The notes under the pieces: generated by a model
What the model saw: only the letters and a program-made list of their open reading frames with translations
Told to the model about the DNA's origin: nothing
Database searches by the model: none
Part shown: one piece after another, positions 1 to 64,000 of the stretch
Layout: each line of letters begins with the position of its first letter
How positions within the stretch are numbered: the stretch's first letter is position 1
Made by a program: the position numbers and the translations under genes
From: Planctomycetota bacterium
GTDB lineage: Bacteria; Planctomycetota; UBA1135
Assembly: GCA_045047305.1 (NCBI GenBank)
Contig: JASFYO010000029.1
Span: forward strand, 1-64,000
DNA: 64,000 nucleotides
Direction of reading: 5' to 3'

Positions 1-1167
1 GATGGCAGCGCTGCGCAACAGTCCGCGCGAGAAATAGGGGAGTCGGCTTTACAAGCTGGCAGCGTTGCCATCCTCACCGTGGCTGGGGGCCAAGCTTCAA
101 GACTTGGCTTCGAAGGGCCCAAAGGGGCCTTTCCTTTAGGTGCCCTGAGCGGTGCCAGCCTATTTCAAATCCTTGCCGGTCAAATCCGTCGCTTGCGAGA
201 GGTTTATCGATGCAAGCTTGCGTGGGTGATTCAAACAGGCCCGGGGAACCACGCAGAAACGAAATCGTTCTTTGAGAAACGGAATCATTTTGGTCTTGGC
301 GCCTCCACCATCCGTTTTGTTTGCCAAGGAACCTTGCCAGCACTCACCCCCAAGGGGCAGTTGCTACTTGCGGCTCCAGATCGGCTATTCCGCAATCCTG
401 ATGGGCACGGTGGGGTTTACCGGGCCCTGAAAAATTCAGGCGCCATTGGTTCTTTGCGTGCAGCAGGAGTGAGCACACTCTTTTATTGCCAAATCGACAA
501 TCCACTGGCCTGGATTGGTGACCCCGTGTTTCTTGGCTATCATCTTCAACAGGGCGCCAGAATGTCGGCTAAAGTTGTAGAGAAAACCGAACCTGCGGAA
601 AAAGTGGGCTTAGTCGTGGCCGATGGTGAACGAAATACCTGTGTAGAATATTCTGATCTACCTGATGAAATTCAAGCTGAACGCGCTGCCGATGGCGGAC
701 TCAAGTTTCGTGCAGGCAACATTGCCATCCATATTTTTGAACTTGATTTTATGGAAGAAATGGCAGAGGCAAACTTGCCATTGCACCTCGCGCGTAAAGA
801 AATTCGTTGCCTTTCCGCAGATGGCGTCACCTCTGAATTACGCGAAGGTGTCAAATTCGAAACCTTTGTTTTCGATGCTCTCCCATTAGCTCGCAAATCC
901 GTAATTCAACTCGCGCTGCGTGAAGAAGAATTTGCCCCGGTTAAAAATAGATCCGGCGTAGATTCGATTCAAACTTCTAAACAAGCCTTAAGTGCACGTT
1001 CAAAAAGCTGGATCCAAACTGCCTTGATTCCGGGAGGCTCTGCCAAAGCAAATGATTTCCTCGAATTGGAAAGTGGACTGTGCTTAGGTCCAGAAGACCT
1101 TACAACAAGACGAAAACATCTTGTCTGGTCCTGCAAGCAACAACTTCTGCGCTTTAAACCAAATTAA
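1..1167 (+). CDS. UDP-N-acetylglucosamine pyrophosphorylase, UDPGP/UAP1 family (5' end outside window)
   Basis: Frame is open from base 1. Motifs VAGGQASRLG..PKG, PDGHGG, IDNPL, VEYSDL, AGNIAIH, KFETFVFD and EFAPVKN are typical of UAP1-type enzymes. Confidence 0.9.
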   Translation, partial: DGSAAQQSAREIGESALQAGSVAILTVAGGQASRLGFEGPKGAFPLGALSGASLFQILAGQIRRLREVYRCKLAWVIQTGPGNHAETKSFFEKRNHFGLGASTIRFVCQGTLPALTPKGQLLLAAPDRLFRNPDGHGGVYRALKNSGAIGSLRAAGVSTLFYCQIDNPLAWIGDPVFLGYHLQQGARMSAKVVEKTEPAEKVGLVVADGERNTCVEYSDLPDEIQAERAADGGLKFRAGNIAIHIFELDFMEEMAEANLPLHLARKEIRCLSADGVTSELREGVKFETFVFDALPLARKSVIQLALREEEFAPVKNRSGVDSIQTSKQALSARSKSWIQTALIPGGSAKANDFLELESGLCLGPEDLTTRRKHLVWSCKQQLLRFKPN

Positions 1168-1191
1168 CCGCGAAGAACCTACGCTTGACGG

Positions 1192-1220
1192 TTGACCTGA
1201 AGGCCAAGCCTTGAGAACAT
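1192..1220 (+). promoter_or_regulatory. Possible sigma70-type promoter for the tRNA
   Basis: TTGACC (1192-1197), 17-nt spacer, GAACAT (1215-1220), ending 13 nt before the tRNA. Confidence 0.35.
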
Positions 1221-1233
1221 ATCCGCCTTCGTT

Positions 1234-1320
1234 GCCGAAGTGGCGGAATTGGCAGACGCGATGGATTCAAAATCCATTTCTCGCAAGGGAGTGGGGGTTC
1301 AAGTCCCCCCTTCGGCACCA
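1234..1320 (+). tRNA. tRNA-Leu(CAA)
   Basis: Acceptor stem GCCGAAG/CTTCGGC plus ACCA; D-arm GGCGGAATTGGCAGACGC; anticodon arm ATGGA-TTCAAAA-TCCAT; long variable arm; T-loop GGTTCAAGTCC; 87 nt. Confidence 0.97.
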
Positions 1321-1385
1321 TTTAAACAGGCTTGAATTGCCTCCCCTTAAACGGGTATGTTTCTAGTGTGACCCCTACCAGGCCT

Positions 1386-1952
1386 ATGTCCCAGTCATTC
1401 GATCCACTGTTAAGCGATCTAGTTGACCGCTGCTTTAGCATTACCCTGCACCGTCTCCGAGGAGTTCGGGGCCTCATTAGTGGCTGGATTGAAATTGGTA
1501 TTCCGCAAGGAGAACAACACCGATTACGAGAACGCATGGAAGAGGACCTTGCATTGCTTGCGCGTCTGGATTGGCTACGCGCTGTCCTCCATCATTCTCC
1601 TCCTATCCAACGTTGCTATGGGGGAGAGGCACCTGCCGTCCTCCTGGCAACCGCCCTAGGCGTAGGGACTCCAGAAGAAGCAGGTGACCGACTCCCCGAT
1701 ATTGCATCACCCGAGGCGGCAGTAGCCTTAGCACTCTGGCTGCAGGGCACTACGGTTGCCTATGATTCAGCTTCCATCCGTCTGGAATGGTTTGGAGATC
1801 AACTTGAGGTGCGTCTAGCAGTCACTCAAGACCAAGATTGGGGATTGTGGAAAAACACATATGGCCACCTCCTGGTAGAAATGGAAGCACATCGCTTACG
1901 CTTCCGCCCAAGTTGCTTTGCACGCTGGAAAGACCAAAGCTTTCAAGCTTAA
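1386..1952 (+). CDS. Hypothetical protein, possibly a degenerate histidine-kinase/phosphotransferase fold
   Basis: ORF from ATG 1386. TLHRLRGVRGLISGWIEIG loosely resembles an H-box helix; no G-boxes are visible. Confidence 0.55.
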   Translation: MSQSFDPLLSDLVDRCFSITLHRLRGVRGLISGWIEIGIPQGEQHRLRERMEEDLALLARLDWLRAVLHHSPPIQRCYGGEAPAVLLATALGVGTPEEAGDRLPDIASPEAAVALALWLQGTTVAYDSASIRLEWFGDQLEVRLAVTQDQDWGLWKNTYGHLLVEMEAHRLRFRPSCFARWKDQSFQA

Positions 1953-2002
1953 ACCCCAAGCCCGGTATCGACCAATGCCAACCAATCACGTAAAATGCGG
2001 GG

Positions 2003-3586
2003 TTGAAGGCCATGTCTGTAGAGCACGAACAAGAAGACTTCCTAGCCCTGTTTCATGAACTTGAAGCACGCTGCAAAGCAGACCCAATCCTAGAACAGGA
2101 ATGGGGGAAAGCACAATCCAATTTTCTCGGCAGTCAAGGTTTGAACACTCATGCCATGCACCGCTTTCGGGAGTGGTTTTTATTAGAAAAAGTGTCCCCC
2201 AAATTGGGGGCCCCTCCAGCAGTAATTTGGGCACCCGAAAGCCCAGAAGTCAATTCCATATGGCACCGTTTACTAGACTCCTTCTATGGGATTTTCCAAG
2301 GCATCGGTAGCGACGATGAAGGCTATCCCTTATTGGAAGACTTATGGAGTGGGCGTCAAATTCGTTTGATTAGAAAACAAATGAATATGGATGAAGCTGG
2401 GGTCCTGGTGGGGCGGGTAGCTGTGGGCGGAGAGGACCACCACGTCCCCTTTACCGGAGCCGCTTTCCTTATTGCCCCGGGGCTGGCAGATGCGCTCGCC
2501 AAAGACCTATCCAGCATTCGGGCGAAACAACCGAGATCCAGACTTTCACAAGAACAATGTGAAAATTTATTATTACCCTATCGCTTACTTGAAGAAGCAG
2601 AACCAGTAGCCTCGAAGGATTACCAAGAGCAACTTTCTGTTTTGCTTGAAGGGCAAAGCAAATGGACGATGAGCCAAGTATTGCACCTGATTCAGACTCA
2701 AGGGGCGCAAGAAACCTTGAACCAAATTGCCTTTGATTCCGAATTGGATTTAGAGGGGTTACGGCATTGCCTTCACGGATTAACATCTACCCCAACGGCA
2801 ACAACGAAACCGAAGCGCAACCTAGGTGATGACGAATTGGATCAGGCCGCCGTCCAAAATGCATTGTTAGCTTTTGAAAAAGACCAACACGCGGGGAAAG
2901 ATGTGGAAGAATCCTTTGCGCTGCTGGAACAGCAATTGGGCCTGAAACCAGGGACTAGTGACCCATACGACGAAATCAAACATGCTGAGCAGGCCACAAA
3001 TGAAACCGTTGGACCTGCAGAAGCGCCAGGAAGCGCTATGTGGATGGCCACCTTTTTGTGGGAACAGGAACAACTAGGGAATCATCCTAGCCGAGAAACC
3101 CTGGAACAGATAAGCGGATTCTTGGAGTTCTTACGCAATATTTTTGGCCGCAACTTGGAGGCTGATGAAATCCATCAACATCAAATATTGGCCTTCTTTT
3201 GTCAGGCAGAATCGAGCAAAATCTTAGACACCCAACTCAAGCAACTTGAGGGTTTCTTGCTGTGGCTTGCCCAAGAACAAGGTGCCGAAATCCAGCTAAA
3301 TAAGGAATCGAAAAGCCTGATCCAACGGGTGGTTCGCGTCAACCAAGGATGGGCTTCGAGCCCATCTGAGATTGGAAGCATGGCGTTGGTGCAAAAATCA
3401 AAGCCTCTCTTAGTCAGTGCTGACGACGCAGACCAGGCTGAAGTGCTTGGGTGGCCGAGCGATTTGGATTTCCAACCCCAAGTTGGAGACGCATTACGCG
3501 GGCAATGGCGGCAGGGCAAATTTCATGTTGCTGCTTGGTTTCCAAAAGCCTTGATGCCAAATACAGCAATCACCTCGTCGGATTAA
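2003..3586 (+). CDS. Hypothetical protein with putative OB-like segments and an integrase core-binding (SAM-like) domain
   Basis: 527-aa ORF (TTG 2003 or ATG 2012). Segment SRETLEQISGFLEFLR..EIHQHQILAFF..LKQLEGFLLWLAQEQG resembles the XerC/D N-terminal domain. Confidence 0.7.
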   Translation: MKAMSVEHEQEDFLALFHELEARCKADPILEQEWGKAQSNFLGSQGLNTHAMHRFREWFLLEKVSPKLGAPPAVIWAPESPEVNSIWHRLLDSFYGIFQGIGSDDEGYPLLEDLWSGRQIRLIRKQMNMDEAGVLVGRVAVGGEDHHVPFTGAAFLIAPGLADALAKDLSSIRAKQPRSRLSQEQCENLLLPYRLLEEAEPVASKDYQEQLSVLLEGQSKWTMSQVLHLIQTQGAQETLNQIAFDSELDLEGLRHCLHGLTSTPTATTKPKRNLGDDELDQAAVQNALLAFEKDQHAGKDVEESFALLEQQLGLKPGTSDPYDEIKHAEQATNETVGPAEAPGSAMWMATFLWEQEQLGNHPSRETLEQISGFLEFLRNIFGRNLEADEIHQHQILAFFCQAESSKILDTQLKQLEGFLLWLAQEQGAEIQLNKESKSLIQRVVRVNQGWASSPSEIGSMALVQKSKPLLVSADDADQAEVLGWPSDLDFQPQVGDALRGQWRQGKFHVAAWFPKALMPNTAITSSD

Positions 3587-3640
3587 CCGACTAGCGGGGG
3601 TTAAGGAGCCTCATTCGTGGTGTACTTGTCGCCCTGCATA

Positions 3641-3668
3641 ACGTCCGATAATATATATTATGTTGCGA
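3641..3668 (+). other. dif: dif-type XerC/XerD chromosome dimer resolution site
   Basis: ACGTCCGATAA-TATATA-TTATGTTGCGA has the 11-6-11 architecture and closely matches E. coli dif GGTGCGCATAA-TGTATA-TTATGTTAAAT; it is intergenic. Confidence 0.85.
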
Positions 3669-3722
3669 AAGACTCAGGGCGGGGCGCGTGGAATGCTTGG
3701 TTTCCCTCGTATTTACCCCATT

Positions 3723-3766
3723 TGTGGAAAGTTCTGTGGATAACCCTGTGGATAACCTTGGGATAA
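3723..3766 (-). promoter_or_regulatory. Tandem DnaA-box array
   Basis: Perfect TGTGGATAA (TTATCCACA on minus) at 3735-3743 and 3747-3755; TGTGGAAAG at 3723-3731; TTGGGATAA at 3758-3766. All share one orientation with an 11-12 bp period. Confidence 0.8.
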
Positions 3767-3791
3767 ACGATCCCTGATCACCCGGAAGGAA

Positions 3792-4394
3792 TTAGGAAAT
3801 ACGCCCCGCGAAGATCACCTTCGCATCCCCGTTGCACCCATACTCCACCAGACTCACTGACCCAGTGTCAATTCGCAGCTCATTCCATGCGGGTAAATCC
3901 AAACCCATTGCATCGGCCAATATCGCCCGCGTGGGAAACATGTGAGATATCAAAGCGACCTCGGCATCCGAATCCTGCTCTCTAAGAATCGTGTCGCGAG
4001 CCATCAAGACCCGATCCCTCAGATCACCTAAGGATTCACCGCCATGGGCGCGCCAATCCCAGGGATCCTGGCGATGAAATTGAAGGTCACCCGGAAACTG
4101 AACGTCGACCTCATTTGCGGTCAAGCCAATCCATCGGCCCCGTGAAATCTCCTTTAATCCATCCAGTGTCCGCACCTGCATGCCTGGCCGGCTGGCCACG
4201 ACACATTGAGCTCCATATTGAGCACGCCCCAAAGGACTTGCGTAGACCGCTGCGAATGTAATAGGTTCAACCTGAAACGCGGCTTTTTGGGCTTCCAAAC
4301 GTCCCTGAGTACTTAACGCTACCTCAGTTCCTCCATAAAAGGAACCGGGTTTTGCCACACTCACCGCCCCATGACGAATCAAAAACAGACGCAT
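3792..4394 (-). CDS. Histidine phosphatase family protein (CobC/GpmB-like)
   Basis: LFLIRHG, SPLGRA, LKEISRGRW, GGES and ISH motifs. Confidence 0.9.
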   Translation of the reverse strand: MRLFLIRHGAVSVAKPGSFYGGTEVALSTQGRLEAQKAAFQVEPITFAAVYASPLGRAQYGAQCVVASRPGMQVRTLDGLKEISRGRWIGLTANEVDVQFPGDLQFHRQDPWDWRAHGGESLGDLRDRVLMARDTILREQDSDAEVALISHMFPTRAILADAMGLDLPAWNELRIDTGSVSLVEYGCNGDAKVIFAGRIS

Positions 4395-4535
4395 TGCTCT
4401 TTAATATAGTTGGAACCCAGAAAAATTCAACTAAAAGTGTTCCCGGAAAGGAACCATAAGGCTTTTTCAAGGCGGTTTAAGGTTGGTACAATCTTTGCAT
4501 TAGTGGCATTGCCTCTGAACCCGAGGAAATTAAAC

Positions 4536-6554
4536 ATGAAACGCTGGTACCTGATTTTCGCTCTCGCGGCTGGATTCCTTTTCAGCTCCGCGGACCTTTC
4601 CGCACACGGTGGCACCTATAAAGGCCCCGGGGATACTGTACCCCCTGGTGGCGGTGGTGCCTCGCCTCCTGCCGCTCCTAGTTCCCCGAGTTCGCCTAGC
4701 TCCCCGAGTTCGCCAAGCTCTCCGAGCTCGCCATCCACTCCAGCGACTCCAGCCACCCCAGGCTCCCCTGGTGGGCCAGCGACTCCCGGTGCAGGCCCAA
4801 CCACCGGTGGCGGTGGCTCGGCAGGCCCTGATCTCAGTACTTGGGTTTTCTGGTGGGAGTTCAATAAAGATCGTTTCCTTAACCTCAAGGCAAAGGTCCA
4901 CGGCGCCGCCACGGTTACCGACGGCGCTGGCCCTCTCGCTGGCCTTGGTGCTGGTGCACAAGTAGCAAATACTTTGGCCCCCACCACGCCGCAGATTCAA
5001 AACATCATTGTTCCTGCCCTTTTCGATCTCATCGAGAAAGAAGATGACCGCGATATTGCAACCGCGACCATGATTTCGTTGGCCAAGATTGGCTTCCGCG
5101 CAGAAGATGCACGTAAGGTGTTTGAAAAACACCTCGATTCTCCTGTCCAAGAAGTTTCTGAAACCGCTGCGTTGGCTTACGGCATCATGAAGGACGAAGG
5201 TGCAATCCCCGCCCTTGAGTTGCTTTTACGCGACACCAAGGAAGGGCAAGACATGATTGGCGGCAAAGAGGTTAATCTTCGTACTCGCACCTTCTCTGCT
5301 TATGGCCTAGCCATGATTGCGCGCGAATCGACCAGCGAAGAAGTGAAGCAAAACGTTGCCGATACTTTATTCGATGTACTCGTCACCGATGACTCCTCCA
5401 TCAAGGACATCCGTGTAGCCTGCGTGATTGGGCTTGGCGTACTTGAGCTTCCTGAGCCTACTGAAATGGTGCGTAAACTAAGCGCGATTCTCGATGAGCG
5501 GAAAATGGATCAACTGGTTCTTGCTCACATCCCAAACGCTATGGCAAAAATGCTTCGCAGCCTACCTGCTGGCGATGCAACCCGCGATGCAACGATTGAT
5601 CAGCTCATCAAGATTCTCAAAAACAAGCCAAAGCGCAAAACCTTAGTGCGCCAATCGGCCATTCAAGCGGTAGGCATGCTCGCGGTTGCCGGCGACCCAC
5701 GCAACGAGGATATTTTCGACATTCTTGTGCATCAGCAGAAGAAAGGTAGGGATCAGCAGATTAAGCATTACACTGCAATCTCCATGGCCTACTTAGGTGT
5801 TGCCGACAAAGGCAAAACTCGGGACGATGTCACCAAGTACTTGATTGACCACATGAAGAAATCAAGTACGCCATATGAGCCTTGGTGTGGTTTAGCGCTA
5901 GGCGTTATGGCCTTTATGCTAAATGAAAATGGCGAAGCCATCAGCCCACTGGTCATGGATGCAACTTTGACCAAGTTCAAGAAGACTCGTTCACCTGACC
6001 CCAAAGGCGCTTACGCAATCGCTCTTGGACTGATGAAGAACGAAGCTGCTAAGACTGACTTACGCGTCGCACTTGAGGATTTCCGTGAATCTCAATTCCG
6101 TGGCTACACGGCCATCGCTTTGGGCCTTCTGAATGCACGGGAATACATGGGTTATGTTGGTGAAGTCGTGGATGAATCCAAGCGTGACCCTGACTTGCTC
6201 AAGCAGGCCAGTATTGGACTGGGGCTTATGAAAGACAGAAACGCAGTCGGTAAACTTCTCGCGTACCTCACTCCCGAGGATGGTAAGAAGCCACGCTTGG
6301 CGGTACTTTCTGCAGTTGCAACCGCCTTGGGTTTCATTGGCGACAAGAGTTCGGTTCAACCTCTCGTTGACACCATGGCCAACGAACGCTTGACTGCTCT
6401 TGGCCGAGCCTTTGCTTCAGTCTCTCTCGGTATGGTTGCAGACCAAGGCATTTTCCCTTGGAACTCCATCTTCGGCGAAGATTTGAACTACCGAGCTTCG
6501 GTATCGACCCTCATCGACCAACAGACTGGAACCGGCATCCTGGATATTCTGTAG
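4536..6554 (+). CDS. Secreted HEAT-repeat protein with Pro/Ser/Gly-rich N-terminal linker
   Basis: GAGG RBS before ATG 4536; signal peptide ending LSA|HGG; (PSS)n linker; repeated helical AALAYG/AIALGL HEAT-like units. Confidence 0.85.
   Translation: MKRWYLIFALAAGFLFSSADLSAHGGTYKGPGDTVPPGGGGASPPAAPSSPSSPSSPSSPSSPSSPSTPATPATPGSPGGPATPGAGPTTGGGGSAGPDLSTWVFWWEFNKDRFLNLKAKVHGAATVTDGAGPLAGLGAGAQVANTLAPTTPQIQNIIVPALFDLIEKEDDRDIATATMISLAKIGFRAEDARKVFEKHLDSPVQEVSETAALAYGIMKDEGAIPALELLLRDTKEGQDMIGGKEVNLRTRTFSAYGLAMIARESTSEEVKQNVADTLFDVLVTDDSSIKDIRVACVIGLGVLELPEPTEMVRKLSAILDERKMDQLVLAHIPNAMAKMLRSLPAGDATRDATIDQLIKILKNKPKRKTLVRQSAIQAVGMLAVAGDPRNEDIFDILVHQQKKGRDQQIKHYTAISMAYLGVADKGKTRDDVTKYLIDHMKKSSTPYEPWCGLALGVMAFMLNENGEAISPLVMDATLTKFKKTRSPDPKGAYAIALGLMKNEAAKTDLRVALEDFRESQFRGYTAIALGLLNAREYMGYVGEVVDESKRDPDLLKQASIGLGLMKDRNAVGKLLAYLTPEDGKKPRLAVLSAVATALGFIGDKSSVQPLVDTMANERLTALGRAFASVSLGMVADQGIFPWNSIFGEDLNYRASVSTLIDQQTGTGILDIL
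4678..4760 (+). repeat. Degenerate 9-bp coding repeat encoding (PSS)n(PAT)n
   Basis: Protein reads PSSPSSPSSPSSPSSPSSPSTPATPATP with synonymous codon variation. Confidence 0.8.
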
Positions 6555-6584
6555 ACCAGGTTGGAACCCTGTTTGCAGGGCACC

Positions 6585-6620
6585 AAGGAGGGGGCGCAAA
6601 CGCGCCCCCTCCTTTTTTAT
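6585..6620 (+). terminator. Rho-independent terminator
   Basis: 13-bp stem AAGGAGGGGGCGC/GCGCCCCCTCCTT, loop AAAC, followed by a T-run; lies between convergent genes. Confidence 0.9.
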
Positions 6621-6641
6621 GTTTTATGCATTTGGGCTCGA

Positions 6642-7421
6642 CTAGTTTCCGTCGTCAAACTGAAACTCAGCCAAGATTTCGTTGAATTCAATCACAACCA
6701 TTTGCCCATTCTCATCCTTGGCAATGATTTGGTTGGCGTCATCCTCAACCTTTTTAATCCGGCAGGGACCGCGACGGGGAGAAATAATAGCGTCACCTGG
6801 ATTGAGCCAGAGCAAGTCGGCTTGCTGGATTTCTAAACCATGATCATTCAAATCAGCGGGGTGAATCTCCCCCACTAAGCCAAACAGGTCGCCGGGATCT
6901 TGTTCCCAGCGCCTACCCTCGGTCGCTAACACGCGCTGCCCAGGCATCACCACGTCGACCTCGGGCGTTGGCTCGGGCGTTGGCTCGGGCGTTGGCTCGG
7001 GCGTTGGCTCGGGCGTTGGCGCGGGCGTTGGCGCGGGCGTTGGCGCGCCAATCTCGACCTCCTGCAAAAGACTCTTTCCTTCAAGCAGGCGCATTAAGCT
7101 GTCGCCATATTCCCGCAGCGAATGTTCCTGAGAAAGATCCACTTGAAGCTCCAAGCGGCCCCTTCCAGGCTTACCTATTTCACGCAAAAACGCGCGCTCA
7201 GGCTGCGGCAACCCATCCCACCAAATTTCCTTTAGGAATCCTATGCCAAGTTGTTGCCCGTGTTCCCACTGCAATATGGCCGGGGAACCCCCCTCAGAGA
7301 GCATTTGTTGCAGCAAACTGTGCAAGCCTCCCGCAGGTATTTCGCGGGACCATTCTCCTCCACCCATGCGATACAAAAGAACCAAATCAGACTTTTGTTT
7401 GCGGCGCAGGAATGCGCTCAT
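6642..7421 (-). CDS. Hypothetical protein with (PTPA/PTPE) linker
   Basis: ATG at 7421 overlaps the stop of the upstream gene; two regions are separated by a Pro-rich repeat. Confidence 0.7.
   Translation of the reverse strand: MSAFLRRKQKSDLVLLYRMGGGEWSREIPAGGLHSLLQQMLSEGGSPAILQWEHGQQLGIGFLKEIWWDGLPQPERAFLREIGKPGRGRLELQVDLSQEHSLREYGDSLMRLLEGKSLLQEVEIGAPTPAPTPAPTPEPTPEPTPEPTPEPTPEVDVVMPGQRVLATEGRRWEQDPGDLFGLVGEIHPADLNDHGLEIQQADLLWLNPGDAIISPRRGPCRIKKVEDDANQIIAKDENGQMVVIEFNEILAEFQFDDGN
6960..7047. repeat. 12-bp tandem repeat (VNTR-like)
   Basis: 5x CTCGGGCGTTGG then 2x CGCGGGCGTTGG plus a partial unit; encodes PTPA/PTPE on the minus strand. Confidence 0.95.
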
Positions 7422-7933
7422 GGTAGAAGACGGTCTAGGCTTGCAGCTAGTAACAAGACCAACCCGGCTGCAAGCAAAGGGAGCCAACGAGTGGAAGCGC
7501 TACGGTCATGCACGAATTGCCGGCGAGTTTCTGCATCGCCCAAAAAAGTTTTTACCGACGCCACAAAATCCGTCTCCACTTGAGGCCGATTGTCGTAGCG
7601 ACTCAACCAAAGAACCGCGCGATCATGCCCAGCCCGGAAATTGGACGGGTTCCAACAATCTGCTTGCATCGCAAAACGAAGGGCATCTGGATTCTGCTCA
7701 GTTAGATTGTCGATTTCCTCGCGCAACTCCCCTTCGGCACCAGCACGAAGATAGAAAAAGGACCGTTTCAAAGTTGAGGACTCCGTAGCTCGCAAGGCCC
7801 TTGATTGGGTAAGCCACTGTTGATGGGCTTCGAGGAATCCCTTGGCATCATGCGCAGCCGCAATGTTTTGTGCTTGAACACCCGCTCCAAAAAAGAACCA
7901 GGCTACGCTAGATAAAAGGAGCAAACGAAACAT
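7418..7933 (-). CDS. Hypothetical exported protein with C-terminal membrane anchor
   Basis: Signal peptide MFRLLLLSSVAWFFFGAGVQA; C-terminal hydrophobic helix; coupled to the upstream gene by TAATG. Confidence 0.7.
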   Translation of the reverse strand: MFRLLLLSSVAWFFFGAGVQAQNIAAAHDAKGFLEAHQQWLTQSRALRATESSTLKRSFFYLRAGAEGELREEIDNLTEQNPDALRFAMQADCWNPSNFRAGHDRAVLWLSRYDNRPQVETDFVASVKTFLGDAETRRQFVHDRSASTRWLPLLAAGLVLLLAASLDRLLP

Positions 7934-9489
7934 TAGGGAGCTTCCCTCCACCATTCCAAAGTTTGTTGAATCTGCAGTGGATTGAGGTCGTCTGAAAAAG
8001 GTTCCACGCCTTGCTTAAGCACTCCCCCGTTACGCGTTTGCCCAGGAAGGCAGGCTGCGCCGAGTTCCAAAGGCAATCCCTCTGGTAACAACTGGACCAA
8101 CTCCTCTAAGCTTGGAAATGGCATTTCTCGTCGTGCAAAAACCACCCAATTACGGCTTTTCGGAACTCGGTGCATGCGAATGTTGTCGCCAAAACTAAGC
8201 TCCAATCCTTTGCGGATACGGTCAACAAAACCGATCTCGGCATCAATACTTGCAGTAGTACCAAGATTCAATGCCAACACCCCTCCGGGGCGCAAATGGC
8301 TGTATACCTCTGCAAAAAATTCTTGTGTTGCGAGGTGCAATGGGATTTCAAACTGACGCGCGTAAGCATCGAGCAATACCAAATCTAAATTTTGCTTCGC
8401 GACACGCAAAAGACTGCGTGCATCTGCCCCGGCCACCACGCGCACTTGCACCGCAGTGTTTTCACGCATTGGCATCCATTCTTGACCAAGCTTTACCACG
8501 GCAGGATCTAGTTCAACTCCTACCGCGTCTAAGCGATTCGGTGAAGCACCAAAGAGTAAAGGCTCCATCGCACTTCCGGCGCCGAAACCGAGGACCCACG
8601 TCTTGATGGAAGAAGATGCCTCACGCTCTAATCCCGCATGAGCATAAATCGGTGCCAAGGCAAAAAGATCATAGTAACCACCAGGCCAAGTTTGGCCTTC
8701 ACGCCATATAGATTGAAAGGAATCCAATCCTTCGTTCATCTGAAGCCAACGCTCCCCGCCAGGGAACTCGATGACCCGCAGGTGTTGATAGGAACTATTC
8801 GCAACAGCCTTGACCACAGCCCCAGTGGGAAGATTGGCGCCAGCTGCCGGGTCAGGAATCAAGAGCAAGGCCAAAGGCAAAGCCGCTGCCACGCTTAACC
8901 CTTTCCGATTCCATAGCAAGGCTCCAGCTAACAACAGAGCCACACAAGTTAGAACTAGAGTGAGTCGCACGCCTAATACAGGAATAGCGTAGAAGGTGGA
9001 GAAAAAGACGCCAAGTAAAGACCCCAAGGTCCCGGCTGCCGAAACGTCGCCCGCTGCCTTTCCGGCTGAACATTCCGCAGAACGAATTTGAACCAACAAA
9101 GGGCTCAGCATGGACAGCAGTAGTACCGGAGGCACAAAGAACAGCATGGCTGCGGTAAATGCACCGCGAGAGAATATTGCGGCAGCTTCATCCAAAGTCA
9201 ATCCATCCGGCAAAAGGGTTTGCGCAAATGGCTCCAACAAAAAGATGCCAGAACTCAATAGGACTCCGCCAATAAATAGGCAAATCGCAGCAGCTCGCAT
9301 AGGGGCACGACTACGAGTGGCGAGACGTCCGCCAAGCCAGCCGCCTAACGCAATGGCGGCCAGCACCAAACCAATTTGCTGGCTCCACACTAAGGCAGAA
9401 GTCCCAAACCACGGCGCCAAAAGGTGCACGCCAAGAATCTCCACGGCAAGGACAGCAAACCCAGCCAACCCTGCTGCAAGCAATGTCAT
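7933..9489 (-). CDS. Fused MFS-like membrane domain / spermidine synthase-type SAM-binding protein
   Basis: N-terminal TM helices (LAPWFGTS..W, GTLGSLLG) followed by SSYQHLRV, VLGFGAGS, VELDPAV, ADAR, LDAY and HLATQEF. Confidence 0.88.
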   Translation of the reverse strand: MTLLAAGLAGFAVLAVEILGVHLLAPWFGTSALVWSQQIGLVLAAIALGGWLGGRLATRSRAPMRAAAICLFIGGVLLSSGIFLLEPFAQTLLPDGLTLDEAAAIFSRGAFTAAMLFFVPPVLLLSMLSPLLVQIRSAECSAGKAAGDVSAAGTLGSLLGVFFSTFYAIPVLGVRLTLVLTCVALLLAGALLWNRKGLSVAAALPLALLLIPDPAAGANLPTGAVVKAVANSSYQHLRVIEFPGGERWLQMNEGLDSFQSIWREGQTWPGGYYDLFALAPIYAHAGLEREASSSIKTWVLGFGAGSAMEPLLFGASPNRLDAVGVELDPAVVKLGQEWMPMRENTAVQVRVVAGADARSLLRVAKQNLDLVLLDAYARQFEIPLHLATQEFFAEVYSHLRPGGVLALNLGTTASIDAEIGFVDRIRKGLELSFGDNIRMHRVPKSRNWVVFARREMPFPSLEELVQLLPEGLPLELGAACLPGQTRNGGVLKQGVEPFSDDLNPLQIQQTLEWWREAP

Positions 9490-9501
9490 GATGCTTCCCT
9501 C

Positions 9502-10683
9502 TTAACCGTCGGTGGGTTCCTTCGCTTCGGAAGGCAAATCCAACTGACGCAGTTGTGCCGGATAAACAGAGCCATCCAAGCTGTTGACGTAGTTCCCCAA
9601 CAAGGTTCCGAGGGAACGCGAAGACTGGAAGGTGTAGGTTTGCCCATTGCGCAAAACGGTAATCGGTTTATCGAGGTCAACTAGGATGTCGTTCAACATC
9701 AGGCGCACTTGATAAACATACTCGCCATCAATGGTGATGGTATTCGTACCACGGTCAACAGAAACCTTCAAACGCGAGGCCTTGCCCTCTGGGACGGCGT
9801 CGCCAGTATCAAACTTGAGCGCTTGCACCCAATAGAAAACACCTTGCCATGGCTCCACCAGTTCCACCTCAAAAGAAGTTGGATACTTATCGGGAGACTC
9901 AAGGCCTAATGCCCAATTGGCAGCAGATTCGACCGAATCCTTGCTTTCCACGACAACTAGACTGTAATTCGCCTTGCCCGGCACATCCCCGGCGTCCGCT
10001 CCAATCAACGCCACTCCAGCAAAATAGTGTGGGATCACAGCGGCGTAGGCGGACGCAAAGGAAACCCCTTGCTCGCCTTTGCCGATTAGAAATAACCGGC
10101 TACGGTCAACCCGGTAGGCGACCGTTCCACGCCCGATAGGGCCGATAATGAGATTGCGGCCCTCGGCCTCCATCAACACCGACTTATCTAATCCGCCAAT
10201 CAACGGGGCCAAAATAATAAAGGCTTCCTTGGTTTCATCTGACAAGCCGTCGATGGTTGCTTGTGGGTCCGAATCCAAAAGCAAGATGGCCGGATAGTTC
10301 ACCTTATCCGGTTTATAACTAGCGGGTAACCATACCAAAAACTTTCCGTAAGCACCCAAGTCTTGCTCAATCGTCTTTCCCTTTTTAATGTTCTTTCCAG
10401 ACTTATCGAAACCTCGACCAGTCTGCATCACGATTTCCCAATCGCGCACCAAGGAAAGAGCAGATCGCCCCTTCAACTTCTTGTCCATCTTCTGGATGAT
10501 GCCTTCAAGCTTCATCATTTCTTCAGCAGCTTTACCAGGATCACCTTCAATCTTTGCATCGACCCATTCACCAAAAGGCTTGCCGAGTTTTTTGAGATCA
10601 CTGGATTTCATTTCCGGCTCGCTCTGCGCAAAAAGAGGCAGAGCAAATATAATAAGGGCGAGAAGAGTGAGGATTCGCTTCAT
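9502..10683 (-). CDS. Secreted alpha/beta-hydrolase-like protein (nucleophile motif appears degenerate)
   Basis: Signal peptide; VWLPASYKPDK.YPAILLL, YRVDRSRLFLIG, then a C-terminal LVDLDKPITV domain. Confidence 0.7.
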   Translation of the reverse strand: MKRILTLLALIIFALPLFAQSEPEMKSSDLKKLGKPFGEWVDAKIEGDPGKAAEEMMKLEGIIQKMDKKLKGRSALSLVRDWEIVMQTGRGFDKSGKNIKKGKTIEQDLGAYGKFLVWLPASYKPDKVNYPAILLLDSDPQATIDGLSDETKEAFIILAPLIGGLDKSVLMEAEGRNLIIGPIGRGTVAYRVDRSRLFLIGKGEQGVSFASAYAAVIPHYFAGVALIGADAGDVPGKANYSLVVVESKDSVESAANWALGLESPDKYPTSFEVELVEPWQGVFYWVQALKFDTGDAVPEGKASRLKVSVDRGTNTITIDGEYVYQVRLMLNDILVDLDKPITVLRNGQTYTFQSSRSLGTLLGNYVNSLDGSVYPAQLRQLDLPSEAKEPTDG

Positions 10684-10695
10684 GTGGTGACTAGC

Positions 10696-11223
10696 TTAAA
10701 GGCGCGAGTTTCGGGAGGCGAGTACGGCTTGAGCCAGTTCGCGAGAAGTGGAAACGGAGGAAACCGACTGAGGCGGGTCCATGGAAAGCCAATCAAGGTT
10801 CCCGCGATAACGAGAATCTCCAGAATAAGCTAGAAGCCCCGTTTTCAGCGCTTCTTCAGTAGCGGCTAAACGGCCTTCTCCCCATAGGGATAATGCCCGT
10901 TCCAAATCCGCGTTGACCCCTTCTGATAACGTTTTCGCGGGGAGTGGTAACCCCTGACGTCGGCAGTAAAGAATGAAATTTGCTTGGGCAGCATCGGTGC
11001 CCTCGGCAGCCATGTAAGCCCATCCCTGGCGAACGATGCGCACAGGCCCATGCTCGATCCGCGTGAGCGACTGAAACAAGGTTTTTAGCCACAGGAGGTC
11101 CTCAGGGTGCGGGTCGCTGAGCAGCTCTGCAGCTCGGGCTACGTGACGCTCAGGGACAGGCCCCTGATGCGCAGAAGGATTGGGAGCCAGCGAGCTCCAC
11201 AGCCACAAGATTAATCCAACCAA
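10696..11223 (-). CDS. Hypothetical exported protein (possible single TPR-like motif)
   Basis: Hydrophobic N-terminus; overlaps the purM stop and lies on the same strand. Confidence 0.6.
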   Translation of the reverse strand: MVGLILWLWSSLAPNPSAHQGPVPERHVARAAELLSDPHPEDLLWLKTLFQSLTRIEHGPVRIVRQGWAYMAAEGTDAAQANFILYCRRQGLPLPAKTLSEGVNADLERALSLWGEGRLAATEEALKTGLLAYSGDSRYRGNLDWLSMDPPQSVSSVSTSRELAQAVLASRNSRL

Positions 11224-12257
11224 GCCACGCCCTCGACGTCGGCACTGATTTCGCCCATGGCAAAGGCAGGTTGTCCCTGTGCTTCAAGCGCACTAAGAAA
11301 TTCTTGCTCGAAGGATGGATCCACGACCAAAATCATGCCGACGCCCATGTTGAAGGCCTTCCAGCTTTCATCGCGTTCGACATTTCCAGCCGCGCACAGT
11401 TGCTGGAAGACGTTTTGCTCCGGCACCGCAAGGCGCGAAACCTTGGCACCAAGCCCATTCAGCACGCGCGGCAAGTTACCGGGAACGCCACCACCGGTGA
11501 TATGCGCCATCGCGTGCAGCGCCTTGTTGCGCAGGAATGGACGCAGGGTCTCGAGGTAACAAAGATGTGGGTCGAGGAGGACGTCGGCAGCGCTGCGGGT
11601 GTCTCCTGGAAAGATATCGGTGTAAGTAATCCCCATACGCTCTTCGACGATGCGCCGGGCGAGGGAATAACCGTTGGTATGTAAGCCTACAGAAGGCAAG
11701 CCAATCAGGCGGTCTCCATGCTTGACGCTACTGCCGTCAATCAAGTAATCACGCTCGACCACACCGACCACTGTACCGACAAGATCGAACTCATTGTCCG
11801 GATAAACGCCAGGCATTTCTGCGGTCTCGCCGCCCAACAGGGCCATGCCGTGGTCAGCACAAGCGTTCGCCACCCCGGTAATCGCCGATGCGACCATCTC
11901 GGGGTTAAGCTTGCCAACCCCGACATAATCGAGGAAGAACAACGGTTCTGCGCCCTGAACCAGGATGTCGTTGATGCAATGTTGCACCAAGCAGCGCCCG
12001 ACAGTGTCAAAACGCTGAATCGCTGATGCAATCCGAATTTTGGTGCCTACACCATCATTCGACGCCACCAGGACTGGTTTATCAGCAAGTCCATCGGCAC
12101 GAAATAGGCCTCCAAAACTGCCGACATCGGCGAGCACGCGCTCACCATGACTGCGGCGGATGGCCTGCTTGGATGCATCAAGAGCAGCTTCCGCCGCGGC
12201 GATATCCACGCCTGCGTCACGGTAGCTGAGGGAATTCGAGGAGGTCTGCTCGCTCAT
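11211..12257 (-). CDS. purM: Phosphoribosylformylglycinamidine cyclo-ligase
   Basis: YRDAGVDI, DGVGTK, GAEPLFFLDY, GGETAEMPG, GLHTNGYSL and HITGGG. Confidence 0.97.
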   Translation of the reverse strand: MSEQTSSNSLSYRDAGVDIAAAEAALDASKQAIRRSHGERVLADVGSFGGLFRADGLADKPVLVASNDGVGTKIRIASAIQRFDTVGRCLVQHCINDILVQGAEPLFFLDYVGVGKLNPEMVASAITGVANACADHGMALLGGETAEMPGVYPDNEFDLVGTVVGVVERDYLIDGSSVKHGDRLIGLPSVGLHTNGYSLARRIVEERMGITYTDIFPGDTRSAADVLLDPHLCYLETLRPFLRNKALHAMAHITGGGVPGNLPRVLNGLGAKVSRLAVPEQNVFQQLCAAGNVERDESWKAFNMGVGMILVVDPSFEQEFLSALEAQGQPAFAMGEISADVEGVAWLD

Positions 12258-12299
12258 CGCCACCGATTCTACCTCGTCGCGCGTATCATTCCTGCAACG

Positions 12300-13415
12300 A
12301 TGTCTTCCCCCCGCCGCCTTGTCATCCTGGGAGCCACTGGGACTGTTGGAATTCAGGCCCTAAGCATCCTGGAAGAGTCCTCCTCACCGCTGGAGGTGGT
12401 GGCTTTATCCTGCCATCAGCAAGCCGAGAAGCTGGCAAATCTGGGTCCTGCCGACGCCCTCCGCTTCCACACCATCCAGCCCGAGCAAAACGCTGCTCTG
12501 CTCGCCTTTCTCGAAGAAGGCAATTACGACGTCTGCCTCCACGCAATTGTAGGTGCTGCCGGCCTCCCCTTCTCCGAAGCCGTGCTCAAGGCCGGCCGCC
12601 GCTTAGCTCTGGCAAATAAGGAATCTCTGGTGATGGCTGGCGATTTACTGATGCCTCTTGCGCGTAAAACTGGGGCGGAGATTGTGCCGGTAGATTCCGA
12701 ACATTCCGCCATCCATCAGTGCTTAGTCGGTGCCCAAAACGCCGATGTGCGGCACCTTTGGCTCACCGCTTCTGGCGGCGCATTACGCGATTTACCGATA
12801 TCTGAGTTGGAGAAAGTGACGCCGAACCAGGCTTTAGCGCACCCCAACTGGGATATGGGGCCGCGCATTACGGTGGACTCCGCAACCATGATGAATAAGG
12901 CTTTCGAAATCATCGAGGCTTGCTTCTTATTCGACATCGCTGCAGCAGAGGTCAAAGTGTTGCTGCATCGGCAATCGGTAGTTCATTCCATGGTGGAATT
13001 TGTCGACGGCTCCATGCTCGCGCAACTCGGCCCCCCCGACATGAGTCTTCCCATCCATTATGCGATTCATTTCCCAGAGCGCCGAGCCTCCCCACTGCAG
13101 GGATTTGATGCCAAGCTTTTCTCCAACCTCACTTTTGAAGAACCCAACGTCGCGCGCTATCCAGCTTTGGATTTGGGCTGGCGTGCGGCTTCCATGGGCG
13201 GCAATGCGGGCGCAGTGCTAAACGCCGCAGATGAAGTCGCGGTGGAAGCTTTTCTCGCTGGGGAAATCCCCTATCTGCGCATTGCAGAACTGTGCCAAAC
13301 CGCGCTGGAACAGCTCGGAGGCGACCCGATTCCAAACCTCACCGCGGTTTATGCCGCTGACCAACGCGCACGCGATTTCGTTGCCGACCTTTTGACTACG
13401 CCTAACTGCTCATGA
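12300..13415 (+). CDS. dxr: 1-deoxy-D-xylulose-5-phosphate reductoisomerase
   Basis: ILGATGTVG, LANKESLV, PVDSEHSAI, TASGG, HPNWDMG, DSATMMNK and NAADE. Confidence 0.97.
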   Translation: MSSPRRLVILGATGTVGIQALSILEESSSPLEVVALSCHQQAEKLANLGPADALRFHTIQPEQNAALLAFLEEGNYDVCLHAIVGAAGLPFSEAVLKAGRRLALANKESLVMAGDLLMPLARKTGAEIVPVDSEHSAIHQCLVGAQNADVRHLWLTASGGALRDLPISELEKVTPNQALAHPNWDMGPRITVDSATMMNKAFEIIEACFLFDIAAAEVKVLLHRQSVVHSMVEFVDGSMLAQLGPPDMSLPIHYAIHFPERRASPLQGFDAKLFSNLTFEEPNVARYPALDLGWRAASMGGNAGAVLNAADEVAVEAFLAGEIPYLRIAELCQTALEQLGGDPIPNLTAVYAADQRARDFVADLLTTPNCS

Positions 13416-15208
13416 TGGCCACTCTACTCACGGTCCTTGGAATTGGACTCTTACTGCTAATTCACGAAGCAGGACACTTCTTTGCTGCTCGCGCTGTCGG
13501 CATCAAGGTACATGTATTTTCCTTAGGTTTTGGACCACGCATATTTGGTTGGACGCGTCATGGATGCGAGTTCCGTTTGGCATGGATTCCTCTTGGTGGG
13601 TACGTGCGCGTTGCTGGAGAAGACCCCAATGCCACTCCAGTACCTGGCGATTTGTTTTATGCCAGCGCACCGCAACGCCTGCTGTTTTACGCGGGAGGCA
13701 TCATCATCAACTTTCTATTTGCGTTTTTGCTGATCCCAATTTTGTTCATGCTTGGTGTTCCATTTGAGGCACCGATCATTGGCTCGGTCAATCCTGGTGA
13801 ATCTGCGTGGATTGCCGGAATGCAAGACGGTGATCGGGTTTTAGAAGTAGATGGACGTACCGTTTATGGATTCCGCCATGTGCACTCTGCGGTGGCGCTT
13901 GCTACTCAAGGAGAGAGTCTTGAAATGGTGGTGGTTGGTTCCGATGGCAACACTCGGCATTTACAGCTAACTCCCAAATACGATACAGAAAAAGGGTTTC
14001 AGGGCATTGGCGTGAACCCGCTCATGGAGTTACGTTTCCCACGTGGAAGCGATTTAGCCAAATCATCGGGCGATGCCACTTTGCAGACAGTGAACGGTGT
14101 CGATACCACGAACGGGGCTCTGCTTGCCGCAGTCCTGGAAGATGCTCGCCTGAGTGGAACAGATTTACAGGTCACTTATTTCAATGCGGCTGGCGAAGTA
14201 AACTCCGCCTCGGTCGCCGCAACCGCCGTCACCCCAAAAAATGCGCCCAATCAAATTGGGATTTCGCCTTTACTGCGCAAAGTCGAAATAGCGACTGGAC
14301 CGCTGGATAATGTGTTCACCGAAGGCATTGAATTATTGGCGGTCAATGGACACGAAATCCGTGGGCGTAACGATGTCTTGCTGGCGGTCCACCAAGCTGG
14401 CGACTTGCACTCCTTCCGCTACCGGGAAGATGGTGCAAACGCTCCCCCCGTCGATCGAGTGCTCAAGACTCCCATAAGAATCAGCGCAAGGGAGGTTGCC
14501 AGCCATCTTCACTTGATTTCCACCGCGGAAGTCCGCTACAGCATTCACCCTGACAGTGCCGCCGCGCTTGCAGGCTTAGAAGATGGGTGCAAAATCTTGC
14601 GCGTGAATGATCAGCCGGTGCCTAGCTTCGAAGAACTGCGTAGCTTGGTTTTAGGATTCAGTTCTAGCGCCAAAACTCCACCAACCCTTTCCCTCGACGT
14701 CATTTCCCCAGGTGCTAGCGCCTCGCACAAGGTCGACGTCACCTTGGCTCCTATCCCTGGTGTTGCATATGACTTGGAAATGCAAATCGTTATGGAAAAG
14801 GTGAGCACCAAAAGCCCCTTACGCGCCATTTCCTTAGGTTTCGCCGAAGCCAAAAACATGATCGGTGAAGTGTTCACAACCTTGCAACGCATGGTGTCGG
14901 GCTCCATCGATTCTAAAAACCTAGGTGGCATCATTAGCATTGGTACAGCGACGCATAGTTTTGCAAGCCAGGGCCTCATCCCTCTGTTCTTCTTCTTATG
15001 CATGATTTCGGTCAACTTAGGAGTGCTAAACCTGTTACCGATTCCGGCACTCGATGGCGGGCACATTCTTTTTGCCCTTTATGAAATCATCGCGCGACGC
15101 CCAGTCAGCATGGTGGTACAGAACGCATTCCAAGTGGTCGGCGTCTTTGCCGTTTTGTTCCTCTTAGTTTTCGTCACCGTCCTTGACATTCAACGCCTAT
15201 TCAACTGA
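13412..15208 (+). CDS. rseP: RIP metalloprotease RseP with PDZ domains
   Basis: HEAGH, FSLGFGP, IPLGGYV and NLLPIPALDGG; follows dxr. Confidence 0.95.
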   Translation: MMATLLTVLGIGLLLLIHEAGHFFAARAVGIKVHVFSLGFGPRIFGWTRHGCEFRLAWIPLGGYVRVAGEDPNATPVPGDLFYASAPQRLLFYAGGIIINFLFAFLLIPILFMLGVPFEAPIIGSVNPGESAWIAGMQDGDRVLEVDGRTVYGFRHVHSAVALATQGESLEMVVVGSDGNTRHLQLTPKYDTEKGFQGIGVNPLMELRFPRGSDLAKSSGDATLQTVNGVDTTNGALLAAVLEDARLSGTDLQVTYFNAAGEVNSASVAATAVTPKNAPNQIGISPLLRKVEIATGPLDNVFTEGIELLAVNGHEIRGRNDVLLAVHQAGDLHSFRYREDGANAPPVDRVLKTPIRISAREVASHLHLISTAEVRYSIHPDSAAALAGLEDGCKILRVNDQPVPSFEELRSLVLGFSSSAKTPPTLSLDVISPGASASHKVDVTLAPIPGVAYDLEMQIVMEKVSTKSPLRAISLGFAEAKNMIGEVFTTLQRMVSGSIDSKNLGGIISIGTATHSFASQGLIPLFFFLCMISVNLGVLNLLPIPALDGGHILFALYEIIARRPVSMVVQNAFQVVGVFAVLFLLVFVTVLDIQRLFN

Positions 15209-15209
15209 G

Positions 15210-16085
15210 ATGCAAGCTTGGCTCCAACTAGCTCGAATTGCTCTCTTCCCCACCATTTTGTGGGATTTCTACGCTGGACTTATTCTCGTTAGCGGGATTT
15301 GGGAGCGCACCACCGCGCTCGCTGCAGGCACTCTATTGCTGCTCTACCACGGTGGCATGATGCTGAACGATTTGCGTGATCGCGCGGAGGATACCGAGGC
15401 CAATCGACGTCGCCCTTTAGTCGATGGCCGCATTTCTGTGAGCGCAGCCGTCATCATGGTGATGCTGTTCTTTGTCGGTGCGGTGCTACTTGCCGAAGCC
15501 GCCGGCCCTCATCTTCGTTGGCCAACGCTGATTCTCTTAACCATCATTCTGGCGTATGACCTGTCAAGTTCCGGGTTACGCCAGCACCTCGGACCCGCCC
15601 TTCTTGCTGCGGCACGTGGCCTCAGTTTAAGTTTTGCAGCCTATGCCAGTTTCGGCTTTGATGCTGGACTCACCGCACTTGGTTATGGCCCCGTGGGCGC
15701 TTATGCCCTTTTCTTTCTCTTCGTATCACGTTTAGCGCAAAAAGAAGAACATGGTGTTCAAGGAGTGAATGGACTTTCCTTCCTTTTTATGGCTAGTTTG
15801 GCACCTGCCGTCCTTTACTACGACGGTCATGTTTCGATCTTCTTCCTACCGGCATGGATTCTTGTCGCAGGTTATCTGTTACGTCCAGCCTTTCAGGCTC
15901 GCTATGAATATTGGGGTCCCCAAAAGGTCCAAAGTATGGTCCGCCACAGCTTAGGCGCGGCACCGTTGATTCCAGGGCTGGTCCTGCTCGCCAGCGGCGA
16001 GACTAGCTTGATGCTGCAATCGCTGATTGCGATTCCGGTCTGCCTCTTGGTTCGGTTTATGGCGCGATCCTGGGCACCGGAATAA
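15210..16085 (+). CDS. UbiA-family prenyltransferase
   Basis: GGMMLNDLRDRAED...RRPLVDGRIS Asp-rich motif; multiple TM helices. Confidence 0.85.
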   Translation: MQAWLQLARIALFPTILWDFYAGLILVSGIWERTTALAAGTLLLLYHGGMMLNDLRDRAEDTEANRRRPLVDGRISVSAAVIMVMLFFVGAVLLAEAAGPHLRWPTLILLTIILAYDLSSSGLRQHLGPALLAAARGLSLSFAAYASFGFDAGLTALGYGPVGAYALFFLFVSRLAQKEEHGVQGVNGLSFLFMASLAPAVLYYDGHVSIFFLPAWILVAGYLLRPAFQARYEYWGPQKVQSMVRHSLGAAPLIPGLVLLASGETSLMLQSLIAIPVCLLVRFMARSWAPE

Positions 16086-16092
16086 ACCAACC

Positions 16093-17742
16093 CTAATAGT
16101 ACTCGGTAAGAATCCCGTTGATGAACTGACGGATTTCTACCCGCGATTCCTCTGCCGCGATATCAACCAACATTTGATATCCATCTTGCTTAAAGATCAT
16201 CGGAATCTTTTCCAAGGTTGCGCGACGCACCCGATCATCGATATCGGGCGCGGACGCTAACTCCAAAATCAAAGTTCTTGCGGCTGGTTCGTCCGGATAA
16301 CGACCGACACCCGGGACCACCCTTTTTGCATTGGCCAAGCTTGGGCTTTGATTCCAGATTTGCTCGAACATGGAAATGGTTTCAGGCCCAAAGTTAGCCA
16401 GCACCGTAGCTGAGACACTGCGCACTTCTGGATCTTCTTGTTCGTCCAAAACGCGCTGCAAAAGAAACTCTGCCGCTTCCATGCTGTGGGTTCTAGTCAA
16501 AGCCTTAAGCAAGCTGGAACGATGCGACCCTTGCGCGAACGGCCAACGCGCAATCAATATCCCCGCAGTCCGTTCATCGGCAACCCCATCCTTTCCCAGA
16601 AGCTGTAGGGCTGCTACCGACCCCTTACCGGTAGGGAACTCTCTTGCAAGCCGTAGAAAAGGATCTAGGCGATTACTGAAACCGCGTTCCAGTAACCCTA
16701 ATAGCGCATTAAACCGGACATCTTCATCGACAGCAGATTCAGCATAGGTATCGAGAACATTCAAACCAATGCCGGCCTCTGCCGCATCGGAACGGCGCAA
16801 TAATGCAACCAAAGCTAACTCAGTTTCAATCACTTGACTGTTTTGCACCGACAAAACAGATTCCCAATCCCCGAGTTCGCCCAATAATTGTAGAGCTAAT
16901 GCACGTGTACCGGCGGAAGGGTAAAGCTCTGGATTTAGATAGGGTTTGATTCGATCCGCCAAATCACGTTCTCCCAAGGCAATCCGAATGCCATAGGCCT
17001 GCAAGGTGGGAAATGGCGCAAGCCGGGGTTCCAACGATTGCAAAGCCAACGCAGCTGTAGGAGATTCCACCAGCAACAACGCCTTCCAACACGCTTCTCC
17101 AGCGGAGTTCTGCTGCTCAGAGTTGAGCCAAGCATTGGCCCCTTCAAGCAAGTAGGCAATCGATTCTGGATTCCCATACGCAGCCAAAACCTGCAAGCCC
17201 GCAGCACGGGGAGCGATTTCCGTTTCTTTGGCAACAAGTTCTAATACGGCGAGCTCTTGCCCCTCTGGCAATAACTTCGCAAGAGCCTCAAATGCAGCGG
17301 TCCGTACCACGGGAGCCGGGTTCAACTTCAGCAGGTCGATCAAGACCTCAGCGCCTTGTGGGTTTTCACAGGCAGCCAACGCGGCGCAAAGGCTAACTAA
17401 ATACCCCATTGAGGAGCGATTCCCTGATTCAGCGCGCAGCTCTTCAACCAGAATTGGGGTTGCCTCGGAGCCGATTTCCACCAAACGCTCTTGGGCAAAA
17501 TGATGCGCGGCTTTGGTACCCACGTGTAGGTGGTCCACATAACGTCGGGCCCAGCCGCCTTCGCCGGGAGCCTCATAGGGCTTTACCAAAGCGCCTTCGC
17601 GGAAGATTCGCGCGGAATGAACCACCCCGTTGCCCGAGGAGGAGTCTGTCAGCCTAGTTTTTTGCCCACACGACGCAAGCAGGGCTGCAGTCCCAAGGAG
17701 CATCAGTAGGCAGGCAGATTTCGGGTAGAATAGTCGCTTCAT
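16093..17742 (-). CDS. HEAT-repeat lipoprotein (start uncertain, alternative ATG 17703)
   Basis: Lipobox LLASC; HEAT-like units VRTAAFEALAKL, VRFNALLGL and VRSVSATVL. Confidence 0.75.
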   Translation of the reverse strand: MKRLFYPKSACLLMLLGTAALLASCGQKTRLTDSSSGNGVVHSARIFREGALVKPYEAPGEGGWARRYVDHLHVGTKAAHHFAQERLVEIGSEATPILVEELRAESGNRSSMGYLVSLCAALAACENPQGAEVLIDLLKLNPAPVVRTAAFEALAKLLPEGQELAVLELVAKETEIAPRAAGLQVLAAYGNPESIAYLLEGANAWLNSEQQNSAGEACWKALLLVESPTAALALQSLEPRLAPFPTLQAYGIRIALGERDLADRIKPYLNPELYPSAGTRALALQLLGELGDWESVLSVQNSQVIETELALVALLRRSDAAEAGIGLNVLDTYAESAVDEDVRFNALLGLLERGFSNRLDPFLRLAREFPTGKGSVAALQLLGKDGVADERTAGILIARWPFAQGSHRSSLLKALTRTHSMEAAEFLLQRVLDEQEDPEVRSVSATVLANFGPETISMFEQIWNQSPSLANAKRVVPGVGRYPDEPAARTLILELASAPDIDDRVRRATLEKIPMIFKQDGYQMLVDIAAEESRVEIRQFINGILTEYY

Positions 17743-18781
17743 GTCGGACTCAAAGGCACAAAAAAGCCGTCTTGGCTACAGCATCGGCCCCCATCGCTTC
17801 GAGCATGGTCTATCACTGGCACCGATGGCAGGTAACACGAACCTAGCATACCGTCGTTTATGTCGCCGGTTCGGTGCGGAATTGACCACCACGGAAATGG
17901 TGAGTTCGATGGCCTTGCATCACAACGACGAAAAAACGCTGACCTTTCTAGAGCGTGGTGACGACGAACAGCCGGTTGCCGCGCAACTGTTTGGCGCCGA
18001 CCCTGAAATCTTGGCCAATGCCGCACGCAAAGTTCAAGAGCGTGGATTTCACATCGTAGATCTCAACATAGGATGTCCCGTGCCAAAGATTACTGGTGGC
18101 GGTGGTGGCAGTGCCCTCTTGCGAGAACCTGAACTTGCAGAACGTTGTATCGCAGCCATGAACGACGCGACCGACATCCCAGTCACCGTCAAAATGCGCG
18201 CCGGCTGGGATGAACAAGATCGCTCGGCACCTGAATTCGCCAAGCGTATGGAGCAAGCTGGCGCTGCAGGCCTTACCGTGCATGGCCGTACTCGCGAACA
18301 AAAATATATGGGCCATGCGGACTTAGATGTCATCCATGCCATCTCCGAGGCCATTTCCATTCCAGTGGTTGGCAACGGTGATGTGGTTGACCTCAAATCC
18401 GCCGCCCGTATGGCAGAGACCGGAGTTGCAGGCATCGCCATTGGGCGTGGAGCTTTAGGGCGGCCATGGTTGTTTGAGCAAACCCGTGCCATGTTTGCCG
18501 GCGACGTCATCCCCGAAGATCCAAACCTAGAAACGCGCGCACAACTTCTATTGGAACTCGGTGCCGGCGTGTGCAGTATCTACGGCGAACACCGGGGCAT
18601 GCGCATCATGCGCCGCCTAGCCACCGATTTTTTCCGCGGGATTCCCGGCGCCCCCACCATGCGAAAAGCCAGTCACGCTCTTGAGAGCATGACTGACCTT
18701 GAAGCGCTTGCCGCGCGCATTTCTACTTCGGCAAGTATTGATCCAAATCAGCTAAATCTGGACGACTTCCGTCCCAGTTAA
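17741..18781 (+). CDS. dusB: tRNA-dihydrouridine synthase
   Basis: LAPMAG, TEMVS, DLNIGCPVPK, TVKMRAGW, VHGRTREQ, GNGDV and IGRGALGRPW. Confidence 0.92.
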   Translation: MSDSKAQKSRLGYSIGPHRFEHGLSLAPMAGNTNLAYRRLCRRFGAELTTTEMVSSMALHHNDEKTLTFLERGDDEQPVAAQLFGADPEILANAARKVQERGFHIVDLNIGCPVPKITGGGGGSALLREPELAERCIAAMNDATDIPVTVKMRAGWDEQDRSAPEFAKRMEQAGAAGLTVHGRTREQKYMGHADLDVIHAISEAISIPVVGNGDVVDLKSAARMAETGVAGIAIGRGALGRPWLFEQTRAMFAGDVIPEDPNLETRAQLLLELGAGVCSIYGEHRGMRIMRRLATDFFRGIPGAPTMRKASHALESMTDLEALAARISTSASIDPNQLNLDDFRPS

Positions 18782-20219
18782 GCCCCTGCACCGTAAATAA
18801 TTTAGTGCTGGCTTTGGCATAGTCCATCCGCGCTTTGAACTCCTGACTTTCAGCGACCGCTAAGTCGGTCTGAAACTGTAGTACTTGGAAGTTGGTTGAC
18901 GCACCTTCTTGCAAGCGACGCTGCTCTGCCTCCAGTTGGCGACGTGCGACAGCGCTAGCACGTGCGGTAACCACCACGCGCTCGGCGTTGAAATTAATAT
19001 TACGCACCGCATCTCGTACTTCATTTGCGATTTCATTTTCCCGGTCGCGCAGAGTACGCACAGCCAAGCGATTCAACTGACGGGTACGATTTTCCTTACC
19101 TTTGTAGAGCGCATTGCCAAGCGGAATTTCAAAAATCAGACCTACGCTATAACCAGGGAAATCGCGGTTAGTTAGATTGCCAAAAGCATCACTAACTTGA
19201 ATTTCTTGGGCGGAATAACTTCCACTTCCGGTGAGGTCTAACTTGGGTAGAGTTCCGCGCTGTGCGACCTCCCAATCCAAGTTGGTTTGCTCGACGTCAA
19301 TACGTAGTTGGCGCAGATCGGCACGGAATTCACGAGCATTGGCGAAGGAGTCCCGCCAAGCCACAGCCGTTGCTTCTGCAACCGGAGGCAAACTCGATGG
19401 CTGCAATTCCAAATCCCATTGACCGCCATCCTCTAAACCAAACAGCAAAATACGCAGACGATCCGCGGCCTGATACACCGTGTTGTGGGCGGTAAGGAGG
19501 GCATCGGTGCGCGAGGCAATATCGGCCTCGGTTTGCACCACTTCCACCTCGGCAACAGCACCCACACGATACTTAGCTTCCGTGAGTGCCTTCAGTTCCT
19601 CTGCTAAGGACAAGGAGCGTTGCTTGACATCTCGATCGGCGTAGGCGAAAGCCAAATCCCAATAGGCATCGACTGCGGCTTGCACGACATCGGTTCCCGC
19701 TTGGCGGATTCCAGCAAGATCACGGTCGCGCGCATATTCAGCGAGTCGGAGTGCTTGGGTTCCGGTCATGTCCCAGGCACCACGCAGCAACGGCTGAGTG
19801 AAGTTGAGGGTGAGCGAGACGTCGGATTGGGGGTCGGGGAGGAAGCTGGCCTCGTTATAGCTTTCTTGGAATGCCAGATCGAAGGAGCCACCGGTAGTTA
19901 ACGCTTGACGGATACCCTGATTGGCATCGTAGCGCCTACTTTTGGTGTTGCCGAAGGAGCTGAAGAAGCCGTTCGCTGGTGATTCCGAAAAAGAATAGGT
20001 GACATCTGCGAACAACACAGGATCGAACGCGCCGTCGGCCTCCAACACGCCACCTTCTGCAGCCAATCCCCGCAAGCGGGCTTGGGCAAGCGCAGGTGCC
20101 TGTTCCGATGCAAGTAAAACTACTTCTTCCAGGCTGAGCTGGAGTACGGGAGGCGTTTCGGGTTCCTGAGCAGGAGCGGGGGCCAGGAAAAGGGTTAAAA
20201 AACCGAGGGACAGCAACAT
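18723..20219 (-). CDS. TolC-family outer membrane efflux protein
   Basis: Signal peptide; LSLEEVV, QPLLRG, AYWDL, LPKLDL and EQRRLQEGAST..VLQFQ pattern of two OEP repeats. Confidence 0.9.
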   Translation of the reverse strand: MLLSLGFLTLFLAPAPAQEPETPPVLQLSLEEVVLLASEQAPALAQARLRGLAAEGGVLEADGAFDPVLFADVTYSFSESPANGFFSSFGNTKSRRYDANQGIRQALTTGGSFDLAFQESYNEASFLPDPQSDVSLTLNFTQPLLRGAWDMTGTQALRLAEYARDRDLAGIRQAGTDVVQAAVDAYWDLAFAYADRDVKQRSLSLAEELKALTEAKYRVGAVAEVEVVQTEADIASRTDALLTAHNTVYQAADRLRILLFGLEDGGQWDLELQPSSLPPVAEATAVAWRDSFANAREFRADLRQLRIDVEQTNLDWEVAQRGTLPKLDLTGSGSYSAQEIQVSDAFGNLTNRDFPGYSVGLIFEIPLGNALYKGKENRTRQLNRLAVRTLRDRENEIANEVRDAVRNINFNAERVVVTARASAVARRQLEAEQRRLQEGASTNFQVLQFQTDLAVAESQEFKARMDYAKASTKLFTVQGLNWDGSRPDLADLDQYLPK

Positions 20220-20306
20220 GATGGGAAGGGGCTACGGGTGTAGCTTCAGCGCTATGGTACGGACGTCTGCGCCCTAGGTTTGTAGCTTTAAGAGGCTTTG
20301 AGCAGT

Positions 20307-21008
20307 CTATTGCCCAGAGCGAATAAAAGGTGCGCCTTCCCAACCCAAAGGAGCCTCAGCAGGCATGGCCAACTCCCCCGTCAAGACCCAATGCCATGCG
20401 GCCTGAGCACTACGGGAGGCCCCGTCTGCAGCGGTGGATGCTGGTGGCGTTTGCGCGAAAAGCTGGCGCTGGGCCGGGCTCAAAGCAAAAACTCCATCTT
20501 CACAAGCAGCCAAGAAAGCCACCCAGTCCACCTGTGCCACCCCAGCGTTTGGGCGTTGCGCAGCCTTCCAACTCATGCTGACGCGAGCCATACGGCTAGA
20601 TTGGTGTAATTCCAACAATTGCATCGCACTTAACTGGGGCGGATGACTCTCAAACTCCCCTTCTGGACCGATAATCGTGTAGCCAACGTTCCCGTCCGCG
20701 GCATCTTGGCGCCATCCTTCTTCTGAATACTCCTGCCGCGGCTCAAAACCTAAAACAGTTTTCTCGATTTTGGTAGGACCGAATAAGTACATCAGAGCAG
20801 CCACTGGAGCAGCAGCCATGGTCATCACCAATAAGCCGGCGGCAACCCGAATCAGTGGATTGGTGCGCAGAGCAGAACGAAAACTCCAGCTCTGCCGCAG
20901 GCGGGCCTGTAAGCCCTCATGGAAGTCTTCCGAAAGAGCTGGTTGCGGGTGCGCTTGGCGTAATTCGGCAGCGAAAAGATCGAGTTCGTTTTGATCTTCG
21001 AGATTCAT
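20307..21008 (-). CDS. Putative anti-sigma factor (single TM)
   Basis: Coupled downstream of the ECF sigma; short N-terminal domain, then TM helix (VAAGLLVMTMAAAPVAALMYLF). Confidence 0.6.
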   Translation of the reverse strand: MNLEDQNELDLFAAELRQAHPQPALSEDFHEGLQARLRQSWSFRSALRTNPLIRVAAGLLVMTMAAAPVAALMYLFGPTKIEKTVLGFEPRQEYSEEGWRQDAADGNVGYTIIGPEGEFESHPPQLSAMQLLELHQSSRMARVSMSWKAAQRPNAGVAQVDWVAFLAACEDGVFALSPAQRQLFAQTPPASTAADGASRSAQAAWHWVLTGELAMPAEAPLGWEGAPFIRSGQ

Positions 21009-21559
21009 GACTCCGCTCCTGGGTTAAGCTTCTGTACACGCTCACGCAAACGACGCAAGCTGTAGTAAACACGCGATTTCACCGTGCCGATGGGGATATC
21101 CAGGATCATCGCGACATCCTTGTAAGCCAGTTGTTGCAGTACTGCAAGCTCAAGAAGTTCGTGCGTTTCGTCATCGAGGCTCTCAAGCGCAAGTCGCAGT
21201 TGACTGGCACGGTCTTCTTGATCGGCAGAATCCAAAGGGCCTGGTTGCTCATCGGGGCGCTCACTGGCCTCTTCAGAGGAAAACTCACGGCCTGAGCGTC
21301 GGCGGTTGTCGATCCACAGGTTGCGTGCGATGCGCAGGCAAAAGGCATCCAAGCGCCCGCTAGGTTGATAGCGAGGCAAGTTCTGAATGATGCGGACGAA
21401 AACATTTTGGACTAGGTCTTCCGCCGTAGCTGGCTGAGCGCCTTGACGAAGAAAATAACCCTTGAGCCTTGGGGCCATTTCGGCGACTAACTCGTCGAAC
21501 GCAGCCGTGTCTCCGGCTTTGAAACGAACGAGGAAATCATCTGGGGTTCCCGTGCTCAT
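21005..21559 (-). CDS. ECF-type RNA polymerase sigma factor
   Basis: GDTAAFDELV, AEDLVQNVF, IARNLWID and YKDVAMILDIPIGTVKSRV. Confidence 0.93.
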   Translation of the reverse strand: MSTGTPDDFLVRFKAGDTAAFDELVAEMAPRLKGYFLRQGAQPATAEDLVQNVFVRIIQNLPRYQPSGRLDAFCLRIARNLWIDNRRRSGREFSSEEASERPDEQPGPLDSADQEDRASQLRLALESLDDETHELLELAVLQQLAYKDVAMILDIPIGTVKSRVYYSLRRLRERVQKLNPGAES

Positions 21560-21599
21560 GAACAAGGTCTCCAGGTAAACGGACGAGGCGCAAAAGAGT

Positions 21600-22082
21600 T
21601 CAACCTTTCAGCTCCTTTTCCCAGGATTTCTCCAAATTCGATAACAGGCTTTGCGACCTAATTCCAAGGGCAAATAATTGAACAAAACGGCCAGAATTCA
21701 CCACTTTTAGGTGAATTTCCAAGCGATCCTCCGGCCACCATTCCATTAATCGGTCCGCCCACTCGACCAAGAGAACATGTTTTTGATCAAATCGTTCACA
21801 TAAACCCTCCCCAAGCAAAGAATCCATGCGCGCTTCAAAGTAAGCATCGAGGTGCAGGACGGGGTGGCGTCCTTGATGTTCTTGGCACAAAAGGTAGGTT
21901 GGAGAACGCAGCGGGGTTTCACAACTTAACCCACGCCCGATTCCGCGGCTGATACTGGTCTTACCAGTCCCCAACTCCCCGATGAGGCCCACGCAATCCC
22001 CCGCTTCAAGCAGCTGTCCCAGGACTTCGCCAAAGCGTTCCGATTGTTCTTCCTCTTCGAGATGAAAGCCAGGCACGCTCAT
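21600..22082 (-). CDS. tsaE: tRNA threonylcarbamoyladenosine biosynthesis ATPase
   Basis: GELGTGKT, SPTYLL, HLDAY and LVEWAD. Confidence 0.92.
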   Translation of the reverse strand: MSVPGFHLEEEEQSERFGEVLGQLLEAGDCVGLIGELGTGKTSISRGIGRGLSCETPLRSPTYLLCQEHQGRHPVLHLDAYFEARMDSLLGEGLCERFDQKHVLLVEWADRLMEWWPEDRLEIHLKVVNSGRFVQLFALGIRSQSLLSNLEKSWEKELKG

Positions 22083-22987
22083 TTCCACTGGTACTCCCAC
22101 CCCTTGGCAGACATACGCCTTGGTTTCCCATTTTCTAGCCAACGCAGTTTCGACCCTTCTACAATCACACCAATTTCGTGGATACCGGTTTTGCGCAGTA
22201 ACCGGTCCTGCAGCGCAGCCTTGGCCTGTCGCGGCGACAGCACGACCAGAAGCTCATAATCTTCACCTTCCCCGATGGCGCTATTCCACGCATGGAGCCC
22301 AGGAACGAGCGTTGCCGATAAAGGTAAAGAAGTTAACTCGACTTCGGCACCCATTCCGCTTGCCTGAAGAATACGGGGTAAATCCTTAGCCAAGCCATCG
22401 GACAGGTCCATCATCGCATGCGGTTTGTAACGTTGCACCAAACGTTTGCCTTCTTGCAGACGTGGCTGTGGAAGCAAATGCGCACCGCTTGTGACTGCAT
22501 CGCCAAGCGCACCAGTCACTAGGACGACGTCGCCCAGCTTGGCCCCCGCACGACCAGGTACCGGGCCTTGGTCCAAGCCGATGGCTGTACAGGTCAAGAC
22601 CACTTGAGATGCCATGCTGCAATCGCCACCAATGACAGGGACATCGAAGGCTTCGGCCTCGGCGAGAAAAGCTGTGGCCAAACTGCGGATTTGAGCGGCA
22701 GTCCATGTGGGTGGAAGCGCAAGGGTCCAAGAAACCGCCCACGGCTTTGCACCGACGGCGGCCAAGTCACTCAAGGTCCGGCGCAAGAGTTTGCGCGCAT
22801 AAGTTTTGGGGGGCGCAGCGGCCGCGAGATGCACTCCGGCAATGACTTGATCTACGGTTTGCAACAGTCGGCGGCCTTTTGGTGGGGTCAATTGCGCACA
22901 ATCGGCACCTGGACCCAGAATCCCCTTCCTTCGCACGAAGGAAGATTGGAAAATGCGGTGCAGGCTTTCCTCGCGGTAGCCACTCAT
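22079..22987 (-). CDS. thiL: Thiamine-monophosphate kinase
   Basis: GPGADCA, LSDLAAVGAKP, IGGD, DLSDGL and GEDYEL. Confidence 0.9.
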   Translation of the reverse strand: MSGYREESLHRIFQSSFVRRKGILGPGADCAQLTPPKGRRLLQTVDQVIAGVHLAAAAPPKTYARKLLRRTLSDLAAVGAKPWAVSWTLALPPTWTAAQIRSLATAFLAEAEAFDVPVIGGDCSMASQVVLTCTAIGLDQGPVPGRAGAKLGDVVLVTGALGDAVTSGAHLLPQPRLQEGKRLVQRYKPHAMMDLSDGLAKDLPRILQASGMGAEVELTSLPLSATLVPGLHAWNSAIGEGEDYELLVVLSPRQAKAALQDRLLRKTGIHEIGVIVEGSKLRWLENGKPRRMSAKGWEYQWK

Positions 22988-22990
22988 CCC

Positions 22991-23476
22991 ATGAACCTCA
23001 GGCACCTGAATTCACGCCATAATCGCGGCCTCACTCGTAATGAGTGGCTGTGGACGCTGTTGTTGCTTGCCGTCATCGTTGGCACGATTGTAAGCACCCT
23101 GGACGCAGAAGTTGAGCGTGGGAACGAACGAATGGCGCGCGACACGATTTCTTATCTCTCGAGCCAGCTATATCTGGGGCTTGAGGATAAAGAATTTACA
23201 GCTCCCGCAGAGCTCCCACTACCGATGCTTGGCCCTGGCCTACTGCCAGATGGCTTGCCTCAGAGCAATACAGCACCGCCGAGCCTCAAGCAAATAATGC
23301 CCGAGAATGGCTACCTGCCGGTCGACCCCTGGGGACATGGCTATGTACTTATGCTCGGCACCGCCGACAACATGATGGCCCTATTTGTGGTCTCTGCTGG
23401 CGGCGATGGCCTCCTTCCCGCAGAAGTCAATATGGAAACGCCTTTTGCGAAACGCGTGCATTTCCCGCCCAACTAG
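22991..23476 (+). CDS. Pseudopilin/GspG-like protein
   Basis: Basic leader followed by GLTRNEWLWTLLLLAVIVG (degenerate prepilin motif); LPVDPWGHGY and VSAGGDG as in GspG. Confidence 0.7.
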   Translation: MNLRHLNSRHNRGLTRNEWLWTLLLLAVIVGTIVSTLDAEVERGNERMARDTISYLSSQLYLGLEDKEFTAPAELPLPMLGPGLLPDGLPQSNTAPPSLKQIMPENGYLPVDPWGHGYVLMLGTADNMMALFVVSAGGDGLLPAEVNMETPFAKRVHFPPN

Positions 23477-23491
23477 AGGGCGCCTAGGAAG

Positions 23492-24094
23492 TTAAGCAAA
23501 GGCACCAACGAGATCCTGCATTTGCGCGGCACTTTTTGCTGCGCGTAAAACCGCAACTCCGTGTGCGCCGACTTGGATACAGGCTTCCGCCTGGGCTTGA
23601 TGGCTAATCCCACCGATGGCAATCACAGGAACCTGATGACTGCAAGCCAATCTCAACTGTTCGATCCCGCGAGGCTCGAGAATGCCATTTTTTTTCGGCG
23701 TGGACCATATGGGGCCGAAGATGAGAAAGTCTGCTCCTTGATGAAGGGCTAACTCAATTTCTTGTTGCGTGTGGGTGGACGCTCCGAGCAATAGGCCAGG
23801 AAATTTTGCGCGATAAACTGAAATAGGCAAGCTTCGGAAACCTGCAATCACAGCATGAGCCCCGGCCGCCAAAGCGAGATCAGCATGTCCGTGGACGGCA
23901 ACGAAGGATGCATTTTGCACCAAAGATTTTGCCGAATACAATGCGATTTTCGCTCCACCACTTGGCCGACGTAAAGTCACTGCAGCAGACAAAGCGGCAG
24001 TCTGCAAAAAGGATTGCGTTTCAGCAACACCTGCGAGTTCCGAGCCTATAGCCCACACCCCACGTGGGATCTGCTCCATGGGCCCAGTCATCAA
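23492..24094 (-). CDS. thiE: Thiamine-phosphate synthase (ThiE/TenI family)
   Basis: GASTH, GADFLIFGPIWSTPKK, PVIAIGGI and GAHGVAV; the N-terminal half is divergent. Confidence 0.75.
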   Translation of the reverse strand: MMTGPMEQIPRGVWAIGSELAGVAETQSFLQTAALSAAVTLRRPSGGAKIALYSAKSLVQNASFVAVHGHADLALAAGAHAVIAGFRSLPISVYRAKFPGLLLGASTHTQQEIELALHQGADFLIFGPIWSTPKKNGILEPRGIEQLRLACSHQVPVIAIGGISHQAQAEACIQVGAHGVAVLRAAKSAAQMQDLVGAFA

Positions 24095-26085
24095 GCCACG
24101 CGTAAACTAGCGCCGTAGTCTCGAACCCAAGAGGAGAGGGAATCCACCTCAACTTCGCCATGAAGTTGCACCGTGCTGTCGTCCAAACGGTCAAAGCCTA
24201 TGCCGCGAAGCTCTGGATGCAAGGTTAAGCGGTCAAGCACTTCCTTATGTTCACAAAACAAACGCCCATCGTCAGTAAAAGTTACCAGCCCTCCTTTTCG
24301 CGCCCAGGACTCCAAGGAATAACTTACATTTTGAGGCATTGGAGTCCGACTGTTGTCCTTGAGCAAAGCAAAGATTTCGTCGAGTTTCATGCCTTCGGAG
24401 AGGGCACGGTGCAAACTCGCTGGCGTCACACGGTAGTGGTATAGCGAATCCGTGAACTCACGTTCGCAGAAACGATCGAGGTGATACACCAAATCGTGGC
24501 AGCGGCTGTCTGGAAACAGGACGATTTCAAAGTCCGGATTCACCACCACATGACCACTACCTTCAATTTCGCGGCCAGGGATGACATCGAGCAATTCTCC
24601 ACCGACGCGAGTGAGACGAATCGCGACGGCGCGTCCAGAGGAGTCATAAGCCATATCGATGATGCCAAGTAAGTAGAGGTACTTACGCATCCAGACAAAT
24701 AGGTTCCACGACAGGCTCTGCATGTCTGCGGAAGAGCGCACCGGAAAAGAAGACTTTTCTTGCTCGACCAGTTCCGTGCAGGTTAATGCAGCTAGGTGGT
24801 GATTGCGTGCGATGAATGGCAGGAACATGGCATCGTGCCAGACTCCAGGCTCCAAGCGTTTAATGTAGCGCAGGGTGGTACGACGCAAACGTAACTGATG
24901 ACTAAGATCTCCTGGAAGCTCACGGTCCTCCACAAACCAATCCAGCATCAATCGTTGCTTCTCCAACAAAGTCATACTGAGGAATTTCTGCGCCTCGGGA
25001 GTGAGACGAAAACTGCGCGCTCCAGTGCGGTCAATGAATTGACATGCCAATGCGAATCTATATTCCAGTTCAAGAATCTCAAAGCGACGGAATTCGCGGC
25101 CGGGATTCGGCAATAACTGTTCAGCAATACGCTTACCCGTGCTTTTGAAGATTGTGCCGCGGGTCGTGAAGCGAACGGTATCGCCTTCTACGAACGAGGC
25201 AAAACGCGAGAAGTTGGAAACAAAATCAACTCCAAAGGAAGCGATGGAATCAGGCTTAGGCTCCCCGGTTAAGGAAATATTCTTGAGAATCGCGACCACT
25301 ACTTCTTGGAACAAGCAGAGTACACGCCCGTTTTGACGAATCCCTGAGCCTTCTAGATTCAAGCTCAAACGAGTACCTAATGAGTTCTTCTCCAGAGCTT
25401 TCACCACGACATCAATCTTGGTGTCGCTGCCAAGATCATCATAATCACCTACCGGGAGCAATCCGCCCCAGCGCATGGCAAGGGATTCCACAAGAATACG
25501 CACAGACTCATCCAGGTTTTTGAGTCGCGATAACACAGCATCTTCACTGGCCAACAGCGTATACATTTTACGCACAGCTTCACCGCCAGTAGCAGCTGGC
25601 ATCTTGGTGCGGTAAAACTCAGTCAGCCAGCCGCGCAATGAAATGGGACTACTCGTCACCATTTCCTGAGCCCCGTGCTCTGGCAATACAGCCGCCAGTT
25701 CCTCTGGGATTCCCCAAAGGTGTTTACTTGATCCATTGCTTCCATGAGAAACTTGCGCCACCAATCCCGTCGAAACTAAATCAGAAAGCGCCGGGCGCAC
25801 ACTGCGCTCTGCAACGCCTTCCTTGATTGCGATGGAGCGAAGGTAATCGAAATCGTGGCCGTCTCCAGCGTCTACGCTCAAGACCCGGAAGACCGGCGCT
25901 AAGGCCCCATAAAGGCCGAAGCAAAGATTGCTCACCGAAACAGGATCGACCATGCGGTCACGCAACACTTGGACTATAACGGCACGTCGTGCAGGAGGTG
26001 TGCCCCCAATCCAACGGTCGTGCAAATCGATCAACTCGCTTTCCGAACGGGAAGCAAGAGTGCGAGCGAGAGAGATGCGAACCAT
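24091..26085 (-). CDS. XPB-associated protein with C-terminal helicase-associated domain
   Basis: C-terminal VVNPDFEIV..LDRFCE..YRVTPASLHRAL..MPQNVSYSLESW mirrors the XPB N-terminal domain; lies directly downstream of XPB. Confidence 0.8.
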   Translation of the reverse strand: MVRISLARTLASRSESELIDLHDRWIGGTPPARRAVIVQVLRDRMVDPVSVSNLCFGLYGALAPVFRVLSVDAGDGHDFDYLRSIAIKEGVAERSVRPALSDLVSTGLVAQVSHGSNGSSKHLWGIPEELAAVLPEHGAQEMVTSSPISLRGWLTEFYRTKMPAATGGEAVRKMYTLLASEDAVLSRLKNLDESVRILVESLAMRWGGLLPVGDYDDLGSDTKIDVVVKALEKNSLGTRLSLNLEGSGIRQNGRVLCLFQEVVVAILKNISLTGEPKPDSIASFGVDFVSNFSRFASFVEGDTVRFTTRGTIFKSTGKRIAEQLLPNPGREFRRFEILELEYRFALACQFIDRTGARSFRLTPEAQKFLSMTLLEKQRLMLDWFVEDRELPGDLSHQLRLRRTTLRYIKRLEPGVWHDAMFLPFIARNHHLAALTCTELVEQEKSSFPVRSSADMQSLSWNLFVWMRKYLYLLGIIDMAYDSSGRAVAIRLTRVGGELLDVIPGREIEGSGHVVVNPDFEIVLFPDSRCHDLVYHLDRFCEREFTDSLYHYRVTPASLHRALSEGMKLDEIFALLKDNSRTPMPQNVSYSLESWARKGGLVTFTDDGRLFCEHKEVLDRLTLHPELRGIGFDRLDDSTVQLHGEVEVDSLSSWVRDYGASLRVA

Positions 26086-26087
26086 TT

Positions 26088-27788
26088 TTAGAGTTTGGAA
26101 GGCAGAAGGCTCTGCGCAGGGAGGATTTGATAGGTGTAGCCTTGTTCGGTCAAGAAACGCTGACGCTTCTCGGCAAAATCCTGATCCGAAGTCCCCTCAC
26201 TCACCAAGGTGTAAAAACTTGCACCGCGACCATCCTTCTTGGGACGTAAAATACGCCCTAAACGCTGTGCCTCTTCCTGTCGTGAACCATAGGTGCCAGA
26301 AATTTGAAGCAACACGTTTGCATCTGGTAAATCAATCGCAAAGTTACCCACTTTGGAGACCAGCAACACCTTTTCCGTTCCGTCGCGGAAGGCTTGATAA
26401 AGCTTGTCACGTTCTGGGTTCGGCATTTTCCCGGTGATTAGTGGCACGCCAAGTTCCTTCTCCAAAGCGTGCAACTGATCCAAGTATTGACCAATAATCA
26501 GAATGCGATCGCCATCATGCTTTTGCAGCAATGTGAGTAAAGCATCCGTTTTGCATGGGTTCTCGGAGGACAAGCGAAAACGAGCGCGCTTTCCGGAGGC
26601 CAAGTATTCCAAGCGTAGTTCCTCGCTTAATGGCACGCGCACTTCGATGCATTCCACCTTTGCAATATAGCCCCGACGCTCTAAATCTTTCCACGGAGCG
26701 TCGTAACGCTTGGGACCGATCATGCAGAATACTTCGTCTTCCTTGCCGTCTTCGCGGACTAAGGTAGCGGTCAAGCCCAGGCGTCGTCGCGCTTGGATTT
26801 CCGCAGTAGCACGAAAAACGGGTGCAGGCAAAAGGTGGACCTCATCGTAAATAATGAGTCCCCAATCTCCGCGCGAGAATAAATCAAAGTGGACGAAATC
26901 CTCACCTTTGTTCTTGCGATAAGTCAGGATTTGATAAGTGGTCAAAGTAACCGGTTTGATTTCTTTAACTTCTCCAGAATACTCACCGATTTGATCTTCC
27001 GTGAGCTCGGTTTTGTCCAACAGTTCGCGGCGCCATTGGCGCAAGGCAACAGTGTTCGGGGTCACCACCAAAGTATGCGCGCCAACCGCTTGCATAGCAG
27101 CTATCCCAACAATGGTTTTCCCTGCGCCACAAGGCAATACCACCACGCCACTCCCGCCATCAGCACGGCCATCATGATGAAAACTGGAGACGGCTTCATT
27201 TTGATACGGGCGCAAAACAAAGGGGTCACCATTCTCCATTACGCCGCGCATTTTAATTTCTAAGGGCGTGCCAGCGACGTAACCAGCCAAATCTTGTACT
27301 GGATATCCGAGCTTCATCAACCGCTCTTTGACTAAACCACGACGCGCCTTGGTCACCCAAGCCAAACCAGCCTCAGCGTCGAAGGAATCAAAATGGCAGA
27401 CCAGATCAGGGTCGTGAACGAGCTCGCCTAGAACTTTGGCCTCCGACGCTTTCAAGCAGAGTAAATCACCGCGCTTTTCATCCGCATGCAGGGTAAATAC
27501 TTCCGCTCGATGAAACCAAGTGGTGACTTCGACCTGAAAGTTTTGCGGGATTCCATAACGTGCGTTCTCTCCGAGAAAACCTAGTATGCTTTCGGCGTTC
27601 AAGCCTACTGCTGCCGCATTCCACACTGAAACCGGAGTAATCCGGTAGGTGTGCAAATACTCTGGCGACTTCACCAATTCAGCAAAGGGAAGCAAGCCAT
27701 TACGCATCGCGATAAAGTCCGGATGTGCCGTCTCCACCACGATAGTCATATCGCTTTGAAGAATTAGGGGGTGGTCGCCGAGGCTCAA
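26088..27788 (-). CDS. xpb: DNA repair helicase XPB (Ssl2/ERCC3-like)
   Basis: PLILQSD, ELVKSPEYLHTYRITP, LPCGAGKT, DEVH, GLTATLVREDG and QEEAQRLGRILRP. Confidence 0.95.
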   Translation of the reverse strand: MSLGDHPLILQSDMTIVVETAHPDFIAMRNGLLPFAELVKSPEYLHTYRITPVSVWNAAAVGLNAESILGFLGENARYGIPQNFQVEVTTWFHRAEVFTLHADEKRGDLLCLKASEAKVLGELVHDPDLVCHFDSFDAEAGLAWVTKARRGLVKERLMKLGYPVQDLAGYVAGTPLEIKMRGVMENGDPFVLRPYQNEAVSSFHHDGRADGGSGVVVLPCGAGKTIVGIAAMQAVGAHTLVVTPNTVALRQWRRELLDKTELTEDQIGEYSGEVKEIKPVTLTTYQILTYRKNKGEDFVHFDLFSRGDWGLIIYDEVHLLPAPVFRATAEIQARRRLGLTATLVREDGKEDEVFCMIGPKRYDAPWKDLERRGYIAKVECIEVRVPLSEELRLEYLASGKRARFRLSSENPCKTDALLTLLQKHDGDRILIIGQYLDQLHALEKELGVPLITGKMPNPERDKLYQAFRDGTEKVLLVSKVGNFAIDLPDANVLLQISGTYGSRQEEAQRLGRILRPKKDGRGASFYTLVSEGTSDQDFAEKRQRFLTEQGYTYQILPAQSLLPSKL

Positions 27789-30700
27789 CTAGGTCCTAAA
27801 CAGGGGATGATGTTCCCTCCATTCATGCCCTGAATGGGCAGTGGGGAAGCCTGTAATTCTAGAGGAAATATGCTCTGCCTCCAAGGGAATCCAGCCAGCA
27901 AGGGCTAATCCGATGCGGGCGCCTGAGGAACCTGCAGGGCCGACATCGGCCGCGGCAGCCATCCATGCGGCAAATGGGGCCAACATGCGGGTACCGCGCG
28001 GCAGTCTGCGTAACGCGGTATCCAATCGAAAGTCCCCGAGGCGCAGTTCAGAAGCCCATGTAAACACAGCATTTAGGCGCGGATGGTCAGAAAATAGCTG
28101 TTTTAGTTCGGCGATTGTGGATTGCCCTAAGTCCATCCAGCGCACACCACGTTCCTCCAATGGGGCCATGCTCGCAGACCAGCCGGTGGCATGGCAACTT
28201 GGGCACGCCAGAGACCATTCTGGGTGAAGCCAGACGAGGCGACGGCCACGACAAGTGGCACAACGATGCGGCGAGCGTCGCACATCTAGGTCTACGCTGC
28301 CCCACCCATGCAAGCGGGCAACCTCTGATTTCTGAAAGTATTGGCTCAATTCAACCTCAACCCCCAAGGCTGCACGCAAATCCATCTCCACTTTGGCGCG
28401 TGGTGGATCACACCATTGCTTCATGGAGAAAGGCATCGGAAATGGCATGGGTGGGTCCAGCAGGAGTTTCTCACTTGTCCTCCCCGCTTCATCCAAGGCC
28501 CAGGCCTCGGGGTCGGTGAAGTGGAAAATGGCATTGCCGTTCAGCATACGCTTGGCGAAGCGCCGTGCGATTCCAGGTGGCAATCCAGAGAGCGGTTGAT
28601 CTGCAAGTAACACCACGCCCTGCAGTGGATTCAATAACCAACCACATAAGCGCGCAGCTTGTTGCTCCAAGTTAGTTAAAGAGGTCCAGTTGTGGCCAAC
28701 AGGGCGAGAGAGCAAGGAAGTACCCGCTAGCAATTCCACTGCGTCGGCGAAAAGCGGAATGACATCTTTTTGCTGCGCACATACGCGCAACACATCCAGC
28801 AAGGGGTAGCGCTGCAAGTCGGATGCCTTGAGCTTGCCAAGCCGCGCCTCCATCGGGATGTTTTCGCGTTCACAATCACGACATTTTTTTGGATGAAAAT
28901 GCCACTGATGCTTAAAGGTTTGCGGCACCACGGCAATCGCTTTACCTTCGCCCAGTAAAACGCAGTGGTGGGCGATATCGCGTAAACGGCCGATGGCATC
29001 TTCCTCATTTGGATTGAGGCGATCCAACCAAACCATGTCCCCAGCTCGCAGTGGTTCCTGCTCATCGCGACGCCAACGGATAATCTCATTTCCGCGTAAG
29101 AAACGTCGAAAGCCCGCGGCTTGGAGCCAGGCGGTATGCTCTTTGCGTTCAAGAAAGGCATCGGGCAGTGGGGTAGCGAAAATGAGGTCGTCGGAGTCGG
29201 AAAGCGCCCGTGCGGCTTGTTCGAAGGAGATCCAAGGTCCACCCCCACCGCATCCGGCACAAACCGAACTACCATGCGTTTCAAGAACTGTCTGAATCGG
29301 TGCAGAGAGGCCAAGAACGGCGGTTAAATGGGTTCCTCGCGGTGGGTCCACTGGCCAGGCGGCAGGCGTCCAGTCTTCCTCGACTACTGAATCAGATTCC
29401 ACAGTATCTCCAGCATCCACGCCAACGAGGTCATGCAATAAAGGACTGCGCATCGCAAGCTCGCGCGCCAACTCCTTTTCCAAATGACCTCGTCCACAAC
29501 GTGCAACATCCTCCTCGATGCGGCGACTACGCAGGGCTTGACGAGGCGGCGGCAAGGGTGGCTCCAGTTCACTGCGACGCCGCGAGACCAACCAAGATCC
29601 AGTTGGCGTATCTTGCAGCAGGACTCCTTCGGCGCTCCCTTGATAAATCAATTGGCCGCCATCCGCTCCCGCGCCAGGGCCAATCTCTATCATCCAATCC
29701 GTGGCACGCAATAGGTATTCATGATGCTCCACCACCCAAAAGCTATGTCCGTCTTTACATAACTCGCGTAACAATTTCACCACACGACGCGCTTCCTGCA
29801 CCGGCAAACCCAAACACGGTTCATCCAAAATGAATAATTTTGGCGCCCCAGGACGTGCGGTCGACAAAACCCTGGCTAAGGCAATACGGCCACGTTCGCC
29901 TAAAGAAAGGAAGCGGCCACGTTCGCCCAAAGTGCGGTCACCCATACCTAGCGAAATTAAATGACGCACCGTACTGCGCAACCTTCCTTTCGCTGGCAGA
30001 CGTTTCTCTAGCTTCTCTAGCGGAGTAGTTAACCAATCACGCAGCGGACGATTGCGCAAACGCAACTCCAATAAGTCTTCGCGCAAGCCTAATCCTGCGC
30101 ATGCCGGACACGGTAAATGGTGAACGTCGATTGCGTAGCCATCACAAACAAGACAAGCGCCTTTACCTGGACGAGCCACCAAATGCCCGGCCTCGATTCC
30201 ACGTATCCGAGCTTCTTCACTCGAAGCAAAAGCATCACGCACTTCTTTCCACACACCAGAGAGCGTGGCGATCGTGCTTGCAGGAGACCAACGCAAAGCT
30301 CGCTCCAGTAGTGAATGCACACCACCCTCCGGAATTTTGCCTTTTACGCGTTCTTCTGCCCGTAGCCGTGGCAGAATTTCTTGTTCCAACAAAGTGCTCT
30401 TCCCGCTTCCAGATACACCACAGAAGGTCACCACGCGACCTAATGGTATGCTGAGCTTCTTCATATTGAGATGGCGTGTCTGCACGTTAGGGAAGTGCAG
30501 AAACTCTTGCGCGGGCGGCGCAGTAGAGGGATCGTCTAGCCAATCTTCCGCCGGCAATTGAGCACGTTGGCCCTGCCCTACCACCAAGCCGCCTCCCGGG
30601 CCACCATGCGGCCCAAGGGCCAGCCAATGATGTGCCGCTTCTAAAAACTCGCGCGCTGGATCGGCAGTAAATACCGTGTTCCCTTGTGCAACTAACTCTT

Positions 30701-31790
30701 GCAAAAGCACTGCCACTGTTTGCCGCTCGCGCCCGTGCAAGCCCATGCCTGGTTCATCTAACAGCACCGTTTGACCGCGACGCACTTGCGCAATCCAGGA
30801 CACCAACTCCAAGCGTCGGGCCTCGCCTAAGGAAAGCGTGCCGAGCAGACGATTCCCTGCCAAATGGCCAAGCCCTGTGCGGTGCAATAATTCCAAGCGT
30901 CGGCGGGCGCGACCATGTTTGGGCAAAGGTTTCAACTGCAGCCAATCTTGCAGCGGCAGATCCATCCAGGCAGACCAAGATTTGCCCTCAAGGCAGCGGT
31001 CTTGCAACTGAAGATTACGATACCAATCTTCTACTGCATGGCTTTGATGCAACAGTCCGCAGTGCGGGCAACGATCTGCGGCGGCGAAATCGAAAGTCTC
31101 CTGATGGACCACTAAGCGCATTGCTACGCCTCTGGCCAGGGAAGAGGCCAAGGCATCGCGGAGTCGCAGTTCCTGTCCTCCACGCCATTTGAATCGATCA
31201 AGCAACAGCCATGCATCTTCCGCCAAACGCGATGGAGCTTCCTCCAGACGCGCCAAAGTTTCACCCATGCGGTAACGAGTCCATCCAGATTGCAACAGGG
31301 CGGCAGAATCCGCATCCGCGGCGGCAGACAGAACTAATACCGTCGCACCCTCATCCCAATGCTCAGCCATAGCCAACATTTTCTCAACCGATGGCGGACG
31401 CCAAGTACATGCACACCCGGTGCACAAGTACTCGCCTTTTTCCGCCCAGGCCTTTTGCATGAGGGAAAGTAAATCTAGTACCTCAACTAGAGCAACCTTA
31501 CGGCGACCACGCGGGATTTCACCTGCTGAGGCTATCACGGGATCCAAGCCCACGACCTCATCAGCCAATGGCTTCAGCCAAGACTCTTCTTGTCCAGGAA
31601 GGGCGCGCGGGTCCTCTAAAATCTCGAATCGGCGCCGCGAAACAGGTTCCAACACCCCAAATAACAAAGCGCTTTTGCCCGCTCCACTGGGACCATGCAC
31701 CGCCGTCCAACTGCCGCGTTGCAGATCCAAATCGAGGTTTTTCAAGTTGCCTGCACGCAAACCCCGCAGGCGAATGGAGTCCGAAGCCAT
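27789..31790 (-). CDS. Divergent tandem UvrA-like ABC ATPase (second copy degenerate)
   Basis: NLKNLDL..GPSGAGKS, LSLGE..LLDEP, GVSGSGKST, LSLGE..ILDEP..VEH, GPGAGADGG and several CxxC pairs; the C-terminal ~590 aa repeat the pattern without Walker A. Confidence 0.8.
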   Translation of the reverse strand: MASDSIRLRGLRAGNLKNLDLDLQRGSWTAVHGPSGAGKSALLFGVLEPVSRRRFEILEDPRALPGQEESWLKPLADEVVGLDPVIASAGEIPRGRRKVALVEVLDLLSLMQKAWAEKGEYLCTGCACTWRPPSVEKMLAMAEHWDEGATVLVLSAAADADSAALLQSGWTRYRMGETLARLEEAPSRLAEDAWLLLDRFKWRGGQELRLRDALASSLARGVAMRLVVHQETFDFAAADRCPHCGLLHQSHAVEDWYRNLQLQDRCLEGKSWSAWMDLPLQDWLQLKPLPKHGRARRRLELLHRTGLGHLAGNRLLGTLSLGEARRLELVSWIAQVRRGQTVLLDEPGMGLHGRERQTVAVLLQELVAQGNTVFTADPAREFLEAAHHWLALGPHGGPGGGLVVGQGQRAQLPAEDWLDDPSTAPPAQEFLHFPNVQTRHLNMKKLSIPLGRVVTFCGVSGSGKSTLLEQEILPRLRAEERVKGKIPEGGVHSLLERALRWSPASTIATLSGVWKEVRDAFASSEEARIRGIEAGHLVARPGKGACLVCDGYAIDVHHLPCPACAGLGLREDLLELRLRNRPLRDWLTTPLEKLEKRLPAKGRLRSTVRHLISLGMGDRTLGERGRFLSLGERGRIALARVLSTARPGAPKLFILDEPCLGLPVQEARRVVKLLRELCKDGHSFWVVEHHEYLLRATDWMIEIGPGAGADGGQLIYQGSAEGVLLQDTPTGSWLVSRRRSELEPPLPPPRQALRSRRIEEDVARCGRGHLEKELARELAMRSPLLHDLVGVDAGDTVESDSVVEEDWTPAAWPVDPPRGTHLTAVLGLSAPIQTVLETHGSSVCAGCGGGGPWISFEQAARALSDSDDLIFATPLPDAFLERKEHTAWLQAAGFRRFLRGNEIIRWRRDEQEPLRAGDMVWLDRLNPNEEDAIGRLRDIAHHCVLLGEGKAIAVVPQTFKHQWHFHPKKCRDCERENIPMEARLGKLKASDLQRYPLLDVLRVCAQQKDVIPLFADAVELLAGTSLLSRPVGHNWTSLTNLEQQAARLCGWLLNPLQGVVLLADQPLSGLPPGIARRFAKRMLNGNAIFHFTDPEAWALDEAGRTSEKLLLDPPMPFPMPFSMKQWCDPPRAKVEMDLRAALGVEVELSQYFQKSEVARLHGWGSVDLDVRRSPHRCATCRGRRLVWLHPEWSLACPSCHATGWSASMAPLEERGVRWMDLGQSTIAELKQLFSDHPRLNAVFTWASELRLGDFRLDTALRRLPRGTRMLAPFAAWMAAAADVGPAGSSGARIGLALAGWIPLEAEHISSRITGFPTAHSGHEWREHHPLFRT

Positions 31791-31792
31791 GC

Positions 31793-32641
31793 TTAGGTTT
31801 CGCGGTCTCCCAAGTCGGGGAAGTCAGGACCTCGATTTTCCGCCAGCAAGGCGCGCGTGGCATGGACCAGCTCTTGCGGGCCCGCAATAAGATTACCATC
31901 AAAAACCCAATCCCCGCCGGGACACAGAGTATCGACAACACCGCCTGCCTCTTGTACTAAAAGACCTGCTGCTGCCACATCCCATGGGGATAGATGCAAC
32001 TCCCAAAAAGCATCGATGCGACCGGCAGCAACATAAGCCAAATCAATCGCGGCAGAACCCATGCGGCGAATGCCGCGCTGATGCAAAAACATGCGATTGA
32101 AATTCTCGAGATTATTATCTGCAAGAAGATGACGACGGTAGGGAAAACCAGTTGCAAATAGAGATTCAAGCGGTTTTCTACTATCGGAAACTTGAAGGCG
32201 CTTTCCATTTAGAAAAGCCCCTCCACCACGAATCGCGGTAAAAGTTTCCTGCAAGCGTGGTAAATGCACAACTGCCAGTTGTGGCACACCCCGATGCAGA
32301 CGAGCTATCGAAACGGCATACATGGGCAACTGATGCACGAAATTGACCGTCCCGTCTAAGGGGTCAATACACCACATGGATGTGGAATCAGGGTTCCGCA
32401 CTGCATCACCCGCACTCTCCTCAGCAAGGAAAGTGTCTTCAGGAAAGGCAGCGGACAAATGCTTCAGCAAATAGTTTTCACTAGCCAGATCCGCGGCGGT
32501 CACCAAATCACGGCTGGAGCTTTTGGAGCCGATCTGATCCTTTGCTAGCCGTCCGCTCCAATCCAAAAGGATTTCTCCGGCACCGAGGGCGAGCGCTTCG
32601 GCTTGAGCTAAAGCAGCAGTTAAGGAATCCGTGGCGCTCAT
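31793..32641 (-). CDS. suhB: Inositol monophosphatase
   Basis: DLVTAAD, WCIDPLDGTVNF, RRMGSAAIDL and WDVAAA. Confidence 0.92.
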   Translation of the reverse strand: MSATDSLTAALAQAEALALGAGEILLDWSGRLAKDQIGSKSSSRDLVTAADLASENYLLKHLSAAFPEDTFLAEESAGDAVRNPDSTSMWCIDPLDGTVNFVHQLPMYAVSIARLHRGVPQLAVVHLPRLQETFTAIRGGGAFLNGKRLQVSDSRKPLESLFATGFPYRRHLLADNNLENFNRMFLHQRGIRRMGSAAIDLAYVAAGRIDAFWELHLSPWDVAAAGLLVQEAGGVVDTLCPGGDWVFDGNLIAGPQELVHATRALLAENRGPDFPDLGDRET

Positions 32642-34089
32642 GCTTCACTGCGCAGAAAAGCGCTAAAAAATTGGTCTTGAAGTTCTTTAAAGCGTCGGTT
32701 GTTGGTGTTCTTGTTTTTGGAACGATCGAAGTTCACTAAAAAGGAGAACACGGCGATACGTCCATCCTGCAGCAACAAGTAACCGCTTAAGGAGCTTGCT
32801 CCAAGAATGAATCCGGTTTTAGCATGGATGCGCTGAGGACTAAAAATGGGGTTCTTAAACCGCGTCTTCAAACTAGCGTCGACGCCGCCAATAGGCAGAG
32901 TGTCAAAGAACAGAGCACCGCGCGGATGTTGCGCTATTTGGCGCAAAATGTGACAGAGCTCCTCCGCCGTACAAGTGTTAAGACTCATGCTACTTGAGCG
33001 TGCCATACCGCTGCCGTCGGCCTGTTGAAAACCAAGTTCCTGATTGAGCTCACCTGACAAAATCTCATGGATGGCCGCAGCGCCAGAAACGAAATCGCCC
33101 GCCTGCTTCTTTTCAGCGCCGAGCGTCTTCATCAGGACTTCTGCAAGGTAGTTGTCGCTTTGCTTATTGGTGACAACGAGCACGTCGGCCAGAGTCCATT
33201 CCGAACGCCAGTCCAGTATTAATTCTCCGCTTTGCGGAGCTGCAGCAGAATCAAGCTGTGCAATCGCACCAACCCCAATCCCATGCTTCTTCAGCGCCGT
33301 CTTCAGCCAGGCGGCGTAAACTACCATGGGGTCTTGCACCGCAAAGCGAACACTCTCATTTTTTCCTGTGGTGGACCGAGCAATCACAATCTCATTCGCA
33401 CTTGCCCCCCACCACGCGGATAAAGATTTCCCCTTCTTCTTTGCGTAGCGAATGTGCATGCCAGCAGAGACATCGGGCACAGTATGAATACGGCCTTCGG
33501 TGCAAACCACTTCGAGGCAACCGCCCTCAATGGCAAGTGCAGAAACCGGTGCGCAATAAGTTTGCTGGGCCTGATTACTCGGCCAGTCTGGATGACGATA
33601 CTGCTTATCGAAATAGCGACCATCTAACTCCAGCGTTTCGATAAAACTCAAACCTTGCTCACGCAATCGGTCCGCCAATGCGCGAACAAAACGTGCTGCA
33701 TAATCAATATCTCCGATCCGACGCATAGAGGGATCTCCATACCCAACCACGCGAACCACCTTTTGATTTAAGAAAACTTTGGTGTGCCAACGATAGGTAT
33801 CCGGCAAAGCCATGAGTGCCGCAGCTGTAGTCAGAATTTTATTATTCGAGGCAAGCCGCTGCGGATCATCTCCGCGAAAGTCGTAAAGCACCTCCCCTTC
33901 CAAAGTCTCGACGTGCACCGCCACTTCCAGGAAATGCTCCCGATCGACTGCCTCTAACATAGCATCTAACTGTGGGTTCGACTTCGCTGGAGAGGCAACC
34001 GCGTCCACCGGCAACGCCTGTGCACCTAGCTGCGACGTCATCCCAAGCAACAGGAAAACGTGCAGGTGAAAACGCAATCGTCGGATCAA
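32638..34089 (-). CDS. dacB: D-Ala-D-Ala carboxypeptidase/endopeptidase PBP4 (peptidase S13)
   Basis: SNNK, SDN and KTG catalytic motifs; GDP and DGSG motifs; signal peptide. Confidence 0.92.
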   Translation of the reverse strand: MIRRLRFHLHVFLLLGMTSQLGAQALPVDAVASPAKSNPQLDAMLEAVDREHFLEVAVHVETLEGEVLYDFRGDDPQRLASNNKILTTAAALMALPDTYRWHTKVFLNQKVVRVVGYGDPSMRRIGDIDYAARFVRALADRLREQGLSFIETLELDGRYFDKQYRHPDWPSNQAQQTYCAPVSALAIEGGCLEVVCTEGRIHTVPDVSAGMHIRYAKKKGKSLSAWWGASANEIVIARSTTGKNESVRFAVQDPMVVYAAWLKTALKKHGIGVGAIAQLDSAAAPQSGELILDWRSEWTLADVLVVTNKQSDNYLAEVLMKTLGAEKKQAGDFVSGAAAIHEILSGELNQELGFQQADGSGMARSSSMSLNTCTAEELCHILRQIAQHPRGALFFDTLPIGGVDASLKTRFKNPIFSPQRIHAKTGFILGASSLSGYLLLQDGRIAVFSFLVNFDRSKNKNTNNRRFKELQDQFFSAFLRSEA

Positions 34090-35663
34090 GGCCGCACGCC
34101 CTCATACGCTACGGCCCAAGCCACAGCGGTGTACAGTTTTGCAATCAGAGAAATCTTCTTGGCGTTAATAGTTTCAGCGATGTCGGTTGGCTGATGATAA
34201 TCCTTGTTGTCGTGCAGATCCGCCTCAAAAAAGAAAAGCCCATCCACTCCTTTCTGATGGAAGCTGTACTGATCACTCCGGGCATACAAATCACGCCCTT
34301 GCTTATTATCCATTTTCAGAGGGCTCTTGATGCGCTTATGCATGACCCCCACCAACTTTGCCCAACCAGGTCGGTCCCAGAGTCCGCCAATGTTGATTTT
34401 CTTGGTTGTCCCTCGACCTACCATGTCCATATTCAGCATGCCTACCGCATTTTCTAGAGGGAAAATCGGATGATCACAATAGGCGGACGAACCCAGCATT
34501 CCCATTTCCTCGCCGGTGAACCACAGAAACAGAACGTCGATTTCTGGTTTGGTGCCGGCAAGTCCTTGTGCAACTTCCAACAAGGCAGCACTACCACTGG
34601 CATTGTCATCTGCGCCAGGGCGGAGTTGGAAACGAATGTTGTCGGCAGCGACATCAAAACCGACGTGATCTAAATGCGCACCCAAAATGAGATGTTCGCC
34701 TCCAGACTCCTTACCCGGCAACAAGGCGGCGAGATTAAACGTATTGCGGGTTTCACTTTCCCACTCAACCTCCAAGTGAATCTCGATGCCCTTTTTCGAT
34801 TTTAGCACCTTGGCCTTCTTCTTTTTCTCCATACCCTGGTAGTAAGCACCAATGTCTTGATCAAAAATACGACCTGCGACTTCACGCGAGACCGACATAA
34901 CCGGAATCGAGGGAAAGCCGAATCTTCTTTGTAGTCCCACTGGACCGGCGCCACGGTTGTCGACGAACGGAACCATGCCAGGCAGCGGTTCTGTATCGTC
35001 GAAGACCATACCTGGGTCTGGCACTAACACCAAAGCCAAACCACCAGCCTTTTCGATTTCGCGCGCCTTATTTTTGACTTCTGAATAGCGAGTTGAAGCA
35101 GTGCCATCAAAGCGCCGTGACTTCGGGTCATCAGCAAAGGGCTCGCGGGTGAAGGCAAATACGATTTTGCCTTTCACATCCTTCTTTTTGACATCACGCC
35201 ATTTTTCTTTTTTTGCGTCAATCGCATAACCAATAAACACCGCTTCTCCCCATGCACTTTCTTCCTGGCTACCAATGACGGGAACAAAATGTTGCTCCAC
35301 GAGTAGAGGCATACTTTCTGCCAAACCAGAGACCTCAAAATGGCAATCCTTGCCTGCAACCACGCAGGAAATCGAAACTGGATTACGAAAGGAATCACCG
35401 TTGGCAGGCTGATACCCCAAGGCAGTCAGTTGCTCCTCCACGAAAACTGCGGCGCGTTCAAAGCCAGGAGTTAGGGTGCCGCGGCCGCCCATTCCGGGTG
35501 CTGCGAGGATCTGAACGTTGGCATAACTATCTTGCTCGGTAATCGTCTCCAGAACCTCTTCCAAAGTGGTGCGCTCATAAACCTTAGCCGAAGTAGTCGG
35601 CTCCTGCGCCCCAAGAGGAATTGGGGTGAGTAGAAGTGCGCTTAGGAAAAGGATGTATTTCAT
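34086..35663 (-). CDS. M28-family peptidase with PA domain
   Basis: Signal peptide from MKYILFLS; GAHLDH, GADDNASG, GEEMG, NMDMVGR, SDQ and YHQPTD. Confidence 0.92.
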   Translation of the reverse strand: MKYILFLSALLLTPIPLGAQEPTTSAKVYERTTLEEVLETITEQDSYANVQILAAPGMGGRGTLTPGFERAAVFVEEQLTALGYQPANGDSFRNPVSISCVVAGKDCHFEVSGLAESMPLLVEQHFVPVIGSQEESAWGEAVFIGYAIDAKKEKWRDVKKKDVKGKIVFAFTREPFADDPKSRRFDGTASTRYSEVKNKAREIEKAGGLALVLVPDPGMVFDDTEPLPGMVPFVDNRGAGPVGLQRRFGFPSIPVMSVSREVAGRIFDQDIGAYYQGMEKKKKAKVLKSKKGIEIHLEVEWESETRNTFNLAALLPGKESGGEHLILGAHLDHVGFDVAADNIRFQLRPGADDNASGSAALLEVAQGLAGTKPEIDVLFLWFTGEEMGMLGSSAYCDHPIFPLENAVGMLNMDMVGRGTTKKINIGGLWDRPGWAKLVGVMHKRIKSPLKMDNKQGRDLYARSDQYSFHQKGVDGLFFFEADLHDNKDYHQPTDIAETINAKKISLIAKLYTAVAWAVAYEGVRP

Positions 35664-36637
35664 GAGAGATAGCCCTGAGGTGAGGCAGCATGCCAGCGTA
35701 CCGCGGAATCCACAATGGAGGATAGCTCGGAACGTGTAGCAGTCCAACCCAACACTTGTTTAGCCAAACTGGGGTCCGCCACCAGGCGTGCGGGGTCTCC
35801 GGGGCGTCGTGGCGCTGGACTCCATGAAATCGACTTACCGGTTGCGTTCTCGACGGCGCGGATGACGTCGAGCACGGAATGGCCTTGGCCGGTGCCTAGG
35901 TTGAGTGAAATCGGTGCGCCACCTTCAAACAGGTACTGCAAAGCGCGGACATGGGCATCGGCAAGGTCCTCAATGTGGATGTAATCACGCACACAGGTGC
36001 CATCGGGAGTAGGCCAATCCATGCCAAAAACGGCCATGGGTTCTTGCAGCAAGCCCATTGCACTCAAAATAGCGCGAGGAATAAGGTGCGGCTCCGGATC
36101 ATGATGCTCCCCATACCCAGGTTCGGCTTCTGCACCAGCAGCATTGAAATAACGCAGGGCTACAAAATCGCCTTGCTTGGCATCAGCTCGGTCGCGCAAA
36201 AGACGTTCGGCAGCGAGCTTGGTTGCCCCATAGGGGTTCACCGGTGTTGGCGTGAGCTTTTCCGACAACAAGTCGACGTCCGGTTCTCCATAGGTCGCGC
36301 AGGTGGAACTCAACACGAAGGGCACTGTGGGGAATGCTTCGCATAGATGAATGACCGGTACTAGGTTTGCATGCCAATAGCGCAAGGGTTGCACCACGCT
36401 CTGTGCAATGTAAGCGCGCGCTGCAAAGTGAATGATGCCATCAAAAGATTCGCGCGCTGCAAAAGCATGCACTTTGGAGGCGTCGCGTAAATCGAACTCC
36501 TCGATGGCACCTTTCCATGCGGCCCGATGGCCTTCGGAAAAGTCATCGACCACCAAGACGTCGTAGCCTTTGCGCTCGAGGAGGCGCGCTGTTGCAGAAC
36601 CGATGTAGCCGCAGCCACCCGTGACTAGGATTCTCAT
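35660..36637 (-). CDS. galE: UDP-glucose 4-epimerase
   Basis: GGCGYIGS, HFAA, YGATK, LRYFNAAGA, DGTCVRDYIH and RRPGDP. Confidence 0.95.
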   Translation of the reverse strand: MRILVTGGCGYIGSATARLLERKGYDVLVVDDFSEGHRAAWKGAIEEFDLRDASKVHAFAARESFDGIIHFAARAYIAQSVVQPLRYWHANLVPVIHLCEAFPTVPFVLSSTCATYGEPDVDLLSEKLTPTPVNPYGATKLAAERLLRDRADAKQGDFVALRYFNAAGAEAEPGYGEHHDPEPHLIPRAILSAMGLLQEPMAVFGMDWPTPDGTCVRDYIHIEDLADAHVRALQYLFEGGAPISLNLGTGQGHSVLDVIRAVENATGKSISWSPAPRRPGDPARLVADPSLAKQVLGWTATRSELSSIVDSAVRWHAASPQGYLS

Positions 36638-37830
36638 CCTCCTAGTTTGCCGGCGTCGGACTGTTCTTTCCACCACGCCCACCAAGCTAACTTGAGGCTC
36701 CTTCGCTGTTCAAGGTCCGGATCGAGACCAAGTCCGATGCTGTGGTTGGTTATCGCCTCGCAAGCAGCGCGGGCGCCACGGAATCGTGAACGATCTTCTG
36801 GGTCCATGACATCCAAAATCGGAGCCATCTCAGCCGCTGTACCTAGAACCGTCAAGCTGCGCAAAGCCTGCACCACGACTGCCGAGTCTTGATGCTGCAA
36901 AAAAGGAAGAATGGCACCCGTGCGCCCGACTGGGGCTCGCAGGGCGAGTTGCTGCATTGCCAAACGCACTACGCGCAAATCGGGATCATTCAACGCGAAC
37001 TCAAAACTACCGATGTCTTTGGGGAAGCGGTCGCGGGCAAGATAGCGGATTCCTTCAAGCCGCATATCTGGGTCCGTATGGTGGCGTAGCAGCATCAGGG
37101 CATCGGCCACGTTCTCTGGCTGGCCCAACTCAAAAGCATGCAAGCGTTGCACTACGCGCTGCTCTTCTTCGCGGAGAACCACACCATCAAGAGCCCGCTC
37201 GATACAAATCATGGCGCGCGTCAAATCACCCATTTGCTCATGCAAACTAGAAGCTCGCTGCCACCATTCTTGAGACTCACTTCCTTGGGTAAGGTTCCCC
37301 AGTTGCTCACAACGTAAAGCGGCCTCTAACTTGCGGTCCTGTTGCAAGAGCAGAGTCACCATCGCCGCCCAGGCATAGGCCTGTTCTTGGGAGTCCGCAA
37401 AACTTACGTCTAAAACCGCCAAGGCTTCCATCTCGCGACCAGTTTGCTGGTAATCATCTGCCAGATCAATCCGTAACCACAAATCATCGGGCCGGGTCGC
37501 TAGCAAAGTTTCGCGCACTTCCGCCGAGCGATAGGGGTCTCCACCTTTCTCTGCAAGAGCCGCGCGCCGAAACCAGAAGTCTTCATCCAACTCAGCCTCG
37601 GGCAAAGTGGCATAGCGATCCAGCCACATGCCAGCTTCGGCGTAATCCAGCCGAACTTCGGCGGCGCGCGCTAAATCCAGCCAAGAATCCGCAGGGACTT
37701 GCTGCGAATAAGGCGCATTGGTTTCCAATGGGAACGCAGACGAGCTTGCTGCACAAGATGGAAACCAGAGAGTGCCGCCCACAAGGACGGACCAGACTGG
37801 ACATGCGCAACGGTGGAGGCGAAACTTCAT
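36634..37830 (-). CDS. TPR/HEAT-repeat protein, probable lipoprotein
   Basis: FPSC after a hydrophobic stretch; TPR-like helices followed by HEAT-like repeats. Confidence 0.7.
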   Translation of the reverse strand: MKFRLHRCACPVWSVLVGGTLWFPSCAASSSAFPLETNAPYSQQVPADSWLDLARAAEVRLDYAEAGMWLDRYATLPEAELDEDFWFRRAALAEKGGDPYRSAEVRETLLATRPDDLWLRIDLADDYQQTGREMEALAVLDVSFADSQEQAYAWAAMVTLLLQQDRKLEAALRCEQLGNLTQGSESQEWWQRASSLHEQMGDLTRAMICIERALDGVVLREEEQRVVQRLHAFELGQPENVADALMLLRHHTDPDMRLEGIRYLARDRFPKDIGSFEFALNDPDLRVVRLAMQQLALRAPVGRTGAILPFLQHQDSAVVVQALRSLTVLGTAAEMAPILDVMDPEDRSRFRGARAACEAITNHSIGLGLDPDLEQRRSLKLAWWAWWKEQSDAGKLGG

Positions 37831-39062
37831 TGGAGACGTGCAAGCTGATTCCAGAAATCAGGAAAGGATTTAGCGACGCAACCCTGTCCTGCGATTTTCA
37901 GCTGTGGATAGCGTAACGATGCGATGCCAGCGGCCATGGCCAAACGATGATCATTGCAAGAATCAAACGCTGCTTGCGTGTGGGTTAGTGCACCTGGCTT
38001 CACACGTAACTCCCCTGCTCGCGCAGACATCGTACCTCCCAGGATAGCGGCCAGATGTTGCATGCCGTCTAACCGATTTGATTCTTTAAAACGCAGCCGC
38101 TCTGGATTGCGAAAAACCATGCCGTTGGGCATTTGGCTGGCGAGAACGGCAAGTGCTGGGCCGCTGTCAGGCGAATCTTGAAGGTCAAAGATGGGCACCC
38201 CGGAAGAAGCGGCAACCGCAGCGGCTGGCATCGGTACGAGGGTCGTCCCTTCGACTTGCAGGAGTCCGTTCTGGCGAAGAAAGTTCAGCACCGCAATATC
38301 CGGGTGCGACAGATCCCAAGGGCTTCGGATTTGAATCTCGCGCTGTTGCAGAATGGCAGCTACAGCGAAAAAGACCACAGCGGAGGCGTCGGATGGGATT
38401 TGCAAGTCTTGGCCGAGACCGTAACCCGCTTGTTGCTGCCACCCGTGCGCTTGGATTTGCAGGACATCGGGGCCGCGAAATTGCTGCAGCATGCAAACCG
38501 TCATGTCTAAGTATCCACGCGACACGGGTTCAGACCCTAACTTCCAGCTTTGCGCTTGCTTGCCAGAAGCCATCAGGAAACCACTGAAAAACTGACTGCT
38601 GAGGTCGACTGGAATCTGCATCTCTTGAGGTAGAGCGCGGCCTGAACTTTGCAGGTGAAAGCCGGAGGCTGTGGGAGTCAAAGAAGCTCCAAATTGAGCT
38701 AAGGCATCGACCATCACTTGTTGCGGCCGCGCGCGAAGGCCGGGTGCGAGTCCCAACATTAAGTCCTGCGGAACAGCAGCCAGCAGCGGCACCAAAAAGC
38801 GCAAAGTGGAGCCACCTTCACCGAGAGTCAGGGCATCGACCGTTGCCGTTTGCGGGCCGTGGCGCCCAACCACAAGCAGGCTGCCGCAGTCGTCTAGCTC
38901 AAGGCTCCAACCTAGTTGGCGCAGGGCTTGTTGCAAGAAGACGCTGTCATCTCCCGTACTTAAGCCAACCAGCCGACTTTCGCCTTGAGCCAGTGCCGCC
39001 AAAATCAACGCCCGTTGGGAGACGGATTTACATCCTGGAAGGTCGAGGGTGACGCGGCGCAT
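37827..39062 (-). CDS. aroA: 3-phosphoshikimate 1-carboxyvinyltransferase
   Basis: PGCKSVSQR, GSTLRF, SSQFFSG, LRFKESNR, DHRLAM and KSFPDFW. Confidence 0.92.
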   Translation of the reverse strand: MRRVTLDLPGCKSVSQRALILAALAQGESRLVGLSTGDDSVFLQQALRQLGWSLELDDCGSLLVVGRHGPQTATVDALTLGEGGSTLRFLVPLLAAVPQDLMLGLAPGLRARPQQVMVDALAQFGASLTPTASGFHLQSSGRALPQEMQIPVDLSSQFFSGFLMASGKQAQSWKLGSEPVSRGYLDMTVCMLQQFRGPDVLQIQAHGWQQQAGYGLGQDLQIPSDASAVVFFAVAAILQQREIQIRSPWDLSHPDIAVLNFLRQNGLLQVEGTTLVPMPAAAVAASSGVPIFDLQDSPDSGPALAVLASQMPNGMVFRNPERLRFKESNRLDGMQHLAAILGGTMSARAGELRVKPGALTHTQAAFDSCNDHRLAMAAGIASLRYPQLKIAGQGCVAKSFPDFWNQLARLQ

Positions 39063-39066
39063 AGGG

Positions 39067-39080
39067 AGATTCTAGAATCT
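39067..39080. promoter_or_regulatory. Palindromic bidirectional -10 element for aroA and purC
   Basis: Perfect palindrome AGATTCTAGAATCT gives TAGAAT on both strands, 6 nt before the aroA ATG and 5 nt before the purC ATG. Confidence 0.7.
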
Positions 39081-39083
39081 GTC

Positions 39084-40025
39084 ATGGCCAGTGCATCCCC
39101 TTCCGACCTCACTTCCCATGGTTACGCCGGTGGCATAGAGATTCCTGGGTGGAATCTATTCTACGTAGGCAAGGTGCGCGACCTTTATCGCCATCCTAAC
39201 CACCCTCAGCACATGCTGATGGTCGCCACCGACCGCCTCAGCGCCTTTGATGTGGTGATGGCCGAAACAATCCCCGATCGTGGTCGAGTTCTGACCCACA
39301 TCACTGAGTTCTGGCTACAAGAATTTGCCGATTGGATGCCTGCCGCACGGGTCACCTGCGATCCGGAAGAGATTCCTGACCTCCCGACGGCATTCCACGA
39401 CGCGCTGCGTGGTCGCGCCACCTGGACCAAGGAAGCCGATCGGGTGAATGTGGAAGTGGTATTGCGTGCCTACCTCGCCGGTTCCGGATTCCGCGAGTAT
39501 GCAAAAACCGGCCGCTTGTGGGATCACGCCCTCCCCGCAGGCTTGCAAAACTCTTCGCAACTACCAGAAGTCCTGCACACTCCAACCACCAAGGCCGAGG
39601 TCGACGAACCCGTCACCTGGGTCGAAGCCATCGAACTCATTGGAAACCAAGACGAGGCTGCGCAAATCCACAAACTCGCTCTGCGGATTTTTAACCAAGC
39701 CAGCCAACGCGCAGCCGCCAAAGGTGTGGTCCTTGCCGATACCAAGTTCGAATTTGGTCGGGTGGACGGCAAGCTTGTTCTCATCGATGAGGTGATGACC
39801 CCGGATAGCTCCCGTTACTGGCCGCAGGATCAAATTGTTGCTGGGCAAGAACCGCCAAGCTTCGATAAGGAAATCGTGCGCAGCTATTTACGCTCGATTA
39901 CCGAGTGGGATAAAACGCCACCACCACCAAGCATTCCTGCCGAGGTGATTGCCGAAACCAGATCCCGCTACTTAGACATTTGCGAGATCCTGACTGGCAG
40001 TCTGCCGGTATCCGTTTCGCGCTAA
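39084..40025 (+). CDS. purC: SAICAR synthase
   Basis: GKVRDLY, ATDRLSAFD, TPTTKA, ADTKFEFG, DEVMTPDSSRYW and SFDKE. Confidence 0.97.
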   Translation: MASASPSDLTSHGYAGGIEIPGWNLFYVGKVRDLYRHPNHPQHMLMVATDRLSAFDVVMAETIPDRGRVLTHITEFWLQEFADWMPAARVTCDPEEIPDLPTAFHDALRGRATWTKEADRVNVEVVLRAYLAGSGFREYAKTGRLWDHALPAGLQNSSQLPEVLHTPTTKAEVDEPVTWVEAIELIGNQDEAAQIHKLALRIFNQASQRAAAKGVVLADTKFEFGRVDGKLVLIDEVMTPDSSRYWPQDQIVAGQEPPSFDKEIVRSYLRSITEWDKTPPPPSIPAEVIAETRSRYLDICEILTGSLPVSVSR

Positions 40026-40081
40026 GTTTTTGTTACCTTAGCTGAGGTCAGGGTAGGAGCGGGCTATGAGCCTCATCTCTA

Positions 40082-40273
40082 TTCGGCGACATCTCAGTGA
40101 CTTTTCCGTGGTTGCAAACACCTCGATTCCCAGCAGACGAGAACGGCGTGGTGAATTTCACCACCACCCTTCCACGCGGAGTTTCCGGGCATAGCCTTTA
40201 TAGTCAGGCCATTGAGCTACTTGGCGACGGAACCGCAGAACTCAGCAATGCACTAGCGGCCCAGGTTCCATAG
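40082..40273 (+). pseudogene. Orphan 3' gene remnant (C-terminal beta-rich domain of a secreted protein)
   Basis: Frame reads FGDISVTFPWLQTPRFPADENGVVNFTTTLPRGVSGHSLYSQAIELLGDGTAELSNALAAQVP-stop; in-frame stops lie just upstream and there is no ATG start. Confidence 0.55.
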
Positions 40274-40359
40274 CAATTCAGCATTCCAATGTTATCCTTC
40301 TGCTAACATCGTTAACGTTCACTCCTTATCCTTGAACAAACCCCGTTTCGGAGTTCAAG

Positions 40360-40668
40360 TTGAACATAAAATCAAGATCTTCCCGCCGCCAACTCGCGTT
40401 TTGGGCTGGCATTACATTAACCTTTTTATCCGCGCAGTTACTCGCACAAGAAACCACTGGAGGTGACCATCACTTCGATGACTCCCAAGTCGGTGTATTC
40501 CGTGGGGAGAGTTTTAGGCTTGCGGTAGCATCGCTAGGCGATATCAATATCGATGGAATCCTAGATATCGCAGCCGGTCCTATAGATGACGATGGCATTT
40601 CTGATTTCGCGGTTGGTTCCTTGCCTATGCGTGAGAGCGTTCAGGCGATTCTCGACGTTCAGCCTTAA
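40360..40668 (+). pseudogene. Truncated FG-GAP repeat protein
   Basis: Signal peptide followed by only two abutting FG-GAP fragments (SLGDINIDGILDIAAG, DDDGISDFAVG); too short to form a propeller. Confidence 0.6.
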
Positions 40669-42479
40669 TTCGATTGGGCTTCGCTTTTTTCGAAGCGCGC
40701 CAAGGCAATTTCAAGCAAGGCGACATCCGCAGGAGTCACTCCGGCTAATCGTCCTGCACTTCCCAGAGTTTCCGGTCGCACTTCCTCCAAGGTTAGACGC
40801 GCTTCATTGCGTAATCCCTTGATGTTATCTAATGCAAAATTGGAAGGGATTAAAGTTCCTTCGCGTGATGCAGCACGTGCCACCCAAGCAGCCTGACGTT
40901 TTACATAGCCTTCATATTGCACATCTGCTTCAAGAGTTTCCCAATCGCGATTGCTTAGTCCAAAACGCGCACTTTCGGGTGCAACTTCCAACACCTTTTG
41001 CCAGCCACCGTGTTTCGGTTGACGCAAAAGCGCCAGGTGTTCTCCCAATTCCGCCAGCGCTAGATCGAGCCTTGCTTTACGCGCAGCATAACGCTCAAAA
41101 CGATGCCTCGAACAGCCGCCAAACTCCTGTGCAACCGGAGTGAGGCGAATGTCGGCGTTGTCATGACGCAGCAACAATCGATGCTCCGCACGCGATGTGA
41201 ACATGCGGTAAGGTTCGGTGGGATCGCTCACCACCAAGTCATCAATAAGCACTCCGATATAGGCTTGATGTCGACCGAGCACAATCGAGTCACGCCCCAA
41301 GATTTTGAGCGCGGCATTCCATCCTGCCATCAATCCTTGTGCCGCTGCTTCCTCGTAACCAGAAGTGCCACAGATCTGGCCGGCGAGGTACAGGCCATCC
41401 CAGTCACGCAATTCCAAGGTACGGTGCAGGCAACGCGGGGCAACATGGGTGTACTCCACCGCATATCCCGCCTGCACAATCACCGCGTTTTCCATGCCAA
41501 TACAGGTGCGCACAAACTCCTCTTGTACCTCGATAGGCAAAGAAGTGGAAATGCCGTTGGCGTAGAGCAAATCGGAATCGACGCCTTCCGGCTCCAAAAA
41601 CACATTATGCGCATCGCGGTCAGCAAAGCGCACCACCTTGTCCTCCAACGACGGACAATAACGCGGACCGACACCATCAATGCGTCCGGCATACATGGGA
41701 GCCAGATGCAAATTTTCCCGCACGATGTCTTGCGTACGTTTCGTGGTGGTGGTTTGCCAACAAGAGATTTGCTCGTTATCAATGCGATCGTGAAGGAAAC
41801 TAAATGGAACCGGATCAGCATCGCCTTTCTGTTCCGTCATCACCGAGTAGTCCACCGAATCAGCAGCAAGACGTGGCGGGGTTCCAGTCTTTAAACGCGC
41901 CGTGGGTAATCCCAATTTGCGTAATGCTTGACCAAGACCAGCAGCACCGGCTTCGCCAAAACGCCCGCCTTCGGTCTTCACCAAACCAGTATGGAGCAAT
42001 CCCTCTAAGAAAGTACCGGTGGTCAAGATGACTGCTTTGGCTGCAAATTCGCGGCCATCGGCCATGCGGATGCCACGGATTTGCTTCTCATTCCAGAGTA
42101 AATCTACGGCCTCGCCCTCGATGACATGAAGTCCTTCCTGTGCCGCCACCATTTCCTGGGCGATACGCTCATAGCCCTCGCGATCACATTGCGCCCGTGG
42201 CGACTGCACTGCGCGTCCTTTCGATGTATTCAACATGCGAAATTGAATACCAGCACGGTCGGTGATGATGCCCATCCAGCCGCCAAGAGCATCAATCTCA
42301 CGCGTGAGTTGGCCCTTGCCAATCCCTCCAATCGCTGGGTTGCACGACATCCGCCCCAAAGCCTTGGCTTGGAGAGAAACGAGGCCGACCTGAAGGCCCA
42401 GGCGTGCCACCACCGCTGCCGCTTCTAAGCCAGCATGGCCACCGCCAATCACCAAAACATCGTGGGAATCTATCATCAT
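40665..42479 (-). CDS. mnmG: tRNA uridine-5-carboxymethylaminomethyl modification enzyme
   Basis: GGGHAG, MSCNPAIGG, LKTGTPPR, GPRYCPS, AGQICGTSGYEEAAAQG and EPYRMFTSRAE. Confidence 0.97.
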   Translation of the reverse strand: MMIDSHDVLVIGGGHAGLEAAAVVARLGLQVGLVSLQAKALGRMSCNPAIGGIGKGQLTREIDALGGWMGIITDRAGIQFRMLNTSKGRAVQSPRAQCDREGYERIAQEMVAAQEGLHVIEGEAVDLLWNEKQIRGIRMADGREFAAKAVILTTGTFLEGLLHTGLVKTEGGRFGEAGAAGLGQALRKLGLPTARLKTGTPPRLAADSVDYSVMTEQKGDADPVPFSFLHDRIDNEQISCWQTTTTKRTQDIVRENLHLAPMYAGRIDGVGPRYCPSLEDKVVRFADRDAHNVFLEPEGVDSDLLYANGISTSLPIEVQEEFVRTCIGMENAVIVQAGYAVEYTHVAPRCLHRTLELRDWDGLYLAGQICGTSGYEEAAAQGLMAGWNAALKILGRDSIVLGRHQAYIGVLIDDLVVSDPTEPYRMFTSRAEHRLLLRHDNADIRLTPVAQEFGGCSRHRFERYAARKARLDLALAELGEHLALLRQPKHGGWQKVLEVAPESARFGLSNRDWETLEADVQYEGYVKRQAAWVARAASREGTLIPSNFALDNIKGLRNEARLTLEEVRPETLGSAGRLAGVTPADVALLEIALARFEKSEAQSN

Positions 42480-42529
42480 TTCCAAGCGCAGGACGCAACC
42501 TGCCGAGCTTTGTATTCTAAAGCACTCTG

Positions 42530-43810
42530 ATGTTTACCGTTGCCCTCCTCCTGTGCGCGCCACTCGCCATTTCCTGCCCTCAAGAACCGAGTGCTGGATT
42601 CGAAAGCCTGACAGCGGCATTGCAAAAGCGAACCGCCGTGCGGCGTGCTAATGCGGAGCAGGCCTGGAAGGACCACGGTGCTGCCTATCTGAACCAACCG
42701 GCTCGTGGCACTATGGACCCCCTGCTGAATTTCGCGCCCGAGATTCAAGAACCCCTGCTGAACGCCCTGCAGCAAACATTGCGCGGAGAACTCGACCAGC
42801 CTGACGCCCAGCAAAGCATTCTGCTCTTGCTGGCCCGATGCCTCAACTCAGGCGGCTCAGCACGTTTGCTAGAGATTCTTCCACAGCTGCCTCCAGCACG
42901 GCAGCCCGACACCCTACGCAGCGTAATTGCGCAGGGTGGACCACGCACCCTTAGTCTTGCGCGCACCTACCTTGACCATGCCAACCCGGCCTTGCGCCAA
43001 GCAGCTCTAGGTGGACTCTTGCTGCACCTCCATGTGTCGGAAACACCGTCCTTGGTCGCGCGGATGGATTTTGCGCAAATGGATTTGGAGCTCTTTGGGG
43101 CCACTCTAGATGAGCTGGCTAATCGAGATTTACCCGATAGCTTTCAGCTCCCCACCGAGGCCTTCCGCCAAACCCAACGCGCCTTTGTCGCTGGCGTAGT
43201 CACGCTGCTTACCGCCCACCCACAAGAAAACGCCGAGGACTACCTGCTTGACCGGGTACTCGATCGCACTGGGACCGGCTTGTCCACCGAATCAAAGGTG
43301 GACTCCCTGCACGCCTACGAAGCTGGCGCCACCGCTTTTCGCTGGAAAACCGGGGTACGAGCACTCGCCCGTGAGCTGAAAGACCTTCCACGTTCGCCAT
43401 ATAGCCTCGAAATCGCTTGGTCCTTGCACCGTTTGGGCGAAAAAGCGGGGCGCAACTATTTGTTAGAAAAGCCCTTGGCCACCGCCCGCCGCAACCCAGA
43501 TGACTGGCGCGCACAATTCGCTTTGGCCCAGCTTCAGGTCGAGGTCGATGAGTTTCAATCGGCCTATCGCCTATACAAAAAGACCCTAGATTCCCTCGAA
43601 GGCACCCCTGTGGTGCGCCGGGTTGAGAAATGGGATTATTTCTACGCTGCACGCGCGGCAGCTGGCGCCAAGCATTCCAAAGAGGCTGGGCAGTGGCTTG
43701 TGGCGGCACGGCTGAGGCCTGAGGAGCTGGCTCCCTACCGAGATTTACCGGAATTTCAGCCCTACCTCAAAAAGGAACCCTTCAATCGTCTGCTAAAGGT
43801 TGCCGATTAG
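42530..43810 (+). CDS. Exported HEAT/TPR-repeat hypothetical protein
   Basis: Hydrophobic N-terminus; helical repeats; C-terminal TPR-like NPDDWRAQFALAQL. Confidence 0.7.
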   Translation: MFTVALLLCAPLAISCPQEPSAGFESLTAALQKRTAVRRANAEQAWKDHGAAYLNQPARGTMDPLLNFAPEIQEPLLNALQQTLRGELDQPDAQQSILLLLARCLNSGGSARLLEILPQLPPARQPDTLRSVIAQGGPRTLSLARTYLDHANPALRQAALGGLLLHLHVSETPSLVARMDFAQMDLELFGATLDELANRDLPDSFQLPTEAFRQTQRAFVAGVVTLLTAHPQENAEDYLLDRVLDRTGTGLSTESKVDSLHAYEAGATAFRWKTGVRALARELKDLPRSPYSLEIAWSLHRLGEKAGRNYLLEKPLATARRNPDDWRAQFALAQLQVEVDEFQSAYRLYKKTLDSLEGTPVVRRVEKWDYFYAARAAAGAKHSKEAGQWLVAARLRPEELAPYRDLPEFQPYLKKEPFNRLLKVAD

Positions 43811-43864
43811 GGGCGGCGACGGGAGAATGTTCGGTCCTGGGTCATGTGGACCCACCCAAAAGAC

Positions 43865-45199
43865 GTGCCGAAATCCCTCCCCATTGAAGCCGACAAGACC
43901 GAACTCGGTGCTTGTCACTACAAAATCTCCGTCAAGGTTCCTGCTGAACGGGTGACCGAGGAATTTGATCATGCTTACAAATCCGCATCGCGGGGCATGA
44001 AAATTCCAGGTTTCCGTCCTGGCAAAGCGCCGGCATCGGTCCTTCGCCAACTCCTTGGAGACGGCATCCAAGAACATGCTACCGAGCATCTGTTCGAGCA
44101 CACCTCGGGCGATGCATTGAGTGTGGTTGGGCTGCGCAGTGAAGTTTTGCGCATGCTGGAATTCGATCCAAGCCAATACACCGTCGAAGATGGAACCGCG
44201 CTCGAGTTCGAATTCGAAGTAGAAACCATGCCTCAAATCGATCTTCCAGAATGGACGGAGATTGATGTCGAAGCGGAAGAAACCGAAGCGACCGAAGAGC
44301 AAATCCAAGAAGCCCTCAACGGTTTGGGACAAAACCATGCCAAGTTCGAGGAAGTCGAAGACGGTAGCGTCGACGAAGAGCTTCTTGCTGAAATCGATCT
44401 GGTTTACGAACTAGATGGCGAAACTGGCCCCGAAGCCAAAGAGCTTAAGTTTGGCCTCGGCTCCCCGCTTTACGGCGCGGATTCTGAAAAATACGACGAA
44501 GCACTACGCGGCGCCCAAGCTGGCAGCGAGTTTGAACTCGAGGTCGAGTTCAACGAAGGCTTCTCCAAAGAAGAGTGGGTTGGCAAGACAGGCATCGCCA
44601 AAATCAAGGTCCTCAAGGTGCTCAAGCAACGTGCTGCAACCAAGGAAGAACTCTGTGAGGGGCTTGGCCTAGATAGCCCAGAAGTGCTCGATGAGCGCTT
44701 AGAAGCACGCATTGCCGCTGATAACGTACAGCGTGAGCGTGAGCGTCAGGCCCATGAAATCCTGGCCACCATCGTTCGCCTGCGTCCTTTCGAACTGCCG
44801 GGCCGCATGATTGAAGAAGAAGCTGCTGCCACCACCAAGTCGAACAAGGAGCGCATGATGCAACAAGGCGCGAGCGAAGAGCAGGCAGAAGAAGAGGCTG
44901 CCAAGCACGTGGACCAAATGGTGGAGGATGCAGAAAAACGCCTCAAGCATTGGTTCATTCTGCGCAAAGTTGGCGCTGAAATGAAGGTACGGGTGACGTC
45001 TAAGGATTTGGACATGGCCTACCGTTCGATCTCGATGCAGCAACAAGTCGATATCAAAATGGTCAAGACCTACTATAAGGAGCAAAACATGGTGGATAAC
45101 CTCCGTGGCGAAATCCTTGAGTCCAAAGTCCGCTCCACGATCGTGGATGTGGTCGCCAAGCACCGCGAAGATAAGGCCGCTGCGCCGCTGGAATCCTAA
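43865..45199 (+). CDS. tig: Trigger factor
   Basis: IPGFRPGKAP ribosome-binding signature; sits upstream of clpP-clpX. Start assigned to GTG 43865 (ATG 43844 is possible). Confidence 0.92.
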   Translation: MPKSLPIEADKTELGACHYKISVKVPAERVTEEFDHAYKSASRGMKIPGFRPGKAPASVLRQLLGDGIQEHATEHLFEHTSGDALSVVGLRSEVLRMLEFDPSQYTVEDGTALEFEFEVETMPQIDLPEWTEIDVEAEETEATEEQIQEALNGLGQNHAKFEEVEDGSVDEELLAEIDLVYELDGETGPEAKELKFGLGSPLYGADSEKYDEALRGAQAGSEFELEVEFNEGFSKEEWVGKTGIAKIKVLKVLKQRAATKEELCEGLGLDSPEVLDERLEARIAADNVQRERERQAHEILATIVRLRPFELPGRMIEEEAAATTKSNKERMMQQGASEEQAEEEAAKHVDQMVEDAEKRLKHWFILRKVGAEMKVRVTSKDLDMAYRSISMQQQVDIKMVKTYYKEQNMVDNLRGEILESKVRSTIVDVVAKHREDKAAAPLES

Positions 45200-45237
45200 T
45201 TGGAATCCTTCCAGGCTTCCTAAAGGATGCCGCCCAT

Positions 45238-45280
45238 AAACGCCGAGAGCTTCTTCAAGGGGCTCTCGGCGTTTCTTTTT
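45238..45280 (+). terminator. Rho-independent terminator after tig
   Basis: Stem AAACGCCGAGAGC/GCTCTCGGCGTTT followed by CTTTTT. Confidence 0.85.
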
Positions 45281-45327
45281 GGATGCCGAGGTTTGATTTG
45301 CCCCGCCAATAACGCTACTTTCCTGCC

Positions 45328-45942
45328 ATGAACTCGCCCGAGCACCAGCCCGCCCAAGGCTTCTCCATTCCTTACGTCATCGAGAAGACCGGTCGCGGTG
45401 AGCGCACTTACGACCTTTACTCCCGCCTTCTGGAAGATCGCATTATCTTCCTCGGCACCGGAGTAGACGACATGGTCGCCAACGTCATCGTCGCCCAGCT
45501 CTTGTTCCTGTTTAAGCAGAATAAGAACCAGGACATTCAGATGTACATCAACTCCCCGGGTGGCTCGGTCACCGCTGGGTTGGCGATTTACGACACCATG
45601 CAGTACATCGACTGTGATGTATCTACTTTCTGCATCGGGCAATGCGCATCCATGGGTGCGGTTTTGCTGGGTGGAGGCGCTACGGGTAAGCGTTTTATCC
45701 TGCCCAACTCCCGGGTGATGATTCACCAGCCTTGGGGTGGTACGCAAGGCACCGCCAGCGACATGGAAATCCAGGTCGCTGAGATTCTGCACTTGAAAAA
45801 GCGCCTCAACGGCATCCTTGCCCACCACAGCGGCAAGACCCTGAAACAGGTCGAGAAGGCTACCGACCGTGACAATTTCCTCTCCGCTGAGGAAAGTGTG
45901 GAGTTTGGTCTCGTCGACCAGATTATCGGTCAGGTGAACTAG
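45328..45942 (+). CDS. clpP: ATP-dependent Clp protease proteolytic subunit
   Basis: [28 protein letters not shown] and DRDNF. Confidence 0.98.
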
Positions 45943-45977
45943 CGTTCCAGGCCCCTTTCTTAGTGTAGACTATACGT

Positions 45978-47318
45978 ATGGCAAGGGGCCAAGACCGAGG
46001 AGAAGTAGAACGTTGCACTTTCTGTGAGAAGGTGCGCGCCCAGGTGGAGTCGTTAATCGCGGGTCCACCTGGAATCTATATCTGTAATGAGTGCGTGGAA
46101 ATCTGCAACTCGATCCTGCATGAAGAGGACCGGCGCTTGCAATCCGTCACCGAACCCGAGGCCGATAAAACCTCGGTGGGTTTCCTGACTCCGCGCGAAA
46201 TCGTCAATCGTTTGGACGAGTACGTCTACAGTCAGGAAAGCGCCAAGCGTGTCCTGGCCGTTGCGGTACACAACCACTACAAACGGTTAGAGGCCGATGC
46301 CCGCATGGCTGCGGTCAAAGACGGTGCGGAAAAACCGGAATGGGCCAACGTGGAGTTGGAGAAGTCCAACGTCTTGCTGATAGGACCGACCGGCTCTGGA
46401 AAAACCCTGCTTGCGCGGACTTTGGCGCGCATTCTGAATGTGCCCTTCGCGATTGCCGATGCCACCACTTTGACCGAAGCCGGCTATGTAGGTGAAGACG
46501 TCGAAAACATCTTGCTGAAGCTGCTGCAGTCCTGTGACTTTGATTTGGAGAAGGCCCAACGCGGCATCATCTATATCGATGAAATCGACAAGATTGCGCG
46601 CACCACTTCCAACGTGAGTATCACCCGCGATGTCAGCGGTGAAGGCGTACAGCAGTCCTTGCTAAAGATTCTGGAAGGTTCGGTGGCGAATGTGCCACCC
46701 CAGGGCGGACGCAAACATCCGGAGCAATCCTGCATTCAAATGGACACTTCCGGCATCCTCTTCATCTGTGGCGGAACTTTCTCTGGGATTGAAGAGATCA
46801 TCGGGCGCCGTGTAGGCGAAGGTTCCATTGGCTTCCACTCTCCTGAAGAATCGGTGAAAGCGATTGAGGTCAAAGACCTCAACGACCGTGATCGTTTGGT
46901 GCCGTTGCTCGACACCAAAGATTTAGTCGACTATGGATTGATTCCTGAGTTCGTCGGACGTCTTCCAGTCCATGTTCACCTCGCTGGCCTTAGTCAGGAA
47001 GATTTAGTGCATATCTTGGTTGAGCCAAAAAATGCGCTGATTCGTCAGTTCCAGGCTTACTTCGCCATGGAAGAACACGAGTTATCCTTTACCCAAGAAG
47101 CTTTGGTGGAGATTGCCAAAAAAGCATTTGAACGTGAAACCGGCGTCCGTGCCCTACGTTCCATCTTGGAAGGCGTACTACACGATCTCATGTTCCATCT
47201 CCCGGAATACGGCTCCCCTGGACGTAGCTTTGTGATTACCGGCGAAATGATTCGTAACGGCAATGCCAATGTCTTGCTGGAAGGGGGCGAAGAGAACGCC
47301 CGTCGCGAAACCGCCTAG
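45978..47318 (+). CDS. clpX: Clp protease ATP-binding subunit
   Basis: C4 zinc finger, [28 protein letters not shown] and IGF loop. Confidence 0.98.
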
Positions 47319-47341
47319 GCTTCCCACACTAACCCTTGGTC

Positions 47342-49075
47342 ATGTTTGGACTCCTCACGAGCCTCCTCTTGGCGGCGGCGCAGCAAGCACCGTCGGTTCC
47401 TTTTGAATTTGACCTGCCCGCAGGCTATGCCCCCTTTGAAGCTTCAGCTGAGGAACTAGGCACCTGGGTCAGTGCTCGCGAGGACGCAGGTGCACGTTTT
47501 CTAGTGCGCCATTACGCGGTCACCATCGGAGCGATTCCTGCCGCGGTCGCCAAAGACATTCGTGATCGCTTGTGGGCACCAAGTCTGCAAAAAATCCAGC
47601 ACAGCATCACACCATGGGCTGGTGAGGTCGACGGCATTGAAGCGGCCGGATGGATCATTGAATATCCCTCTGAACACAAAGCCATGGTGGTACTGCAACG
47701 GATTGCCATCCAAGGCGAGGCTATGACCATGATTTTGTGGGAAGGTCCTTTCGCTGGCAAACAAGCAGCCGAAGCCTTACTCGACGGATTCAAGCTGCCA
47801 TCCAGTTGGCTCTCGCTTCCCCCGCCAGAAATCGATATCTACCGCGGCCTAGGGCCTAACGCGGAAGCTCCACTCTTCCCAGGTAAAATGGAGATAGAGA
47901 TATTTTCGCCCGCGTTTAAGGAAGATGCCTACATGACAGTTCGGGTTAGCTATACCCCCGGTTTAGGCCCAACTCCAAACCAGGAATTCACTTGGCAACT
48001 TCCCAGCGGCGCCGCGCTGCAACCGCAAGAGGATGATTTAGGTGGACGTCGGGTGGTTTATCGCGTTCCGCTTGGAGAAGATGGCGGATTTGGCGCTACC
48101 TTTGGTATCACCCGCCTCGATGGGCAGGAATTCAGCGCTTTGAATCCCCTTTGGTTGGCGATGCCGTCGCCAGCGCTTAGTCTGCCAAATGTACAACCTC
48201 CTGAGTGGCAACTGACCGTGACTCACCTGGCTAATCTTGAGGCTATTTCCACTCAAGTGATCCACCAAAGATTTGACGAGGTCAACAAAGCCATCATCAC
48301 AGAATTCGCAGCCGTCCCCGCTGGAGTTGCATGGCCGTTCTTTTTAATCGGCGACTTTGAACTGCGTCAGACCGCAGGCCGTAACTGGCACTTGCGCCTC
48401 AACAGCAACGCCACCTTAGAAGAGGATGCGATGCGTGAGATCGTACGTCTGCATAAGGCACTAGATCTATGGATGCCAGGAGTCAGTGAACATTGGACTG
48501 TCGCTTCCTTTCCTTGGATTGGGGATCGAGTGATGCCAGGACTCTTAGTATTGGATGAACAACGTGGCTGGTTTGGCGCGCCAGTGGATAGTGACTTTGA
48601 AGGTTTAAGCCGACGCACAGCCCTAGCCAAACTTCTTTGCCAAGAGCCCTTTGGTGTGCGCAGTCACTCCCGCGGCAGTGCGGCCCTGTTCATGGAATCT
48701 TCTCTCGCTGAATACGCCGCTTGGCGTTTGCTAGAAACTTCTGACAATCAAGCCGACGCCGATGCACTCCTTGCCAGCTGGAAGTTACACGAAAAACGTT
48801 CTGGCGCCCTACCAATGCCACTTTCGCTACTAGAAATTGGCGATCTCTACGGGCCCCGCCGCCTGCTCAGCTTTGGCCCTTTGGTCTGGCGTGCCATCGA
48901 ACAGAACTGTGGCAGAGCCGCATTCGATAACATCCTAAAACAGCAGCTACAAAGCCACTCTTGGTGGACTACTTCTGATTTAGAGGCAAAACTTAAAGCC
49001 GCCAACCCAAGTTTCGATTGGGATGAATTTTTCACCCAGCATGTCTACGGGCGCAATCTGCCCTCCGACGCTTAA
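47342..49075 (+). CDS. Secreted M1-aminopeptidase-like protein lacking HEXXH
   Basis: Signal peptide; LAKLLCQEPFG...FMESSLAEY and GPLVWRAIEQNCGRAAFD..TTSDL..FFTQHVY follow the M1 catalytic-domain layout. Confidence 0.65.
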   Translation: MFGLLTSLLLAAAQQAPSVPFEFDLPAGYAPFEASAEELGTWVSAREDAGARFLVRHYAVTIGAIPAAVAKDIRDRLWAPSLQKIQHSITPWAGEVDGIEAAGWIIEYPSEHKAMVVLQRIAIQGEAMTMILWEGPFAGKQAAEALLDGFKLPSSWLSLPPPEIDIYRGLGPNAEAPLFPGKMEIEIFSPAFKEDAYMTVRVSYTPGLGPTPNQEFTWQLPSGAALQPQEDDLGGRRVVYRVPLGEDGGFGATFGITRLDGQEFSALNPLWLAMPSPALSLPNVQPPEWQLTVTHLANLEAISTQVIHQRFDEVNKAIITEFAAVPAGVAWPFFLIGDFELRQTAGRNWHLRLNSNATLEEDAMREIVRLHKALDLWMPGVSEHWTVASFPWIGDRVMPGLLVLDEQRGWFGAPVDSDFEGLSRRTALAKLLCQEPFGVRSHSRGSAALFMESSLAEYAAWRLLETSDNQADADALLASWKLHEKRSGALPMPLSLLEIGDLYGPRRLLSFGPLVWRAIEQNCGRAAFDNILKQQLQSHSWWTTSDLEAKLKAANPSFDWDEFFTQHVYGRNLPSDA

Positions 49076-49105
49076 CCTCTAGTCTGCCTTCCACTCCCCC
49101 GAATC

Positions 49106-50035
49106 ATGCGCATTTATTACCACCGCGACTTTGATGGCATGGCCTCAGCCGCCATCCTTGCGGACGCTCTCGAGCAGTCTCGCGACGAAGCTCAAGTCCG
49201 TTGGGCAGGGGTGAACTTTGACCGCACCCTAAATTGGGAAGACTTTGCCATGGGGCAAAACTTTGCCGTGGTAGATTTTCATTTCCACCCACGCGCAAAG
49301 TATTGGTTTGATCACCACCCAACCACCTTCCTCAGTGAAGAAGATCAAGCCAAGTTCACTCCAGATGAGAACCGCTGCTTTGACCCAACCGCGCCTAGCT
49401 GCCCCCCCATTATCCTGAAGCATGCAATAGAACATTGGGGATACGAGCCCCGCGCGCACTATGCAGAACTTTCCAAGTGGTCCGACATCATCGATGCCGC
49501 ACGCTTTGGATCTGCCGACCAGTCCATGTTTGGGACGGAAGCCGCCATTCGAGTTAGCCGCGCACTCACTTGCGCTCCAGATTTGAGCTTCCACGACCGC
49601 GTGGTTGGCTTGATGCGCGACCGCCCTCTTTTACAGGTCGCCAATGATCCCAAAATCGATAAGTGCTATGAGCGTTCCTGCCGCAACCGCGATAATGCAT
49701 TGGAGAACTTCAGCGCCAATGTGCAGATTCGATCGGCCACCGCCTTGTTCGCTGACTTACGTTCGCGCAAGATTCGCCGCGAACGTTTTGCGCCGTTCTA
49801 CTTGAACCCAGAAATCAACTACGCCGTCACCTTGTTACCCACTCGCGCGGGTGTGCATATTACGCTGGCCTCGAATCCATGGAATCGGCCGAAGAGTGAT
49901 TTTCACATCGGCAATGAAATGAAAAAATATGGCGGCGGCGGCCACCAAGGCGTTGGAGGGTGCAATCCTCCGGATGAAGCCACAGCCCTGGAATGGGCTC
50001 ACGATATCTACCACGCGGTCGAAAGCCTCAGCTAG
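49106..50035 (+). CDS. DHH-family phosphoesterase
   Basis: YHRDFDGMASA, VVDF, FDHH and GGGGH. Confidence 0.88.
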   Translation: MRIYYHRDFDGMASAAILADALEQSRDEAQVRWAGVNFDRTLNWEDFAMGQNFAVVDFHFHPRAKYWFDHHPTTFLSEEDQAKFTPDENRCFDPTAPSCPPIILKHAIEHWGYEPRAHYAELSKWSDIIDAARFGSADQSMFGTEAAIRVSRALTCAPDLSFHDRVVGLMRDRPLLQVANDPKIDKCYERSCRNRDNALENFSANVQIRSATALFADLRSRKIRRERFAPFYLNPEINYAVTLLPTRAGVHITLASNPWNRPKSDFHIGNEMKKYGGGGHQGVGGCNPPDEATALEWAHDIYHAVESLS

Positions 50036-50040
50036 AGCTT

Positions 50041-51084
50041 ATGCAACCCTTGCTAGAATCGCATCCATCCGCTTGGCCGGGGATTTTCAAAGAGCTCGGC
50101 GTGCCTTCCTTTCATGGTAAGAACGCCGCGCGATGGGTGTTTCAGCGTGGTGCCGGCTCGTGGCAAGAAATGACCGACTTGCCGGCCTCTCTACGCCAAA
50201 AGCTGGAGGCCGAAATCCCTCTACTACGCGCACGTTTAATCGACACCTCGGAAGCTAGTGATGGTGCGGTCAAAGTGCTGCTTGCAATGCCGGACGATGC
50301 CACGGTGGAAGCCGTCGGTATGCCGGGCACTGCAGGGCGAACCTTATGCCTCAGCACTCAGGTCGGTTGCCCGGTGAAATGTCGTTTTTGCGCGAGTGGC
50401 ATGGAGGGACTCAGCCGTAACCTGACTCAAGGTGAAATACTCGAACAGGTGTTGTGGCTAAGGCGCGCACAGGGTGATTTTCAGCGCATTGTGGTTATGG
50501 GCATGGGAGAGGCTGGGTTTAACCTCGACGCCGTCCTGGGTGCTCTCGATGTCCTCCTCGACGACACTGGCTTCGGCCTCTCTGCCCGCCGCATTACCCT
50601 CAGCACGGTCGGACCCAAAGACACTCTCCCGCGCATTGCCGCATGGGGCCGCCCGGTAAATCTTGCGCTCTCACTTCATGCCCCCGACGACGAGCTTCGT
50701 CATCAATTGGTACCTGGAGTCGCCAAACGCAGCATCGATGAGACTCTGGCCGAAGCCGATGCCCTATTCGTGGCGCATGGGCGTGAATATACGGTGGAAT
50801 ATGTGCTCTTGGCGGGCGTGAATGACTCCCCTGAACAGGCCGAAGCCCTGGCCTCTTTGTTATACCAAAGACGTTGTCACGTAAATCTAATCCCCTTTAA
50901 CCCAGTGGCGGAACTGTCTTACGACCGTCCCGCCCCATTGGTGCAGGAAGACTTCGCGAAACGGCTACGAGCAAGGGGTCTATCCGTTACCTTAAGACGG
51001 AGTCTTGGACGGGAATCGGACGCCGCTTGTGGTCAGCTTCGGCGTCGCAGGTTGCCCTCCCCAGACCTCTCGACCGAAGTCTAA
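50041..51084 (+). CDS. rlmN: Radical SAM rRNA/tRNA methyltransferase RlmN
   Basis: CLSTQVGCPVKCRFC, MGMGEA, LSLHAP, EYVLL, NLIPFN and AACGQL. Confidence 0.9.
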   Translation: MQPLLESHPSAWPGIFKELGVPSFHGKNAARWVFQRGAGSWQEMTDLPASLRQKLEAEIPLLRARLIDTSEASDGAVKVLLAMPDDATVEAVGMPGTAGRTLCLSTQVGCPVKCRFCASGMEGLSRNLTQGEILEQVLWLRRAQGDFQRIVVMGMGEAGFNLDAVLGALDVLLDDTGFGLSARRITLSTVGPKDTLPRIAAWGRPVNLALSLHAPDDELRHQLVPGVAKRSIDETLAEADALFVAHGREYTVEYVLLAGVNDSPEQAEALASLLYQRRCHVNLIPFNPVAELSYDRPAPLVQEDFAKRLRARGLSVTLRRSLGRESDAACGQLRRRRLPSPDLSTEV

Positions 51085-51093
51085 TCAAACCCG

Positions 51094-54000
51094 ATGCGTT
51101 TTCTCCTACTGCTTGCCTGCCTGACTCTCCTCCCCGCTAGCGGTGGTGGTGAAAACCCCTTCCTGGAAAAGCAGCTTGCAACCGCCACGCGTTTGCTCGA
51201 AGCAGGCAAGGTCGCCGAAGCCAGAGTGCAAATCGAACGAGCGCTGGAACGCGATGACCAACATCTAGGTGCCCTTCGCTTATGGGCTAGCGTTTGCGCC
51301 AAGGCTGGCGACAAAGACACCGCAGCTTATGCATTACATTCTTGGCTCGAAGTGGTGCGCGCCGCAGAAACACCATCCGTTAAGAGAAAAGTAATCAAGG
51401 AAGTCGAAGCGGATTTGCTTCTGATTGATACCGAGGCTAAAAGTTTTCGCAAGTTGACTGATTTATACATCAAGGAGTTATTGAAACTAGAGAAGGAGCA
51501 TGTCAAAAGGGGACGTTTCCATTCCGCGCTTGCGATCCTCGATGAAGTGCTGCACATCGATCCACGGAATGCAGAAGGCTTACGTTTATATAAGGCCATT
51601 CAACGCGAAGGCGGATCCGATATCGCGACAGAAGATATTTACGCCGGCACCGACCCGAGCGCAGGCGTCGACCCGGAATGGATCGCCGAAGAAAATGCCA
51701 AGCATTCTGATTGGAAGAATGCATGGCGTAAAGAAACTGAGTATTACCGCATTCGCACCAACGCCGGTTATATGGTGTTGCAAACTGCCGGCATCGCGAT
51801 GGACCAAATGAGTTTGGCCTACCGCAGATTCTTCCACTACAAAGAAGACGGTGGATCCGTCCCGAAAATCGATGTCTTGGTATTCAAGAACCGAGATGAA
51901 TATCTAACCCTCGGAAGTAGCCCGGTAGAGTGGTCCGCAGGTCAATTTACAGGAAGTGCGGTGGAGACTTACATCGGCGATGCGGAAGGTTCCGACGGGA
52001 TTCGTGGCATGTACAGCACTCTGTTTCACGAAGCAGCGCACCAATATGTTTCTCTCACAGGAAAAGGCGGCGTACCTGGTTGGCTCAACGAAGCTTATGC
52101 CTCCTTCTTTGAAGGCACCACCATTCTGTCTAATGGAACTGTAAGGTGGAACCGAGTCAACAATGGTCGTTTGTTTGCTTTGGCCCCGCGCCTAGAAGCT
52201 GGATGGATGAAAGATTATAACGACGGCATCCGCGACAACGAAGGTGGATGGGGCACTCCAACCAAGGCGCCAAGTTTGCGCATCTTGATTGAGAACCGCT
52301 ACGAATGGGGTCCACCATGGTATGCGCCGACTTGGGGGGTGGTGTACTTCCTCTACAATTACCGCGATCCAGAAACCGGTATTCCGGTGCTACGCGCACC
52401 CTTGCACGAATACTATTTGTCTGGAGCAGGCAGTGTAGGCCCCAGTCGCCGCATTGAACACTTTGAGGAAATTGTTTTATCCGGTGAAAAGTCGCCGGTG
52501 AAGACGGTCGACGAACTCACTGAGATTTGGGCAGAATGGTTGTTAGAGTTGCGCGATCGCCAGCTCGGCAAAGGCGATGCAGAAGCAGACTTGTTGCATT
52601 ACGCAGACTTGGCCATCGAACGCAACGATATCGAACTCGCTCTTTCGCTGCTAGAAGAAGCCATGCTTTACGCACCGGATAACCCTGAAACGCAATGGAG
52701 TCTTGCCAACGTACTCGAGGAGAAAAAGCTGTATGACCGCGCAAGTTCGATGTACCGAACCTTTGCTTCCGAATTAGAGTTACGCGGCTTGGCGGGAGAA
52801 GATTCACGTTATGAGCGTGCGCGCAAATTAATGGAAGAACTGGACCCCTTGTTCCAAAAGCACAAAAAGCTAAAATTCCAACTTGAAACCGACGGCTTGA
52901 AACTCGCGCGATCCTATCGTCAACGTAAAATGCCACGTATGGCGATGGAAATCGCTAGGCGAATGTCGGCCAGCTGGTCGATGCCAGAAGCACTCGCCTT
53001 TTATACCGAAGTAGCCATGGAAAGTGGTATCAGTTTGGCGCGTTGGAGAATCGCCTATAACGAGCTCACACTCGACGGATGGCAACCCAATAAGTATTAC
53101 CGTGCATACGGCAAGATTGTCGACGTCCTGGTCGTCGATGACCCGCTCATCAAAACGCCACCAGGTTCCTTCCAAACCCAAGAGCTCTCCGCCGACGTTT
53201 CCTTCGATGCCGACTACTCCATCGAAACTGAATTTCGCTTCGGGAAGGACCCTAGTTTCATGGGGCTTTGTTTCGGCCGCAAAGATGGTCGCAACACACA
53301 CGCCGTCGGCCTTTATCCCAAGGGTGCGCTCGACGTCGCGACCAAGGCTGGCGGCAATTGGACTACGCGCGATCACCAACAGCTTTCCATCGCACCCGGC
53401 TGGCACAAACTCAAAATCGATGTTGTAACCCAAACCGGCGCCAATGCCGTAGTCGACATTTACTTCGATGACAAGTATCTACGCAGCGTTGAAATGCCGC
53501 GCGATAGTGTGCGTGGAAGTTTTGGCCTCATCACTGGAACCGGAGACGGACACTTCCGCAACATCCGCATTTTGGAGCGCGACCCCCACGATCCAGCGGC
53601 CCGCATTGAACGTGAAATCGCACTGAAGGAACGCTTAAGTGATCCTTCCAGCCGAGCCCCTGGCGTATTCCAGGGCGTGAAACCACCGGACTTCAGCAAG
53701 ATGCACGGCAAATGGCTGCAGGGCGAAGCTATGACTCTACTCGACAATTACGGGCATCCATCGGTCATCGCATTCTGGACCCCCCATCAAGACGAACTGA
53801 TACCAACCACCGATTACTATGATTGGTTAGTCGGTAAATGGAAGGAATTCGGACTCGAGGTCGTGGTGGTCGTCACCAATTCGCACACCGAGAAAGCAGT
53901 GCTGGATTGGCTCAAGGAGCATCCGATGGAACATGTCCGCGTTCTCTATGACCAACGGTTTTTGATTTACCCGGCCTACAACGTGGGCCAGGGTGGCTGG

Positions 54001-54714
54001 GAAATCCCCCGATTGCTGCTAATCGATGTCGATGGCACAGTCGCCTGGGAAGGCGACCCAAACCTTCGTCTGGATGTTGGCTGGGATTTAATGGAGCCAG
54101 AAATCACCCCCCTCGACCAATCCATCGAGGCCTTAGTCAACAAGCGCCAACTACGTGAGCTTGAAAAATTGGGGCCCAGCTACGATGCAGCACTTAGCTT
54201 GTTCGAGAAGGGAGACTTGAAATTAGCCCTGAATAAGCTCACCCCGCTTGCCAATCTCAAGGCCGGCTTCGACATTCGAGTGCAAGATGCACGCGCCTTA
54301 CGCGATGCGATTGAAGGTATCGGCGCCGAACTTCCTTTAGCTGCAGAAGCTGCCGAAGAAGAAGGGCGTCCATTGTTTGCGTTTGCCTTACTCTCTCGCG
54401 CGATCGACGAATTCCCTAAAACCGGAATCGCAGACCTCTCCACATCTAGGCGACGCAAGCTGGAACGTACCACGCAGTACCGTAAGGCCACCAAGGCATG
54501 GAAGTCTCTAGAGTCGGCGGCCAAAGATGCTGGGCGTGGCCGTGATCAAGCGCAGATCATGGCGAACCTCGACAAGGCCTTAGCTGCCAGTGATTGTGCA
54601 GAGGTCCAAGAAGCAGCCGCCAACATGAGAGACGTCCTACTGCAAAGCGGCGCAAGCGCTGTTGCTGCAGTATGGGAAAAAGTCCAGCCCCAAACTTTGG
54701 GACTGGACTTCTAA
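51094..54714 (+). CDS. Large secreted multidomain protein: TPR + zinc-metallopeptidase-like + beta-sandwich + thioredoxin-like
   Basis: Signal peptide; TPR helices; LFHEAAHQY..WLNEAYASFFE; WHKLKIDV..FRNIRI; IAFWTP..PRLLLIDVDGTVAW. Confidence 0.8.
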   Translation: MRFLLLLACLTLLPASGGGENPFLEKQLATATRLLEAGKVAEARVQIERALERDDQHLGALRLWASVCAKAGDKDTAAYALHSWLEVVRAAETPSVKRKVIKEVEADLLLIDTEAKSFRKLTDLYIKELLKLEKEHVKRGRFHSALAILDEVLHIDPRNAEGLRLYKAIQREGGSDIATEDIYAGTDPSAGVDPEWIAEENAKHSDWKNAWRKETEYYRIRTNAGYMVLQTAGIAMDQMSLAYRRFFHYKEDGGSVPKIDVLVFKNRDEYLTLGSSPVEWSAGQFTGSAVETYIGDAEGSDGIRGMYSTLFHEAAHQYVSLTGKGGVPGWLNEAYASFFEGTTILSNGTVRWNRVNNGRLFALAPRLEAGWMKDYNDGIRDNEGGWGTPTKAPSLRILIENRYEWGPPWYAPTWGVVYFLYNYRDPETGIPVLRAPLHEYYLSGAGSVGPSRRIEHFEEIVLSGEKSPVKTVDELTEIWAEWLLELRDRQLGKGDAEADLLHYADLAIERNDIELALSLLEEAMLYAPDNPETQWSLANVLEEKKLYDRASSMYRTFASELELRGLAGEDSRYERARKLMEELDPLFQKHKKLKFQLETDGLKLARSYRQRKMPRMAMEIARRMSASWSMPEALAFYTEVAMESGISLARWRIAYNELTLDGWQPNKYYRAYGKIVDVLVVDDPLIKTPPGSFQTQELSADVSFDADYSIETEFRFGKDPSFMGLCFGRKDGRNTHAVGLYPKGALDVATKAGGNWTTRDHQQLSIAPGWHKLKIDVVTQTGANAVVDIYFDDKYLRSVEMPRDSVRGSFGLITGTGDGHFRNIRILERDPHDPAARIEREIALKERLSDPSSRAPGVFQGVKPPDFSKMHGKWLQGEAMTLLDNYGHPSVIAFWTPHQDELIPTTDYYDWLVGKWKEFGLEVVVVVTNSHTEKAVLDWLKEHPMEHVRVLYDQRFLIYPAYNVGQGGWEIPRLLLIDVDGTVAWEGDPNLRLDVGWDLMEPEITPLDQSIEALVNKRQLRELEKLGPSYDAALSLFEKGDLKLALNKLTPLANLKAGFDIRVQDARALRDAIEGIGAELPLAAEAAEEEGRPLFAFALLSRAIDEFPKTGIADLSTSRRRKLERTTQYRKATKAWKSLESAAKDAGRGRDQAQIMANLDKALAASDCAEVQEAAANMRDVLLQSGASAVAAVWEKVQPQTLGLDF

Positions 54715-54750
54715 GAGCTTCGCCGTGGCGAATCTAAACTTGGCCTTGGT

Positions 54751-56085
54751 TTAAAGCACCTTCAAGGATTGCTCAGTCAAAACGAGCACCTTGTCGACAT
54801 CTCCACTGGTGATAGCCAGATGTGGGCGGAAACGAATGGTGCGCTCGCCACTGCCGAGCCCAAGAAGACCATTGTCGAACATTTCGCTCAACATTTTATC
54901 GCGAGCATCGCCGCTAGGAAGGTCAAAGGCCATCAGTAATCCAACACCACGGACGTTCTCGACCATGTCAAAGGATTCAGCCATTTTGCGCATGTTGTCC
55001 AACCAGTATGCACCTTGGTTCGCGGCGTTGTCGCACAAGTTCTCGTCACGAATGACTTCCAGAACTTTGGTGGCGCGCACCATATCAACCAAGTTGCCAC
55101 CCCAAGTGGAGTTGATGCGACTCGACTTCTCGAAACAGTTATCTGGCACTTCATCCACCTTTGGACCCGCCATGATGCCACACTGCTGTGCCTTCTTGCC
55201 GAAGCAGAAGATGTCTGGAGTGATACCGTAATGCTGGAACATCCATGGCTTGCCGCTCCCGAAGTAACCGGTTTGCACTTCATCCAAAATGAACAAGCAA
55301 TCATACTTTTCACAGCGTGCCTGTAGACCTTGCAGGAACTCGGCGCGGAAGTGACGATCGCCACCCTCACATTGCATAGTTTCAATCAAGATCGCAGCGA
55401 TATCGTCTCCATGCTTATCAAAGCATGCATCAATTACTGCAAAACAATCCTCTTCGGCTGCAATATGCTCGCGTAGGCCATCGCCTTCCAGCGGGAAAGT
55501 GACTGCAGGTGCAAGCACACGTGGCCAATCCTCAAACTTTGGAAAGTAATCAACCTTGTCTGGCAGAGTGTTGGTCAGCGACAAGGTGTATCCAGAGCGA
55601 CCGTGGAATGCTTTTTCAAAGTGCAGGATTTTGGTGCCTACATCAGCATCGACGCCCTTGGCACGATTGCGGCGTACCTTCCAGTCGAAGGCAACCTTCA
55701 TTGCGTTTTCAACAGCAAGCGCTCCGCCATCGATGAAGAACATGTGCTTAAAGCCTTCGGGAGCTGCAACCTCACCCATCCGGGTGACGAAATCGGCCAT
55801 CTCGGTGGTGTAAAGATCAGAGTTCGCTGGGCGATTGGCGATCACGTAATCCAAGCTACGCAACCAAGCCTGATCCATCAAAGCTGGATGATTCCAACCG
55901 ATTGGAGTGGAGCCAAAACAGCCGAAGAAGTCGACAAAGGTTTTGCCACTGCGAGAATCATGCAGTTCAGCGCCCAGGGACTTCTCGAAATCGAGAACGA
56001 GTGGGTAGCCGTCGGCCAGAATCCAGCGGCCGAGAGTCTCGTGAACCTGCTGGGGATCGGTATGAGTTTGTGTGGATGTGGTCAT
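54751..56085 (-). CDS. lat: L-lysine 6-transaminase (class III aminotransferase)
   Basis: GALAVENAMKVAFDWK, AFHGRSGYTLSLTNT, DEVQTG, FGKK and SRINSTWGG. Confidence 0.9.
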   Translation of the reverse strand: MTTSTQTHTDPQQVHETLGRWILADGYPLVLDFEKSLGAELHDSRSGKTFVDFFGCFGSTPIGWNHPALMDQAWLRSLDYVIANRPANSDLYTTEMADFVTRMGEVAAPEGFKHMFFIDGGALAVENAMKVAFDWKVRRNRAKGVDADVGTKILHFEKAFHGRSGYTLSLTNTLPDKVDYFPKFEDWPRVLAPAVTFPLEGDGLREHIAAEEDCFAVIDACFDKHGDDIAAILIETMQCEGGDRHFRAEFLQGLQARCEKYDCLFILDEVQTGYFGSGKPWMFQHYGITPDIFCFGKKAQQCGIMAGPKVDEVPDNCFEKSSRINSTWGGNLVDMVRATKVLEVIRDENLCDNAANQGAYWLDNMRKMAESFDMVENVRGVGLLMAFDLPSGDARDKMLSEMFDNGLLGLGSGERTIRFRPHLAITSGDVDKVLVLTEQSLKVL

Positions 56086-56106
56086 TTCTAAGCAGCTAAG
56101 GGAAAT

Positions 56107-56589
56107 TTAATTCGTTCCGCCCAGCGCAGGGATGGTGCGGCAAAAATCGAGGAACAAATCTTCGTCGGCAGCATTTTCTTCCAAAGTGCCGACCATGAGC
56201 ATAGGTGCTGCGCGCCCAAGGCTCGCAAGCATTTGCCGATTGAGTTTGAGATTGGCAACCAGAGCCGGGTGTCCATCTTCGCCACCAACAATCAAACTGG
56301 CGCCGGCATCGGCAATCCGATGTACGGCGGAAGCGAGCTCACCGAGGGAGCACTCCTCCTGCAGCGGAAGTTTCGAAATCCGCGAGCGAAGAGCAGAAAG
56401 GAAGGCTGTGTTACGTACTTCAGGCACCAAAACTAAGCTGATCACTGGACGCGCGAGCCATGTCTCCATAAGAGCTTCCGCCGCCTGCGCGACCGGAGCT
56501 TCGGCGGCGAGGCAGAACACCTTTTCCCCAGAAGCTTGCAAGGGGGATTCCTGCACAGCCTGGTCGGAAGTAAGGTTAAGGGTATTCAT
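56107..56589 (-). CDS. Hypothetical protein
   Basis: 160-aa ORF filling the gap upstream of lat on the same strand; no motif recognised. Confidence 0.5.
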   Translation of the reverse strand: MNTLNLTSDQAVQESPLQASGEKVFCLAAEAPVAQAAEALMETWLARPVISLVLVPEVRNTAFLSALRSRISKLPLQEECSLGELASAVHRIADAGASLIVGGEDGHPALVANLKLNRQMLASLGRAAPMLMVGTLEENAADEDLFLDFCRTIPALGGTN

Positions 56590-57022
56590 GTCAGAGGAGA
56601 CCTCTCAAGCAGCGCAGTCAGGAAGGTGGGATGCCGAAGAAGCATCGTCTGCTCGCCTGAGTTTGCCACGTATCAGCAGCCTAAGAAAGAAGCGTGACTA
56701 CGCGAGAGTCTACGCCGAGGGCAAACGCGCCCGGGGACGGCTCATTCTAGTCGTTGCGGCTCCAGGATTGAACCCCCTGTCTGCGCGTATGGGACTTTCC
56801 GTGGGGCGCAAATTCAATCCCTCGGCGGTGGTGCGCAATCGAGCACGCCGAGTTTTACGTGATGCATTCCGTCTGCAGCGACGCCAATTGCCCCACCTGG
56901 ACCTCATTCTCATCCCTACAGCTCGTGGCGCGGAGTACAAAACCAATGAGGTTGAGGCCGAGTTACGTCGCCTGAGTAAAAAAATTGCCCGCTGGTTCGA
57001 AGAGGACCAGGCCAAAACTTAG
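56588..57022 (+). CDS. rnpA: Ribonuclease P protein component (start uncertain)
   Basis: LRKKRDYARVY, RMGLSVGRK and AVVRNRARRVLRD (RNR motif). Confidence 0.9.
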   Translation: MSEETSQAAQSGRWDAEEASSARLSLPRISSLRKKRDYARVYAEGKRARGRLILVVAAPGLNPLSARMGLSVGRKFNPSAVVRNRARRVLRDAFRLQRRQLPHLDLILIPTARGAEYKTNEVEAELRRLSKKIARWFEEDQAKT

Positions 57023-57024
57023 AC

Positions 57025-57255
57025 ATGCGCTACCTCTTTATGGGGCTTATTAAAGCCTATCGCTTCCTTTTGAGTCCGCTTCTGGGCGCCGACAAGTGCA
57101 GGTTTACTCCAAGCTGTTCAGAATACGGACTAGAAGCTCTGCAAATACATGGAAGCATCAAGGGCCTCGGCCTTACAATCTGGAGAATTCTCCGCTGCCA
57201 GCCCCTCTGTCGCGGCGGATTTGACCCGGTTCCCCTTCGAAAACCGAAGCCATGA
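57025..57255 (+). CDS. yidD: Membrane protein insertion efficiency factor
   Basis: CRFTPSCSEY..HG..RILRCQP..GGFDPVP. Confidence 0.95.
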   Translation: MRYLFMGLIKAYRFLLSPLLGADKCRFTPSCSEYGLEALQIHGSIKGLGLTIWRILRCQPLCRGGFDPVPLRKPKP

Positions 57256-58352
57256 TTCTCGGATTCACACTTTCTCTCCTTCTTCAGCATCCGCACGCCC
57301 AACCAGGCCCGGAAATCCAACCTCTTCCAGCCAAGCAAGACATTGCGATTCCAATGCGAGAAGACTTGCGCTACGACGGCGAGGTTCATTTCGGTGCCAT
57401 GCGCCGCTTGACCACCTTGGGCGAAAATGCAGAGGGCTACTTCAGCAATGGCGGACGTCATATCACCTACCAAGCCACATTCGGCGGACGTGATTGTGAC
57501 CAAATTTTTGAACTGGATTTACTCAGTGGCGCGCGTCGCTTGATCAGCACTGGAACTGGAAGAACAACTTGCAGTTTTTACATGCCCGGAGACCGGCGTA
57601 TTTTGTTTGCCAGCACGCATGCATCAGCAGACGACTGCTTACCGCCAGCTGACTTTTCACGCGGTTATGTGTGGAAGATTTATCCGCAGTACGAATTGTA
57701 CATTCGCGATCTGGATACCTGGGAACTAAAGCCATTGGCCCCCGCTCCGGGCTACGATGCGGAAGCCGTAGTCAGTCCAGACGGAGAGAAGATCGTTTTC
57801 ACTTCGCGACGCAATGGTGATCTTGATATTTACATCATGAATATTGACGGTTCAGACATAACTCAACTCACTGACCGTTTGGGTTATGACGGCGGCCCCT
57901 TCTTCTCACCGGATTCCAAACGTTTGGTTTACCGTTCCTACTACCCAGAAGATGAAGAAGCCAAAGCCAAGTATCAGGCCTTACTCGACGACAATTCCAT
58001 TGAACCGATGGCTTTGCAGCTTTGGGTCATGGATATCGACGGAAGCAATAAGCGCCAGATTACGGACAACGGAGCCGCAAACTTCGGACCGTACTGGCAT
58101 CCAGACAATAAGCACATCATTTACTGCTCGAACCAAGCATCGGAAAGTGGTCGTGATTTTGACATTTTCCTGACCGACGATGAAGGTAAAACGGATGAAC
58201 GCATCACCTACGGCCCAACCTTTGATGGCTTCCCGATGTTCTCTGAAGATGGCCGTCAGCTGATTTTCGCGAGTAACCGCGCCAACGCGAAACGCGGAGA
58301 CACCAACCTGTTCTTGGTGGAGTGGCTGCCAGACGCCCGTCCGGTGGAATAA
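57252..58352 (+). CDS. TolB-like PD40 beta-propeller protein
   Basis: ENAEGYFS, GYDAEAVVSPDG, GYDGGPFFSPD, PYWHPD and FPMFSEDG repeats. Confidence 0.88.
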   Translation: MILGFTLSLLLQHPHAQPGPEIQPLPAKQDIAIPMREDLRYDGEVHFGAMRRLTTLGENAEGYFSNGGRHITYQATFGGRDCDQIFELDLLSGARRLISTGTGRTTCSFYMPGDRRILFASTHASADDCLPPADFSRGYVWKIYPQYELYIRDLDTWELKPLAPAPGYDAEAVVSPDGEKIVFTSRRNGDLDIYIMNIDGSDITQLTDRLGYDGGPFFSPDSKRLVYRSYYPEDEEAKAKYQALLDDNSIEPMALQLWVMDIDGSNKRQITDNGAANFGPYWHPDNKHIIYCSNQASESGRDFDIFLTDDEGKTDERITYGPTFDGFPMFSEDGRQLIFASNRANAKRGDTNLFLVEWLPDARPVE

Positions 58353-58376
58353 GCAAACCCAACCGCAATTCCTTTC

Positions 58377-58407
58377 AAGGTCAGACTCGTTTCGAGTCTG
58401 ACCTTTT
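58377..58407. terminator. Hairpin terminator between convergent genes
   Basis: 13-bp stem AAGGTCAGACTCG/CGAGTCTGACCTT, loop TTT, followed by Ts. Confidence 0.85.
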
Positions 58408-58473
58408 CAATTCACGGCGTCCGCTTCGAAGGATTTCCAAGAGCAGTCCAAAAATCCCATGAAGACGCCCACC

Positions 58474-59457
58474 CTAGCGCAAGCCACAAGCCTGAAGTGC
58501 ACGATCGCGAACTTCTTGGGCGCGTCTGCGAGCCTTCTTAGCACCAGCCCGAAGAACCTCTTCGACTCTCTCTGGATGCGCGAGATATTCTTCACGCCGG
58601 GCACGCGCAGGAGCAAAGTAATCTTCCATCGCATCTTTCAGACGCATTTTGAGGTGGCCATAACCAGGTGCACCTTCGCCACCAGCTTGTACTTTCTGCT
58701 GCCACCCGGTCATCTCCTCACCCGACAGGAACAATGCAAGCAGATCAAAAACGAATAGCTCCGAAGGATCTTTGGGGTCTTCGGGTGGGCGCGAATCGGT
58801 TACGATTTTGCCACATAACTTTTTGAGTTTTTTACCCTCCTCAAATATCCAAATATCGTTGCCATAACTCTTGGACATCTTTTGCCCATCAAGCCCTGGC
58901 ACTTTCTGCATGGTCTCCGTCTTTTGCAGACGCATTTCTGGGCGCTGAAAAACATCGCCGTACGCGCCATTGAAGTAGCCCGCCATATCCTGCGTCATTT
59001 CAACGTGCTGCACTTGGTCCTTGCCAACCGGAACCAAGGTGGAATCGTAGGCAAGGATATCGGCGGCCATAAGAATGGGGTAAGTGAACAGGCCGACACT
59101 CGGCTTAATGTCGTTATTAACCTTATCTTTGTAGGAATGCGCACGCTCGAGTAAACCCATGCCGGTGACCGTGGCTAATAACCAGGCAATCTCGGTGACT
59201 TCTGGAACATCGCTTTGACGAAACAGCACCGACTTTTCAGGGTCCAAACCACAAGCCAAATAGGTAACCGCCGTTTCCCAAACCAACTCGCGCATTTTTA
59301 CTGGATCGCGCTGCGAAGTTAAGGCGTGGTAATCCGCAATAAAATAAAAGTGTTCACCCGCTTCTTCTTGCAAAGCAATGTGTTGATGGATTGCACCAAA
59401 GTAGTTGCCGATATGCAACAAACCACTTGGCTGAATCCCGCTAAGAATCGTAGTCAT
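58474..59457 (-). CDS. trpS: Tryptophan--tRNA ligase
   Basis: SGIQPSG, HIGNY, YPILMAADIL, VPVGKDQ and KMSKS. Confidence 0.97.
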   Translation of the reverse strand: MTTILSGIQPSGLLHIGNYFGAIHQHIALQEEAGEHFYFIADYHALTSQRDPVKMRELVWETAVTYLACGLDPEKSVLFRQSDVPEVTEIAWLLATVTGMGLLERAHSYKDKVNNDIKPSVGLFTYPILMAADILAYDSTLVPVGKDQVQHVEMTQDMAGYFNGAYGDVFQRPEMRLQKTETMQKVPGLDGQKMSKSYGNDIWIFEEGKKLKKLCGKIVTDSRPPEDPKDPSELFVFDLLALFLSGEEMTGWQQKVQAGGEGAPGYGHLKMRLKDAMEDYFAPARARREEYLAHPERVEEVLRAGAKKARRRAQEVRDRALQACGLR

Positions 59458-59466
59458 GAATCCAGC

Positions 59467-59877
59467 CTACTTCCAAATAAAGGTGATTGGTTTTTCGATT
59501 TCTGGGTGCAAGCTTTGATGCACCGGACACGTTGCTGCTGCTTTTTCCAATAAGGACTTATGTTTCTCCTCCACTCTGCAGTGCATGGTCACAACCACAG
59601 GCAAAGCGCCAATCCGACGCACTGGATCCGCCACCATGTGCTTCTCAACTTTGATGGTGCTGCCCTCCAAAGCGATTCCATGGCGCTCAGAAACGATGCC
59701 GAGAATGGTCAAGATGCAACCGCCTAAAGCCGTCGCAACCAAATCAGTCGGCGAGAAGGACTCCCCCTTACCGCAGTTGTCCAGCGGCGCATCAGTCACA
59801 ACCTGCACTCCACTCGGTCCATGAGTGGCCTGACAGCGCAACTCACCTTGGTAAACAACATCGATTTCAACGGCCAT
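59467..59877 (-). CDS. OsmC-family protein
   Basis: TDAP..FSPTDLVATALGGC...CPVHQSL. Confidence 0.9.
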   Translation of the reverse strand: MAVEIDVVYQGELRCQATHGPSGVQVVTDAPLDNCGKGESFSPTDLVATALGGCILTILGIVSERHGIALEGSTIKVEKHMVADPVRRIGALPVVVTMHCRVEEKHKSLLEKAAATCPVHQSLHPEIEKPITFIWK

Positions 59878-59942
59878 GCCGCTATTTTAGGGCAGAGATG
59901 AGGCTAGGCAAAATACATGGCTCCCCCTGCTAGGATAGGTCC

Positions 59943-61004
59943 ATGTCATACCTAGCATTTCTGCTCCTCACGCTTACTCAAGGCCCATCCACGCACCCCC
60001 CGGGAAACTTGATTATCTTGGAGAAATCGGCCGCAACTGCGCGTTTGGTAGACGCAGCGCATGGCAAATCCATGGCCTCCATCAAAGTGGGTGACGGCCC
60101 GCACGAAGTTGCGATATCACCTGATTTCCACACTGCGGTGGTGGCTAATTATGGAGGCAAAAATCCCGGTAGAAGCCTCACCCTGATTCATCTCAATGAA
60201 ATGGGGAAGCCTAAGACTCGCCATATCGATTTAGGGCAAGCGATGCGACCTCACGGCCTGGCCTTTGGGCCGAGCAATCGTTTTCTCTGGGTTACCGCAG
60301 AGGTCACTGGAGAGCTGTGGCGTATCGACCTTAAAGACGGAAAAGTCATAAAAAAGATCGACGTCGGCAAAGGGTCCGGGCATATGGTCGCTGCAATGGA
60401 TGACAAACATGTTTTCGTCAGTCATATTTCTGCCGGTTGCATTACCCCAGTCACCCAACAAGAAGACGGCAGCTGGAAAGCCGGAGAACGCATTCCGACG
60501 GGTGCGGGCGCGGAAGGGATTTGGGTGCAGCCAGGAACCGATTTGATCTGGGTGACCAATCGGGCAGCAGATAGCGTCAGCATTGTCGACGCTAGTGAAG
60601 GCAAAGAGATCGCAGAGCTACCCTGCGCAGGCTTCCCGATTCGGGTTATGTTCTCTGCCGATGGTTCCGTCGCTGCTGTGAGTTGTGCAGATGCCAATGT
60701 CATTGCCCTGTTCGACACCACCACGAAAGAACAAATCGCCCGAATTCCGATTGGTTTCAGCAGCAAGGATGATTCCGATACCCGCCTATTCAAAGATCAA
60801 TTCGGCGAAAGTGCGGTTCCGATTGGCATGGTGTTCGGGGGCCATGGAAACCACCTTTATGTATCCTGCGCTGGCGCCGATCGCATTGCCGATATTGACA
60901 TCCGCCTCCAGCGCGTAGTACAAGTCTTTAAAACAGGTAAGGAACCGGATGGCATTGGCTGGTATCCTGCCGCACCGCCCCAAACTACAGAGGTCGGGTA
61001 CTAA
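59943..61004 (+). CDS. YncE/YVTN-type beta-propeller protein
   Basis: VGDGPHEVAISPD, RPHGLAF, TGAGAEGI, VTNRAADSVSIVD and TGKEPDGI. Confidence 0.85.
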   Translation: MSYLAFLLLTLTQGPSTHPPGNLIILEKSAATARLVDAAHGKSMASIKVGDGPHEVAISPDFHTAVVANYGGKNPGRSLTLIHLNEMGKPKTRHIDLGQAMRPHGLAFGPSNRFLWVTAEVTGELWRIDLKDGKVIKKIDVGKGSGHMVAAMDDKHVFVSHISAGCITPVTQQEDGSWKAGERIPTGAGAEGIWVQPGTDLIWVTNRAADSVSIVDASEGKEIAELPCAGFPIRVMFSADGSVAAVSCADANVIALFDTTTKEQIARIPIGFSSKDDSDTRLFKDQFGESAVPIGMVFGGHGNHLYVSCAGADRIADIDIRLQRVVQVFKTGKEPDGIGWYPAAPPQTTEVGY

Positions 61005-61012
61005 ACGCATTC

Positions 61013-61381
61013 ATGATTATCACTAATACCGAAACGGTGCCCGGCAAACGTCTGCTCGAGCATTACGGCCTAGTTCAAGGCAGCACCATTCGTGCCAAAA
61101 ATGTTGGCCGCGATTTCATGGCTGGTCTAAAAAACCTTGTCGGTGGAGAACTCAAAGGCTACACCGAACTACTACAAGAATCGCGTGATGAAGCCCTTTC
61201 GCGCATGGTTTCTCAAGCTGAAGAACATGGCGCCAATGCCGTGGTCAATGTGCGTTTCTCCACCTCTTCGGTGGCTGCAGGGGCAGCAGAAATCTTGTGC
61301 TACGGAACTGCAGTTAAACTCGCCGATGAGCGCACAGATATGGGGACGCCACCGCCCATCCCGCACCGCGAGGAGTATTAG
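61013..61381 (+). CDS. YbjQ/UPF0145-family protein
   Basis: GRDFMAGLKNLVGGELKGY..GANAVVNVRF..YGTAV. Confidence 0.93.
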   Translation: MIITNTETVPGKRLLEHYGLVQGSTIRAKNVGRDFMAGLKNLVGGELKGYTELLQESRDEALSRMVSQAEEHGANAVVNVRFSTSSVAAGAAEILCYGTAVKLADERTDMGTPPPIPHREEY

Positions 61382-61384
61382 AAC

Positions 61385-61860
61385 GTGCTGCAAATTTACT
61401 TTGCACTTGGATTTTTAGTGCTCGGACTCACAGTGGGCTCCGCATTGGAGCGATTGCATTACCGCGCCATACGCAAGCGTGAGTTCGGTTTTATTACCTT
61501 ACCCGCCAGCTCTCTAAAGACCGTGCCAGACCCCGATCATGTAGTGCGTACCGAATTGGCACTTGGCTCGGTGGTGATTTCAGTGGACTACTTCAAGCGC
61601 TTTGCGGCCAACCTGAAGAAGCTGTTTGGCGGTGAGATTCACTCTTATTCAAGCCTGCTCGATCGTGCGCGTCGCGAATCCATGCTACGGCTAAAGGAAA
61701 GTTGCGCGGATTGCGACATGCTCATCAACCTACGGGTTGAAACCAGTACGATTTCGAGTGGCGGCAACTCCAACATCGGTTCTGTAGAGGTACTCACTTA
61801 TGCCACCGCAGTCTGGTACAGCCCCCGCTCGCGGCACAGTGTTCCAGTCGATTTGGAAGT

Positions 61861-61864
<4 letters not shown>
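61385..61864 (+). CDS. Membrane-anchored YbjQ-like protein
   Basis: N-terminal TM; GSVVISVDYFKRF..FGGEI..LLDRARRES..EVLTYATAV. Confidence 0.85.

Positions 61865-64000
<2,136 letters not shown>

Follow-up and report, generated by a model that had tools for sequence, protein, structure and literature searches.

A chromosomal dif site in the DNA of the uncultured planctomycete analysed here is accompanied, on its XerD side, by an array of four same-direction DnaA boxes, and across the family to which the genome belongs this array keeps its side, its orientation and its helical phase relative to dif. The stretch that we analysed (the window) comprises 64,000 nucleotides, positions 1 to 64,000 of contig C29 of genome G000, an assembly of 2.83 Mb on 91 contigs that is 87.7% complete. 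We read the pairing, at somewhat better than even confidence, as a site for a DnaA oligomer that would be spatially coupled to XerCD/dif and would link resolution of the terminus to control of the initiator. Dif and double DnaA boxes are each known, and their phased pairing on a chromosome is new as far as the open literature shows: we found no description there of DnaA boxes beside a chromosomal dif, although subscription papers or supplements could hold one.

A four-box DnaA array beside dif

The dif site, its spacer and the array form a 130-bp module between two converging genes. The features of the window on which the text draws are as follows.

2003..3586, + strand: gene for a 527-aa, DUF7986-like protein without a Pfam hit; its end lies 54 bp ahead of dif
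2101..2108, + strand: last KOPS-like polar octamer toward dif on the left side (octamer counts)
3641..3668, + strand: dif, a 28-bp 11-6-11 pseudo-palindrome (sequence, single copy, octamer convergence), with XerC arm 3641-3651, 6-bp centre 3652-3657 and XerD arm 3658-3668
3669..3722, no strand: 54-bp spacer between dif and boxes, free in sequence and stepped in length across the family
3723..3731, - strand: DnaA box 1, weak, two mismatches to TTATCCACA (sequence, family alignment)
3735..3743, - strand: DnaA box 2, perfect TTATCCACA (sequence)
3747..3755, - strand: DnaA box 3, perfect TTATCCACA (sequence)
3758..3766, - strand: DnaA box 4, weak, two mismatches, conserved as a degenerate box (sequence, family alignment)
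3792..4394, - strand: histidine phosphatase gene, converging on the array, its stop 25 bp from box 4
4978..4985, - strand: first KOPS-like polar octamer toward dif on the right side (octamer counts)
40665-42485: mnmG (Pfam)
56132-57022: ORF containing rnpA (Pfam)
57025-57255: yidD-like 76-aa ORF (named by eye)

The four boxes share one orientation, with start-to-start distances of 12, 12 and 11 bp and spacers of 3, 3 and 2 bp, which makes them direct repeats at the spacing of cooperative DnaA double boxes, and the 3' end of TTATCCACA points toward dif. The sequence thus agrees with the preliminary description, which had reported four same-orientation boxes, two of them perfect, 11-12 bp apart and 54 bp from dif. 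Within the window the double-box pattern has two matches against a shuffle mean of 0.01, and a search for other box clusters revealed that the dif array is the sole 12-bp box pair with at most one mismatch in the whole assembly, the oriC boxes lying on contig C16. At the locus, a search for a small RNA gave no Rfam match at E values up to 1, folding z values were 0.06 and -0.57, and no promoter- or terminator-like site was found at the array. A check for misassembly found one contig of run X1, perhaps the source sample or a close strain, that spans 641-5808, and relatives share the gene order.

The 28-bp site is dif and marks the terminus

The 28-mer at 3641-3668 is the chromosomal dif and marks the terminus. 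Comparison across relatives revealed that it matches the conserved dif of its own lineage, with a core of ATAA-N6-TTATG; the names of its arms, XerC and XerD, were assigned by likeness to what we take to be the E. coli site. The site had been called near-canonical, which holds for its 11-6-11 architecture and is generous for its sequence, as the XerD arm differs from the presumed E. coli arm at 4 of 11 positions. Across the order, the dif pattern was found in 123 of 301 genomes, exactly once in 119 of these 123, where a reversed control pattern gave zero matches; in the window's own genome the match is single. In one other genome (L111, G128:C1:246025) the dif match lies at 246 kb of an 8.07-Mb contig. 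The distance from dif to dnaA amounts to 55.8% of the chromosome in G151 and 50.4% in G097 (both near-complete, same order), and together with two Acidobacteriota these make four complete or near-complete chromosomes in which dif sits opposite dnaA. The genome also encodes xerC, xerD and ftsK, as two tyrosine recombinases plus FtsK (E 1e-60), with best hits to XerC (321.7 bits, cut-off 335) and XerD (273 bits, cut-off 330) just below the equivalog cut-offs.

G-rich polar octamers, chosen on other contigs only and then counted around dif, converge on the site. Reverse-complemented C21 was placed left of C29 by synteny with G011, G042, G006 and G043, and on the joined C21-C29 scaffold (overlapping hits counted once, by start) we counted 37 forward and 3 reverse octamers left of dif and 1 and 22 right of it, with the polarity switch falling between window positions 2101 and 4985. 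Because the C21/C29 overlap is weak, the terminus argument is carried by the relatives with contiguous sequence: taken as a group, these four gave forward/reverse counts of 16/0, 17/2, 27/1 and 5/0 on the left and, in the same order, 0/3, 0/14, 1/6 and 1/11 on the right. The end of C21 and C29:1-332 share one UDPGP gene, overlapping by 333 bp at just 75% identity; GC content is 52.5% in C21 and 54.1% in C29, and the G000 bin may mix two related populations. Genome-wide, the lineage-specific KOPS-like motif is GGTGGGGG (70:1) and RTGGGGGA, not GGGNAGGG (141:69).

On the left of dif the raw GC skew is close to zero, whereas on the right it amounts to about -5% (G000, G011, G042, G043, G006), an asymmetry that arises from gene orientation. 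A polar fork barrier, i.e., a one-way block, was first suggested by this raw skew and was ruled out by third-position skew corrected for gene direction, which switches about 80-90 kb left of dif (noisily) and gives the left side a lagging-like skew as far as about -80 kb, with a standard error of 0.4 in each bin.

A separate, conventional oriC between dnaA and dnaN

The single dnaA of the genome lies on C16, in the order parA-like ... dnaA, dnaN, gyrB, and the gap between dnaA and dnaN, which holds DnaA boxes in both orientations and has the cumulative GC-skew minimum (C16:12110) at its edge, is a conventional oriC, separate from the dif locus. Its architecture recurs in 27 of 27 family members, counted after excluding 4 of 31 dnaA loci (two incomplete, one with a foreign-looking DnaA, one boxless in the scanned interval): after the last box come a GC spacer, a trio-like run that opens with TATA(C/A)T, scored against what we take to be the DnaA-trio consensus, and an AT tract. 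Throughout the family, this oriC (L036:8257-8614, G000 C16:12256-12613) keeps its boxes at rigid positions, and a conserved trio run, CTATA(C/A)T, precedes dnaN. No boxes were seen in the corresponding dnaA-dnaN interval of G151 and G097 (family f10). A 1.7-kb contig (L254, G018:C323) carries a second dnaA of foreign appearance, which probably contaminates the bin.

The preliminary description had raised a combined origin and resolution locus with single-replichore replication, and had listed mnmG and rnpA-yidD in the window as a hint of origin proximity. These genes usually lie near origins and are indeed present here, mnmG and rnpA by Pfam and yidD by eye; as an origin hint they fail, being simply terminus-region genes in this lineage. 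They lie 37-53 kb from dif (40665-42485, 56132-57255); mnmG is about 36 kb from dif in G006 too, and it adjoins dif in the alphaproteobacterial locus L168. A main origin united with dif in one locus could appeal to the boxes adjoining dif and to the unidirectional chromids of Pseudoalteromonas, which carry dif 4-27 kb from ori (PMC7858055). We give it next to no credence: the skew flip (negative to positive) and the diverging polar motifs are at the C16 oriC, whereas the octamers converge at dif, and dif sits opposite dnaA in the four chromosomes named above. Single-replichore replication is refuted along with it.

A dormant back-up origin, at which DnaA with IHF or HU would melt the AT-rich dif core and so finish or restart replication at the terminus, seems very unlikely to us. 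Its attraction is one of geometry, in that the boxes point toward dif as they point toward the unwinding element at the family oriC, and in that the order dif, IHF site, boxes resembles what we take to be the left half of E. coli oriC. Set against this, the spacer is GC-rich, skew and octamers show a plain terminus, there are only two to four boxes, and a trio run is absent: none follows the dif array in the family loci examined, in line with what had been observed for this locus, and the AT fraction after the dif arrays is 0.42 versus 0.59 at oriC.

Conservation and helical phasing within the family

We fetched 39 dif loci of the family in two retrievals (28 + 11), kin loci not being independent in the counts that follow. 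The weak-strong-strong-weak array is kept at 31 of the 39 (14 genera), always on the XerD side and always in one orientation, and leave-one-out profile scores run from 14.8 to 63 on the XerD side and stay below -9 on the XerC side. Conservation of the pairing in relatives, on which the preliminary description had set store, is therefore borne out within the family, and it stops there among its nearest neighbours: in sister families f7, f9 and f10 the array was found in 0 of 59 dif loci (best profile score -12.8). The eight family loci lacking it include one that ends 9 bp after dif, two with decayed remnants and one that is a second site in G030. The array is dispensable: 8 of 39 family loci, counting the one cut short, lack it or keep it in decayed form, and the sister families lack it.

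Spacer length rather than spacer sequence is what the family retains. The lengths fall at 54/55, 65/66, 75-77, 85-89, 96-98 and 108/109 bp, in steps of about 11, and the GC-rich patch that had been pointed out between dif and boxes, while present in the window, belongs to a spacer sequence that is not conserved across the family. Over the 31 loci, phasing reached R 0.88 at period 10.75, and when each genus contributed a single value (n=14) R was 0.86, which 0 of 20000 uniform draws attained when the best of seven periods was taken, for the draws too. At 4 of the 31 loci the array is preceded, at 12 bp, by a clear box in the opposed orientation, which is degenerate or absent elsewhere and in the window, and an IHF-like site is not enriched in the family (at most one mismatch in 4/31 spacers versus 2/31 on the other side).

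Flanking genes and other contents of the window

Both flanking genes converge on the gap, which places the array outside any promoter here. Elsewhere in the family a MaoC frame follows the array in 11 of 31 loci, in one of which it overlaps box 4, and a converging phosphatase or other gene does so in the rest; the array position is unchanged whether the next gene points away or converges. Control of neighbouring transcription by DnaA, as repression of the MaoC or ihfB promoter or as a roadblock to read-through across dif, could build on those 11 loci, on ihfB following the boxes in 4 of 6 alphaproteobacterial loci read, and on DnaA roadblock termination as described in the introduction of PMC11317965. 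We judge it decidedly improbable, given that both window genes converge and no promoter-like site was found, that the array survives loss of MaoC, and that its distance is fixed to dif while the neighbours differ among phyla.

The 527-aa gene adjoins dif across the order, including families without the array; of 40 genomes, 35 had it on the same contig as dif and 28 within 2.5 kb of the site. In a structure model (pLDDT 81.5), residues 341-437 of its protein are predicted to fold like the core-binding domain of XerD and integrases (Z 9.3, rmsd 2.4, 87 aligned against XerD 1a0p), followed by an OB-like fold. Profile comparison with the family's own XerD was weak (E 0.0045, probability 7.7%), Foldseek with the alignment-based model returned no match at E 0.001, and the single-sequence fold had a pLDDT of 38. 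From the model we regard the protein as a candidate non-catalytic, dif-associated DNA-binding protein.

Such a neighbour, or a terminus organiser, might itself bind the boxes through a DnaA-like motif. Two observations lean that way, namely the integrase core-binding-like domain of the 527-aa protein and the spacing of the family's oriC boxes, which is 9-11 or 22 bp and never 12. We nevertheless find binding by another protein improbable, as the dif arrays and the oriC boxes of a given genome share one set of 9-mers (TTNTCCACA variants), a 3-bp spacing is known for DnaA double boxes, unrelated phyla show the motif again, and the 527-aa gene flanks dif in array-less families too.

The window further holds a tRNA-Leu(CAA) at 1234-1320, a HEAT-repeat protein with an SSPSSP repeat tract at 4410-6554 (G011 and G042 have a paralog beside it), a PTPA/PEPT-repeat protein at 6642-7487, and an XPB-like helicase pair (Helicase_C_3 proteins) at 24091-27788, in the terminus region and syntenic in relatives. 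Pfam found one gene only of the HU/IHF family in the genome; motif searches of the genome for FtsZ and HU gave no match, the HU motif being too strict to recover the gene that Pfam found.

Recurrence in other bacterial groups

A GTDB-wide pattern scan, run in one polarity only, listed at least 119 stretches; among the matches listed, most are chance or oriC arrays, this family was recovered under records labelled Planctomycetota, and at least 19 outside Planctomycetota look dif-like by eye. The outside groups described here were chosen because the global pattern hit them and were followed up by the dif pattern alone. In all of them the conserved boxes read TGTGGA away from dif, and, with this family counted in, the array side is XerD in four groups and XerC in one; background 12-bp pairs occurred in 2 of 1050 flank windows.

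The XerC-side group is a small-genome order of Alphaproteobacteria (that of G305), where the dif pattern was found in 67 of 80 genomes. Its first 30 loci have a 12-bp pair in 22 cases and a box in 29, at 54-56, 68 or 77-79 bp from dif, and on each of the 5 long contigs KOPS point toward dif from both sides. An IHF-like 13-mer, defined with at most one mismatch to what we take to be the IHF consensus, is present in 22/29 spacers versus 11/29 on the other side and 2/29 beyond, and is located at 34-36 or 45-46 in 23/29. In the Acidobacteriota order of G301, the pair is on the XerD side in 16 of 22 loci, most loci have a third box about 98 bp on, and in two complete chromosomes dif lies 52% and 53% from dnaA; phasing is weak there (R about 0.5, p 0.02-0.06, offsets 20 to 151). 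A conserved TTTTGCACCGAA word lies beyond the box pair in this order (L388-L408), and moaA is on the other flank of dif. The order of G719 has a box at 71/72 bp in 10 of 30 loci, an offset half a turn off that of the other groups, and a conserved CCC(G/T)ACGATAACT word just before this box (L427-L438) that is kept where the box has decayed. Within the class of G717, a single box at 65-68 bp is found in 15 of 30 loci.

Phylum-wide samples were mostly negative (the G301 phylum, 1/15 loci, this one being the query itself; the G304 phylum, 2/30), so the dif-box module is patchy. In G508, G509, G525, G583, G616 and G661 we saw inverted pairs of dif-like sites, 110 bp to 1.4 kb apart, which resemble pdif modules or Xer-inverted cassettes.

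These group-specific versions bear on whether the boxes are a free-standing DnaA sink or exchange site of the datA, DARS or DnaA-box-cluster (DBC) kind that sits beside dif as the last-copied region and has no coupling to Xer. The preliminary description had offered a terminus titration or checkpoint site as its alternative, and such a site is compatible with all findings. The same-direction boxes plus IHF-like site of the alphaproteobacterial version match datA, the Acidobacteriota version has its own pair, conserved mid motif and third box 98 bp on, and B. subtilis DBCs placed at terC still damp over-initiation, weakly (PMC3245932). Nothing would nonetheless oblige a free-standing site to stay a whole number of helical turns from dif (54-109 bp), datA at terC is reported as ineffective in rich medium (PMC5742627), and the opposed box of the DARS core is clear in just 4 of 31 family arrays. 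Helical phasing to dif suggests something tighter than a free-standing titration site, and we consider the latter unlikely.

A proposed coupling of the DnaA array to XerCD/dif

We interpret the module as a DnaA site coupled to XerCD/dif. A head-to-tail DnaA oligomer would assemble on the boxes, facing the same side of the helix as XerCD-bound dif, and the spacer would bend so that protein patches of DnaA and XerCD could meet; the bending helper may be IHF in the alphaproteobacterial version and HU, or none, in this family. Through this composite, the final step of the chromosome cycle would be tied to the initiator.

Coupling could run in either direction. By analogy with the action of IHF and Fis at datA and DARS2, the dif machinery might switch DnaA: XerCD synapsis or the arrival of FtsK would release, reactivate or hydrolyse the bound DnaA and thereby tie the next initiation to completed segregation, a possibility that we place well short of even. 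By analogy with cer and psi, DnaA might instead serve as an accessory protein that gates or orients Xer recombination, which we hold as a tentative option; the switching of DnaA by dif is weighted slightly above it. That several unrelated lineages carry a termination-to-initiation switch in dif, licensing re-initiation or holding resolution for the initiator's state, is doubtful, if conceivable; XerCD/FtsK action at the dividing septum would there alter DnaA oligomers whole turns away.

None of the 16 regions that DnaA occupies in E. coli lies at dif, judged by the position that we take dif to have. These 16 regions were given by ChIP (PMC11317965, Table 1), and the same source describes the 2-3 bp spacing as what DnaA needs or prefers in vivo in E. 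coli. The spacing-sensitive DnaA/IHF modules datA and DARS2 are described as changing the nucleotide state of DnaA (PMC5742627, PMC6868365), and at plasmid Xer sites adjacent accessory proteins are described as controlling recombination (PMC5357621). Against coupling count this ChIP result, the dispensability of the array, the weak phasing in Acidobacteriota, the half-turn offset in the order of G719, the mixed arm side and the lack of an IHF-like site in the family.

How the end of one chromosome cycle is coupled to the next start is a long-standing open question, and the layout hints that completion of a cycle and the start of another may be linked in a way not described before. If the coupling is real, re-initiation might be licensed by completed chromosome resolution, or resolution might be held for the state of the initiator; with the initiator's preferred array in helical phase with dif, the 130-bp module lends itself to a direct and cheap test. 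The locus is also a caution for origin-finding tools, which may meet a strong cluster of DnaA boxes at a terminus, and the analysis provides the dif, oriC and KOPS-like motifs of a planctomycete lineage in which dif prediction had been unsuccessful.

Comparison with known systems

Chromosomal dif is taught as needing no accessory DNA. The planctomycete site shares with the E. coli-type dif/XerCD/FtsK-KOPS system an 11-6-11 site in single copy, octamer convergence and genes for XerC-like, XerD-like and FtsK proteins, and differs from it in bearing a conserved, phased four-box array, whereas the E. coli-type site is described as needing just a few flanking nucleotides by the XerD arm (PMC2673442). 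The available text on Azospirillum dif sites describes no conserved accessory sequence (bioRxiv 10.64898/2026.09.14.751567), and that of Kono 2011 (PMC3025954) reports that dif prediction failed for its one planctomycete and does not mention DnaA.

The plasmid sites cer (ArgR/PepA) and psi (ArcA/PepA), described as an Xer core with an accessory region of about 100-180 bp (PMC5357621), share with the dif array protein sites that adjoin the Xer core in a fixed phase. They are plasmid-borne and FtsK-independent, have an 8-bp centre at cer and use metabolic regulators as accessory proteins, whereas the dif array is chromosomal and KOPS-flanked and its motif is that of the initiator rather than of ArgR or ArcA.

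Close DnaA boxes outside origins are also known from datA, DARS1, DARS2 and the B. subtilis clusters (PMC5742627), with spacing-sensitive IHF (and Fis) sites described for datA and DARS in the same source, and none of these is described as tied to dif. While datA lies near oriC and has an IHF site between same-direction boxes, the dif array lies at the terminus, with boxes in the same direction and no IHF-like enrichment in the family; in the three-box DARS core, box I runs opposite to boxes II and III, and an opposed box before the array is clear at 4 of 31 family loci and degenerate or absent elsewhere and in the window. In the double DnaA boxes of E. coli (Stringer et al. 2024, PMC11317965), directly repeated boxes are likewise separated by 2 or 3 bp. 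That paper places them at oriC, datA, DARS and promoters, whereas the dif array chains three such spacers and serves no promoter. In a B. subtilis-type oriC the boxes are followed on their 3' side by a short GC spacer, then by a trio run and an AT tract, an arrangement that is absent after the dif arrays. The ori2-dif2 locus of Pseudoalteromonas also has dif close to initiator-binding DNA, described there for a RepA-driven chromid with a distance of 4-27 kb and a one-way skew (PMC7858055); the planctomycete array, in contrast, lies 54 bp from dif, at the terminus of a bidirectionally replicated chromosome with a separate oriC.
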